Assembly (NCBI GenBank): GCA_963829545.1 | Contig: CAWHIX010000008.1 | Location: forward strand, 28,274-92,273 | Direction of reading: 5' to 3' | Source: an uncultured Actinomycetes bacterium | Lineage (GTDB): Bacteria; Actinomycetota; Thermoleophilia; RBG-16-64-13 | DNA length: 64,000 nucleotides | Shown: positions 1 to 64,000 of the stretch, one piece after another | Layout of the letters: every line of letters starts with the position of its first letter | Position numbering within the stretch: the first letter of the stretch is position 1 | Position numbers and translations under genes: made by a program | Notes under the pieces: generated by a model | What the model was told of the DNA's origin: nothing | Database searches by the model: none | The model's input: the letters and a program-made list of their open reading frames with translations, nothing else

Positions 1-359
1 TGATGGACAGTCTGCGTGCCCATGTCCTCGCGATGGTAGACGCCCTGCTCGTCGCGCTCCCAGAGTCCGCCACCGTCGAACTCCTGGTAGAACCATTCGC
101 ACCCCTCCTCGGGCCACATGGCGGAGCCCAGGAAGCTGGTGCCGAAGTTGCCGACGATGAGCTCGAAATCCTCGACGCGGCAGGTCATCTTCGAGCAGAC
201 GTCGTACGTGGCCGTCGCCCTCCTGATCTCAGGGGGCACCATCAGGTTCTTCTTGTATGACTCGGTGATGTTGAGCGCTCTCTCCGCATCGATGGCGATG
301 ACCCTGTCCCGGACGAGCTCTCTCATCTGGGCTATCCGATCGGTCACAGGTCCGAACAT
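1..359 (-). CDS. Glycyl-radical enzyme (PFL-like family), N-terminal part; runs off the window edge
   Basis: Hand translation from ATG at 359: MFGPVTDRIAQMRELVRDRVIAIDAERALNITESYKKNLMVPPEIRRATATYDVCSKMTCRVEDFELIVGNFG...WPEEGCEWFYQE. This matches the ERA..TE.Y / P..RRA / D.ELIVGN / PE...W pattern of GRE N-termini. Not in the ORF track because there is no stop inside the window. Confidence 0.8.
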   Translation of the reverse strand, partial: MFGPVTDRIAQMRELVRDRVIAIDAERALNITESYKKNLMVPPEIRRATATYDVCSKMTCRVEDFELIVGNFGTSFLGSAMWPEEGCEWFYQEFDGGGLWERDEQGVYHREDMGTQTVH

Positions 360-480
360 GTGGATCTCGTGTCCTTTCCGTGCGCGGAGCTGCTCTGCCC
401 TGAATGTCACAACAAGATACCCGGAAATCTGCGCCTTTGCGCTTCCCATCGGGAACCTTCAGGAGTCTCAAGACGACTGT

Positions 481-532
481 TTGACACGGTCGGTGGTCGG
501 TGTTAGGCTACACCGATAGTAGCACTACTATC
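481..532 (+). promoter_or_regulatory. Sigma70-type promoter of tetR with palindromic operator
   Basis: TTGACA (481-486), 17 nt, TAGGCT (504-509) with extended TG. Perfect 8-2-8 palindrome GATAGTAG-CA-CTACTATC at 515-532. Confidence 0.7.
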
Positions 533-557
533 AAGCTGGCGGCGGGGAGGACGCGGC

Positions 558-1218
558 GTGATGGTGGACTCTGGCTCGGATCTTTCGCAGCGCATCATGC
601 GGGCGGCAAAGGAGCTCTTCTTTGCCAGGGGGTTCGCGAACACTTCGCTGCGCGCGATCGCCAACGAGGCCGGCACCAGCGAGAGCGGCGTTCTCAGGAT
701 CTACGGGAGCAAGGACGGCCTCCTGCGCGCCGTGTACGCGTCCTGCTGGACCGAGATCAACACCCGCGTCGACGAGGCCATGGCCGCCGCCGCCAAAGAC
801 GACCCCGATCCTCGCAACCTTCTTCTGCAACTCACGCGCGCCGTCTGGCAGGGCTACCAGGATGATCCTCAGACCAGGGTGTTCGTGATCAATCATTTCG
901 GCTCTCGGGAGACCACCGGCCTCAGGAGTCTGGAAAACGTCGATCCCAGTATCGACGAGAAGGTCAGATGGGAGTACCACCATTACTTGACCCGCATCCA
1001 CGATCTCTGCGAAGCGGTGGTGGAGAGCCAGCCATCCCTCGCCCGGGCCGGTGTCACCTCCGTCGCCCTGGGCCACGTGTTCACTTCGATCATCCACGGC
1101 ATCCAAGCGGGTTGGAACGCGGCAGCGCAGGAGGATGAGCCCGTGGCCCAAGTGACCATGGAAGAGGCTCTGATCTACGGCGAGGTTCTTTCTCTATCCA
1201 GAGGCGTTGGCAAGTTGA
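558..1218 (+). CDS. TetR/AcrR family transcriptional regulator (indel near the 3' end)
   Basis: RIMRAAKELFFARGFANTSLRAIANEAGTS HTH. The likely true end is ...ARFFLYPEALAS* at 1216-1218 in an alternate frame. Confidence 0.85.
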
Positions 1219-1575
1219 TGAGCTCATCCACCGACCGAACTGTACCCGCAGCGAGAGAAGCGGTTCGTCGACGCTATCCGCCTGGAAGCAACCGATCGTG
1301 TCCCGCTGGAAATCAACGTGCACTTCGACACGACGGATATGTTCAGGGCCAAAGACGTCCTGGGAGGGCATCTGTGTATCAGCGGGAATGTGCCGGTCAC
1401 ACTGCTCGCGGTGGGTACGCCGGACGAAGTCAGGCAAGTGGCCAAGCGACTCATCGACTATTGCGGACGCGACGGCGGTTTCGTCATGTCCTCGCGTACG
1501 CCGGTCGACGACGCGCGGCCGGAGAATCTCAAAGCGCTGATCGATTTCACCATCGAATACGGCAGGTACGCATAG
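1218..1575 (+). pseudogene. Internally deleted uroporphyrinogen decarboxylase/MtaA-CmuA family gene (~119 aa)
   Basis: The family N-terminus (ELY.QREKRFVDAIRL...DRVP) is joined in frame to the family C-terminus (FDTTDMFRAKDVLG..CISGNVP..GTPDEV..GGFVMS..ARPEN). Confidence 0.65.
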
Positions 1576-1627
1576 GTGTTCGCAGCGTCTCACATCCATC
1601 TTCCAGTGGCGGAGAGGTAGGTACCAC

Positions 1628-2587
1628 ATGGTCACCTACATAATCCGACGTCTCCTATGGGGCCTGGTGGTCCTCTTCATGGTCTCGCTGATTGTCTTCT
1701 TCTCCGTCCGTCTGCTGCCCGGGGACCCGGTGCTGATCTTCGCGGCGCAGATGCAGTCGGGGGGAATGATCACCGAGGAGGCGCTCGACAAGTTGAGGGA
1801 AGAATACGGGCTGGACAAGTCGGTTCCCGTCCAGTATCTCAACTGGGCGAAAGGGGTCCTCACCGGAGACCTGGGCAAGTCGATCATGTACCGGGAGGAT
1901 GTGGGCCAACTGTTATGGGATCGCTTCCCTGTGACCCTGTGGCTTGGTCTCATCTCCATCGTCATCAGCACGGTGTTCGGGATCTTCTTCGGGCTCATCG
2001 CCGCCGTACGACGAGGGAAGTGGATCGATTCAGTGGTGACATTCCTCTCGTATATCGGGTTGACCATCCCCGTGTTCCTGCTCGGACTCCTGCTGATCTA
2101 CTTCTTCGGGCTCAAGATGCGCTGGCTGCCTATCGCCGGCTATACCTCGCCGCTCGCCAACTTCCCGCTCAGCGTGCAGCAGAGCATCATGCCCGTCATC
2201 TGCCTGGCGGTAGTCCCTCTGGCCGTGACGGCCCGGCAGATGAGGTCGAGCGTGCTCGAGGTCAACAACATGGACTACGTGCGCACGGCGTGGTCCAAGG
2301 GCCTTAAAGAAAGGGTCGTCGTCACCCGGCACGTCCTCAAGAACAGCATGCTTCCCGTGGTCACGATGCTCGGCATCAGCATCGGCCTCGTCTTCGGCGG
2401 CTCGGTGATCATCGAGAACATGTTCGCCATCCCCGGGGTGGGTCGGCTCCTGGTCGGCGCCGTCTTCGGCCAAGACTACGTGGTCATCCAGGGCGGCACG
2501 CTCATGATCGCCCTCATCATCATCATCGTCAACCTGATCGTGGACATCTCCTACGGCTGGCTCGACCCAAGGATCCGCTATGAGTGA
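1628..2587 (+). CDS. Peptide/nickel ABC transporter permease (DppB/OppB-like)
   Basis: YIIRRLL, LPGDP, GLDK...QY, DYVRTAWSKGL, LDPRIRY motifs. Confidence 0.93.
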   Translation: MVTYIIRRLLWGLVVLFMVSLIVFFSVRLLPGDPVLIFAAQMQSGGMITEEALDKLREEYGLDKSVPVQYLNWAKGVLTGDLGKSIMYREDVGQLLWDRFPVTLWLGLISIVISTVFGIFFGLIAAVRRGKWIDSVVTFLSYIGLTIPVFLLGLLLIYFFGLKMRWLPIAGYTSPLANFPLSVQQSIMPVICLAVVPLAVTARQMRSSVLEVNNMDYVRTAWSKGLKERVVVTRHVLKNSMLPVVTMLGISIGLVFGGSVIIENMFAIPGVGRLLVGAVFGQDYVVIQGGTLMIALIIIIVNLIVDISYGWLDPRIRYE

Positions 2588-3513
2588 CACTCTTGACATG
2601 AACGCAGTGCCGTTAGCGAACGGGCCGATGCCCGGCCCGGAGCTGGACACGGTGACTGCCCCGCAGGTCAGTGAAGCGAAGCGCTTCTTCCGGATCATGT
2701 TCCAGCGCAAGCTGGTGATGTTCGGGGTGGGCGTCCTCGTGATCCTCGTGCTCGTGGGGATATTCGCTCCCCTTCTCGCTCCGTACAATCCCTATTTGAA
2801 CGACATGGCTCAATCCCTGCAGCCGCCAAGCTCGGAACACTGGCTGGGGACCGACAACCTGGGGCGCGACACCTTCAGTCGCCTCCTCTACGGCGCCAGA
2901 ACTGCCCTGATCGTAGGCTTCGGCACGGTGGCCGTCGCTTCTATCGCGGGGATGATCCTCGGGCTCATTGCCGGCTATCTCGGTGGGCTCCCCAACACGA
3001 TCATCATGCGCATCATGGACGCTCTGATGGGCTTTCCCATGCTCGTGCTGGCCCTGCTGCTGGCGGCGGTACTGGGCGGGGGCATCCAGAACGTCATCAT
3101 CGCCCTGGCCATCGCCACCCTGCCAGGCTATACGCGGCTGATGTGCGGCGAGACCCTGAGTGTGAAGGAGAACGAGTACATCACGGCGCAGCGGGCCATG
3201 GGTGCGAAGAACATGCGTACGATGGCCAGGCACATCCTGCCCAACGCCTTCCAACCGGTCCTGGTTCTCATCACGGCCATGCTCGGCAACGTGATCCTGG
3301 CCGAAGCCGGCCTCAGCTTCCTCGGTATCGGTATCAAGCCGCCCGGGGTCGCCTGGGGCAGCATGGCCGCCGACGGGTATCGCTACCTCGAGAGCCACCC
3401 CCAGCTCGCCTTCGCTCCCGCCGTCGCCATCATGGTGGTGGTGTTCGCCTTCAACATGGTGGGCGACGGTCTTCGCGATGCCCTCGATCCCGAAGTTGCG
3501 AGGTGTGCTGTGA
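2580..3513 (+). CDS. Peptide/nickel ABC transporter permease (DppC/OppC-like); apparent fusion to the ATPase comes from an indel
   Basis: HWLGTDNLGRD, EAGLSFLGIG and GDGLRDALDP motifs. Removing one base gives ...LDPKLRGVL*, with the TGA overlapping the next GTG. Confidence 0.88.
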
Positions 3514-4560
3514 GCACCCAGACATCGACGGCGAGCCGGCAGGAGCAGGCCTGCGACATCACACCGGCCGGTCGGCTGCTGGAGGTCAAGGACCTTCGGA
3601 CCGAGTTCAAGATCGAGACGGGCATCGTCCACGCCGTCAACGGGGTCTCCTACGTGGTCGACGAGCGGGAGATCGTGGGTGTGGTAGGAGAGAGCGGCTG
3701 CGGCAAGTCGGTCTCGCAGCTTTCCGTGATGCAACTCATCAGGAGCCCCGGCCGCATCGTCGGAGGGGAGGTGCGGTTCGAAGGCAGGAACCTTCTGGAC
3801 TACGCTCCCAACAGCTCGGAGATGCGCTCCATCCGCGGGGGCAAGATCAGCATGATCTTCCAGGAGCCCATGACCTCGCTCAACCCCACGTTGACTATCG
3901 GGCGGCAGCTGACCGAGTCGCTCGAGTTGCACCTGCTCATGGGCAAGAAGGAATCGCGCAAGCGCGCGGTGGAGTTGCTCGAGCAGGTGGGTATTCCCAG
4001 CGCGGCTGCCCGGGTGGACGACTATCCGCATCAGTTCAGCGGTGGGATGCGGCAGCGGGTCATGATCGCCATCGGCGTGGCCTGCCAGCCCAAGATGGTC
4101 ATAGCCGACGAGCCCACCACCGCGCTGGACTGCACCACCCAGGCCCAGTTGCTCGAGCTGATGCTGTCGAGCATCGACGGGTGTCGCGGCGCCCTGGTGC
4201 TGGTGACGCACAACCTGGGCGTGGTCGCGCGCTACGCGAAGCGCGTCTACATCATGTACGCGGGCAGGATCGTCGAGCAGGGCACCTGCCGCGACCTCTT
4301 CTACCGGCCCAGCCATCCCTACACGATCGGACTTCTCAACAGCGTCCCGCGCTTGGACGAGACAGCAGAGCCGCCGGCTGGTGCCTATCAGCGGGACCCC
4401 GCCCAACCTGCTCCAGCCTCCTACCCACTGCGCCTTCCTGCCGCGCTGCACCGAGCGAGGCGAACGCTGCTACACCGAGCCCTGGCCGGAGTTGGAGCCG
4501 GCGGACGGTGAGGGTCACATGGTGCGCTGCTACATGCGTGAAAAGGGAGCCGGAGCATGA
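3510..4560 (+). CDS. Peptide ABC transporter ATP-binding subunit (DppD/OppD-like), indel ~4372
   Basis: GESGCGKS, YPHQFSGGMRQR, IADEPTTALD, HPYT. The Cys-rich C-terminus (CAFLPRC...C...VRC) lies in a shifted frame. Confidence 0.9.
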
Positions 4561-4566
4561 CCGAGG

Positions 4567-5568
4567 GTGCCGAACAACGTGATCGTCGAGGTCGACTCCC
4601 TCAAGATGTACTTCCCCATCACCCGAGGACTGCTCAAGAAGAAGGTGGGCGAGATCAAGGCCGTCGACGGCGTCTCTTTCACCATCAAGCAGGGGGAGAC
4701 CCTTGGATTGGTGGGCGAGAGCGGCTGCGGCAAGACCACGGTCGGGCGTTGCCTGTGCCGGGTATACACGCCGACGCGCCGGCCGCATCTGGTTCAAGGG
4801 CCGGGAGATCTCCTCCATGCCCGAGAACGAGTTCCGGCCCCTTCGCCGCGAGATGGCCATCATCTTCCAGGACCCGTATTCGTCGCTCGATCCCCGGCAG
4901 ACAGCCGGTGGCATCGTGGGTGAGCCTCTCAAGATCCACAACATGGTGCAGAGCAAGGCGGAATACGACGAGAGGGTGGCTGCGCTGTTCGCCAAGGTCG
5001 GACTGGACCCCGACCTGCGGTCGCGCTATCCCCACGAGTTCAGCGGCGGCCAGCGACAGCGTATCGGCATCGCGCGCGCGCTGGCCGGCGAACCCAGCTT
5101 GATCATCTGCGACGAGCCGGTCTCGGCGCTGGATGTCTCCATCCAGGCTCAGATCATCAACCTGCTCATGGATCTCAGGGAGGGTTTGACCAGCTCACGT
5201 ACGTCTTCATCGCGCACGATCTCTCGGTGGTGAAGCACATCAGCGACCGCATCGCCGTGATGTACCTGGGCCATATCCTGGAGATCACGACCCCGACGGA
5301 GCTCTACGCCAATCCTATCCATCCCTACACGCGGGCCTTGCTGTCGGCGGTCTGCGTGCCCGACCCGGACATCGAGGCGACTCGGGAGCGGATCATCATG
5401 CAGGGCGAGGTGCCGAGCCCGGCCAATCCGCCCTCGGGCTGCGTGCTGCACAACCGGTGCCCTGATGTCAGACCGGAGTGCCGCACCACGATGCCGACTC
5501 TCACAGATGTGGGAGACGATCACCAGGTCGCCTGCCTCGCGGTGGGGTCCGAAGGCAAGCCGGCGTGA
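4567..5568 (+). CDS. Peptide ABC transporter ATP-binding subunit (DppF/OppF-like), two indels
   Basis: [40 protein letters not shown] and [10 protein letters not shown] spread over three frames. Confidence 0.9.
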
Positions 5569-6026
5569 GCGTGACTCGGGAGACGGAAGTGGCTGACTTG
5601 GGGACTCAGAGGGGCAACATCGTCACGACCTATCTGGCCGATACGAGCGTGTTCAAAGGCAGCGCCATCACGCCTCTGGCGTTCATCGACGGGACCTTCG
5701 TCCCGGGATCGTTCTATGCGGAGTGCGTCATGATCCACGAGCCCTCCAAGGGCTCGCCGCCCGAGCATAGTCACGATGATTTCGACGAGATCATCATGTT
5801 CTTCGGTACCGACCCGGAGCGGCCACACGACCTGTGCGGGGAGGTCGAATTGTGGATGGACGGAGAGAAGTACATGCTCACCGAGAGCTGCATGATCTTC
5901 GTCCCCAAGGGGATGAGGCACTGCCCCTTGTATGTCCGGAGGGTGGACAGGCCCATTCTCAACCTGTCCACGGGGCCTTCGGAGAGCTACAGCAGGGATG
6001 GCATCGAGCAGCAGCCCGCAGGCTGA
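5565..6026 (+). CDS. Cupin-like hypothetical protein (start uncertain)
   Basis: H.H..FDE..F.GTDP...L.GEVE...[10 protein letters not shown], a His/His/Glu/His cupin-like pattern. Confidence 0.65.
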
Positions 6027-6287
6027 ACAGGCGCAAGAGGAGAGTGGGCACGTGGCCATAGACTTCGTTTACCGGTGAGCTACATCCGAAAGCCGGCCAT
6101 ATGATGCGGGAGTGCGGCCGGGGTGGCGCTCTGATGTGAGAGTGCTCTATGCTCAGGGAAGCAGACGTCCAAAGGAGGTGCGTATCTCAGGTACTCGGGG
6201 GGTAGGGCAGGGTTCCGTTGTGTGCGTGACAATCGACGAGGCTTGTGTAGCTGAAGGCGACTGCTGTCCAGGACTGGGGGTAATGAA

Positions 6288-7941
6288 GTGAGAAGTAGGA
6301 CAAAGAAGAGGACCTTGTGGAGCATCGGAGTCCTTCTGTTGATCGGCCTCATGATGATGCTTATGGTGGGCTGCGGGGAGGACGAAGAGACCACCACGAC
6401 CGCGGCGGAGGGTGAGACCACCACCACCGCTCCCGCGGAGACCACGACGACGGCGCCGGCAGAGACTACGACAACGGTTGCGGCCGGGCCTGTCACCGGC
6501 GGCATCCTGAAGCTGATCCACAACGCCACGCCTCAGGACGTCGGCTACTGGCCCAAGATGGGCCCGGTCGACGAGGGCGGCATCTTCCCCGGCGTCGAGA
6601 GGATCATGCGGTTCACGCCCGAGCGCACGCTGGCACCCGATCTCGCAGTGAGCGTGGTCGAGGATCCCGATGCCCTCACCATCACGGTCCAGCTCCACGA
6701 GGGCGTCATGTTCCATGACGGCACGGAGCTGACCGCCGACGTGGCCAAGTGGAACTACGACATCGGCGCGGCCGGTGGCAAGCTCCAGTTTGCCGACGCG
6801 ATCAAGGAATTCGAGATCGTCGACAAGTACAACTACGTGCTGCACCTGAACTACTGGCACAACCAGCTGCTTCAGTCCCTCGGTTGGGTGCCCATGTTCT
6901 CCCAGGCCGCCTTCGAGGCGAACGGCGGAGAAGAGTGGGCCATGAACAACTTGGTGGGCACGGGTCCCTTCCTCCTCAAGGAGTTCAACCGCGACCAGTC
7001 CCTGGTCTGGGAGAAGAACCCCAACTACTGGCGCGAAGGGCAGCCGTACATGGACGGCATCGAGGTGACTATCATCCCCGACGCCACGACGGCTTCCGCG
7101 GTCATGCAGGCCGGGCAGGCTGACATCTGGCAGTCGGCCGACGCTCAGGGCCGGGCCGAGATGGTCGACAAGGGCTTCACGGTGCAGACCGGGTGGGCCG
7201 GGTTCCAGTACCACCTCATGCCCAACACCACCGACCCCGCCTCGCCGCTGGCCAAGCTGCAGGTACGCGAAGCGGTGGAATACGCTCTCGACAAGAAAGC
7301 CATCACCGACGCCATCGGCTTCGGGTTCTACTTCCCCATCCAGGTCGTTTCGCCTGAAGGCGAGTGGGGCTCCGACGCGGTCGTGGTAGACCGCCAGTAC
7401 GATCCCGAGAAGGCCAAGCAGCTGCTGGCCGAGGCCGGCTATGCCGACGGCTGTCCCATCGACCTGCTGGCTCTGGCCGAGGGTGGTGGCCGTAACACCG
7501 GCGCCGAGGCCGTTAAGGGCTATCTGGACGCTGCCGGGTTCGTCACCAACATCGATATCGCCGACCCCGGCCGCTTCTACGGCTCGGTCTTCGGCACGGG
7601 CTGGAAAGACCTGGCCTTCATGTTCAGCGGCAACGACTACAACTACCTCATGTCGTGCAACGCCTGGTGGGGCCCGACGCCCAAGACCAACCTGGCCAGC
7701 TTCACGCGGCCTGCCTGAGTTCGCGGCCCTCTTCGAGCCCGCCAACCAGGCCCGTGAGGCAGCGGCTCAGGAAGCCGAGACCGGCAAGATCGTGGGTATG
7801 ATGAACGAGCAGGCTCTGATGATCCCGGTCTTCCACTACCCGAACGGCATCGTCATCCAGAAGTACGTCCACACGGAGTACCCGATGGAAGGCGGCTTCG
7901 TGCACTGGTCCTGGAACACCACCTGGATGGACGCGCACTAG
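6288..7941 (+). CDS. ABC transporter substrate-binding lipoprotein, family 5 (indel ~7712)
   Basis: Lipobox LMVGC, ETTTTAPA x3 linker, FHDGTELTAD, GTGPF, NPNYW, YDPEKAKQLLAEAGY. The C-terminus continues in the 7441..7941 frame. Confidence 0.92.
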
Positions 7942-7985
7942 TCAGCGAAACCAGATGAGGTGCGGCCCGCACGGCGGGCCGCGAC

Positions 7986-8028
7986 GGCGCGAGCCCCCCA
8001 GACTTCGGTCTGGGGGGCTCGCGCCTTT
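7986..8028 (+). terminator. Rho-independent terminator between convergent genes
   Basis: Perfect 18-bp stem (7986-8003/8008-8025), cUUCGg tetraloop, followed by TTT. Confidence 0.85.
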
Positions 8029-8054
8029 GTCCTTCCTGGGCCGTCTCTGCGGAC

Positions 8055-8853
8055 TTACCCCTTGCGCGCTTCCAGGCCCCACTTCCTGAAGTACTCCTCG
8101 TAGAAGGGGGGCTGCTGGAAGTCGGGCTGGAGCGAGAGGTTGAAGCGCCGGAATCCCCTGCCCGACTCCTCGAAGTGGTAGATCCCGTCCATCAGCTCCT
8201 TGAGTCTGTGTCGTCGGCACCGTCAGGACCATCTCGTCTTCCTGGGCGCCGGCCCGCTCGAAATCACCGGGATCGGGCACGGTGACCTGGCATTCCCCGT
8301 TCAACAACGAAGGGACGACGGAGTGCACGCAGGAACCGATGGGGTCGAGGGTCGAGGTGACCTGCGTCCCGTGCAGATAACGCAAGGCAAGGAGCAGATG
8401 CCGCAGTTGCGCCGAGTTGCAGTAGATCATCACGAGGTCGGGCTCGAAGTTGGCCGACTTGAGGGGCCCCATCACCATTCCGGGGTACTGCCCCACAGGC
8501 AGGCGCGTCATCTGGCGGGAATGCTCCTCAGCCGCCTGCTTGTCGGCGATGAAGAAGGAGCTCGTGGAACCCTCCAGGTAGTCCTGAGGCGTCTCGACCA
8601 GCCCATAGGAGATTATCGGTTCGAAGCACCAGTGGTCCTCCAAGAACATGGCGATGGTCATGCCCTGGCGGCGCGCAAGCGCAAAGGCCTGGCATACGGC
8701 GTAGTGCTCGTCCCTGTCCTTCTTGGGCCGGACGGCTCCCTCCGGGACCTCGGATTCGCTCTCCAGCATCTTGATGGCGATGGGATACGTCCTCAAGCAG
8801 AGAAACTGCTCGAGGTCCGCGCCGTACGTGTTGAACTCACTGTGCGTAGTCAT
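8055..8853 (-). CDS. DUF169 family protein (indel ~8210)
   Basis: LRTYPIAIK, CQAFALARRQG, HWC, GSC, PDPGD motifs. The C-terminus ...YFRKWGLEARKG* is in a shifted frame. Confidence 0.8.
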
Positions 8854-8994
8854 GTCCCGGTCTCCCCCTTTTTGGATCCGCTGCTCAGGCCGAGATTGCG
8901 TATCGGGCTTTTCGGCTGAGGCTCACTCAAGATAGAGCATCTCATCCGGCTCCGCCAGAGAGGGTCCTCCGTCAGGCCGCCGGACCCGGCGTAG

Positions 8995-10140
8995 CTACTC
9001 GGTCACGACCCGGTTCCCCCTTACGAACTTGCCCATGACCATCGCGTACACGATGGCCCCCAAGAACACGCTGACGTAGTTGAGTACGGCTATGGCTGTG
9101 TACTGAAAGAAGAACGCATATACGTACACTCCCAGGACCTGGGAGCCGACGAACACTCAGACAAACCCCCACTGCGCCGGGGCGAAGGGGCTCTTTGCGA
9201 AGTGGCTCCTGAAGTAATCCCTGATGAGATAGATAGCGCCAAGAGCCCATACAACCGCAACGCCGTACGAGGCAGTGATCAGCAGTGACTCCCATCCGTG
9301 CAGTCCAGAGGCGAGGTGAGGCTGCATGTACTCTGCTATTCGGTACGCACTCAGACCGTAGAGGCAGGCAATAGGGACGATTAAGAAGAACGCCGGCAGT
9401 ATCGCGGTGGCGGGCAGCTTGGCGGCTCGCACGTGTGCGTAGACCAGATACGCCACCTTATACACCAGCAGCACCGAACCAACGACCAGTGTGAACAGGG
9501 TAGCGACGGCAGCTGTGGTACGGATCACGTCGTCGCTGGCCATCGAGACGATGCCGGAGCCCGTCAAGCTGACCAGACCAAAGGCGAAGGCGTCGAGAAG
9601 CCAGACGAAGTTGAACTCCCTTCTCTGCACGCCTCTGGAGAACCAGGTCCTACCAAACGTCACTTGGAAGAAGAGCAGCGCTGACAAGAGGATGCCGAAG
9701 ACTATCAATGACGGCACCATCAACGCCTGCATGTTCGAGGACACCTGCGGGACGAAGAAGCCGAAAGGGGCCCAGAAGACGTTGACCGTCATCGATAGAG
9801 AGGCGACGATGGCGAATATGCCCGTGTTCTGATTCTGATGCGGGTTGTTCTTGAAGCCGCCGTAGGCTCCCGGCTCCCCAAGCCACGTGGCCAGACGATA
9901 GAGGAAGTATCCTGTGAGCACAAAGTTGAGGACGGTGAACGCCAACATCACGGCGACCAGGGGCGCGTAGAGGGCAATCTGCCCCCCTGTCAACGTCCCC
10001 CACGAAATATCAGACGACGTGATCAACCCCTCACCATGGGGGATAGCGAATTGGAGGTAGTTGAACGCCATCAGGGCAACGCCGCCTGCTGCCAACGACG
10101 ACTGGAACAACAGCGGGTGGAACTTGATACTGAGCTTCAC
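8995..10140 (-). CDS. 10-TM membrane selenoprotein (TsoY-like), 381 aa with Sec at codon 328
   Basis: GTG start with GGGAG RBS. In-frame TGA at 9159-9157 in ...PAQWGFV-U-VFVGSQVLG, followed by 53 more codons that complete two hydrophobic helices up to TAG at 8997-8995. SECIS-like hairpin 11 nt after the UGA. Family name is from recollection, not a search. Confidence 0.82.
9129..9145 (-). promoter_or_regulatory. Bacterial SECIS-like hairpin of the membrane selenoprotein
   Basis: CUCCCA-GGUCC-UGGGAG starting 11 nt after the UGA. The apical CAGGUC resembles the E. coli fdhF SECIS loop. Confidence 0.75.
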
Positions 10141-10157
10141 GGCTGCTCCCCGTACAC

Positions 10158-10202
10158 ATTGCAATATGGCCAGATTGCGATATTATAGCGCACGATAGCG
10201 CA
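10158..10202. promoter_or_regulatory. Divergent promoter region with repeated operator-like boxes
   Basis: TTGCAA-16nt-TATTAT on + (10159-10186); ATTGC(A/G)ATAT at 10158 and 10174; ATAGCGCA at 10185 and 10195. Confidence 0.55.
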
Positions 10203-10227
10203 AGGCGAACCAAGACAAGGAGGCCCG

Positions 10228-18629: not shown

Positions 18630-19643
18630 CTAACCGGTGCCCGAGTCGGTGTCGAACTCCAGGCTTTCGGAGGGGAGTATCTCCATCTGCACATCCATGC
18701 CGTAGAGTCGTCCGGCCAGGCTGTCCCGCAACGCTTCTTCGGCGGGTAGCGCGCCACTTCCCACCACGACGATCCTCATCGTCCCTTCCTTGGCCTCGGC
18801 GGAGACGTAGCGGTAGTCGGTGCCGTCTATCCAGACCTTCGTGGCCTGCGCAGCGCGGCTTTCGGCCAGGTTGTCGTGAGCGATCTGGACGCTGGTGAGC
18901 CCCAGAGGGGTGGCGATTATGATCACCATGACGGCGATGAGAACGACGGCCACACGTCGGGCCCGCAGCGACTTCTGGACCAGTGAGGCTCCTGGATACC
19001 CCATAAGCCCGAAGACCAGCGCGCCGGTGATCAGGATGGCGAAGTAGTTGGTGACGAAGAGAAGCAGGCTGCCGAGAGCGAGGTCGATGCGGCCGGCCGC
19101 AAGGAGAATGCCGACGTTGGTCAACGGGGGCACCAGCGAGATGGCGATAGCCACCCCCGGCAGGGTGTCGGAGACATCCTTCCGCCCCGTCGCGAACGCC
19201 CCGGCAAGTCCGGTGGCCAGCGCCGCCGCCAGATCCACCAGCCGTGGAGAAGTGCGGGCCATGATCTGCGAGTTGGAGGTGGGATCGAAGGCCTCGCCCA
19301 CGCTCTGGGCAAGAATGAAGCCTACGAGTACAGCAGTGGCCATGCCCGCCACCCCGACGAGGATCGAGCTCACGATGGCCCTCCGGTCGCCGATGCTGAT
19401 GCCGAAGGCCAGCCCCATGATGGGGAGCATCAAGGGGGCTACGATCATGGCGCCGATCACCGTGGCGACCGAGTCACCCAGGAGGCCGTAGGTGGCGATA
19501 GCCGAGGCAAGTATCAGGAGGGCCCCGAAGCGGATGAGCCGTCTTTGAAGGTCGGGAGGCTCGAACAAGAGCACGTCCCGAACCCGTGCGACCTCGCTCG
19601 CATCGAGCCGTCCTCCGTGCAGCAGATCTGCCAACTTCGACAT
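18630..19643 (-). CDS. DUF389 family membrane protein
   Basis: IATYGLL.DSVATVIGAMIVAPLM.PI, ARTSP, LPGVAIAISLVPPL. Confidence 0.9.
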   Translation of the reverse strand: MSKLADLLHGGRLDASEVARVRDVLLFEPPDLQRRLIRFGALLILASAIATYGLLGDSVATVIGAMIVAPLMLPIMGLAFGISIGDRRAIVSSILVGVAGMATAVLVGFILAQSVGEAFDPTSNSQIMARTSPRLVDLAAALATGLAGAFATGRKDVSDTLPGVAIAISLVPPLTNVGILLAAGRIDLALGSLLLFVTNYFAILITGALVFGLMGYPGASLVQKSLRARRVAVVLIAVMVIIIATPLGLTSVQIAHDNLAESRAAQATKVWIDGTDYRYVSAEAKEGTMRIVVVGSGALPAEEALRDSLAGRLYGMDVQMEILPSESLEFDTDSGTG

Positions 19644-19922
19644 CACTTCCCCTGGTCTAGCCGTGGATACCGTGCTCGGTACTGTCGAGCCACAAGTACG
19701 AGCAATCGCGATGGATTCCTGCCTCGTGCTGCCGGGCGCACATCCTCTCCTGGTGGCCAGTGTCAAGGCTGTCCCGCGGGGGGGCGACATCCCTCGTGCG
19801 CCCGGCATGATTGAGCCATGCACCGCCGGGCACTTTGGTTCTTGTCTGGGGGCGCGGCCGAGTGTGATAACCCGCAGCGGCGGGCACTACACAGACAGCA
19901 AGCTTCGGGTAAGGAGGTCGAG

Positions 19923-20670
19923 ATGGGCAAGGGTGGGATCATCGCCATCGTAGTGGTCGTAGCCGTGATCGTCCTCGCGGCCGTCTGGCTCGGTCTCGGC
20001 TTCGCGTTGAGTCAGTTCCACGGGCCCGGTGGTGACCGAGGAGCGCGAGGTGGCGGGCTTCAGCAAGGTCGACGTGAGCGGTGACGGCACGTTGGTCGTC
20101 GCGATGGGGGATGTGTCTGCGCTCCGCATCGAAGGGCCGGAGGACGTCATCGGCAGGATCGATACCAGTGTCCGCGGCGACACGCTGCACATCGGGCAGC
20201 GCCTGGGCTGGCTGCGCTTCGGCCCGTTCGGGTACACGGGGGATGTCATCTACTACCTGACCGCGCCCGAGCTGACGGGTATCGAACTGAGCGGAGCTAT
20301 CGACGTGCAGGGCGAGGCTGCCTTGGAGACCGGAGACTTGGCGATCGGATCTAGCGGCTCGTCCGTCATCGACCTCGATCTCCAGGTAGGTGTGTTGACG
20401 ATCGACACCTCAGGGTCGTCTGACGTGACACTGCGGGGGACTGCCGACGAGGCTGCGTACGGCATCAGCGGCTCAGCCGACATCAAGGCTCGAGACCTCA
20501 CGAGTCGGTCGGTGACGATCGACTGCAGCGGGTCGTCCAACATCGAGGTGAACGTCAGCGAGCAACTGACGGTACACGCGTCCGGGAGTTCCAACGTCTC
20601 TTACTTGGGCGACCCGGCGCTCGACACCGACATCTCGGGTTCGGGAGAGGTGAAGAAGCTCGAGGAGTAG
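19923..20670 (+). CDS. DUF2807/GIN-domain beta-helix protein with N-terminal anchor (indel ~20020)
   Basis: V.EEREV.GFS and repeated SGSS/SGSG turns; AAGGAGG RBS before ATG 19923. Confidence 0.82.
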
Positions 20671-20704
20671 CCGAGGACCAGGATCCGGCAGAAATGCTTT
20701 GAGG

Positions 20705-20742
20705 TCGGTGGGGCGCCGCGGCATGCCGCGGCGCCCCACCGA
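20705..20742. repeat. Perfect 38-bp palindrome (terminator/REP-like)
   Basis: TCGGTGGGGCGCCGCGGCATGCCGCGGCGCCCCACCGA equals its own reverse complement. Confidence 0.85.
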
Positions 20743-20918
20743 GTCGTCCGCGTCATCGGTGCGGGACTTACCCTAAGCTCTGTTTAGCGGTAGATTGGGG
20801 CAGCGGAGGTCAGTCGCCGAGCGGCCACACGAGTGGACGCACGCCATCCAGCGTGAGGGGACGGCGTGCGGTCGACAGGGGGAGCCTTGAGAAGCCCAGC
20901 GGAGAGAAGTCCCTGCAT

Positions 20919-22250
20919 ATGAACTTGCCCGGTCGCGGCCGACCTCGCTACTTCTACGGATATCTGAACAGCCTCTTCGTCGGCATCTCCCTCTTCCTGC
21001 TGGGCGGCGCCAACTATCTTCTGCCGGCTTTCTCCGGTTTCATGAAGGACGATCTGGGCTGGACGGCCACAGGCACGGGCGGAGCCTTCTCGGTCTACTA
21101 CGTGGTGTTCGGAGCGGTGACCTTCCTTGCGGGCAGTCTGGTGCTGCGCTTCGGGCCTCGGCTGCTTATCGCTGCGGGCGCCTTGGTGGTCGTGGTGACG
21201 AGCGTGCTTCTTTCCATGACCCAGGAGCTCTGGCAGTTCTACCTGTTGGCCGGCGTGTACGCGGTCGGGGTGGCCGGCGGCGGAGTGGTGACCGGACCCC
21301 AGTTGGCAGGCAATTGGTTACACAGACGCCGCGGCTTGGTCATCGGTCTGCTGTTGGCCGCCACGGGGCTGGGGGGGGCCTTCCTGACCTTGGTGGGCGA
21401 GCGCGTGATGGAGGCTTACGGCTCGTGGCGCCCCAGTTGGCTGGTCATTGCGGCCATCATGATGCTGTCGGTACTGCTGGCCGCCCTCTTCGTCCGCAAT
21501 CGGCCCGAAGAACTGGGGCAGTACATCGACGGGGTCAAGGATCCGGCCGAGCTGGCAGCGATGTCCGAGCGACGCTCCGGGGGAGCCTACAAGTCCCTGC
21601 ACGCCTGGACCATGGGCGAGGCCGCCCGTACTCCGACCCTGTGGCTCATCGTCCTGACCTTCGGCTTCAGCGACTACGTCTTCCTGGGGACTCTGTCTCA
21701 CCAGGTGACCTACCTCACGGGGGAAGCGGGCGTGTCGGCAAGCGCTGCGGCCGGCGCGCTGGCCCTCATGGTCGCCTTCATGGCCGTGGGCAAGGCCGGG
21801 GGAGGCTGGCTGGCCGATAAGGTCGAACCTCGCAAGACATTGGGACTCATGTCTCTCATGTTGGCGGCGGGTCTCCTCGTACTCTTGCTCTGGCATGCGA
21901 CACCCGCGCTCTATGTCTACGTCATCCTGCTGGGCGTGGGCTTCGGCGCCAGCATGGCGCAGACCTCAGCCACGCTCGCCAACTACTATGGGCGCAAGAA
22001 CCTGGCCAGCATCATGGGACTCGCCCACGGAACGGCAGCCCTGCTCGGCGCCCTCAGCACCACTCTCACCGGCGTGATCGCCGACCAGGCGGGGAGCTAC
22101 GTGCCCGCCTTCATCGTCATGCTGATCCTGGCCGTGGCCGGAGCCGTTTGCGCCTTCCTGGCGCCCATCCCTCGGCGCAAGGAGGGCGAGGTGACTACTA
22201 CCGTGGGCCAGATTCGTGAAAGGAGCGCAGTCGATGGCAAAGCATCCTGA
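20919..22250 (+). CDS. MFS transporter (OFA/MCT-like; start uncertain)
   Basis: RFGPR, NW..RRGL..G, GWLADK, YYGRKN; about 12 TM helices. Confidence 0.88.
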   Translation: MNLPGRGRPRYFYGYLNSLFVGISLFLLGGANYLLPAFSGFMKDDLGWTATGTGGAFSVYYVVFGAVTFLAGSLVLRFGPRLLIAAGALVVVVTSVLLSMTQELWQFYLLAGVYAVGVAGGGVVTGPQLAGNWLHRRRGLVIGLLLAATGLGGAFLTLVGERVMEAYGSWRPSWLVIAAIMMLSVLLAALFVRNRPEELGQYIDGVKDPAELAAMSERRSGGAYKSLHAWTMGEAARTPTLWLIVLTFGFSDYVFLGTLSHQVTYLTGEAGVSASAAAGALALMVAFMAVGKAGGGWLADKVEPRKTLGLMSLMLAAGLLVLLLWHATPALYVYVILLGVGFGASMAQTSATLANYYGRKNLASIMGLAHGTAALLGALSTTLTGVIADQAGSYVPAFIVMLILAVAGAVCAFLAPIPRRKEGEVTTTVGQIRERSAVDGKAS

Positions 22251-23991
22251 CGACTTGATCTTCGTCCCGCCAGTCCCTCTCTCCGAGAGCGGCTATCCCG
22301 GTCTCCGGCCACGAACGGAACGCGCTCGGGGGATGGTGATCGAGTACGACGTGGCCGTCCCCATGCGCGATGGGATCACGATCTACGCCGATGTCTACCG
22401 CCCCGACCGGCCGGGCCGCTTCCCTCCGCTGCTGCAATGGGGCCCCTACGGCAAGCACGGCGCGACCTTCTACAACTTCCTGGGCAACTGCCTGGTCAAC
22501 GACGAGGACTTCAACGAGTTCTGTAGGTTCGAGGCGGGTGATCCCGTCTACTGGTGCCGCAACGGCTTCGCCATCGTCAATGTCGACTCCCGGGGCTCCT
22601 GGTCGTCCGAGGGCGACCTCACCTGGATGAGCGAGCAGGAAGCCGAAGACATGTACGACACCATCGAGTGGGCGGGGACCCGCGAGTGGAGCAACGGCAA
22701 GGTGGGAATGCAGGGAGTGTCCTATCTCGCCTGGAGCCAATGGAGGGCGGCGGCGGCCCAGCCACCTCATCTCGCCGCCATAAACCCCTGGGAAGGGGTG
22801 AGCGACTTCTATCGTGAACTGGCCTTCCACGGGGGCATCCCGGAGACGCTCTTCTGTACCATGTGGCAGAGCAACGTCCATTACTCCACAACCCGCGTGG
22901 AGGACTTCCTGGCCATGCAGGACCTCCATCCTGTCTTCGACGAGTACTGGGCGGGGAAGAACGCCGATCTCTCCAAGATCACGGTTCCCGCTCTCGTCGT
23001 GGCCTCGTGGACGGATCATGGACTGCACACCCGCGGCACAATCGAGGGCTTCAGGCAGATGTCGTCGGCGGACAAGTGGCTCATCGTTCACGGACGCAAG
23101 AAATGGTGGCACTTCTACCTGCCCGAGAACGTGGAGAGGCAGCGGCAGTTCTTCAGCCGCTTCCTCAAGGGCATCGACAACCACGTCAAGGACTGGCCCC
23201 GGGTGACCATCGAGGTCCGAGAGAAGTACTACGTGGGCGAGACCCGCACCGAGAACGAGTGGCCCATCGCTCGGACCGAGTACATCAGGTACTTCCTCGA
23301 CGCCGCCGGCGGGAGCCTTAGCGTCACTCCTCCGGCGGAGGAAACGGTGGCTCGATACAACGCGGACCGCGTCTACGATCAGGACCCCACCCAGTGCAGC
23401 CCTTACTTCCTGGAGGGCCTGCGGCAGGTACAGTGCTCACCATCCGCGGCGACGCGGCTGCCGAGCGAGCCCACGCGAGCCACGTTCGAGATGGAGTTCC
23501 CCGAACGCACCGAGCTCACGGGCTACATGAACCTCCGGCTTTGGGTGCAGGCAGACGGCAGCGACGATCTCGACCTCTTCGTGGCCCTGGAGAAGATCGA
23601 TCGGGCGGGTTATCTCGTCCCGCTGGCTTTCTTCGGCAACCACGACGACGGCCCCGTCGCTCTGGGCTGGCTGCGCGCCTCGCATCGCGAACTGGACGAG
23701 GAGAAGTCGACGCCCTGGCAGCCGATCCACAAGCATGCCCGCGAACTCAAGCTGGCTCCGGGTGAGATCGTGCCCCTTGACATCGAGATCCTGCCCACCA
23801 GCATCCTGTTCGAGAAGGGGGAGAGGCTCCGTTTGGTCGTGCAGGGCAGTGACATCTATTGGTACCCTACCGAGGGCCATACCAACGGGCACCTCCATAC
23901 GGTCAACAAAGGGGATCACGTGCTCCATACGGGAGGGCGATACGAGTCGTTTCTCCTGGTTCCCGTGATCCCGCCTCGGCAGGCGACGTAG
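22234..23991 (+). CDS. CocE/NonD family serine hydrolase
   Basis: VPMRDG..IYADVYRP, PYGK, DSRG...SEG, WSNGKVGM.GVSYLA. Confidence 0.93.
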   Translation: MAKHPDDLIFVPPVPLSESGYPGLRPRTERARGMVIEYDVAVPMRDGITIYADVYRPDRPGRFPPLLQWGPYGKHGATFYNFLGNCLVNDEDFNEFCRFEAGDPVYWCRNGFAIVNVDSRGSWSSEGDLTWMSEQEAEDMYDTIEWAGTREWSNGKVGMQGVSYLAWSQWRAAAAQPPHLAAINPWEGVSDFYRELAFHGGIPETLFCTMWQSNVHYSTTRVEDFLAMQDLHPVFDEYWAGKNADLSKITVPALVVASWTDHGLHTRGTIEGFRQMSSADKWLIVHGRKKWWHFYLPENVERQRQFFSRFLKGIDNHVKDWPRVTIEVREKYYVGETRTENEWPIARTEYIRYFLDAAGGSLSVTPPAEETVARYNADRVYDQDPTQCSPYFLEGLRQVQCSPSAATRLPSEPTRATFEMEFPERTELTGYMNLRLWVQADGSDDLDLFVALEKIDRAGYLVPLAFFGNHDDGPVALGWLRASHRELDEEKSTPWQPIHKHARELKLAPGEIVPLDIEILPTSILFEKGERLRLVVQGSDIYWYPTEGHTNGHLHTVNKGDHVLHTGGRYESFLLVPVIPPRQAT

Positions 23992-24051
23992 TCCGCCGGG
24001 CCATGGCCTAGGGCGCCGAGAAAGGCCCGAGCGGCCGGAAAGGAAGGCTTC

Positions 24052-25518
<1,467 letters not shown>

Positions 25519-25647
25519 GGGCGCCGCGGCGCCCGCGAATTCGTCGAATACTGGATGCTCGAGGACCAGGACGCGGCGGCGGCTTCGCCGCTGCCGCGCT
25601 CAGTCCCGTCGGGAGCCGGCGTGGCTACCGGCGGGCAGAGACCGGCA

Positions 25648-26556
25648 TCACGGTGGGCACTTGGCGCAGATGGACCTGAACTGCATGGTGCTCAGGTAGC
25701 GGTCTCCCCGGTCGGGCAGGATGACCACGATGGTGCCGTGGTCGATCATCTTTGCCAGACGCAGGGCCACGGCCACCGCCGCGCCGGCTGAAGTGCCCAC
25801 GAACAGGCCTTCCTTCACCGCCAGGAGCTTGGTCGCCTCAAGCGCCTCACCGTCCTCGACCATCTCCTTGAGGTCCAGTTCCTCGGGGTTGTATATGCCG
25901 GGGACCATGGACTCGGTCATGTTCTTGAGGCCCTGGATGGTATGGCCCATGACCGGCTCCACCCCGACGACCTTGACCGACGGCTTCACGGACTTCAGGT
26001 AACGGCCGGTGCCCATCAGCGTGCCCGTCGTGCCCATCCCTGCCACGAAGTAGTCCACCTCCCCAGCGGTCTGCCGGAAGATCTCGGGGCCCGTGGTCTC
26101 GAAATGGGCCAGCACGTTGGCCTCGTTGTCGTACTGGTTGGGCATGAAGTACTTGTCCGGGGCATCGTGCATGAGGCGATGGGCGTAGCGGATGGCGCCG
26201 TCGATGTTCTCCTTGGCCGGGGTGAGGAAGACGTGCGATCCGAGCCCCTCCAGAATGAGCCGCCGCTCCGTGCTCACGCACTCGGGCATGCAGAGTTGCA
26301 CCTCATAGCCTTTGGCGGCGCCGATCATGGCGATGGCGATGCCGGTGTTGCCCGAAGTGGGCTCCAGGATGGTCTTGTCCTTGGTCAGATCACCGCTTTC
26401 CTCGGCTTTGGTGATCATGTAGAGAGCCGGGCGGTCCTTGACCGATCCCCCGGGGTTACAGCCCTCGAGCTTGCACAGGATCCTGGCGTTCGCGTTGGGC
26501 CTCATGTTGCCCAACTCCACGAGAGGTGTATTGCCGATCGCCTGCAGCAGATTCAT
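25648..26556 (-). CDS. cysM: Cysteine synthase family protein (CysM-like)
   Basis: IGNTPLV, NPGGSVKDR, EPTSGNTG, GMGTTGT, PDRGDRYLS; C-terminal ICAKCPP. Confidence 0.88.
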   Translation of the reverse strand: MNLLQAIGNTPLVELGNMRPNANARILCKLEGCNPGGSVKDRPALYMITKAEESGDLTKDKTILEPTSGNTGIAIAMIGAAKGYEVQLCMPECVSTERRLILEGLGSHVFLTPAKENIDGAIRYAHRLMHDAPDKYFMPNQYDNEANVLAHFETTGPEIFRQTAGEVDYFVAGMGTTGTLMGTGRYLKSVKPSVKVVGVEPVMGHTIQGLKNMTESMVPGIYNPEELDLKEMVEDGEALEATKLLAVKEGLFVGTSAGAAVAVALRLAKMIDHGTIVVILPDRGDRYLSTMQFRSICAKCPP

Positions 26557-26688
26557 GACCGAGATGTTAGCAGGTCGCGCAGGAGAGGCTTCGGCCCAGA
26601 ACTGCGAGGGAGCGCCGGCTGAATAGCTTGGCGCCCGTCGGCGTGGCCGGCGAAACGAGCGAGGTCCCGGCAGTCGCGATTGAGTCTC

Positions 26689-26919
26689 CTACGCGGCGGC
26701 TTGGAGAACCATCCCGTCGTCGCACCTGATCTCGGCGCCGCAGCTCAAGCACGACAGCGCAGGCTGCTCCTGAGCGTCGCTTGAGGGGGATAGGGATGCG
26801 CCGCAGCAGAAACAAGGGCTGGTGGGACACTGGGCCCCGACGAAGTCCCCGAGCGTGGGTCCGAAAGCTTGAAGATCGGCCTGTGCTCGGGCATCCAGTT
26901 CCGTGGTCGAAGTTCTCAC
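26689..26919 (-). CDS. Small zinc-ribbon-like protein (76 aa)
   Basis: GGGAGGT RBS then GTG; CFCCG...CLSCGAEI double knuckle. Confidence 0.6.
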   Translation of the reverse strand: MRTSTTELDARAQADLQAFGPTLGDFVGAQCPTSPCFCCGASLSPSSDAQEQPALSCLSCGAEIRCDDGMVLQAAA

Positions 26920-27070
26920 GACACCTCCCTTTTTCGAGAGGACCCTGTCACTGGAAACGACGTTACCGGGGCTGCGGTCGTTCCACGTAACAGCAAGGAA
27001 ACGGGAACGCAAAATCGGCGCAAGCACAGCGCCCTGATGGAAGGGGATGAGTCGCAACCACCGAAGGGGG

Positions 27071-27502
27071 CTACTCGACGGTCACCGTCGCCTTCATGAA
27101 CGGGTGCGGAGTGCAGTGGTAAGGATAGGTCCCCGGGGTGTCGAAGGTGAAGGTGTACGACTCTCCCTTGGACAGCAGGGGCCCCTCGAAGGCCCCGTCG
27201 TCGGCCGCCGCGTTGTGCTGGACGGCGTCTTCGTTGGTCCAGGTCACGGATTCACCTGCCTTGATGGTGATGTCGGCCGGCTCGTACTTGTAGTCGGAGA
27301 TGACGATCTGGGCTCCCTCCGGCTGACCCTGGCCGCTGGTGGAGCTCGTAGCCGCGGTGGTATCGGTGACGCCGGCCGAGGTGGTGGTCTCGTCGCTGCC
27401 GCCGCAGGCGACCAGTAGAAGTGAGCTGAGCAGTGACAGCAGTACCACCAGCCCGAGAACCCGAACCGGCAGCCAAGACCGTGTGTTTCTGAGCTTGGAC
27501 AC
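27071..27502 (-). CDS. Cupredoxin (plastocyanin/amicyanin-like) lipoprotein
   Basis: LVAC lipobox; VTWTN.D...HN and YPYHCTPHPFM type-1 Cu ligands. Confidence 0.9.
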   Translation of the reverse strand: MSKLRNTRSWLPVRVLGLVVLLSLLSSLLLVACGGSDETTTSAGVTDTTAATSSTSGQGQPEGAQIVISDYKYEPADITIKAGESVTWTNEDAVQHNAAADDGAFEGPLLSKGESYTFTFDTPGTYPYHCTPHPFMKATVTVE

Positions 27503-27558
27503 GATGCCTTTCCCCTCTCCAGTGTCGTTCCGTGCTGTAAGCGTTATGCCCCGAGGGC

Positions 27559-27947
27559 TCAGACGTGAATCCTCACATACAGATGGATTCCCAGGATGAG
27601 GGTCACCGCCCACAAGATGGCGGCCGTGCGCATGATGGCCTTGAAGCCCCAGTTCGTCTTGATCACGCCCTCGAACACCAGGTTGACGTAGATGAAGAGA
27701 AAGATCACGAGCAGACCCAGCGAGTGGTGGACGATGCCTCGGTCGTCAGTAGACGCAACGGGGGTGGCTCGCGGACGAAATCGACCAGGGGCCAGGTCAT
27801 CGCCCGGATAATGGACAGGATCTCGATGGCGATGACAGTGCGCATCACCCGGCAGTGCCAGCGTAGCTTGTGCCTGCGGGCGAGGAAGTACGCGACGATC
27901 ACGCCCACCGTCAGCAGGATCTGGACGATCAGATTGGCTAGAGCCAT
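27559..27947 (-). CDS. Small 4-TM His-containing membrane protein (DUF420-like), indel ~27737
   Basis: The N-terminal half has RRHK..WH..VM. A shifted frame continues HHSLGLLVIFLFIYV...LWAVTLILGIHLYVRIHV*. Confidence 0.6.
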
Positions 27948-28048
27948 GTTCCCTCCCCGCTCGATGATATCAGCCCCGCGAAGCGGCTCTTCGGCTCATC
28001 CAAGGCTCCGGCCATGACCGATCGTCCTGATATAGTCTCTCCTTGATC

Positions 28049-29026
28049 ATGCAGGCGGCCATCGTCACAGAGAAACTCAGCAAGGCCTATGGCCGACGCC
28101 TGGGCATCGCGGACCTCGATCTGGAGGTCCGGCCGGGAGAGATATTCGGCTTCATCGGCCCGAACGGGGCCGGCAAGACCACCACCATCCGGTTGCTGCT
28201 GGGCCTCATCCGTCCCACCGGTGGCCGGGCCATGGTGTTGGGGCGTGATGCCCGACGAGAGAGCGTGGCCGTGCATCGCTCCATCGGCTACCTGCCGGGT
28301 GACTTCGGGCTCGACGTGCGGATGACCGGCCGTCAGCTCATCCGCTACTTCAGCCGCCTGCGCGCCGACGACGGCGGCGGCGGTGCGGCGCCTGCTACGG
28401 GACAGTCAGCGCTCGGGCCCGGGCGGCCGGCCTCGCGGACGTCGGCTTCCGAGGCGTCGGCTCAGGAGTTGGCAGATCGCCTGGGGCTCGACCTCGACGT
28501 GCCCATGGGCCGTCTCAGCCGCGGCAACCGGCAGAAGATCGCTCTGGTCCAGGCCCTCTACCATCGGCCGCCGCTGCTGATCCTCGACGAACCCTCCACC
28601 GGTCTTGACCCCCTCGTGCAGGACACCTTCTTGCAGATCCTGCGCGAAGCCCGCGACGAGGGGCGCACGGTCTTCCTTTCCTCGCACGTGCTCAGCGAGG
28701 TCGAGCGGGTGTGCGACCGGGTGGGCATCGTGCGCGCCGGCCGGCTGGCGGCGCTGGAGACCACCGATTCGCTCCTCGAGAAGCGCCGGAAGCGTGTCTC
28801 CCTGGTCTTCGCGGCCCCCGTGGACGCCTCCCTGTTCGCGGCCCTTCCCGGCGTGAGCGACGTGTGGGTCGAGGGCCCTCGGCTCTCACTGCGTCTTCAC
28901 GACGGTATCGACGCCGTCATCAAACTCGCCTCGCGTCATACCGTCCTCGACATGGTCGTGGAGAACCCCACGCTGGACGAGGTCTTCATGAGCTACTACG
29001 ACGAGGGCCGGCCATGGCAGGCCTAG
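28049..29026 (+). CDS. ABC transporter ATP-binding protein (ABC-2 exporter type)
   Basis: GPNGAGKTT, LSRGNRQK, ILDEP, SSH. Confidence 0.93.
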   Translation: MQAAIVTEKLSKAYGRRLGIADLDLEVRPGEIFGFIGPNGAGKTTTIRLLLGLIRPTGGRAMVLGRDARRESVAVHRSIGYLPGDFGLDVRMTGRQLIRYFSRLRADDGGGGAAPATGQSALGPGRPASRTSASEASAQELADRLGLDLDVPMGRLSRGNRQKIALVQALYHRPPLLILDEPSTGLDPLVQDTFLQILREARDEGRTVFLSSHVLSEVERVCDRVGIVRAGRLAALETTDSLLEKRRKRVSLVFAAPVDASLFAALPGVSDVWVEGPRLSLRLHDGIDAVIKLASRHTVLDMVVENPTLDEVFMSYYDEGRPWQA

Positions 29027-29815
29027 GCGGCGTGTGGACGCTGGCGTCCCATCAGCTCCGGGGCCGCCTGCGCCAGATCATCATTTGGGGCGTCGTTCTC
29101 GGTGCCCTGGGTGCCCTCTACGTAGCCCTCTTCCCCTCCATGGGGGGCATGCTGGAGGAGTACATGTCCGAGGCGCCGGAGCAGATGCAGCAGTACATAG
29201 GTTCCACGGGGGGAGAGCTCACCATCGAACAGTGGCTGGAGATGGAGTTCTTCAACGGCATCATCCCGCTGGCGCTGCCCTTCTTCATGATGGTCATCGG
29301 CGCCAAGGCCATCGCCGGCAGCGAGGAACGGAAGACCCTCGACCTGCTCCTCAGCAACCCGGTGCCGCGCTGGCAGGTGGTGGTGGGTGCTCTGCTGACC
29401 ATGGTCCTGGCCTTGGCCGGAGTACTTGCCATCACGTGGCTGCTCACCTATATCGCCGTGCCTGCGGCGGGGGTGGAACTCAACCCGGGCAGGCTGGCGC
29501 AGGGATTGGTCACACTCCTGCCCTTCTGCCTCTTCTTCGGCTCGCTCGCTCTCCTCGTGTCGGCACTCGTCCGCAAGGCAGCTTTGGCCATCGTCATCCC
29601 GGGAGTCGTCCTGGTGGGGATGTACGTCGTCGACGCCCTCGGCCAGGTCTCAAAGTCGATCGAGCCTCTGCGCGTGCTGACGCTTCAGCATCATCTGGGG
29701 GGCTCGCTGGGCTCGGATTTCCCCTGGACGGCGTTCTTGGTCTACGCTACTGGTAGTGTGCGTGCTCGGAGTCGCGGCTGCCGTGGCCTTCGCGCGCAGG
29801 GACATATACACGTAG
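29014..29815 (+). CDS. ABC-2 type permease (indel ~29745)
   Basis: AG.EERKTLDLLLSNPV.R; the FARRD C-terminal motif is in a shifted frame. Confidence 0.85.
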
Positions 29816-30060
29816 AGGGACTCGCCGGCCCGATCACCGGGGCTCGCGGCTGCCGCCACCAACAAGAGGAGCCCTGCGCTCTCCGACGAGGCTTGCCGGA
29901 GGCGTGCCTCGGAGGAGAGGGCAGGGCGACGACTGTTCCGCCCGGGGTGCTTGGTGTGACACAATATTCAGGCCTGCAGGCGCGCCCCGAGGCGCTACCG
30001 GTGGCCGTTCGAGGTGTTCAGGGTGATACTGGCAAGTAAGAGACGCGATTGTCGGGAGAG

Positions 30061-31680
30061 ATGATGAAGGTCCTGGTCAAAGAGAAGATCGCGCAGGCGG
30101 GGGTCGATCTGCTGAAGGAGCATTTCGACGTCGAGGTCAGCACGGACATGACCGACGAGGAACTCAAGCAGAAGATCGACGAATACGACGCCTTCATCGT
30201 ACGCTCGGCCACCAAGGTCACGGCCGAGATCCTGGAGGACGCCAAACGGGTCAAGATCATCGGCCGCGCCGGGGTGGGCGTGGACAACATCGATGTCAAG
30301 GCCGCCACCCAGAAGGGTATCGTGGTCGTCAACGCCCCGGGATCCAACAGCCTCTCCGTGGCCGAGCACGCTCTGGGCCTGCTGCTGGCCCAGGTCCGCG
30401 ACATCCCCAACGCCAACGCCTCCATGCACGCCGGCAAGTGGGAGAAATCGAAGTTCAAGGGCGTGGAGATCACCGACAAGACTCTGGGCATCATGGGCCT
30501 CGGCAAGATCGGGGTGCTGGTGGCGCAGCGGGCCAAGGGCCTGCGCATGGAGGTCGTCGGCTACGATCCCTACGTGTCGGTCGACCGCTTCCGGGAACTG
30601 GGCATCGAACGGGCGGAGACACCGGAGGACCTATACGGGGTCGCCGACTTCATCAGCGTCCACCTGCCCAAGACCCCCGAGACCAATGGTCTCATCTCCG
30701 ACGCCGCCTTCGAGAAGATGAAGAAGGGCGTGCGCATCATCAACACCGCCCGGGGCGGGATCGTCGATGAAGAAGCCCTGGTGCGGGCGCTTGAATCGGG
30801 CAAGGTGGCCTCGGCGGGGCTGGATGTCTTCTCCTCCGAACCCGTGCCCGCCGATTTCCCTCTGGCCAAGTTCCAGAACGTGATCATGACCCCGCACCTG
30901 GGTGCAGCTACCGCCGAGGGACAGGACCGGGCCGGCGTCATCGTCGCCGAGCAGGTCGTGGCCGGACTCAGTGGCGGGGTCGTCACGTACGCGGTCAACA
31001 TCCCCTCCATATCCAGAGAGGACATGGATGCCATAGGACCTTTCCTTCCCCTAGCCGAGATGCTGGGACAACTCCTTAGCGCCGTTTCCGACGGCCCGCT
31101 GTCCAAGGTAACCGTGCAGTATGAGGGCGAAGTGGCCGAGCACGACACGCGTCTGCTGACCCTTGCCGTGACGAAGGGCCTCGTGGCGGCCGGCTCGGAC
31201 GAGGCGGTCAACTTCGTGAATGCGCCCACCATCGCCGCCGAGCGCGGACTGCAGATCGCGGAGACCAAGGAGCGACGCTCGCTCGACTACACCAACCTCA
31301 TCTCTCTCACCACCACCGACCGGCAGGGCGAGATGACGGCGGGGGGCACAGTGTTCGGGCCCAAGAACCGGCCCCGTCTGCTCAAGATCTACCGGCACAA
31401 CATCGACATCGAACCGTCGGAGCACATGGTGTTCCTGCGCTACGACGACATCCCGGGCATGATCGGGCGGATAGGCACCATCATCGGCACCCACAAGGTG
31501 AACATCGCCTTCATGAACGTCGGCCGCAAGAAGGTGGAGGGCAAAGCCGTCATGGGTCTGGCCCTGGACGACTCGCTGCCACAGGAACTGCTCGACGAGA
31601 TCCGCGCCGTCCCCGAGGTCGACGATGTGCGGGCGGTGGAGTTGTCGCTTCCGGCGCTTCCGGCGACGGCAAGGACGTAG
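30061..31680 (+). CDS. serA: D-3-phosphoglycerate dehydrogenase (type I, ASB+ACT)
   Basis: VRSATKV, GRAGVGVDNID, GLGKIG, INTARGG, TPHLGA; C-terminal D.PGMIG.IG...NIA ACT domain. Confidence 0.95.
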   Translation: MMKVLVKEKIAQAGVDLLKEHFDVEVSTDMTDEELKQKIDEYDAFIVRSATKVTAEILEDAKRVKIIGRAGVGVDNIDVKAATQKGIVVVNAPGSNSLSVAEHALGLLLAQVRDIPNANASMHAGKWEKSKFKGVEITDKTLGIMGLGKIGVLVAQRAKGLRMEVVGYDPYVSVDRFRELGIERAETPEDLYGVADFISVHLPKTPETNGLISDAAFEKMKKGVRIINTARGGIVDEEALVRALESGKVASAGLDVFSSEPVPADFPLAKFQNVIMTPHLGAATAEGQDRAGVIVAEQVVAGLSGGVVTYAVNIPSISREDMDAIGPFLPLAEMLGQLLSAVSDGPLSKVTVQYEGEVAEHDTRLLTLAVTKGLVAAGSDEAVNFVNAPTIAAERGLQIAETKERRSLDYTNLISLTTTDRQGEMTAGGTVFGPKNRPRLLKIYRHNIDIEPSEHMVFLRYDDIPGMIGRIGTIIGTHKVNIAFMNVGRKKVEGKAVMGLALDDSLPQELLDEIRAVPEVDDVRAVELSLPALPATART

Positions 31681-31786
31681 CCGAGAGGAAGTCACCGCAG
31701 CGCTCAGCGGTCATTGAGATAGAAACGCTACGGCCGGTATCGCGAAACAGGCTCGCGCGATCGGCTGAAAGGAGGATCACAAGCGC

Positions 31787-32935
31787 ATGAAACCCAACGT
31801 CCGTCCGCAGAACCCCTGTTTCTCCTCGGGCCCCTGCGCAAAACGGCCGGGCTGGAGCACGGCCGCCATTGAATCAGCTCTCGTCGGCCGGTCACACCGG
31901 TCGAAATCGGGGAAGGCCCGCATCCAGGAGGTGCTCGACAGGTCTCGGCAGCTGCTCGGGGTGCCCGACGAATATCGCATCGGCCTCATGCCGGCTTCCG
32001 ATACCGGAGCGGTGGAGGCGGCTCTCTGGTCGCTACTCGGGCCACGCGGCGTGGATATGCTGGCCTGGGAGAGCTTCGGTCAGGGCTGGGTCACCGACGT
32101 CACCAAGCAACTCAAGCTTTCCGACGTGCGCGTGCTGGCGGCCGAGTACGGGCAGATCTCCGACCTGGCGCAGGTGGATTTCGGCCGTGACGTCGTCTTC
32201 ACCTGGAACGGCACCACCTCAGGTGTCCGTGTGCCCGATGCCGCCTGGATTCCCGAACAGCGCGAGGGCCTGGTCATCTGCGATGCCACCTCGGCGGTCT
32301 TCGCCATGGAGGTGCCCGTGGCCAAGCTCGACGTGGTGACGTATTCCTGGCAGAAGGTGCTGGGCGGCGAAGGGCAGCACGGGATGCTAATCCTCAGCCC
32401 GCGTGCCGTGGAGCGCCTGGAAAGCTATGTGCCGTCCTGGCCGATGCCCAAGATCTTCCGCATGACCAAGGGTGGCAAGCTGGCTGAGGCCATCTTCAAG
32501 GCCGACACCATCAACACTCCTTCCATGCTCTGTGTGGAGGACGCAGTGGACGGCCTCCGCTGGGCCGAGGGGATCGGCGGGCTCTCCGAACTCATCCGCC
32601 GCAGCGAGGGCAACCTGGCCGCCGTGGCCGAGTGGGTGGCCGGCACTCCCTGGGTGGAGTTCCTGGCTGAGGACCCGGCCGTCAGATCGAGCACCTCCAT
32701 CTGCCTCAAGATCGTCGACCCCTGGTTCACCGGGCTCTCGGCGGAAGAGCAGGCGGCCATCCCCAAGAAGATGGCCTCGCTGCTGGAGGCGGAGAAGGCG
32801 GCCTACGACATCGCCTCTTACCGCGACGCGCCGGCGGGTCTGCGCCTGTGGGGCGGGGCTACCGTCGCCCGCGACGACCTGGAGGCAGTGTTTCCCTGGC
32901 TCGACTGGGCCTACGCGGAGGTCAAGCAGGGGTAG
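31787..32935 (+). CDS. serC: Phosphoserine aminotransferase (Methanosarcina/alphaproteobacterial type)
   Basis: [60 protein letters not shown]. Confidence 0.95.
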
Positions 32936-32966
32936 AGCGTCCGCCCAAGACACGAGATGAACAGCG

Positions 32967-33031
32967 CGAAGGGCCCGGGAGACCGGGCCCTTCGTTTGGG
33001 CGCCGCCGGCCCATCGGGCCGGCGGCGCCCA
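32967..33031. terminator. Two adjacent hairpins between convergent serC and the sensor gene
   Basis: CGAAGGGCCCGG-GAGA-CCGGGCCCTTCG-TT, then TGGGCGCCGCCGGCCC-ATC-GGGCCGGCGGCGCCCA. Confidence 0.8.
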
Positions 33032-33050
33032 GCTCGTATGTCTGACGACC

Positions 33051-34130
33051 CTACCTGGCCAACCTCACCAGCATCGCCTTGGCGAAGGCGGCGTGTCCGC
33101 GTCCGATCCACTTGACGACGTGCAGCCAGGCGATCAGGACCACGGCGCCGGCGATCACGGCAAGCGGGGTCGCCCACAGCGGAAACCACCACTCGTAGGT
33201 GACGCTCTCGTAGACGAAGCTGTAATCACTCACCCAGATCCAGAAGGGCGTCGTGATCAGGCCGAGGCTCAGGGCCAGGCCGGTCACGGCGATAGTGAAG
33301 TAGATGATGCCCAGGGGAAGCATGAGGATCATGTAGGCCATGGAAGCCCAGGTCCGGCCGTCCTTCACCCAGAACAGCATCCGTTTCAGGAAACCCGCAT
33401 CAGGGGGTTCGGCCCGCGGACGGCGGGGCATCCGAGTGCCCAGAAGCACCTCCACCAGCCGTCCTTCGAACAGCGCCATGCCGCGAACGATACCCAGCAC
33501 GAGAAGCAGCAGAGGGATACCGATCACCAGTATCAAGAGCCCCGCGGCGGTCGAGACCCCGGTGACGACGATCGTGAAGTACGCGACTCCGGTGGCCAGG
33601 GAAATGAGCATGTAGAGAAGCGCCTTGTAGACACGCGGGTCGACGAAGACTCCGAAGATCTGCCGCCAGGGGCTCGGCGTGGTGCCGGCCGTGGCGACGG
33701 CCATGCCGGCTTGGACGCCGGCGGGCGCCGGAGGAATCGGGGTCTCGACTGGGACGGGTGACCAGGCTGAGTCTGGCAGCGGGCCCCCGGCGGCGGCTGG
33801 AGCGTCACCGGCAGCTTGACCGGGAGTTGCGCCCAGGGTCGCCCCAGCGGTCGGCGTTGTGAGGGTCGCCGAAACGCCGCCCGGTGCCGGGCCGGGCGCA
33901 GAGGGCGCCGGCGCCGCAGCTGCGCGTTCGGTAGCCGTCCCCAGATAGGCCGCCGCCACTTCCTCGGGGGCGCCGTAGCGCTCCACCACTTCCGCCCAAT
34001 CGGCCCCTGCGGCCAACTCGGCCTGCAGGTACTCCTCGGCGTCGAAGACGGCATCCTGCACCAGAGCTCGGTCCGCTCCGGACAGCGCGGCTTGCAGATC
34101 CCTGAGATAGCTGTCTATGTCGCTAGCCAC
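33051..34130 (-). CDS. Membrane protein with N-terminal HAAS-like domain and putative sensor domain
   Basis: YL..L..AL......DA..DAEE.L and YG.PEEVA; Pro/Ala linker; TM region with E..L...LLG; overlaps the padR stop. Confidence 0.8.
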   Translation of the reverse strand: MASDIDSYLRDLQAALSGADRALVQDAVFDAEEYLQAELAAGADWAEVVERYGAPEEVAAAYLGTATERAAAAPAPSAPGPAPGGVSATLTTPTAGATLGATPGQAAGDAPAAAGGPLPDSAWSPVPVETPIPPAPAGVQAGMAVATAGTTPSPWRQIFGVFVDPRVYKALLYMLISLATGVAYFTIVVTGVSTAAGLLILVIGIPLLLLVLGIVRGMALFEGRLVEVLLGTRMPRRPRAEPPDAGFLKRMLFWVKDGRTWASMAYMILMLPLGIIYFTIAVTGLALSLGLITTPFWIWVSDYSFVYESVTYEWWFPLWATPLAVIAGAVVLIAWLHVVKWIGRGHAAFAKAMLVRLAR

Positions 34131-34527
34131 GATGGCCCTCCAGAATGGCGTCGATGAATGCTCGAGTGCGGGTCCAGGATGCCTGCCACAGGACGATCGC
34201 CTGTCTGCCGTCCTCGGTGACACGATAGTAGCGGCGGGGCGGTCCGGTCACGGAGGGCTCGACCTCGCTCGACAGCAGGCCCCCGGCTTCGAGCGACCGC
34301 AGCACGGGGTAGAGGGTGCCTTGCTTCACCGGCATGCCCTCTCCGAAGCCCTCCAACTCCTTGGCGATCTGGTACCCGTAGAGGGGCTCGTCCGCGTGAG
34401 CCAGAAGCGCCAGCAGGGCGAGCGAGACGATGCCCGAGCTCAGCTCCTTCTGGAACTTGCGCACGCTCGCGGAGACGGCCTCGGAGGCGTCCGCGGGCGG
34501 TTGAGGTGTGGGTGATGTCGGTGTCAT
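34123..34527 (-). CDS. PadR family transcriptional regulator
   Basis: YGYQIAK, GTLYPVLRSLE, GPPRRYY.VT..G. Confidence 0.93.
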   Translation of the reverse strand: MTPTSPTPQPPADASEAVSASVRKFQKELSSGIVSLALLALLAHADEPLYGYQIAKELEGFGEGMPVKQGTLYPVLRSLEAGGLLSSEVEPSVTGPPRRYYRVTEDGRQAIVLWQASWTRTRAFIDAILEGHRG

Positions 34528-34607
34528 GCAGTCTCGCCTCCGCTGCCTCATCGAGGAGGGCGCCGCCCGCGAGCGGCGCGGCCCCCAACTCCTCTGCTGT
34601 TAAGCAC

Positions 34608-34637
34608 ATTATAGGATGAACTTAGTAATAGTCAAGT
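34608..34637 (-). promoter_or_regulatory. padR promoter; shares a 20-bp core with the promoter at 35964
   Basis: TTGACT-16nt-TATAAT on the minus strand. Confidence 0.8.
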
Positions 34638-34727
34638 GGCGGCCTTACGGGCGGAGCCATCGAGCAGGTCAGGCCGTGCGGCGTGGCCTGAACGCGAGAG
34701 GAAGTTGAACAAAGAAAATTAATGTGG

Positions 34728-34778
34728 CTCTTGACTTTCTGAATCTAAGACACGATACTGGTTGCAGGAAGTCAAGAG
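34728..34778 (+). promoter_or_regulatory. Promoter of the DUF2089 operon bracketed by a 10-bp inverted repeat
   Basis: TTGACT-17nt-GATACT; CTCTTGACTT (34728-34737) and AAGTCAAGAG (34769-34778). Confidence 0.65.
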
Positions 34779-34789
34779 AAGGGAGTCAC

Positions 34790-35149
34790 ATGGCTCAGTG
34801 GAATGAACTGACCGATCTGCTAGGAGATCGTCCTTTCGTGATCACCGCCGTGCGCCTGACGACCGGCGACATCACCATCAAGGGGGAATTCGAACTCCCA
34901 CCGCTGGCCGGTCTCCGCTATGAGGACCAAGTGTTCGTGAGCGAGTTCGTGCGCTGTCATGGGTCGATCAAGTACATGGAAAAGGCCTTCGGGATCAGCT
35001 ACCCGACGGTCAAGAACAGGCTGAACCGCATCGTGCAGCAGATGCAGTTGGTGGAAGTCGAGCATGTTTCCGCGCGCGACGAAGTCTTCGATCTGCTCGA
35101 GCGGGGCGAGATCTCGGTGGAGGAGGCAACGGAAAGGCTGGAGCGATGA
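34790..35149 (+). CDS. DUF2089 family HTH protein
   Basis: I.GEFELP.LA.L..EDQ.F...F....GSIK.ME..FGISYPTVKNRL; SHOCT-like LERGEISVEEA. Confidence 0.88.
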   Translation: MAQWNELTDLLGDRPFVITAVRLTTGDITIKGEFELPPLAGLRYEDQVFVSEFVRCHGSIKYMEKAFGISYPTVKNRLNRIVQQMQLVEVEHVSARDEVFDLLERGEISVEEATERLER

Positions 35150-35437
35150 AGATGCCCGCCGTACGTGGTCTCGATGCGTATCGAGGAGGAGGAACGCACC
35201 AGGTTCCGTCTCTGGTTCCCTCTGTTCATCCTGTGGCCGCTGGTCCTGGCTCTCTTGCTGCTGACCCTCGTGATCACCTTGCTCGTGGACCTGGCGAGCC
35301 TGATGTCCCGGGGCAGCCCGCGCTACACGCGCTTCGCCCTCGGCTGTATGGGAGTGATAGGCGAGACTCGGGGCACCGAGGTCTTCGTCCAGGAGAGACG
35401 CAACAGAAACCGCACCGTCGCCCTGACGGTGCGCTGA
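35146..35437 (+). CDS. Small membrane hypothetical protein (indel ~35157)
   Basis: RFRLWFPLFILWP; coupled to the upstream gene by ATGA. Confidence 0.7.
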
Positions 35438-35453
35438 CGAAAAGGAGAACATC

Positions 35454-35888
35454 GTGAGTGCTGATCGGACTCGTATCCTCGACCTTCTGGCCGCCGGCAA
35501 GGTGACCGCGGAGGAGGCCTCTCGCCTGCTGGACGCTCTCGACTCGGTGGCCGCCAAACCGGCGGAACCGGACCAGCCGACGAAGGAGGCCAGTGCCACT
35601 CCCGCGGGTCTGCCCAAGTTCATCTACGTGAAGGTGGTCAGCGAGAAAGGCGACAACGTCAACGTCAAGATCCCTCTCAGCCTGGTGAGAGCCGGCCTCA
35701 AGCTGACCTCGTTCATCCCTCAGCCGGCCATGGAGCAGATAAACAAGTCCATGGGGGAACACGGGCTGTCCATGGATCTCCTCAACTTCAAGGCCGAGGA
35801 TCTGGAGGAACTGATCGCGGCCCTGCGCGAGACGGAGGTCAACGTGGATGCGGCCAACGGGGACAACGTGCGCGTCTACGCCGCTTAA
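35454..35888 (+). CDS. SHOCT-like (YvlB/LiaX-type N-terminus) hypothetical protein
   Basis: RILDLLAAGKVTAEEASRLLDAL; VNVKIPLSLVRAG. Confidence 0.82.
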   Translation: MSADRTRILDLLAAGKVTAEEASRLLDALDSVAAKPAEPDQPTKEASATPAGLPKFIYVKVVSEKGDNVNVKIPLSLVRAGLKLTSFIPQPAMEQINKSMGEHGLSMDLLNFKAEDLEELIAALRETEVNVDAANGDNVRVYAA

Positions 35889-35901
35889 GCGGCGTAGACG
35901 C
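35872..35901. repeat. Perfect 30-bp palindrome centred on the TTAA containing the stop codon
   Basis: GCGTCTACGCCGCTTAAGCGGCGTAGACGC. Confidence 0.85.
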
Positions 35902-35963
35902 CCCGACCGACTGCCCACCTCCAAGCCGCGCCAGACACTCCAAGAGGGCAGAGTCGAGTCGTG

Positions 35964-35994
35964 ACTTGACTATTACTAAGTTCGTAGTATAGTC
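35964..35994 (+). promoter_or_regulatory. Promoter/operator of the MacB-type ABC operon
   Basis: TTGACT-16nt-TATAGT; TACTA-N6-TAGTA inverted repeat; 20 bp identical to the padR promoter. Confidence 0.8.
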
Positions 35995-36070
35995 GAGTTG
36001 AGAACAAGACTAGTCTAGGAACACTGCTAGCTGCGAGTATGCGCGCGACACGTGACGAGAGGGGATCAAC

Positions 36071-37232
<1,162 letters not shown>

Positions 37233-37247
37233 GAGAGAACGAGCACG

Positions 37248-38111
37248 ATGCGACAAGCACCATCTCCCGCGACGAGACCGAGGAGGGCGTGAGAACCCGC
37301 AGATCCGCGCACGCCGGTGACCAAGCCTACATCGACGAGATCTTGGACAGCTGCTGGAGCACCGATCCCGAGACTCCGCGGCGACCGAAGCTCCTCGCCG
37401 AGGCGCGCGGTGAAGACGGTCATCCGCGGGCATGGGTATCCACAAGCGCTACGTGATGAGCGAGGACAACTTCGTCGACGCGCTTCAGGACGCCTCTCTC
37501 GAGATCCGGGAAGGGCGAGATGGTGGCCATCATGGGTCCGTCGGGCTCCGGCAAGTCCACCCTGCTTCACATCCTCGGCTGCCTGGATTCGCTCGACTCC
37601 GGCGAAGTGTGGCTCGACGGCCGCCGGGTGGACAGACCTAAGCCGCCGCGATCTTGCCCAGCTGCGGCGCGAACGAGGTGGGCTTCATCTTCCAGACCTT
37701 CAACCTCGTGCCGAGCTATACGGCTCTCGAGAACGTCATGCTGGCGGCCGAGTATGCCGGCAAGGGCAGGCGCGAAGCCCGCGAAGCGGCGAGGAGCGCT
37801 CTGGCCCAGGTGGGACTGGCCGACCGGGAGGACCACCGGCCCACCGAGCTCTCCGGCGGTCAGCAGCAGCGGGTGGCCATCGCCCGTGCCCTGGTCAACG
37901 GCCCCAAGGTCATCTTCGGAGACGAGCCCACCGGTAACCTCGATTCGGCCAGCCTCCGGCCGAGATCGTCGCAGATGATGCACCGAGATCAACCGCGACA
38001 CAGGCACGACCTTCGTCCTGGTGACCCACGATGCGGGCGTAGCCGGCGACCTGCGACCGGGTCTTCCAGATGCTGGACGGGCGGGTGACCAACGGTCATC
38101 GTCAGGAGTGA
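37248..38111 (+). CDS. LolD/MacB-type ABC ATP-binding protein (several indels)
   Basis: [43 protein letters not shown] and VTHD across frames. Confidence 0.85.
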
Positions 38112-38160
38112 GGTGAGAGGGAGATCGCGGCGTCGCTGTGGGAGGGCCGGTGACCCTTCT

Positions 38161-39153
38161 TCACGCTCGTACGCGGAGCAGCCGGGGCAGCACCTCTATC
38201 TCCAGAGGGAGCGAACCGAGGGCCTCTCCGTCGACGTCGAGCAGAAAGCCGCGAGAGGCCCGCTCGTCGTCCAGCGACAACTCGATCTTGCGGCACGGGA
38301 AGTGGTGCACGGTCGGCTCCTCCAGGTGGCGCCCCGCATAGACCCCGCGCACCCGGTTGGCCAGGTAGGGCTTGCTGCGGGCAGTCACGGTGATGACTTC
38401 CAGGCGGTCGTCGTCGGGCAAGGCCATGGGGGCCACATCCATCCCGCCGCCGAACCAGCGACCGTTGCAGACGGCCACGAGGTAGGCGGGGATGACCTCT
38501 TCCCGGGTCTGGTCGAGCCACGTGATCCGCGCTCGCACGGGCTGTTCGCGGCTGACGGCCACCGCCTGGAGCGAGGCCAGGAAGTAGCCGGCGCGGCCGC
38601 CCAAGAAGGTGGGCATGCTCTCGATGTAGCGGTCGACCAGCCCACCGAGCCCGGCCGAGAGGACGTTCACGAAGTACTGCTCGGTGCGTGTGCCCTCTCG
38701 GTCGTGGAAGCGGGCCCTTCCCACGTCCACCAGCCGCTCCCTTCCCAGGGCCAGCGCCGCCAGGCACTCCTCTACGCCAACGCCGATGCCCAGGGAGCGT
38801 CGGAAATCGCCCCCGGTGCCCAGATTGATGATGCCTACCGCCACGTCCGGCGCGGCCGGCCCGGGGTCTGGGTCTGGGAGCGTCTCCGCGTGTCCCTGCG
38901 CTCCGGTCCGGGAGGCCTCCAGCACCCCGTTCGCCACTTCGCTCAGGGTCCCGTCACCGCCGACGGCCACCACGAGGGAGAAACCCTCCTCGACTCCCTG
39001 GCGGGCCAGTTCACGAGCGTGCCCTCGCCTGGCGGTGAAGCGGATGACGACATCTCCCAGCACTTCCTCGACCCGCTCCAGGGCGACCGGGATGCCGCGC
39101 GCGATACGCCGCGAGCCGCAGGCCGGGTTGACGATGAGGAGAGGTGGCTTCAC
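38161..39153 (-). CDS. Diacylglycerol/lipid kinase family protein
   Basis: IVNP, GGDGTLSEVANG, GTGGDF, NGRWFGGGM, DGE. Confidence 0.92.
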   Translation of the reverse strand: MKPPLLIVNPACGSRRIARGIPVALERVEEVLGDVVIRFTARRGHARELARQGVEEGFSLVVAVGGDGTLSEVANGVLEASRTGAQGHAETLPDPDPGPAAPDVAVGIINLGTGGDFRRSLGIGVGVEECLAALALGRERLVDVGRARFHDREGTRTEQYFVNVLSAGLGGLVDRYIESMPTFLGGRAGYFLASLQAVAVSREQPVRARITWLDQTREEVIPAYLVAVCNGRWFGGGMDVAPMALPDDDRLEVITVTARSKPYLANRVRGVYAGRHLEEPTVHHFPCRKIELSLDDERASRGFLLDVDGEALGSLPLEIEVLPRLLRVRA

Positions 39154-39252
39154 GTGCTCAGGCTACCACCGACGGGCAGTTGTCTTCAGGAGTGGCCTGG
39201 GCTGTGAAGCCGCCCGCGCGCTGTCGCATCGGCGGGGTGACGGGTAGTATGA

Positions 39253-40609
39253 GTGGAAGCAAGCGGGGAGCAGGACAAGAGGGGTGGCGACACCCGTGAC
39301 GGGGCGACCACAGAAGGCGGTGACGTGAGCGGAGGTGATGCGACTGTGACCCATCAGGGCGAGAATGCCTCTGCTGGCCCGCTGGTGCGCGTCGGCCCCC
39401 GGCGCCCGGCGAGAAGGAAGGTCGTCCTGGTGATCCTCGCGGGGGTGCTCCTGCAGGTGGTCATCTTCTGGGGTCTGAGCCTCTTGGATTCTCCCCGCTA
39501 CTACCTGGGGATACCCGGGCCTGCCGCGACGCTCGTCGGCATCGGAGCGGCTCTTGCCGCCGGTCCTCTCGCCGGGGTCATCGTCGCGCTGGCGGGAGGG
39601 ATCGCCTACATCGTCCTTCTGACGGACTTCGGGCAGGCGGTCGTCTGGCCGACGATCATCATCTCCATCTTGCTCTGGACCGTTGCGTCGGTACTTGCGG
39701 CTCTCGTGGCGGACCGAGTGCGAGAGGAGGCGGCAATTCGAGAGATGGGCCTTTCGCAGGCGGTCGCAGACCGTGACAAGCTCATGGTCTCTCTCCGGTC
39801 CAGCGAGGCGAAACAGCGCGAGGCGGCCGAGGAGAACGCCCGGCTCTACAGGACCCAGCAGGAGATAGCGGAGACCCTCCAACTTGCCTTTCTCCACATC
39901 CCCTCACAGATCGGCCGAGTCCGGTTCGGGCACCTGTACCGCTCCGCCACCGAATCGGCGCTCGTCGGGGGCGACTTCTACGACGTGTTCGCGGTGAGGG
40001 ACTCCAAGATCGTCGTGCTCATCGGCGATGTCGCCGGTCATGGCATCAGCGCGGCGCGCACCGCGACCCTCGTGAAGGACGTGGTTCACGCCTTCGCTCA
40101 CGATCAGCGCGAACCCGAGGAGGTACTGCAGAGCACCAACAAACTGCTCGTTGAGAAGGAGCTGAAGGGTTTTGTGAGCCTGTTTCTCGGCGTCCTCGAT
40201 AGCGACACAGGGCGGTTCTGCTTCGTCTCTGCCGGGCATCCCGGCACCTTCCTCAGACGCCGCTCCGGCGAGGTGGAGACGGTCGGTGCACCTGCGCCTC
40301 CCCTGGGTGTGTTTCCCGATGCCACCTGGCGGCAGGCGGAGGTCGGTCTCCAGGAGGATGACGTGCTCCTCCTCTACACGGACGGCCTGATCGAGGCGCG
40401 CCGGGGCGACGAGTTCTTTGGCGAGTCCGGGCTGCGCGCTCTCCTCGCCGGAGGAGTAGACGGCCGTCGAGCAACTGCCCCAGGTCATCCTCGATGAAGT
40501 CCTTTCCTTCTCGGGCGGCTCCCTGAAGGACGATGTCGCCATCCTCGCGGTCTCCCTTGGTATCCGAGCGGCAGGCTGTGGCGCCGCGCATTCCCTGAGC
40601 GTACACTGA
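39253..40609 (+). CDS. Membrane-bound PP2C/SpoIIE-type serine phosphatase (indel ~40460; start uncertain)
   Basis: VGGDFYD, IGDVAGHG, AGHP, YTDGLIE; final DDVA in a shifted frame. Confidence 0.88.
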
Positions 40610-40648
40610 TAGTAGTGTCGCCAAGCAGCCGGGAGCGGGCGGGGGCTA

Positions 40649-42536
40649 GTGGAGCAGTCGCCGCAAACGCATATTCTCGTCGTGGCGCGCCGGGACCCCC
40701 AGGAGCCCATCGGGGGGATGTTGAAGCGTGCCGGCTACGCCGTGACCTGGGCGGGCGACCTACCCGGCGGCGGCTCGTGCCATGGAACGGTCACCCTTCG
40801 ACCTCGTGGTCGCGCACGGCCCCTTCCTGGGGCACCCCATCTCAGAGAGGGTCAGGAGTCTGGCCGAGGAGCACGGTCTGCCCATGCTGACTCTGGATGG
40901 GTCGGAGAGCGATGACCCGGAAGCTCGGCGGCGTGCCCTGGCCGGCCGGGTCGAGGCTCTTCTCGCAGCGCGCCTGCCCGAACTCTGTGACGTTGCCGTC
41001 CTGGTTGTTGGAGATCTCTCTCTCGATCTCTCGCGCCACGCTGCCGTTGTCGGAGGTCGACCTCTCGTTCTCACGGCCCTGGAGTTCGATCTGCTGCGCC
41101 ATCTGGCGCGCCGTCCAGGCTGGGTCTGGAGCCGGCAGCAACTGCTGGAGCAGGTATGGGGGTACGAGGTCGGTGACCTGCGAGTGGTGACGGTCCATAT
41201 CGGTAACCTGCGCAGGAAGCTCCGCCGGGCCCGGCCAGGACGGACCTACATAGAGACCGTGAGGGGTGTCGGCTACCGTATGGCCGAGCTCGAGCCCGAA
41301 CCTCCGGCCCCAGCGTTTCGCGAAGGACTTTCGGGAGGCGTCGGCGCGCGGCAGGCGTCCCCCCGGATACGCGCCGATCACCCTCCCTTCGTGGGTCGGG
41401 AGGCCGAGATGGACGCCTTGACGAGCGCCCTGGCGGCCGCGGTCAGAGGTGAGGTCCGTGTGGTGGGTCTGGCCGGCGAGGCCGGGCTCGGCAAGACTCG
41501 TCTGGCGGAGGAGTTCTCGGGCTGCGTCGCGGAAGCCGGTCTTGGAGTCTGGTGGGGCAGTTGTCACATGGGCAGGGTCCGACCCGCCTATGAGCCCTGG
41601 GTCGATGTTCTGGAGGCCTGGGAGCGCGAGACAGGCCGGCGCTATGTCGAGCATGTGTTCCGGCGGGCGGCGGCCGAAAAGGCCCCCTCTCACCGAGAGG
41701 GAGGGCAGGCGCGCCTCCAGCTCTTCCACGAGTTGGCCGAGGTGGTCCGGATCAGAGCGGCCGAAAACGGGATCTGCCTCATATTCGAAGACCTCCACTG
41801 GGCCGACACGTCCTCACTTCTGGCGCTCCAGTATGTCGTGCGCCATCTTCGCGACGTGGCTCTGCTGCTGCTACTCACCTACCGACCTTTCGAGCGGTCA
41901 CCCGAATCCGGCCCCGGTCGGCTCCTCACCGACGTCATCGCCGAGGTCGCACGCAGCGATGAGGGATTTGTCCTTTCTCTGGCTCCGCTGTCCCGTGACG
42001 AAGTCGGCCAATTCGTCGAGCTGTTCGGGCTCGATCCGTCGGTCTCGGGCGCGGCCGACCTGAGCACGGAGGCCTACCAGCAGACGGAGGGCAACCCCTT
42101 CTTCCTCACTCAACTGATGCGGCTCCTCAGAGTGCGATCGGGGGGGTCCGAGGCGGGCATGCCTCGCCTGGGGCGGGACGAGGGCGTGCGCAGCGTCATC
42201 CTGCAGCAGACGTCCGCCCTCTCCGGACCGTGCCGGCGTTGGCTGGAAAGCGGCAGCGTGTGTGGACGGGAGTTCAGCGCGATCATCGCGGCGGAAGCGG
42301 CGGGTTTGGATCCGGCGGCGCTACCGGAGGTGATGGCGGAAGCCGGCGGTGCGCGGCTGATCACTTCTTGGGACGATGCCCCCGAACTGTGCTGCTTCGG
42401 TCACGGCCTCATCCAGGAGGTCCTCCGTGACGGGCTCGCTCCGGACGAGCGGGCGAGGTTGCAGGCAAAGGTGGCGACCATCCTCGAACGGCGATCACAA
42501 GCTGACGAGAGGCCTACCCACTACAGGCCTACCTGA
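40649..42536 (+). CDS. Degenerate receiver + OmpR-type winged helix + STAND/AAA ATPase protein (indel ~40765)
   Basis: LTALEFDLL..L, SRQQLLEQVWG, V.VHI.NLRRKL, IETVRGVGYR; then FVGRE.E, GEAGLGKTRL, FEDLHWAD, TEGNPFF. Confidence 0.85.
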
Positions 42537-42559
42537 GTCTTTATCGACTGCGGCGCCGG

Positions 42560-43057
42560 CTATTCCTCCGTGCTCTGGCCGGTGATGATCTCTATGGTCT
42601 GCATCTCCACGAAGGGACCCGCCTGGTAGACGCTGGCGTCCCGGGGGGTTCCTATCACGCTCACGTATTTGCCGTCGTAGGAGTTGATGGGCCCGGGGAT
42701 CTCGTTACTGGCGCCCAGTACGGCCACGATGTCGGCGTCGGCGGCTTCTGCCGGGTCCTTCGTGTCGACCACGGCCCAGAATCCTCCCTCCAGGTCACGG
42801 AAGGTGAGGATGCCGACGGCCTGCACCGTGCCGTCTTCCTGCTCGTGCATCCCCGGGTCGGGCACCTCTTCCGAGGACGACCCACCTGACGAGCCGTCAT
42901 CTTCAGAACCAGAGCCGTTCTCAGCCGCTGTGGTCTCCGTCTCGATCGTCCCGGCAGTCTCACCGTCGTCAGAGCAGGCAGACAGAACAAACGATGCCGA
43001 GAGCAGCAACGTAAGCAGCAGCAGAACGGCCAGTGCCGGCTTCCAGGTGGAACGCAT
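42560..43057 (-). CDS. Hypothetical lipoprotein
   Basis: LSAC lipobox, low-complexity linker, G.L.F.DLEGGFW. Confidence 0.72.
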   Translation of the reverse strand: MRSTWKPALAVLLLLTLLLSASFVLSACSDDGETAGTIETETTAAENGSGSEDDGSSGGSSSEEVPDPGMHEQEDGTVQAVGILTFRDLEGGFWAVVDTKDPAEAADADIVAVLGASNEIPGPINSYDGKYVSVIGTPRDASVYQAGPFVEMQTIEIITGQSTEE

Positions 43058-43140
43058 GGTCTCGACCTCCAGATTCATGTCGTATCATTGTCGCAGCAGT
43101 GCGCGTATGGGTCGGCTCGCGGGTAGCACAGGAGGCCACG

Positions 43141-43428
43141 ATGGCGAAGTGGGAATACAAGACGATCATCATGAACCGCACCGGCACCCACGAGGAGTTT
43201 AGCTACAACTGGACGTATGGTCCATGGGAAGCGATAGGCCTCGGCCCAAGCGGGAGACTCGCCCTTGCGGCAGGGCTGCAGGAGATGGGTCGGGACGGAT
43301 GGGAGTTGGTGGGGGTCGTTCCGACCGATGTCTGGGTCGAAGGCACCAGATCGGCCAACGCCTCCCACGGCGAGAGGACCATCTCCTACACGCTCCTGTT
43401 CAAGCGGCCGTTCGAAGAAGGCTCCTGA
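43141..43428 (+). CDS. DUF4177-like protein
   Basis: KWEYK...L.EMG.DGWELV...FKRP; AGGAGG RBS. Confidence 0.78.
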   Translation: MAKWEYKTIIMNRTGTHEEFSYNWTYGPWEAIGLGPSGRLALAAGLQEMGRDGWELVGVVPTDVWVEGTRSANASHGERTISYTLLFKRPFEEGS

Positions 43429-43448
43429 CCTTCAGGCTGAGCCTCAGG

Positions 43449-43706
43449 TCACTCCCGCGGCTCGTAGGTCCTTTCTGCCGTCTCGATGAACCGATCCTGG
43501 TCGAACGGGTCCAGGGGCGCTATGGGCATGCCCCAGGCCTTCATCCCTTCGGTGATCGCGCGGACTTCACTGGCCGCGATGCGCGACTTCCACTCCTCGT
43601 AGTCGCTCTCCAGGGTAGCGGGGACCTGCTCGTCCAACTCCTCCTTGGAGCGCGGCACCGTCCCCGTCGCCCGGTCCCACTCGCGCATGACGTCATAGGC
43701 GTCCAT
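43449..43706 (-). CDS. Hypothetical protein (85 aa)
   Basis: GAGGAGG RBS before MDAYDV; high-GC codon usage. Confidence 0.55.
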   Translation of the reverse strand: MDAYDVMREWDRATGTVPRSKEELDEQVPATLESDYEEWKSRIAASEVRAITEGMKAWGMPIAPLDPFDQDRFIETAERTYEPRE

Positions 43707-43876
43707 ACATCCCTCCTCTTTGTTCGACATTCTCAAGGTTAGCGCAATCGCGCCGCGGTGGCGATGCGACTGCATTCTCTCCCTCGCGAGCCGTGCGGTA
43801 GTATCTAGATGACGCCAGGTGACGCGCGACAGGTGACGCGCCGCAACAGTAGAAACGCCTGCGAAATGAGGCCCCC

Positions 43877-46425
43877 ATGCCAGTGTCCCAGCCGGCGGCC
43901 GGTGAAGCTGAAACAAAGGGCGGCGACATCCGTGTCGTCCCCGGGCGTTGTCACGAGTGCCACGTCCAGTGCGCCATGCTCGTCCACGTCCACGACGGCC
44001 ACGTGGTCAAGGTGGAGGGCGACCCCCGGTCGGTGAACCAGGGGACCCTCTGTGCCAGAGGGCTCGCCACCGTCCGCAATCTCTACCATCCGGAGCGTCT
44101 CGACTACCCGCTCATGCGCACGCGTCCCAAAGGCGACCCCGATCCGGGCTGGGTCCGCATCAGCTGGGACGAGGCCCTGGACAGGATCGCGACCCGGCTC
44201 AAGGAGATCCAGGCCGAGTACGGGGGACACGCCATCGCTATCGGCCAGGGCACCGGACGCTACACAGTCGCCCAGCACCTGCGCCTTAAGAACTCGCTGG
44301 GCTCGCCGAACACTCTCACTCCCAGCCATGTGTGTCGCGGCCCGAACGCGGCCGCGACGACTCTCTCGGTGGGACATCACCTACGGGGTGACTACCCCGC
44401 CTCGGCCTGCCAGGTCTATTGGGGCAAGAACGAGGCCTGGGCCCATCCCGCCTTCCTGATGCATGCCGTCATGGACAACATCGTCGAGCGGGGCTCCAAG
44501 GTGATCGTGGTCGACCCGCGGTACGAGCATCCTCTTGCCCACAAGGCCGATGTGTATCTGCCCGTGCGACCGGGGTCCGACGCAGCGCTCATGCTGAGTT
44601 GGATGAACGTCATCTTTGAGGAGGGTCTGTACGACGCCGACTTCCTGGCCGCGTGGACGAACGGGCCGGCACTGGTCTACGCCGACACCCTGGAACTGGT
44701 GAAGGAGGGCGACGTCTATTCGGAGGGCGAGAAGCGCGACTTCCTGCCCTATCCCGATTCGGTCGCCGACAGGCGCAACCGGCGGCCGCTCGTGGTGTGG
44801 GACGAGACCACCGGGTCCCCGCGACGGGCCGACGACGAGGGGACCAAGCCGGCCCTCTTCGGGACTTTCGATCTCGGCGGACGGGTCTGCAAGACCGTCC
44901 TTCAGGTCCTGCGCGAGCGCGCGGCTCAGTACTCACCGGAGAAGGCCGCCGGCATCTGCTGGACCGGTTCGGCCGACAAGATCCGCCAGGCGGCGCGTCT
45001 GTACGCCAGCAGTCCCTCCGCGTGCCTGCGACGTGGGCAGCTTCGGGATCCAGGGATTGGAGGGCGGCCACACAAACACCTTCGGCATCCTGAGGTCCCA
45101 CTTCTGTCTGGCGGCTCTCACGGGCAACATCAACCGTCCCGGCGGCGAGGTGGGCACCCCGAGCTGGCGCTGGATCGCCGGCGACTGGCATCGCGAGGGC
45201 GGGCCGCGCACCATGACCCCCTGGGGCGCCCCGGGAGACGATTTCGACCGCCTCATGGAGGGTCCCCACCCGCACGAACCGGCCCTGAACGAGTATCCGT
45301 TGCAGCCGGGTCTGACCTCCATGATCGACGCTTTTCGGTCCATGAAGACGGAGCGAACCCTATCCCATCAAGGCCTACGTGATGGTGCAGGGCAACCCGC
45401 TGGGGGGCTGGTGCGAGGACCAGCAGACGGTTCGCGAGGGCCTGCTGGCGCTGGACTTCCTCGTAGATATGGACCTCTACATCACACCCACCAACTCGCT
45501 GGCCGACATCGTGCTGCCGGCCGCGCTGGGGCCCTTCGAGCGGGGGCCCGACAAAGTGATCGAGCCGCTGTACGAGCGCTGGACCGACGAGAAGTTCTAC
45601 GTGGAACTGGGCCATCGACTGAATCCGGAGATGTGGCCCTGGGGCAGCGTGGAGGAGTGGAGCGAGTGGGCGGCGGCCGCCCGCGGTCGCGATTTCGCCG
45701 AGGCGGCCCAGGCAGGCTTCGCCGTGGAACGGGGAACTGTGGCTCCGCCACTGGACTTCTACCGGCGGATCGATCCTGCGACGGGCCGCCCGGTAGGGTT
45801 CGCCACTCCCACGGGGCGTCTCGAGATCTACAGCGTCCTGGCCTTCCAGCACGGTGTGGACCCGTTGCCCTACTACGAGGAGCCCGCGCAGAGCCCCTAC
45901 TCCGCGCCGGACCTGGCGCGCGACTATCCGTTGGTGCTGACGACCGGCGCGCGGCTCCCCGTCTACTACCACTCGCAGCACCGCAACAACCCTCTGCAGC
46001 GCGAACTGTTCCCGCAGCCGCAGGCGGAGATCAACACCCGCACGGCGGCCGAGTACGGCATCGCCGACGGGGACTGGATATGGATCGAGAGCAAGACCGG
46101 CAAGATCAGGATGCAGGCCCGGGTGACTCCGGGGCTGATTCCCGACGTGGTCTCCATGGCTCACGGCTGGTGGCAGGGCTGCGAGGAGCTGGGGCTACCG
46201 GGCTACGGTTGGGACGGCGCCAACGCCAACCTCCTCGTCTCCGGTGACGAGCACGACGCGGCGCTGGGCGTGCCGGCGGTGCGGTCGCAGCTTTGCAGGG
46301 TCTACAAGGCGGACGAGCCGCCCTTCGTATGGGAGCCGCCCTACTACGGCACCACCAAACCCGACCAGAGGCCCGGCGGCAGCGCCCCGGGGCCGGCGGC
46401 GGTCGTGGGAGAGGAGGGGCGATGA
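43877..46425 (+). CDS. Mo/W-bisPGD oxidoreductase catalytic subunit, acetylene-hydratase-like clade (indels ~45030, ~45357)
   Basis: CHECHVQC...LCARG 4Fe-4S motif, ERL.YPL.R, ISWDEALD, GTGR, GSPN....HVC, RPGSD, ADIVLPAA, TPTGRLEIYS, YPLVLTTG, HSQHR, HGWW. Confidence 0.92.
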
Positions 46426-46991
46426 CCAGGCGGGCCATCGTAGCCGATCTCGACCGCTGCACCGGCTGCCTCACCTGCGTGGTGGCCTGCAAGGAGGAGA
46501 ACCATCTGCCGGCCGGTATGTCGTTCATCCGTCTGGTCCAGGTGGGACCTCACGGTGACTTCCCCGAGCTTTCCATGTACTACCTGCCGGTGGCCTGTCA
46601 GCAATGCGACCGTCCCGCGTGCGCCGCGTCATGCCCGGAAGCTGCTATCGCGCGTACGGCGAGTGGGATCGTGGCCGTGGAGGCCGAGAAGTGCACCGGG
46701 TGTGGCGCCTGCGTGGAGGGCTGCCCCTACGGCGCCATAGTCTTCGATCCGGCGATGAACCTCGCGCGCAAGTGCGAACTCTGCGCGGCGACGGTACCGG
46801 CTGGCCGCGCGCCGGCATGCGTGGCCGCATGTCCCGGCAAGGCACTCCAGATCGTCGACGCCGATATCGAGCAGACCGAGGCGGTGGCCCCAGGAGAGCC
46901 GCGGAGCGCCTACGCCCTCAAGCCGGGCGCAGGCACGGAGCCGGTGGGCCGGTTCATCCTCGCGCGACAGGAGTGGCGCGACCTCTGCTAG
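46422..46991 (+). CDS. Multi-4Fe-4S electron-transfer subunit (DmsB-like)
   Basis: CTGCLTCVVACK, CQQCDRPAC...CP, CTGCGAC...CPYG, KCELC...PAC...CP. Confidence 0.93.
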   Translation: MTRRAIVADLDRCTGCLTCVVACKEENHLPAGMSFIRLVQVGPHGDFPELSMYYLPVACQQCDRPACAASCPEAAIARTASGIVAVEAEKCTGCGACVEGCPYGAIVFDPAMNLARKCELCAATVPAGRAPACVAACPGKALQIVDADIEQTEAVAPGEPRSAYALKPGAGTEPVGRFILARQEWRDLC

Positions 46992-47016
46992 GCGGCGCTG
47001 CGCCCGCCGGCCCGAC

Positions 47017-47448
47017 TTAAGAGGCGGCCGGCTCTATGTGGAACGAGGCCGTGATAGGCGTCGAGCCCTTGAGCATGGCCCACACCGGGCACAGCTGCTC
47101 TTCAGCTATGGTGAGCGCCCGTGACACGCTCTGGGCGTCGAGGTCAGACCCGGTGAGCGCGAAGTCCAGGGCGATCTCGGTGAGGACCGTGGGGTGCTCG
47201 TCACGCCGCTGTCCGCGCGCCGTCACCTGAAGGCCCGCGACTTTCTGCTTCATCCGCTCGAGCACCAGCACAAGGGTGCTACCGCTGCATACGGCCAGGC
47301 TGCTCAACAGCATCTGCAGAGGAGTGGGTCCGGCACCCGTCTCGCCAGGCCCGAGCGGGTAGTCAAGACAGACGGTGTGCGCGCCGGCCGTAGTCGAGAA
47401 ACACATCCCGCCCTGGTGGACGGCCTGAACAACCAACTCGCTCGACAT
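47017..47448 (-). CDS. OsmC family protein
   Basis: GPTPLQMLL.SLAVC, EHP.V.T.I, CPV. Confidence 0.9.
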   Translation of the reverse strand: MSSELVVQAVHQGGMCFSTTAGAHTVCLDYPLGPGETGAGPTPLQMLLSSLAVCSGSTLVLVLERMKQKVAGLQVTARGQRRDEHPTVLTEIALDFALTGSDLDAQSVSRALTIAEEQLCPVWAMLKGSTPITASFHIEPAAS

Positions 47449-47478
47449 GCGACCTCCTGATGCTCGGGTGTGATGCGG

Positions 47479-47955
47479 CTACCAGCTTAGCGTGCCCGGA
47501 CTGCCCTTGAACGGCCCTACGATCTCGCTTGTTATCCACCCTCCGTAGAAGTGGCCGGGCTGCGGGGTGACCTGCTCACCGTCCACAGTCACCTCGTCGA
47601 AGGCCCAGGCGTAGAATGCGATGTACCCTGCGATCTCTTCGTAGCCGGGGCTGGGGTAAGGATAGTACCAGGCTACGTTCTCACGCTTGACCCCGTTCAC
47701 CATCAGGGTGTAGTAGTGCGCCGTGCCCTTGTACTCACAGAAGCTGGTATGAGGACTGGGCACCAGGAACTCCACCATCACGTCCTCCGGGGGAAGGTAG
47801 TAGGTAGGGGGGTGGCTGGTCTCCAGGACTCTGATCGGCCGCCGCGTGTCGGCGATCGCACGGGCGCCGACGATCGCCCGGATATGCCGGTCGACCCGCT
47901 CAACGGCCGGCGGGCGCGGGTAGTCCCACACGGATTCCTTGGGGCGTTCGGTCAT
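47479..47955 (-). CDS. DUF427 family protein
   Basis: ESVWDYPRPP, VLETSHPPTYY.P, S.CEYKG, PQPG.FYGGWIT. Confidence 0.92.
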   Translation of the reverse strand: MTERPKESVWDYPRPPAVERVDRHIRAIVGARAIADTRRPIRVLETSHPPTYYLPPEDVMVEFLVPSPHTSFCEYKGTAHYYTLMVNGVKRENVAWYYPYPSPGYEEIAGYIAFYAWAFDEVTVDGEQVTPQPGHFYGGWITSEIVGPFKGSPGTLSW

Positions 47956-48073
47956 GGCGGTGCCAGGATCGGGGGATGTGTTCACTCGGCCAGCCTAGCA
48001 GCAAGGTCCGGGACATGCGCGCCGGCTGGAGGTGTAGACTCGGACCTACGTCAGCGACCGGAAGGAGCACTGT

Positions 48074-49495
48074 ATGGCATCCGGCGTCGAGAAGCTCAGC
48101 GCGCGCACCATCATCGTCGGCAGCGGACCGGGCGGGGCGACCGTGGCCCGCGGGCTCGCCCGCCGCGGCGAAGACGTCCTCATGCTGGAGCGGGGGGCCT
48201 ACCACAAGCGCATCGGCACCTGGCCCACGATGTTCCGCATGATGGACCGCATGGGCATGCTGACCTCGGTCGAGGGGACCATGATGGTCCGCCTGCTGAC
48301 AGTGGGGGGTAGCACTGTCACCTTCTGCGGAGTCGCGCTGCCTCCGCCGCCCTGGCTGAAGGAGCGCCACGGCATCGACCTGGCTCCGTACGTGGAGGAG
48401 ACGCAGGAGGAGCTCGGCCTGGCGCCTCTGCCCGAGCGTCTACTCGGCCAGGGGGCCCTTCGCGTGCAGGAAGCCGCGCGCAAGGAGGGCCTCGACTGGG
48501 CTCCGCTGCCCAAGTTCATCGATCCCGAGCTCTGCGACCTGTCCTGTCCCAAGTGCATGATCGGCTGCGCCAAGGGGGCCAAGTGGACCGCGCGCGAGTA
48601 TGTGGAGGATGCATTGGGCGGGGGCGCACGGCTGCGTACGCGCATGAAGGTCGAGGCGGTCCTCAGCGACGGCGGTCGGGTGACTGGCGTACGCGGCAGC
48701 GGTCCCTCGGGTCCGTTCGAGGCTGAAGCGGACCGGGTGGTCCTCTCCGCGGGTGGCATCGGCACGGCGGTCATCATGCAGGCCTCCGGCTTCAGCGACG
48801 CCGGCCGTGGCTTCTTCATCGACCCTCTGCAGCTGACCACGGCCATCTCTCCCTGGCAGGGAGCGTCGCACGACATCCCCATGACCTGTGGCACCACGGA
48901 CCTCGTGGACGAAGGCATCATCATGACCGACGTCATCGATCCCTGGCCGCTGTACATGTTCGGGCTGGCGATGGGCGGACCGCGCTCTCCTCGCTACTTT
49001 CTCCGCTATCCGCGAACCCTCAGCATCATGACCAAGGCGCGGGATCCGCTGACCGGCAGCATCTCGGCAGACGGCACCGTCTCCAAGCCTTTTGGTGCCA
49101 AGGAACAGGCCATGCTGCGCCGCGGCTCGCAGATCGCCTCGAGTATCCTGCGCCGGGCCGGCTGCGATACCTCCACCATCCAGTTAGCCGCGCCGCGCGG
49201 CGCTCACCCGGGTGGGACCGTGCGCATCGACGAGATGCTGGACCGGGACCTGCAGACCTCTGTAGCCGGCCTGTATGTGTGCGACGCGAGCGTCCTTCCG
49301 GAGCCCTGTGGTTGGCCGCCCGTGCTGACCATAATCTCTCTGGCCAAGAGACTGGTGAACGAGCAGTTCGCGGGCGGCGCGGCTGGCGTGACCGACGCCG
49401 CCGGTGTGGCTGCCGTGCCGCTGCCGCGGCAGACCGGCGCGTCGCCTCCGGCGACGGCGGCGGCGACGCCGACCGCCCAGGCCAAGGAGGCTTGA
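48074..49495 (+). CDS. GMC-family FAD oxidoreductase
   Basis: IVGSGPGG, LERG, VGGST, C..C..C..GC..GAKW, HPGGT, LYVCDAS. Confidence 0.88.
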   Translation: MASGVEKLSARTIIVGSGPGGATVARGLARRGEDVLMLERGAYHKRIGTWPTMFRMMDRMGMLTSVEGTMMVRLLTVGGSTVTFCGVALPPPPWLKERHGIDLAPYVEETQEELGLAPLPERLLGQGALRVQEAARKEGLDWAPLPKFIDPELCDLSCPKCMIGCAKGAKWTAREYVEDALGGGARLRTRMKVEAVLSDGGRVTGVRGSGPSGPFEAEADRVVLSAGGIGTAVIMQASGFSDAGRGFFIDPLQLTTAISPWQGASHDIPMTCGTTDLVDEGIIMTDVIDPWPLYMFGLAMGGPRSPRYFLRYPRTLSIMTKARDPLTGSISADGTVSKPFGAKEQAMLRRGSQIASSILRRAGCDTSTIQLAAPRGAHPGGTVRIDEMLDRDLQTSVAGLYVCDASVLPEPCGWPPVLTIISLAKRLVNEQFAGGAAGVTDAAGVAAVPLPRQTGASPPATAAATPTAQAKEA

Positions 49496-49497
49496 GC

Positions 49498-51579
49498 ATG
49501 GCGGCGAAGCCTCCGGTTCCCTGGCAAGTGCTGCTCGAACCCATTCGCATCGGTCCCCTGGTTGCGAAGAACCGCATCGAGGCGGCTCCCACGCTCACCT
49601 GTATCTGCAACAGAGACCAGTCCGTCACCCGGGAGTTGGTGGAGTTCTACCGGGTCCAGGCCAAGGGCGGGGCCGGGATCATCACCGTGCACGAGACGGC
49701 CGTCGACGCCGACCGGGCCATCACCCAACCGACTCAGCTCAACCTTGGGGACGACTTCTACATCCCCGGACTCGCGGCCGTTGCCGAGGTGATAAAGGAC
49801 GGAGGCGCGTTGGCCTCCATCCAGCTCAACCACGGCGGTCGTCAGGCGGTCTCCGAACTCAATGGCGGCCGCAACCCCATCGGGCCGTCCGCGCAGGTAG
49901 GCCGTTTCACCGAGGACCGTCGTCGCGGGGAACAGGTGGTGGAAGAGATGACGCCGGCCATGATCGACGAGGTCATCGACCACTTCGCGGCCGCCGCCTA
50001 TCGGGCCAAGCTGGCCGGCTTCGACATGGTCCAGATCCACGGGGGACACGGCTGGCTCATTTCCCAGTTCGTCTCTCCGGCCGTCAACAAGCGAACCGAT
50101 GAATACGGAGGCAGCCTGGAGAACCGCGCCCGCTTCGCGATCCGCGTGGTGGACGCCGTCCGGGAGCGTTGCGGCGCCGACTTCCCCATCGAGTGGCGCC
50201 TGAGCGCGAGCGACCTCGTCCCTGGGGGCCTGGAGATCGAGGACGCCGTAGAGTATGCGCGGCTTATGCAAGACCGCATCGACTGCTTTCAGGTCTCCGC
50301 GGGGATGATCTCCGAGCCTCGCACCTATCCGTACACTCACGCCTCGGTCTACCTGCCTCACGGCGAGAACGTGGAGCGGGCTGCGGCCATCAAGCGGGCG
50401 GTCACCAAGCCCGTTGCGGTTGTGGGCGCCATCATGGACCTGGAGGAGGGCGGCGAGTGGGTAGCCGCGGGCAAGGCCGACCTCGTCGCCATGTGCCGCG
50501 CCCTGCTGGCCGACCCCCAACTTCCCAACAAGACTTTCAGGGGGAAGAAGGACGAGATCATCCCCTGCATCCGCTGCAACACCTGTCTGGCGCGCGGTGT
50601 CCATATGAACCAGGTGCGGTGCACGGTCAATCCCCGCAGCGTGCGCGAGGATTACTATCGCTGCCTTCCATCCGCGGCCGTGCGGAAGAAGGTGGTGGTG
50701 GTCGGGGGCGGGCCGGCCGGCATGGTAGCAGGCATCACAGCGGCTGAGCGGGGGCACGAGGTGGTCCTCTTCGAGAAGGAGGGACGGCTGGGAGGCAACC
50801 TGTTGATCTCGTCGGGGCCGCCGTTCAAGTCCGACTACCGACGCTATCTCGACTATCTCCTCGTGCAGGTGGACCGCTGGGTGGAGCGCGGCGCCCTGGT
50901 CGTGCAGGCAGGCGTGGCCGGCACACCCGACCGAGTGTCGGCGGAGTCGCCGGACGTGCTGATCGTGGCCGCGGGAGCGGAACCTGTGTGGCCCGACGTC
51001 GTGGGGCTCAAGCGGGGCAACGTCTTCTGGGCCGGCGATGTTCTGCGGGGCGGTAACATCCTTTGCCAAGGTGCGGTGCTGGCGGCCGACGAGCCGCTGC
51101 GCGGCGGAGACGTGCTATGTGCCGGCGAGGCGCTTCTGGGCGTCCAGATGCCCGGCGGCCGCGTGGTGGTTGCGGGGAGCGGCGGTATGGGAAAGGAGGC
51201 CGCGTTGGCGCTGGCCCGAGAGGGGATGCAGGTGACCATCGTGGGCATCCCGGGCGGTTCGGAGCGGGATCAGACGGTCAACTTCCTGGATGTCATGGCG
51301 CTGGAGGACTGTCTTGCCGAGCGGGCCGTTGATATGAACTCCGCCTTCGTCCTCGACGAGGTGCACACGGATCGCGTCGTGACCCGGGGGCCCGGCGGCG
51401 AGCCGCTGATGTTGCCCGCGGACGCCGTCGTGGTGGCCACCGACCTCAGTCCGCGGGCCGACCTGGTCAAGAGACTGAGCGACGTGGCTGAGGACGTGCG
51501 CGTGGTCGGCGACTGTCGCAGTCCGCGCATCCTGTACCACGCCGTCCACGAGGGCTTCGAGGCGGCTATCGAGATATAG
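49498..51579 (+). CDS. Fe-S flavoenzyme of the NADH:flavin oxidoreductase (OYE/BaiCD/FadH-like) family
   Basis: AKGGAG, QLNHGGR, AGFDMVQIHGGHG, NKRTDEYGGSLENR, CIRCNTC..C.VNP, GGGPAG, VGDC. Confidence 0.93.
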   Translation: MAAKPPVPWQVLLEPIRIGPLVAKNRIEAAPTLTCICNRDQSVTRELVEFYRVQAKGGAGIITVHETAVDADRAITQPTQLNLGDDFYIPGLAAVAEVIKDGGALASIQLNHGGRQAVSELNGGRNPIGPSAQVGRFTEDRRRGEQVVEEMTPAMIDEVIDHFAAAAYRAKLAGFDMVQIHGGHGWLISQFVSPAVNKRTDEYGGSLENRARFAIRVVDAVRERCGADFPIEWRLSASDLVPGGLEIEDAVEYARLMQDRIDCFQVSAGMISEPRTYPYTHASVYLPHGENVERAAAIKRAVTKPVAVVGAIMDLEEGGEWVAAGKADLVAMCRALLADPQLPNKTFRGKKDEIIPCIRCNTCLARGVHMNQVRCTVNPRSVREDYYRCLPSAAVRKKVVVVGGGPAGMVAGITAAERGHEVVLFEKEGRLGGNLLISSGPPFKSDYRRYLDYLLVQVDRWVERGALVVQAGVAGTPDRVSAESPDVLIVAAGAEPVWPDVVGLKRGNVFWAGDVLRGGNILCQGAVLAADEPLRGGDVLCAGEALLGVQMPGGRVVVAGSGGMGKEAALALAREGMQVTIVGIPGGSERDQTVNFLDVMALEDCLAERAVDMNSAFVLDEVHTDRVVTRGPGGEPLMLPADAVVVATDLSPRADLVKRLSDVAEDVRVVGDCRSPRILYHAVHEGFEAAIEI

Positions 51580-51648
51580 GTAAGGCGGGTAGATCAAGCG
51601 GTCGCTGTGGCCTCGCGCCGACGGCCCATCCTCAAGGAGCGTGATGAC

Positions 51649-52143
51649 ATGAAGGCTCTGGTCGTGTACGAGTCGCTGTGGGGAAACACGGCAACGGTCG
51701 CACGGGCCATAGCGGAAGGCATCGGGCCGGAAGCCCGGGCCCTGTCCACCGCCGAGGCGACGCCCCTGATCCTGGAGGGCGTGGACCTGCTGGTGGCCGG
51801 CTGCCCGGTTCATGCCTTTCGCCCACCTACCGACGAGAGCAGAGAGAACATCCGTCGAAACCCCGGCAAGGGCGGACCGCCGGACCTCTCTCATCCTGCC
51901 CTGCGCTCCTGGCTGGCCTCACTGCCTCCGGGACAGGGCTCCGCAGCGGCCTTCGACACCCAGGTCCGCGGGCCCTTTGGAAGTGCCGCCCCCTTCGTGC
52001 TCAAAGAACTCGAGCGGGCAGGGTACCGAGCGGTCGGCAAGCCGTTGGGATTCATGCTCAAGGGTAAGTACGGACCCGTTCGCGACGGCGAGCTGGAGCG
52101 GGCCCGCGCCTGGGGCGCCGAGTTGGCCGGGCTGAGCTCCTAG
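51649..52143 (+). CDS. Flavodoxin-like protein
   Basis: VVYESLWGNT..VA.AIA, AAAFDT, GELERA..WG. Confidence 0.88.
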   Translation: MKALVVYESLWGNTATVARAIAEGIGPEARALSTAEATPLILEGVDLLVAGCPVHAFRPPTDESRENIRRNPGKGGPPDLSHPALRSWLASLPPGQGSAAAFDTQVRGPFGSAAPFVLKELERAGYRAVGKPLGFMLKGKYGPVRDGELERARAWGAELAGLSS

Positions 52144-52574
52144 AAGGCTCCCAGCTGACAGGGCTCTATCTTGAACTCAAGAAGCTCGCAGACGGCGGCG
52201 ACCTCCATCCGTTCTATGCCCAGAGTGTCCGCGATCTTCCAGCACGCCGCGCAACTTATGGTCCCGTCGGCGCCGAAACGGCTCAGCTGTTCGCGCACCT
52301 CAGCTGATGCTTCCTTCGCAGGCTCCACTATCTTCTTGTGGGGGGAAAAGCCGAACAGGCCCAGCTGGCATCTGGTGATGCGATACTCGAGCAGGTCGGC
52401 GGTCTTTCCAATCGCGGAGGGGGACACCTTCAGGTCGGCGGCCACGTCGAAGGCGTCCGCGCAGGTGATGGTGCCGTCCACGGCTCTGTCGCCGAGTGCG
52501 TCTGCGACCGCTGGATCGCTCGGGGTGCCAGCGGGGTGCTTGGCGCTGTACTTGGGCGCGTCTTCGTGTGTCAT
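52140..52574 (-). CDS. Conserved Cys-containing hypothetical protein with internal duplication
   Basis: Two repeats of DG.I.CA.....A..L...I..CQLG.F. Confidence 0.75.
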   Translation of the reverse strand: MTHEDAPKYSAKHPAGTPSDPAVADALGDRAVDGTITCADAFDVAADLKVSPSAIGKTADLLEYRITRCQLGLFGFSPHKKIVEPAKEASAEVREQLSRFGADGTISCAACWKIADTLGIERMEVAAVCELLEFKIEPCQLGAF

Positions 52575-52794
52575 GACGGTATTCTCCGCTGGTTGTACTT
52601 GAGGTTCTCCTTCTATCATACTGGGCCGAGGCGGAGACCGGGCCGGCGTCTCCCTGGCCACTCGGCCGGGGTCGCAACCCAGCACCCGGGTAGCAGCCAA
52701 ACCATCTAGGAGCAGGGCGTTTTGCCCGCCGCCGCGCCCTATCATCGTCCTTGTCAGCCACCGTCAAGCCCATATGGGCGATAAGGACGCGATA

Positions 52795-54106
52795 ATGACC
52801 AAGTCCGCTACTCATCTCGACCCGGGATGGGAAGCCTCCGTCGATCGAACCGTCTCAGCGCACGAGGCCCGCTCTACGGCCGTGACGGTCGGCGAACGCG
52901 TGGTCTTCTGGGCGGCGGGTGGCCTCATGGGCCTGAACGTCCTCGTGGATTCGTTCGTGGCCATGCGACCCGGCGCAGAGCGCTCGGACCACATCCTTGC
53001 CGCCGTTATCCCCTTGGTCCTGCTGGCGGCGGCCGTGTGGCTGTATCCGCGCATGCGGCCTGGACTTCGTGCCTGCGTGGCGCTTCTTTTCGGGGCGCTG
53101 GCGCTGGTCTGGGGTGGTCTGGCCGGTGCCGCGACGGTGCAGGAAGGCCTCTCGGTCGGTCTGATGACCGGTCTGCTTCTCATACCGGTGGGGATCGCTC
53201 TGATTGCCCTGGCAGTCCAGCTACTGTGGCGCTCGCGCAAACGAGATCGCCTGAGCTACCTGCGGCCGGTGCTCTACCTGATCGCCGGACTTCTTGTCGC
53301 CTATTGGGTGGTGTTGCCGCTGGGCATAGCCGCCTACGCCACGCACCGGCCCCGGGTCTGGGTGGCGGCGGCGGAAGAGATGCCCGACTACAGGGAGGTG
53401 ACCCTGACCACACGCGACGGACTGGAGCTGCGCGCCTGGTACATCCCGAGTGAGAACGGCGCCGCTGTGGTCACCTTTCCTCGGGAGACGACCGTGCCCC
53501 ACGCCGTCATGCTGGCCGAGCCCGGCTATGGGGTGCTCATGGTCGACATGCGCGGCTACGGCGATAGCGAGGGCGACCCCAACGCCTTCGGCTGGGGCTC
53601 CGGCCAGGATATCGACGCGGCCTTGGCCTACCTCGGATCGCGTCCCGAGATCGAACCCGGGCGGATAGGCGGGCTGGGTCTGTCGGTGGGAGGCGAGCAG
53701 ATGATCGAGGCGGCCGCCGCGAACGAGGCCCTCGCGGCCGTGGTGTCCGAGGGCGCGGGCGAGCGGTCGGTCGCGGAAAGCCTCATACGCGGACCCAAGG
53801 GATGGCTGGCCGTCCCGGCGATGGCGGTGCAGACGGCGGCCGTAGCGGTGCTCAGCGGCGATGCTCCTCCGGCCTCGCTCGAGGACCTTGCGGCAGGCAT
53901 CTCGCCTCGGCCGGTGTTCTTCATCCATGCCGAGAACGGTGGCGGCGGGGAGGAGTTGAACCCCGATCTACTTCCTGGCTGCAGGCGAGCCCAAAGAGAT
54001 ATGGCAGGTGGAGGACTCGGGTCACATCTCCGGAATCACTGCCCAGCCGGAGGAGTACGAACAGCGGGTGGTCGGTTTCTTCGACCGGTGGCTGCTGGGG
54101 AGGTAG
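52795..54106 (+). CDS. Membrane-anchored alpha/beta hydrolase (indel ~53968)
   Basis: N-terminal TM helices; DG..L.AWY.PS.NGA, DMRGYG.SEG, GLSVGG nucleophile; catalytic GH in a shifted frame. Confidence 0.85.
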
Positions 54107-54178
54107 AGGGACTAGATACCGTTGCCCCCTCGGGTATACACTCAAGGAGATACCAGTAGTCCTTTGATGGGGTGGGCG

Positions 54179-54475
54179 ATGCTGACGCCGCGGCAACTCA
54201 AGAAGACCGTCCAGACGACTGATGGTCACACGCTGTGGACCGGGGCCCTGGCCAACGGCTATCCCGCCGGCAAGCACGAGGGGAAGACCGTCTACCTCAA
54301 GCGCCTCATCTGGGAGGAGAGCAACGGCCCCATCCCCGACGGCTCCGTAGTCACCTCAAGTTGCGGCCATCGCAACTGCATCGAGCCCAGCCATCTGGCC
54401 TTGAGCCCGCCCGGACGTTACCCCAGCGTGCGTAACGAACGAGGGCGGTATACGAGCGCGCAGCCGCAGGATTGA
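54179..54475 (+). CDS. Degenerate HNH/His-Me finger-like protein
   Basis: LWTG....GY, R..WE..NGPIP.G..V...C..R.C..P.HL scaffold of phage HNH proteins. Confidence 0.65.
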   Translation: MLTPRQLKKTVQTTDGHTLWTGALANGYPAGKHEGKTVYLKRLIWEESNGPIPDGSVVTSSCGHRNCIEPSHLALSPPGRYPSVRNERGRYTSAQPQD

Positions 54476-54622
54476 GCATCACGGGACTTCTTCGCTTGTC
54501 CTCCATCCTGGCACCCTGAGATCCCCGCGCCGGCAATATCGAAGCAGCGGACCAGGCGATGGACGAGGCGGCGCGAGTATTCGGGATACCGATCCGACGC
54601 TCCTGTGGGCCAGGCGAGAGCG

Positions 54623-55030
54623 TCAACGGGGGAGCGTCGCGAATCCCTCCTGACGGAAATGCCGGTCTGTGGCGACGGCTGTGTCGATGCCGAGGCGCCG
54701 CATCATCACGAAACTCAGACAGTCGGTCAAGGTGTACCGCTTATCAGGTCGGTCGAGGAACAGCGACCATGCCTTGTGTTCCTCCGCAGCGTCGGGATGT
54801 TCGAGTCGAACCTCGGCGGCCTTCCTGATCTGTGCTCCCGCCCGCACTGCCGTGGCGTGGTCGCTTCGCACGAGAAGCAGCGCGACCAGTTCGTCCAGTA
54901 CGTACGTGCTGGTGACGAACCGCGCATGGGGTCGTCTCGCGAGCTCAAGGATCTCCGCGTGGCTCGGAGAGCCGGAAAACAGTAGGTCGTACCAACCGGA
55001 GGTGTCGACAAAGAGTGGTTTCGCGTTCAC
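54623..55030 (-). CDS. vapC: VapC/PIN domain toxin
   Basis: FVDTSGW, TS.YVLDE, TLTDCLSF.VM, TDRHF.QEGF. Confidence 0.9.
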   Translation of the reverse strand: MNAKPLFVDTSGWYDLLFSGSPSHAEILELARRPHARFVTSTYVLDELVALLLVRSDHATAVRAGAQIRKAAEVRLEHPDAAEEHKAWSLFLDRPDKRYTLTDCLSFVMMRRLGIDTAVATDRHFRQEGFATLPR

Positions 55031-55284
55031 TCGGGGCTTGGCTCCGAGGCCGGCTCACCGTAGAGGATCGCATCGTGATCCTTGCCGGAGAAGTCACTCT
55101 GGGTGATCAGGCCGGCCAGTTCCCACACATGAGGTGCGTCGGCGGCAGCGCGATCCATACGTTCTCTCACCAAGCTACGCACGACCGCCGAGAGGCTGAT
55201 CCCACTAGCGGTGGCTTGGGTCTTCAGAAAGCAGTACTCCGCCTCCTCGAGGGTGATCTGCGTGCGTGTCATGCGGGCCATCAT
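55027..55284 (-). CDS. CopG/RHH antitoxin
   Basis: RTQITL, S.SAVVR..V, HD.ILYG; stop overlaps the toxin start (GTGA). Confidence 0.85.
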   Translation of the reverse strand: MMARMTRTQITLEEAEYCFLKTQATASGISLSAVVRSLVRERMDRAAADAPHVWELAGLITQSDFSGKDHDAILYGEPASEPSPE

Positions 55285-55342
55285 CGACCACCTTCCGAAA
55301 AAAGACGCTAGGACTTTGGTCGGATCATGTGTCGACTCTACC

Positions 55343-55366
55343 ATGCCATATTACATCATGTGGCAT
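55343..55366 (-). promoter_or_regulatory. Putative TA autoregulatory operator
   Basis: ATGCCATA-N8-TGTGGCAT imperfect inverted repeat upstream of the antitoxin. Confidence 0.5.
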
Positions 55367-55429
55367 CTGGGGTGCGGAGCCACACCATCGGCGGATATCA
55401 GGTGCGTGCCACCTGTCTCACGCCGGCGA

Positions 55430-55662
55430 AGGAGGCAATCGCACGCTTCAAGACTGAGGAGAGGGACAACCTCTCGGGCGCCGTCCCGACGGTCACAGCT
55501 CGGAACCAGCTGAAGGTGACGCCCCAGGGGAGTACAGTGAACATGTTCGTCAATGGGACCCAGGTCTGTGAACCCACAGGGGCCGTCTTGACTGAAGGGC
55601 AGATGGGGCTCGCAGCTGGCTGGGCCGCTGCCGACGTTGTGTCTCTGGCTTTCGACGGCTAG
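55430..55662 (+). pseudogene. Remnant resembling the C-terminus of a concanavalin-like (DUF1080-type) domain
   Basis: NQLKV...G..VNMFVNG.QV......L..G.MGL...FD with no credible start. Confidence 0.35.
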
Positions 55663-55722
55663 AAGGTCTGTTCCGCGGCTCGATCTCACGACCATTCAGC
55701 CCTAACCGAGGAAAGGACCACC

Positions 55723-56313
55723 ATGAGCAAGCTGTTCGTAATCCTAGCCTGTCTGTTGATCGTTGCTCTGCCGCTTGCCGGCTGCAGCGGCTCCGATTCC
55801 GATACCGCGGGAGAGACTGCGTCGAGTCAGGCGCAGGCGACCGACCAGACCACATCCACCGCTCCAGCGTCGGCCACCGCGGCACCCGGTGGCACTGACT
55901 CCACCGCCGGCACCCAGACCACTACGGCCACCGAGCCGCCCATCCCACCCTCGGATTCCGGTACGTCGGGCGACGGGGAGTGGATCACGGTCATGACCAT
56001 GACCTCGAGCGATGAGCCGTGGCAGGGTATGGACAACATCCTGGTGAGCGAGCCCTTCTCCGCAAGCGGCGAAGCCCGGCTGGTGCTCGACATGCCCGAC
56101 GCAGGCAAGCTCGACGGGGTGATCGTAGCGGTAGTACCCGCGGACAAGATCAGCGACGTCACCTCACTCCTGGATGCCATCCAGGAGGCGGCCGTGGTAA
56201 CTCTCATACCGTCGTCGCCGGCCAAGACCGTCAACGACTTGGACGGCACTTATAGGTTGGTGAACACGGTCCCCAGCGACACTGCCTGGACTCTTGAGCT
56301 GCAGACGAGGTAG
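55723..56313 (+). CDS. Hypothetical lipoprotein
   Basis: LAGC lipobox, Thr/Ala/Ser linker, AAGGA RBS. Confidence 0.75.
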   Translation: MSKLFVILACLLIVALPLAGCSGSDSDTAGETASSQAQATDQTTSTAPASATAAPGGTDSTAGTQTTTATEPPIPPSDSGTSGDGEWITVMTMTSSDEPWQGMDNILVSEPFSASGEARLVLDMPDAGKLDGVIVAVVPADKISDVTSLLDAIQEAAVVTLIPSSPAKTVNDLDGTYRLVNTVPSDTAWTLELQTR

Positions 56314-56489
56314 CCACAAGGCGCGCAGCAGGGGAGAGCGGCGCGGGTCGAGGCCCTCACCTCCGCGATGATGGTCACCGTGGAGCGGTTGTCTTTGCCC
56401 GAATGAGCTGCGAGCAGGTGCCCGAACGCTGTCTGAGCCGCCGGCTCGTCGAAGCGCTGGCGGAGGAGTCAGGCCACAGCAAGAGCATC

Positions 56490-58125
56490 CTATCCCGCCG
56501 CCCGCGGCATCGCGACGAAAGCGCGCTGCAGGCCGATGGCCAGGGCGACCAGGCCCCCAAAGACCTCCAGCAGCGGCAGCCCGAGAGTGAAGTGGGCCCG
56601 GCCCACCAAGTACACCGACACCACAGTGACCACCAGGGCAAGGATGGCCCAGCCCGCCAGCCGCAACAGCACCAGGATGAAACTGAATCCCGTGGTGTCG
56701 AGCGCAGCAACGTTGATCAAGTTCGTGGACACCCGTCCCCCGCGCCGCGCCGAAAAGGCCGCGGCCAGCACGACGATCAAAGACAGGGGGATCACGAGCA
56801 GCATCATGGTGCCAAAGGCGCCGGCGGTCACGTATCCCAGCGCGGTAGCGCCCGCCACAGCCAGGGCCCCGGCCACCACGACGATCGCCGTGGGCAGCAG
56901 GCAATGCAGCCACAGGATCTTGTCGAACGGCCAGGGTAGAAGGAGGCGCGCCGTCGCCGGGGAGTCGACTTCAAGCCGAAAGGGCTCGAGCAGAGAACTC
57001 GCCGCCAGATAGAGCGCCACCGCCCCGGCCCAGAGCGTTCCCTGGCCGGTCGGTTGCAGCGCCAGAAGAACCATGCCCGCCCCGGCCAGCATGATGCCCC
57101 AGCCGAGCCGGACCGGAGATCGGAGCAGAGCGACCGTGCTGTGCCAGGGCACGATGAGTATCTGCCGTCGAGGCAGGCGGATTCGCAGGCGCGCCTGCCA
57201 CCGTCCTGGCCTTCGACCCTCTGCTCGCCAGTCCGACGCTACGGTAATCGAGGGCATGCAGGCTGGCGACTACCTGGGAACGGGTCCGCGCCCGGCTGCG
57301 AAACTCCTCTATCGGACAGTCTCCGGCGCTACGGAAGAGGCTGATTCCCGCGGCCAGCGCCAGGCCGCACAAGAGAACAAGGCCTATCACCCCGTACGAG
57401 GAGCCCTCCGTCGATACCGGCAGGATGCCCCAGCCCCAGGGACCCGACCAGAGCACGGCCTTCCTGAGCGTCGACCCGGCCCCCTGGGCAAAGCCGAGGA
57501 GGATGGTGAGGCCGAGGGCCGGCAGCGTCAGCCGGAGTACCCACACGGTGGCCCAGCGGAGGCGCTGCACGTGCCAGCTTCCCGCCACCACGATGACTCC
57601 CAAAGCGAAACCGGCGAGTGCGGCTTTGCCTATCCGACCGCCGGATTGCGCCGTCCCAGGGGAGACGATCGCGATGAGACCACCGGCCAGCGCTCCCGCC
57701 GCCCCGACGAGGACCGCCACCGTCCCGAGCCGCGGCAGCACCAGGTCCTTCCTGCGCAAGGGAGCCGGCAGGAGCAGCAGGCAGTCGGGCTCCGAGAACG
57801 AGACGAAACCCTGGACGGTGCTGTAGCGAAAGGCGGCGAGGAAGACCAGCACGATCGCCGGCGCCCCCCAGGCGAAGTGGTAGAAGTCGGCTACTTCTAT
57901 CAGTAGCGCCCCGAGCCGCTTCGAGAGTCCCCAGAACATACCGAGGATGATGGCAAGCGTGAGCAGGGACACGTAGAGGGTCTCGACGCGGGCCATCCAG
58001 GATCGGCCGGGCCGTAACGAGGCCAGGAGTGCCAGCACGCCGCGGGCTTCTACGGGGGAATAGGCTTCGTCCCCGGAGGTGTCGGGAGCCAGCAGGACGC
58101 CGCCGAGCGACGGCATCCTAGCCAT
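56490..58125 (-). CDS. ABC exporter membrane subunit (DUF6297-like), indel ~57205
   Basis: Multi-TM protein in two frames; LL.AP..R motif; follows the ATPase gene. Confidence 0.7.
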
Positions 58126-58800
58126 CGAGGATATGACCCTCGGATATGTGAAGGACGCGTGTGGCGACCGAGGCCGCGAACTCCTCCGAGTGGGTCATGA
58201 GGAGGACCGCCTTCCGCGCGGCGATCGACTCCAGGAGAAGATCCTGCAGCGCGTCCATCGACGCGAGATCCAGGCCGATGGTCGGCTCGTCGAGCACCAG
58301 CACCGAGAAGGGCCGGATGACTCCGCACGCGATGGCGGTCTTCTGCCGCATCCCGCGGGAGAGCTGGGAGGGGAAGAAGTCGGCGCGTTTCTCCAGGCCG
58401 AGCGAGCCAAGCAGGTTGTCACACCGCTCCACGAGGTCTTCTCCGTCCACACCGTGGGCCGCGGCGACGAGACGAAGGTGATCGCGGACGGTCAGATCCT
58501 GATAGAGATAGGGGTTGTCGGGAACGTAGCTGAGGTGCTTGCGCGCCGCCAGAGCCTCCGCTTCGTGATCGAGAGAGAAGCCGGCGATCCTGACCCAACC
58601 CTCCGTCGGTTCCTGCAGGCCGCTGATCAACTCGGCGGCGGTGGTCTTGCCGCTGCCGTTCGGGCCCATGAGGGCGACGCACTCGCCGGCGACGATGGTG
58701 AGGTCGAGGGCCTCCAGAGCCGCGACCGGGCCGTAGTAGCGGCTGAGGCTGTCGGTCTCGAGCAGGATCTGTGCGGGCTGTTTGGCCGTCTCTAACTCCC
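58118..58800 (-). CDS. ABC transporter ATP-binding protein (start uncertain)
   Basis: GPNGSGKTT, LSRGMRQK, VLDEP, TH. Confidence 0.9.
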
Positions 58801-58889
58801 TCGGGTGGCGTCCGACGCTATGGTAGCAGTGCGGCCGCGATATCCTTGGGGCCGGGGCCAAGCTTCGCAACCGACAGCAAGGGGGATCC

Positions 58890-59675
58890 ATGGCTCAGAT
58901 GGACTACGAGAACAGGCTGAAGCTGAAAGCGCACGATTTCGCCGTGCTGGAGCAGTTCGACTTCGAGTACGCGCCGGTGGGTTTCAAGTTCTTCAGCGCG
59001 GAGGGCGACCTCGACGGCTTGGGACTGGAGCCGCTCGACGGCAAGATGTCGTGGTGCCAGATGCTCCGTCAAGCCCAGGGCGGGCGGGCTTTCTATGCCA
59101 CGGCCGAGAACCACAGCTGCGAGCCGGGTATCTTCCTCACCGGTCACGGGCCGCTGATCCCCTTGGCCGCCGGGGGGCGGATCGGCACCGCCTTCGACAT
59201 CTACCCCGACGAACGAGCCAACCGCCGCGTATACAGCCACGTGACCATGCTGGCCGAGGGGACCACCTTCGCGACCGGCTTCGCTGCCGTGGACAAGCTC
59301 ACCTTCGAGCCCGACGTGCTCATCATCGGGTGCGACAACATGGACCAGGGTGAGGCTATCCTGCGGGCTACCCAATGGGACACGGGCGACATGATCACCA
59401 GCCGCATGACATACGTCATGGGCTGCAACTGGCTGTTCACCCATCCGTACATGAGCGGCGAGATCAACACCCTTTGGACCGGCATCTGTCACGGCATGAC
59501 GGGCTACGACCTCCACCCGCCGGGGCTGCCCATGGTGGCGATCCCCTGGCCGCACATCGACCGCGTGCTGCGCAACATCCGCGAGATGCCGCGCAAGCTC
59601 CCCGCCCACACCGAAGAGAGGGACGAGGCCCACCGCAGGGGAGGCGAGCGTCTGGGCGTGGAGGGGATCATCTAG
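58890..59675 (+). CDS. DUF169 family protein
   Basis: PVGFKF, WCQML..A..G..FY....NHSC, FEPDVLII, GC, P..SGEIN. Confidence 0.82.
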   Translation: MAQMDYENRLKLKAHDFAVLEQFDFEYAPVGFKFFSAEGDLDGLGLEPLDGKMSWCQMLRQAQGGRAFYATAENHSCEPGIFLTGHGPLIPLAAGGRIGTAFDIYPDERANRRVYSHVTMLAEGTTFATGFAAVDKLTFEPDVLIIGCDNMDQGEAILRATQWDTGDMITSRMTYVMGCNWLFTHPYMSGEINTLWTGICHGMTGYDLHPPGLPMVAIPWPHIDRVLRNIREMPRKLPAHTEERDEAHRRGGERLGVEGII

Positions 59676-59750
59676 AGGCTCCGAGATCCGACCTGTCCGA
59701 CCCTCCTGCTAACCTTGGACCATACAGAAGCAGGAGGGGGGTAGAAGGCA

Positions 59751-61220
59751 GTGGCTCGAGTTCCCAGGCTCTCAAAGTCCCGTTTCCAGGCGGGATTGCA
59801 GTGCCCCAAGCATCTATGGCTGCTCTGCCACGCTTATCAGCTGGCTGATCAGGTCACCGATTCTCAGCAGGCCGTGTTCGACCAGGGTCACACGGTCGGC
59901 GCGCTGGCGCGAGAGTACTTTCCCGGCGGCGTACTGGTAGAGGAGGACCACCTGCACTGCTTCGAGGCGCTGCGGACCACGGAACATCTTCGCAGCGAGG
60001 GCTTCTCCTGCCTGTACGAAGCTGCGTTCGAACACGATGGCGTGCTCGTGCGCAGCGACGTCGTGGTGAAGGACGACTCCGGGGCATGGACGTTGGTCGA
60101 GGTGAAGTCGTCCACCGAGGTCAAGCCCGAGCACATCACCGACCTCGCCGTCCAGGCCTACGTGGTTCGGGAGTCCGGCATCCCTCTGGCGGGTTGTCGC
60201 CTGCTGCACATCAACAACACCTACGCATATCCGGGCGGCCCCCACGACCTTGGGCAGCTATTCACTCTGGTGGATGTGACGGCACAGGTGGAGCAGTTCC
60301 TTCCCTCGGTGCCGGGCCTGATCCTTCAGATGAAACAAATGCTCGTAGGCCCGTGCCCGGACGTGCAGATAAGCAAGCGCTGCGAGCAGCCGTACACCTG
60401 CCGTTTCCATGGCCACTGTCACGACTATCTGCCCGAATTCCCCGTCACCGAGATCCCCCGCGTCAGCAACGAGCTGCTCTGCGGTCTTGTTGCCGACGGC
60501 TATTGCTCCATCCGTGAAGTCCCCCTCGACTATCCCGGCCTCAGCCCGCTGCAGCGGACCGTCTGCCACGTCATCCAGTCGGGCGAAGCGCGCTTCGGCC
60601 CCGGGCTGGACGCGGAGTTGAGCGTGCTCGAGGAGCCCATGCACTTCCTCGATTTCGAGACTTTCCGGGCCGCTCTTCCCGTCTACGTAGGTACCCGGCC
60701 CTACCAGGCGGTGCCCGTACAGTGGTCGTGCCACACTCTCGACGGGAGCCTCGGTCACCAGGAGTTCCTGCACACCAACGGCACCGACCCGCGGAGGGCC
60801 TTCGCCACCAGCCTGCTGTCGGCGCTCCCGGGCGACGGGCCTATCGTCGTCTACAGCTCGTACGAGAACACCATCCTCAGCTCTTTGGCGAGCGATCTGC
60901 CCGACCTTGCCGACTCGATCGCGGCGCTCCAAGCGCGACTCTTCGACCTCGAGAAGGTCGTCCGCAACCACGTGCAGCATCCCGACTTCCATGGGCGGAC
61001 GTCGCTCAAGTACGTCCTGCCGGCCCTGGTGGACGATCTTTCCTACCAGGGGCTGGCGGTGCCCAACGGGGACGTCGCTACGCTGCGCTACGGGCAGGCG
61101 GTCTTCGGGGAATGCTGCGACGCAGAGCGCGAGGCCATCTTCGGCGACCTGCTCGCCTACTGCCAGACTGATACCCTGGCGCTGGTGAGGGTATACGAGG
61201 AGTTACTGAAGGCGAGCTGA
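59751..61220 (+). CDS. DUF2779-type protein: Cas4/RecB-like nuclease fused to RNase H-like exonuclease
   Basis: LSKSRF..GLQCPK.LWL, YEAAF, D....EVKSST, DLAVQ, C..PY.C.F..HC, FLDFET, DPR, SLK.VLP, YC..DT. Confidence 0.85.
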   Translation: MARVPRLSKSRFQAGLQCPKHLWLLCHAYQLADQVTDSQQAVFDQGHTVGALAREYFPGGVLVEEDHLHCFEALRTTEHLRSEGFSCLYEAAFEHDGVLVRSDVVVKDDSGAWTLVEVKSSTEVKPEHITDLAVQAYVVRESGIPLAGCRLLHINNTYAYPGGPHDLGQLFTLVDVTAQVEQFLPSVPGLILQMKQMLVGPCPDVQISKRCEQPYTCRFHGHCHDYLPEFPVTEIPRVSNELLCGLVADGYCSIREVPLDYPGLSPLQRTVCHVIQSGEARFGPGLDAELSVLEEPMHFLDFETFRAALPVYVGTRPYQAVPVQWSCHTLDGSLGHQEFLHTNGTDPRRAFATSLLSALPGDGPIVVYSSYENTILSSLASDLPDLADSIAALQARLFDLEKVVRNHVQHPDFHGRTSLKYVLPALVDDLSYQGLAVPNGDVATLRYGQAVFGECCDAEREAIFGDLLAYCQTDTLALVRVYEELLKAS

Positions 61221-61224
61221 GGCA

Positions 61225-62226
61225 GTGAGAGCGCGAGTCATCGATCTGGAGAACCATTTCATCACGCCGGCCTGGCTGGAGGCGTTGGAGAAGAACGAGG
61301 GCTATCCGCGGCTGGAGAACGGCGGCGAGAGGCTCTCGTCTGAAGTGTGGAGCTCCATCGCCAAGAAGAAGGAGATCATGGACCTGGGCGAGGGCCGCAT
61401 CGCGGCCATGGACGAGGCCCACATCGACTTCGCCTATCTGTCTCTCACGTCGCCGGGCGTGGAAGCGCTCCCCGTAGACGTGGGCGTCACGGTGGCTGAA
61501 GATGCCAACAACGTCCTAGCCGAGGCCATCGCCAGGTACCCCGACCGTCTGGGTGGCTGGGCGACGCTCGCTCCCAAGAACGTCGAGCACGCCGTTCACG
61601 AACTGGAGCGCTGCATCACTGAGTTGGGCTTCAAAGGGTGGGACACGCAGTCCAACTTCGGCGACTCTTTCCTGGATGATCCTGCGTACTGGCCCATCCT
61701 GGCCAAGTGCGAAGAGCTGGACGTCCCCATCTACCTTCATCCCGCCATTCCCATGATCCCCCAGCTGAGGGAGTTCGGCTTCGTGCTGGCCGGCCCCACC
61801 TTCGGTTTCGGGGCCGAGACTGCCTACGTCTTCATGCGCATGATCGTTCGCGGTGTGTTCGACCGCTATCCGAACCTCAAGATGATCCTGGGGCACTACG
61901 GAGAAGCCCTGCCCTTCTGGGTCAATCGCGTCGATTGCGCCTACCGGCAGGGGAAGGGCGCCCCGAATCCCGAGTTCGGGCCGGGCAGCGAGAAGTGGGC
62001 CAGTCACTACGTGCTCAACAACCTCTGGGTGACCACCAGCGGCAACTACTTCGGTCCGGCCTACTACTGCACTCGCGACGGCATCGGCCTGGAGAAGATC
62101 CTGCTCGGCTCCGACTACCCCTACGAGCGGATGGACTCCTGCACCATCTTCCTCGACGGATTGGGGCTGCCCCATGAGGAACTGGCTCAGGTGTACGAAG
62201 GCAACGCTCGGGCACTGGGGTTCTGA
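61225..62226 (+). CDS. Amidohydrolase_2 family protein (aromatic decarboxylase/ACMSD-like)
   Basis: IDLENH, RIAAMD, IYLHP, GVFDRYP.L..ILGH.GE, GSDYPYE. Confidence 0.9.
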   Translation: MRARVIDLENHFITPAWLEALEKNEGYPRLENGGERLSSEVWSSIAKKKEIMDLGEGRIAAMDEAHIDFAYLSLTSPGVEALPVDVGVTVAEDANNVLAEAIARYPDRLGGWATLAPKNVEHAVHELERCITELGFKGWDTQSNFGDSFLDDPAYWPILAKCEELDVPIYLHPAIPMIPQLREFGFVLAGPTFGFGAETAYVFMRMIVRGVFDRYPNLKMILGHYGEALPFWVNRVDCAYRQGKGAPNPEFGPGSEKWASHYVLNNLWVTTSGNYFGPAYYCTRDGIGLEKILLGSDYPYERMDSCTIFLDGLGLPHEELAQVYEGNARALGF

Positions 62227-62336
62227 GCGCCGGCGGCGCCTCCGCGCCCCGGGCGGCGCTCATGGGGGCTTCGCGCTGTCGGCCCGGCGGCGCTCGCGCC
62301 CGCGGCCTCGCCTCCTTCGCCCGGCCTGCCGCACTG

Positions 62337-63971
62337 CTACCGGGTCGTCTCCTCCTCGATCAGGTTGCCCGCGCCGTATCTTTCGCGCAGCTTGGGCTTC
62401 TCGATCTTGCCCGTGGCGTTGCGGGGCACCTTGTCGAAGATGATCTTCCGCGGACGCTTGTAGCGTGGGAGGCCGGAGCAGAACTCCATGATGTCTTGCT
62501 CCGTCGCCGCGTGGCCCCGCTTCAGCTCGATGATGGCCGCGGCGATCTCGCCCAGACGCTCGTCGGGTAGGCCGATGACGGCGACATCCTTGATGTCGGG
62601 GTGGCGGTGGAGAAAGTCCTCTATCTGCACGGGGTAGAGATTCTCACCGCCGGTGATGACGACGTCCTTCTTGCGATCGACCAGATAGATGAAGCCCTCG
62701 TCGTCCTCGCGGGCCATGTCGCCTGTCAGCAGCCAGCCGTCCTTGAGCACGGCGGCAGTGGCCTCGGGATCGTTGTAGTAGCACTTCATGACCCCGGGGC
62801 CCTTGACTGCCAACTCGCCCACGCTTCCTTGCGCCACGACCGCGCCGGCCTCGTCGACGATCTTGGTCTCCCACAGATGTCCGGCCTTGCCGATGGCGCC
62901 TACCTTGTGGATGTTCTCGACGCCAAGGTGTACGCATCCGGGGCCGATGGATTCACTGAGGCCGTAGTTGGTGTCGTACAGGTGGTCGGGGAAGTACTTC
63001 TTCCAGCTGTGGATGAGGCTGGGCGGTACCGGCTGGGCGCCGATGTGCATGAGCTGCCACTGGTCGAGCTCGTAGTCGGCCAGGTTCACCTCGCCCGCTT
63101 CGATGGCGTGGAGGAGGTCGCTTGCCCAGGGGACCAGGAGCCATACATTGGTGATGCCTTCATCGGAGACGGCCCGGAGGATCCAATCCGGCCTGACACC
63201 ACGCAGCAGGACGGCCCTGCTCCCGGAGAGCAGGCTGCCGAACCAGTGCATCTTGGCACCGGTGTGGTAGAGCGGGGGGATGCACAGGAAGCGGTCCTCG
63301 CGCGTCTGCCCATGATGGTTCTGTTCCACGATGCAGGCGGAGAGGACGCTGCGATGGTCGTGCAGGATGGCCTTGGGAAAGCCGGTGGTGCCGGAGGAGA
63401 AGTAGATGGCGGCGTCCTCTTCATCGGCCAGTTCCACGGGCGGAGCGTCCGCAGAGACGCCGGTCACCGACTCCCAGTAGCTCTCGGCGAAGGTGGGCGT
63501 GGAGCCGTCCAAGAAGAAGCGGGGGTCGACCTGAGGGATGCGGTCGGCGATGGCCTCGATGCGGCCGATGAACTCGGGGCCGAACACCAGTGCGTCGGCC
63601 TCGGCCAGCTTGAGGCAGTACTCGATCTCCTCGGCGGTGTAGCGATAGTTCATGGGTACCGCGACTGCACCACTCCTGAGGATGCCGAAGTAGATAGGCA
63701 GCCACTCGAGGCAGTTCATGAGCAGGAGAGCGACTTTGTTTCCCTTGCCCAGGCCTCGTTCGAGAAGCAGGTTGGCAAAGCGGTTGGCTGCCTCGTCGAA
63801 CTGGCGCCACGTTATCTCTCGCCGGGAATGGATGGTGGGATTGGTCTCGATGAGCTCGTAATCGCGCCAGGTCACTTCCCGCTTCTCTTCGTTGCAGGGA
63901 TTGAGTTCCACGAGGCACACTTCGTCCGCGTAGAGGGCGGCGTTGCGGGCAAGCAGATCGGTGATGGGCAC
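62337..63971 (-). CDS. AMP-binding acyl-CoA synthetase
   Basis: FSSGTTGFPK, YGLSE, GWLLTGD, DRKKD...GGEN, P.NATGKI.K. Confidence 0.93.
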   Translation of the reverse strand: MPITDLLARNAALYADEVCLVELNPCNEEKREVTWRDYELIETNPTIHSRREITWRQFDEAANRFANLLLERGLGKGNKVALLLMNCLEWLPIYFGILRSGAVAVPMNYRYTAEEIEYCLKLAEADALVFGPEFIGRIEAIADRIPQVDPRFFLDGSTPTFAESYWESVTGVSADAPPVELADEEDAAIYFSSGTTGFPKAILHDHRSVLSACIVEQNHHGQTREDRFLCIPPLYHTGAKMHWFGSLLSGSRAVLLRGVRPDWILRAVSDEGITNVWLLVPWASDLLHAIEAGEVNLADYELDQWQLMHIGAQPVPPSLIHSWKKYFPDHLYDTNYGLSESIGPGCVHLGVENIHKVGAIGKAGHLWETKIVDEAGAVVAQGSVGELAVKGPGVMKCYYNDPEATAAVLKDGWLLTGDMAREDDEGFIYLVDRKKDVVITGGENLYPVQIEDFLHRHPDIKDVAVIGLPDERLGEIAAAIIELKRGHAATEQDIMEFCSGLPRYKRPRKIIFDKVPRNATGKIEKPKLRERYGAGNLIEEETTR

Positions 63972-64000
63972 GGTGGCGCTCCTCCTGGAGTCTTACGACG

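Follow-up and report, generated by a model that had tools for sequence, protein, structure and literature searches.

In the textbook anion channels TehA and SLAC1, the pore is plugged by a central phenylalanine. YeeE/YeeD is a thiosulfate uptake system related to YedE/YedF, and it is with TehA/SLAC1 and YedE/YedF that the TsoY locus is compared here. The accounts of gating in PMC11050165 and PMC10645844 assign the gate role to TehA F262 and SLAC1 F450 and describe a pore lined by the odd-numbered helices. The latter account also gives HiTehA F262 as the equivalent of AtSLAC1 F450 and lists the helix breakers of SLAC1, which have Gly and Pro counterparts in TsoY. The portions of Lin et al. (2015; PMC5322559) that deal with YedE place around it a carrier partner, a selenocysteine (Sec) lyase, SelD and LysR_Se, and ascribe a DsrE-like CGXC domain to YedF, while selenoprotein forms of YedE are recorded in a table of a 2026 review (PMC13188914). 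TsoY is likewise tabulated in that review, with the motif UxxV and an attribution of the family to Haft and Tolstoy 2025 (mSystems; PMC12013261, doi 10.1128/msystems.01417-24). A specific prokaryotic selenium uptake system, according to the section of the same review on uptake, has yet to be identified (PMC13188914).

The TsoY gene occupies positions 8995..10140 on the minus strand of the window, which denotes here the whole 64-kb stretch of DNA that was analysed. Under translation table 11, the minus-strand open reading frame 9157-10164 ends on the TGA at 9157-9159. With readthrough of this one TGA, a single 389-aa frame spans 8995-10164 (minus) and closes on the stop TAG at 8995-8997, with U336 as its sole non-standard codon. 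The GTG at 10138-10140, from which the protein counts 381 aa, agrees with the start of the homologues and of the NCBIfam model, and the GGGGAG found 5 nt upstream of it (10146..10151, minus) reads as a likely ribosome-binding site. Numbering throughout follows the 389-aa frame, which begins at an upstream in-frame TTG (10162-10164); the 381-aa protein and residue 328 described in an earlier note on this DNA are the same protein and the same Sec counted from the GTG.

The gene product is almost certainly the TsoY selenoprotein. It matches the NCBIfam model NF047643, "selenoprotein TsoY", with 507.5 bits where the cut-off is 250 (residues 14-380 on positions 1-366 of 366), and the TsoY family model NF047644 with 313.9 bits against a cut-off of 150. 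Within this full-length match the Sec sits at the Sec position of the family, and the gene reads U-V-F-V where the tabulated motif is UxxV. The selenoprotein family is already catalogued and no new selenoprotein is described here, a curated status absent from the earlier note. The analysis adds to the catalogued family the homology, at the level of single residues, of its Cys/Sec position to the gate Phe, the finding that Cys or Sec is invariant there, a second, clade-specific Cys (Cys267) and a quantified gene neighbourhood. The genome has no TsoA, and its matches to TsoB and TsoC fall below the cut-offs; thus, TsoY is found here outside its name-giving three-selenoprotein operon. The closest genome relatives are Actinomycetota/Gaiellales MAGs that carry the same divergent DsrE-ArsR-NifS arrangement.

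The TGA at 9157..9159 (minus), read as Sec, is neither chance nor a sequencing slip, because the endings of homologues, the codons of genome loci and the letters of contigs from public runs agree. Among the best 120 database homologues, 100 stop exactly ahead of the Sec column, 17 continue with C and 3 are fragments. At the 47 genome loci the codon in this column is TGA in 39 and TGT/TGC in 3, with 5 partial or unresolved. A contig of short reads from a public run (X2) shows 0 differences over 9148-9377, TGA included, and for a contig from a second public run (X3), which covers 9136-9296, no difference is listed at the TGA codon.

A core SECIS-like hairpin of 8 bp with the loop GUC (9128..9146, minus) begins 11 nt past the TGA, within an extended stem at 9118-9156. 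It has a minimum free energy (MFE) of -22.1 kcal/mol and a z of -2.6, with 5 of 200 shuffles equally good. Of 40 genes that carry the TGA, 39 contain the same hairpin in their MFE structure, and none of the 3 Cys-codon genes does; the peptide G-S-Q-V-L-G is encoded over it by both kinds of gene alike. A scan of the 64-kb window with Rfam gave no match at gathering score and hence none to a curated SECIS model, and ARAGORN returned no tRNA from the same 64 kb. Elsewhere in the genome the decoding machinery is present over all cut-offs (SelB 317.1, SelD 394.5 and SelA 510.5 bits; tRNA-Sec 80.4 and 77.6), with the SelD gene situated ~400 kb from TsoY on the same contig. The sequence marks of a bacterial selenoprotein are in place, namely an in-frame UGA with a downstream stem-loop, Cys homologues, and SelA, SelB, SelD and tRNA-Sec, and incorporation of Sec at residue 336 is predicted from the UGA, the hairpin and this machinery. 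If translation really ended at the TGA, a truncated protein of eight helices would result, and the 53-codon frame downstream would be untranslated or a separate small gene. Gene callers do terminate those 100 of the 120 homologues at the TGA, and the assembly contains 1-nt frame breaks in adjacent genes. However, the 53 further codons continue in an unshifted frame and supply the two final helices with which the ten-helix fold is complete, homologues with a Cys codon read through, the hairpin is kept in TGA forms only, the genome holds the full Sec machinery, and the match to the NCBIfam equivalog model runs across the TGA. A real stop or a pseudogene was rejected on these points, and termination at this codon is extremely improbable.

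The structural model of the protein was built by AlphaFold with Cys replacing Sec (pLDDT 83.6, pTM 0.86). It contains ten long helices by DSSP (residues 17-40, 60-95, 110-137, 146-177, 186-208, 212-247, 253-283, 289-313, 329-351 and 356-388), in keeping with the ten hydrophobic segments that had been read from the sequence. The motifs reported ahead of helix 1 (F-H-P-L-L-F) and at the start of helix 9 (P-F-A-P-A-Q-W-G-F-V-U) were found as described, whereas the motif leading into helix 7 is present (L-P-A-T-A-I-L-P-A-F-F-L-I-V-P) with a spacing one residue longer than had been stated. The TDT/SLAC1-like fold proposed in the earlier note was recovered by Foldseek, in which every one of the first 24 hits is a SLAC1, SLAH or TehA chain (target-normalised TM 0.54-0.79). 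In VIA-align, 22 SLAC1/SLAH/TehA rows gave Z of 26.6-32.2 over 295-321 residues end to end at ~3 Å, whereas the highest-scoring unrelated chain reached 19.3. The rows include SLAH1 9m7u_A (Z 32.2, 320 residues, 3.1 Å), SLAC1 7en0_A (Z 31.5) and TehA 3m71 (Z 29.5, model residues 12-388 on chain residues 6-310). Ten helices and a match over the whole length are, then, common to TsoY and the TDT proteins (PF03595), which comprise TehA of Haemophilus influenzae (HiTehA) and E. coli (EcTehA) and the SLAC1/SLAH channels of plants.

At the level of sequence this relationship is distant. The protein matches Pfam SLAC1 (PF03595) with 22.4 bits and an E of 7.6e-5, residues 14-378 aligning to 1-328 of 331, and because this full-length match stays under the gathering score of 27.9, TsoY is a distant homologue sharing the TDT fold and not a member of the Pfam family. 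Of 55 family members, 23 match Pfam SLAC1 at E up to 0.01, the best at 1.3e-15. Searched with the TsoY profiles A1 and A2, the PDB chain sequences gave no match with an E of 10 or less, so the link to TehA rests on the fold search and on profile-profile alignment; an hmmsearch with the HMM of a 22-row TDT alignment found no member of TsoY alignment A2. The profile homology, though distant, is significant. Conserved along with it are the breakers in mid-helix, namely Gly27-Gly28 in helix 1, Pro264 in helix 7 and, in the subfamily in which Pro follows Cys (C-P subfamily), that Pro. TsoY is ~70 residues longer than TehA/SLAC1, and the longest gap in the profile alignment falls in the loop between helices 1 and 2.

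The gate-residue helix of TehA and SLAC1 corresponds to helix 9 of the TsoY model (residues 329-351; 9112..9180, minus). The earlier note had placed Sec on the gate phenylalanine by eye, and this register was upheld by hhalign, which sets W332 on W258 and U336 on F262 of EcTehA. With a 55-member TsoY alignment against the diverse 22-row TDT alignment the probability was 93.7%, with an E of 1.9e-7 and a posterior of 9 of 9 at the 336/F262 pair. Residues 329-348 fall on EcTehA 255-274, so that Q-W-G-F-V-U of TsoY lies over F-W-S-F-S-F of TehA. The pairing was unchanged over four settings, including the A1 alignment and mact of 0.01 and 0.5. A repeat-shifted alternative received a probability of 0.72%. 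With A1 only, the match was weaker (probability 41.8%, posterior 5 at column 336). The diverse alignment had replaced one of near-identical enterobacterial TehA sequences, against which the global mode of hhalign gave nothing usable and the local mode gave a repeat-shifted match of 50 columns with a probability of 0.2%.

The reference motif also holds, as HiTehA reads L-W-A-F-S-F(262)-G, EcTehA F262 equals HiTehA F262, and all 22 rows of the diverse TDT alignment have Phe at the gate. One deposited HiTehA chain (3m74) carries L at position 262. TsoY departs from the helix-9 motif W-x-[FYLM]-x-F of TDT proteins, with W332 kept and the Phe position taken by Sec. Sec thus probably occupies the position equivalent to the gate, as judged by alignment, and across the TsoY family Cys or Sec stands in for the gating Phe of TehA and SLAC1. 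This reading of the gate position may be new. In the literature covered, to which the founding TsoY paper did not belong, TsoY was found as a selenoprotein only in the 2026 review (PMC13188914), and nothing was found joining selenocysteine or selenoprotein families to TehA.

A side branch of the TehA/SLAC1 fold would have exchanged its plug for an invariant Cys and, in most of the copies seen in genomes (39 of the 47 loci), for Sec. If residue 336 faces the pore, the channel would have a reactive chalcogen where it is narrowest, an uncommon arrangement, and transport would then proceed by chemistry, such as exchange, covalent relay or redox switching, and not by simple diffusion. TsoY is probably best explained as a pore of the TehA/SLAC1 fold that passes or relays sulfur or selenium species by way of this chalcogen, and the more specific proposal of sulfur/selenium-species transport with a chemical role for Sec is about evenly balanced between right and wrong. 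The central constriction would present a reactive thiol or selenol instead of a hydrophobic plug, and an anionic or exchangeable species of sulfur or selenium would pass by binding or exchange at 336. Candidate substrates are selenite, selenide or perselenide, and thiosulfate-like compounds. On the cytoplasmic side, small DsrE-like Cys/Sec carriers would accept the species and hand it to NifS-like enzymes and SelD. As a ten-helix protein of the inner membrane, TsoY would serve as a trafficking pore for selenium (or sulfur), in assimilation or detoxification.

The conservation of the family bears on how such a constriction might be built. In 72 family sequences, column 336 holds C in 67 and W in 1, with 4 truncated at the TGA, and among 55 divergent members the only invariant columns are M125 (helix 3), P264 (helix 7) and C336 (helix 9), all on odd-numbered helices. 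Judged from these alignments, Cys or Sec at 336 is a family-wide feature and not peculiar to this gene, a point the earlier note had missed. The second conserved Cys, Cys267 on helix 7 (codon 9364..9366, minus), is specific to the TsoY-proper clade; it is invariant in alignment A1, is present in 42 of 42 resolved TsoY-proper genome loci, and is Thr in the C-P subfamily. In TsoY-proper the constriction would comprise residue 336 together with Cys267 on the adjacent helix 7 and the invariant Met125 on helix 3. Arg275, also on helix 7, is kept in 67 of the 72 sequences. The C-P subfamily comprises 39 sequences with Thr267, Cys336 and Pro337 and is Cys-only, with TGT/TGC in 80 of 80 loci. No conserved selenium-related neighbours were found at these 80 loci, and the ancestral substrate thus need not be selenium. 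A ~153-aa secreted-looking neighbour, present at 10 of the 80 loci, was considered as a DsrE-like protein and dropped, having no Pfam match.

These residues also give substance to a different mechanism, in which TsoY would be a redox-gated anion channel, a U336-Cys267 selenenylsulfide would open or close the TDT-type pore, and selenium would be the switch and not the substrate site. The gate-equivalent position of Sec, the presence of Cys267 on an adjacent pore helix throughout resolved TsoY-proper, and the retention of Arg275 on a pore helix, as an anion pore predicts, are all consistent with such a switch. However, Cys336 is invariant even in the sequences that have Thr at 267, so a mechanism built on 336 and 267 together cannot be ancestral; nor would a simple regulated anion channel be expected to show the close linkage to DsrE-like, NifS-like and SelD genes described below. 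A redox gate of this kind is unlikely. Redox gating and covalent binding of substrate, both raised in the earlier note, are hypotheses, of which covalent binding is favoured because the DsrE/NifS/SelD neighbourhood is conserved.

Divergent from TsoY in the window lies a DsrE-family gene (10228..10582, plus; Pfam PF02635, 46.9 bits), which has an in-frame TGA of its own at 10460-10462 within V-A-L-U-G-T-C-M-D-A-R-G. One surplus G near 10322-10323 disrupts the reading frame of this gene; a ~91%-alike contig is without 1 base at 10323, and an intact 117-aa relative is encoded at another locus (L049). A contig from an RNA library covers 10363-10584 but is not a sign of transcription. The gene is followed by an ArsR/SmtB-family regulator (10607..10951, plus; Pfam HTH_5, 56.1 bits) and by a NifS/IscS-like cysteine desulfurase, a possible selenocysteine lyase (10965..12119, plus), whose best match is TIGR03402 with 440.2 bits, below the equivalog cut-off of 530.75. 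On the other side, 76 nt downstream of TsoY, is a DUF169 gene (7942..8853, minus; Pfam PF02596, 144.7 bits, residues 14-217), the frame of which changes near 8213, and one ~91%-alike contig is without 1 base at 8213. Both partner genes flanking TsoY look frameshifted in the window. In the public runs at most 0.23 of the sampled words were present and no contig spans the region, and no claim on habitat or expression is drawn from them.

Across the 47 loci, which are mutually related and not independent, a DsrE-family gene is found in 31, in 26 of them within 1 kb and often on the same strand with a 4-nt gap or overlap. The other neighbours are ArsR (27), NifS-like (15), SelD (12), LysR (11), CGGC (8) and methyltransferase (4) genes, and the best NCBIfam match of the LysR genes is the selenium-metabolism LysR model. 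Nine loci are without any associated gene, four of which have <700 nt of upstream flank. The neighbours of TsoY are proteins of sulfur and selenium relay, unlike the methyltransferase TehB that accompanies TehA, save at the 4 loci noted. A complex of a Cys-form TsoY (L084) with the DsrE-like protein next to it was predicted twice, each time with a score of 0.00, and was counted neither way.

Some of the same evidence could be read as transport of, or resistance to, a soft metal or metalloid (arsenite, tellurite, mercury or copper(I)), the ion being coordinated by Met125 and Cys/Sec336. A thioether and a thiol or selenol are the sole invariant side chains apart from one Pro, ArsR/SmtB regulators adjoin TsoY at more than half of the loci, and the related TehA is annotated as a tellurite-resistance protein. 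The class-I methyltransferase that follows TsoY at its few loci echoes the TehA-TehB pair, matching Pfam TehB with 39.4 bits and, as its best match, Methyltransf_11 with 108.2 bits. The conserved neighbour clusters, however, contain no arsenic, mercury or copper resistance genes, and the SelD, NifS-like and DsrE-like neighbours indicate chalcogen trafficking. The ArsR family, moreover, also has sensors of sulfur species, and for one ArsR neighbour the sulfite-sensing BigR is the second-best NCBIfam match (54.7 bits, below cut-off). A metal-ion function is accordingly improbable.

Together with hosts that respire selenium, the company of DsrE-like, NifS-like, SelD and LysR genes makes TsoY a testable candidate for transmembrane selenium trafficking. 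Named selenate or selenite respirers among the hosts are Mesobacillus selenatarsenatis SF-1 (with two copies), Anaerobacillus arseniciselenatis and Selenihalanaerobacter shriftii. The preferred reading of a chalcogen-relaying pore may be carried further, although only tentatively, to a dedicated selenium-relay pore formed by TsoY and its DsrE-like partner, in which a channel fold would have been turned into a covalent group-transfer transporter. A selenium species from outside would be caught on the Sec or Cys that has replaced the gate Phe, as an adduct with an Se-Se (or S-Se) bond, and would pass, via Cys267, as perselenide to the cytoplasmic DsrE-like Cys/Sec carrier, which would feed SelD or, in selenium-respiring bacteria, detoxification. 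Such a pore, if real, would offer a candidate for the specific selenium uptake system of prokaryotes that is missing according to the review cited above (PMC13188914). In a phylum sample of 201 genomes, the TsoY family was found in 3, all of the window's own family, and SelD in 144, so TsoY cannot be how selenium is generally supplied. At these counts, the joint occurrence of TsoY and SelD across the phylum is uninformative. Of 3 Cys-form genomes, 2 have a SelD match over the cut-off.

YedE and YedF, a candidate pair for selenium transport and redox (Lin et al. 2015; PMC5322559), offer a parallel to this arrangement. Shared with TsoY are a ten-helix membrane protein and an invariant, functional Cys, and the TsoY neighbour set of a small Cys-motif carrier, a Sec lyase-like protein, SelD and LysR_Se mirrors that of YedE. 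Scans of Pfam and NCBIfam gave no YedE-type match for TsoY, and the fold found is that of TehA/SLAC1. TsoY would be an analogue of YedE/YedF and probably not a relative, the likeness being one of context and proposed logic. In the window, the co-location of YedE type is seen in the adjacent DsrE-like and NifS-like genes, with SelD distant. The DsrE-like end of the YedF model has a weak match, at 19.5 bits far below the cut-off of 110, in one DsrE-like protein encoded next to TsoY. DUF169, which appears in the STRING list for YedE in PMC5322559, also adjoins TsoY in the window.

A minus-strand ORF opening at 10164 halts at TGA 9157-9159, and readthrough of this single codon yields one unbroken frame of 389 amino acids that ends at TAG 8995-8997 (minus strand). 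Translation probably starts at GTG 10138-10140 (minus strand), which carries GGGGAG 5 nt upstream. Counted from this codon, the product has the 381 residues, with selenocysteine (Sec) at residue 328, given in an earlier note on this DNA, and the motifs quoted there are found in the translated sequence; in the 389-residue numbering used below, the Sec is U336. On the NCBIfam model NF047643, "selenoprotein TsoY" (cut-off 250), the protein scores 507.5 bits in an alignment of residues 14-380 that spans the TGA, and on NF047644, "TsoY family (seleno)protein", 313.9 bits against a cut-off of 150. The gene belongs to a selenoprotein family already catalogued, and a table in a 2026 review carries the entry "Selenoprotein TsoY, NF047643, UxxV", with credit to Haft and Tolstoy 2025 (PMC13188914).

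The UGA at 9157-9159 is almost certainly a Sec codon, and the TsoY gene a Sec-decoding one. Among the best 120 database homologues, 100 end exactly before the Sec column, 3 are fragments and 17 read through with Cys, some of which may be Sec forms since the database stores U as C. Of 47 species-genome loci, 39 have TGA at this position and three TGT or TGC, the other five matches being partial or frame-broken. An 8-bp hairpin lies at 9128-9146, 11 nt past the UGA, and the 71-nt stretch containing it folds at -22.1 kcal/mol (z -2.6; 5 of 200 shuffles equally good). Of 40 TGA-bearing genes, 39 have this hairpin as their minimum-energy structure, and the sole exception, locus L064, still has the identical stem sequence. 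None of the three Cys-codon genes forms it, though all encode the G-S-Q-V-L-G peptide, their synonymous codons disrupting the stem. The window's genome (3.05 Mb, 92.5% complete) encodes SelA, SelB, SelD and tRNA-Sec, each above cut-off, with a TGA of its own in SelD, and the letters of the TsoY TGA region are identical in short-read contigs from two public runs. Two tRNA-Sec matches are present in this genome, on contigs C6 (C6:2748-2840, 80.4 bits) and C12 (C12:3522-3614, 77.6 bits), both close to SelB-like matches near contig starts; they could reflect double assembly of a single region or a genuine duplication.

An AlphaFold2 model, for which 18 full-length homologues served as input and Sec was modelled as Cys, contains ten long helices (pLDDT 83.6, pTM 0.86) and places U336 as residue 8 of helix 9 (329-351). 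Against the PDB, Foldseek ranks 1-24 were exclusively SLAC1, SLAH1/3 and TehA chains (probability 1.00, target-normalised TM 0.54-0.79). VIA-align superposed the model on SLAH1 (9m7u_A; Z 32.2, 320 residues, 3.1 Å), SLAC1 (7en0_A; Z 31.5, 307 residues, 2.9 Å) and H. influenzae TehA (3m71; Z 29.5, 301 residues, 3.1 Å), the highest score of an unrelated chain, Z 19.3, belonging to a designed helical protein. A superposition offset by one helical hairpin is ruled out by the end-to-end ranges, model residues 12-388 lying on residues 6-310 of the 3m71 chain. TsoY is accordingly modelled with the TehA/SLAC1 fold. The Pfam SLAC1 model gives 22.4 bits on the window's protein, below the gathering score of 27.9, a weak link at the level of this sequence; it matches 23 of 55 TsoY-family members (best E 1.3e-15), a clear link at the level of the family.

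In TehA, Phe262 on TM9 is described as the gating residue, with odd-numbered helices lining the pore (excerpts of PMC11050165), and is equated with F450 of AtSLAC1 in excerpts of a second source, which also name the mid-helix breakers G198, P270, G337, P397 and P451 (PMC10645844). E. coli TehA was aligned with the TehA sequences of the PDB: the E. coli and H. influenzae proteins both read W-x-F-S-F-G with the final Phe at 262, and the deposited chain 3m74 has Leu at that position. In a diverse alignment of this channel family (TDT), comprising E. coli TehA and 21 loci of other genomes, the gate column is Phe in 22/22 rows, with Pro next in 19. When the divergent 55-member TsoY-family alignment was compared with it by hhalign (probability 93.7%, E 1.9e-7, residues 9-348 on 3-274), Q-W-G-F-V-C (331-336) fell onto F-W-S-F-S-F (257-262) with posterior 9. 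This 336-262 pairing was the same at mact 0.01 and 0.5, and held with a narrower TsoY alignment, A1 (probability 41.8%, posterior 5), while a repeat-shifted alternative reached a probability of only 0.72%. The earlier note had placed Sec on the gate PHENYLALANINE by eye, a placement that the stable pairing and the poor score of its alternative support. By homology U336 would face the pore. Loop charges put the termini and the even-to-odd loops in the cytoplasm, so that helix 9 runs outward from the cytoplasm, with U336 roughly two turns in from its cytoplasmic end.

Among 1.84 billion representatives searched, 179 TsoY relatives were found. In the 72 sequences of at least 340 aa the Sec/Cys column holds C in 67, W in one and a gap in four, the last being proteins truncated at the TGA. 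Among 55 divergent members (identity down to 15%), all matched by NF047644 at E <=1e-5, the only invariant columns are Met125 (helix 3), Pro264 (helix 7) and Cys336 (helix 9), each on a pore-lining helix. As aligned, Sec or Cys occupies the gate-Phe column as an invariant feature of the family. The C-P subtype, with the motif L-I-C-P-G-V-A, retains the Pro found directly after the gate Phe of SLAC1 and has Thr at 267 (39/72 sequences); its codon is TGT or TGC in 80/80 metagenome loci and TGA in none. TsoY proper has lost the post-gate Pro and acquired Cys267, three positions past the invariant Pro of helix 7 (42/42 resolved genome loci), and Sec is restricted to this clade. The pore plug may have been turned into a reactive site at which sulfur or selenium species are bound, exchanged or relayed. 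Alternatively, U336 and Cys267, the latter replaced by Thr in the C-P subtype, could form a selenenylsulfide redox gate, or the invariant Met125 could join Sec in a soft-metal(loid) site. TehA is annotated for tellurite and Ssu1 mediates sulfite efflux; given these chalcogen-oxyanion members of TDT, selenite or related anions would by analogy be plausible TsoY substrates. The C-P subfamily (L095-L174) is large, AT-rich and Cys-only, with its motif in 70/80 metagenome loci; its gene context is poorly conserved, no conserved selenium neighbours were found in its loci, and a secreted-looking neighbour of ~153 aa without a Pfam match recurs in 10/80.

ORFs of the 47 genome loci, which are related to one another and are not independent samples, were clustered and assigned by BLAST to nine representatives, themselves checked on Pfam and NCBIfam. 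In these loci TsoY is linked to sulfur/selenium-relay genes. A DsrE family is near TsoY in 31/47 (within 1 kb in 26), and one subtype, with an invariant C-G-T-C and a third Cys, is often 4 nt upstream of or overlapping TsoY on the same strand. ArsR occurs in 27 loci, a NifS-like gene in 15, SelD in 12 (325 bits on TIGR00476), LysR in 11 (with 199.7 bits on the selenium-metabolism LysR model, their best NCBIfam match, against a cut-off of 250), a CGGC domain in eight and a class-I methyltransferase in four. None of these neighbour families was found in nine of the 47, four of which have an upstream flank of <700 nt. Named hosts include Mesobacillus selenatarsenatis SF-1 (two copies), Anaerobacillus arseniciselenatis, Desulfitobacterium, Thermincola, Geobacter and Desulfurivibrio, with Selenihalanaerobacter shriftii added from the database homologues. 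In the Neobacillus/Mesobacillus loci L063, L071 and L073, TsoY is followed by DsrE-like, class-I methyltransferase and NifS-like genes, with SelD and a divergent LysR upstream; at L090, from a Geobacter MAG, a methyltransferase alone is present, encoded on the strand opposite TsoY. A methyltransferase beside a TDT-fold protein recalls TehA-TehB; the representative from L071 scores 39.4 bits on the TehB Pfam model, its best match being Methyltransf_11 (108.2 bits). The neighbour set also resembles that of YedE, for which excerpts of PMC5322559 give a carrier partner, Sec lyase, SelD and LysR_Se, along with a DsrE-like CGXC domain in YedF and DUF169 in a STRING list. From a reactive Sec/Cys site, the bound species might be relayed to the DsrE-like carriers. 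Several findings limit a selenium reading of TsoY, the absence of conserved selenium neighbours in the C-P subtype among them. Within the phylum, TsoY-family genes were found in 3 of 201 sampled genomes, all from the window's own family, and SelD in 144; in the window's genome SelD is ~400 kb distant from TsoY, TsoA was not found, and TsoB and TsoC matches were below threshold. The literature searched, which lay outside the founding paper and all supplements, contained neither the residue-level equivalence of Sec and gate Phe nor the invariance of the gate position, the clade-specific Cys267 or a quantified TsoY neighbourhood.

In the window, a DUF169 gene (PF02596; 7942-8853, minus strand) lies downstream of TsoY. 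Divergent from TsoY is a DsrE-family gene (10228-10582, plus strand) with an in-frame TGA at 10460-10462 (V-A-L-U-G-T-C-M-D-A-R-G), itself a candidate selenoprotein gene, and beyond it stand an ArsR regulator and then a NifS-like desulfurase, followed by DUF305 (12895-13518, plus strand) and MFS transporter (13865-15367, minus strand) genes. One-base frame changes occur in several genes around TsoY. The DsrE gene goes out of frame near 10322-10323, where it has one G too many; one metagenome contig, ~91% alike, has one base fewer at 10323, and the relative at locus L049 is intact, with 117 aa and U. The DUF169 frame changes near 8213, its true C-terminus carrying on in the frame of ORF 8055-8192, and one contig of the public run X3, ~91% alike, has one base fewer at 8213. 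Peptide/nickel-type ABC transporter genes (2580-7941, plus strand) also seem interrupted by frame changes, in permease, ATPases and substrate-binding protein, the last (6288-7718, plus strand) carrying on in 7441-7941. These breaks may be many single-base indels in the assembly or many pseudogenes. In a single contig of run X1, positions 8966 and 10156 are bridged by 26 different letters (36 letters on the shorter side, 88% likeness), a faint hint of a related organism with the DUF169 and DsrE-like genes and no TsoY between them.
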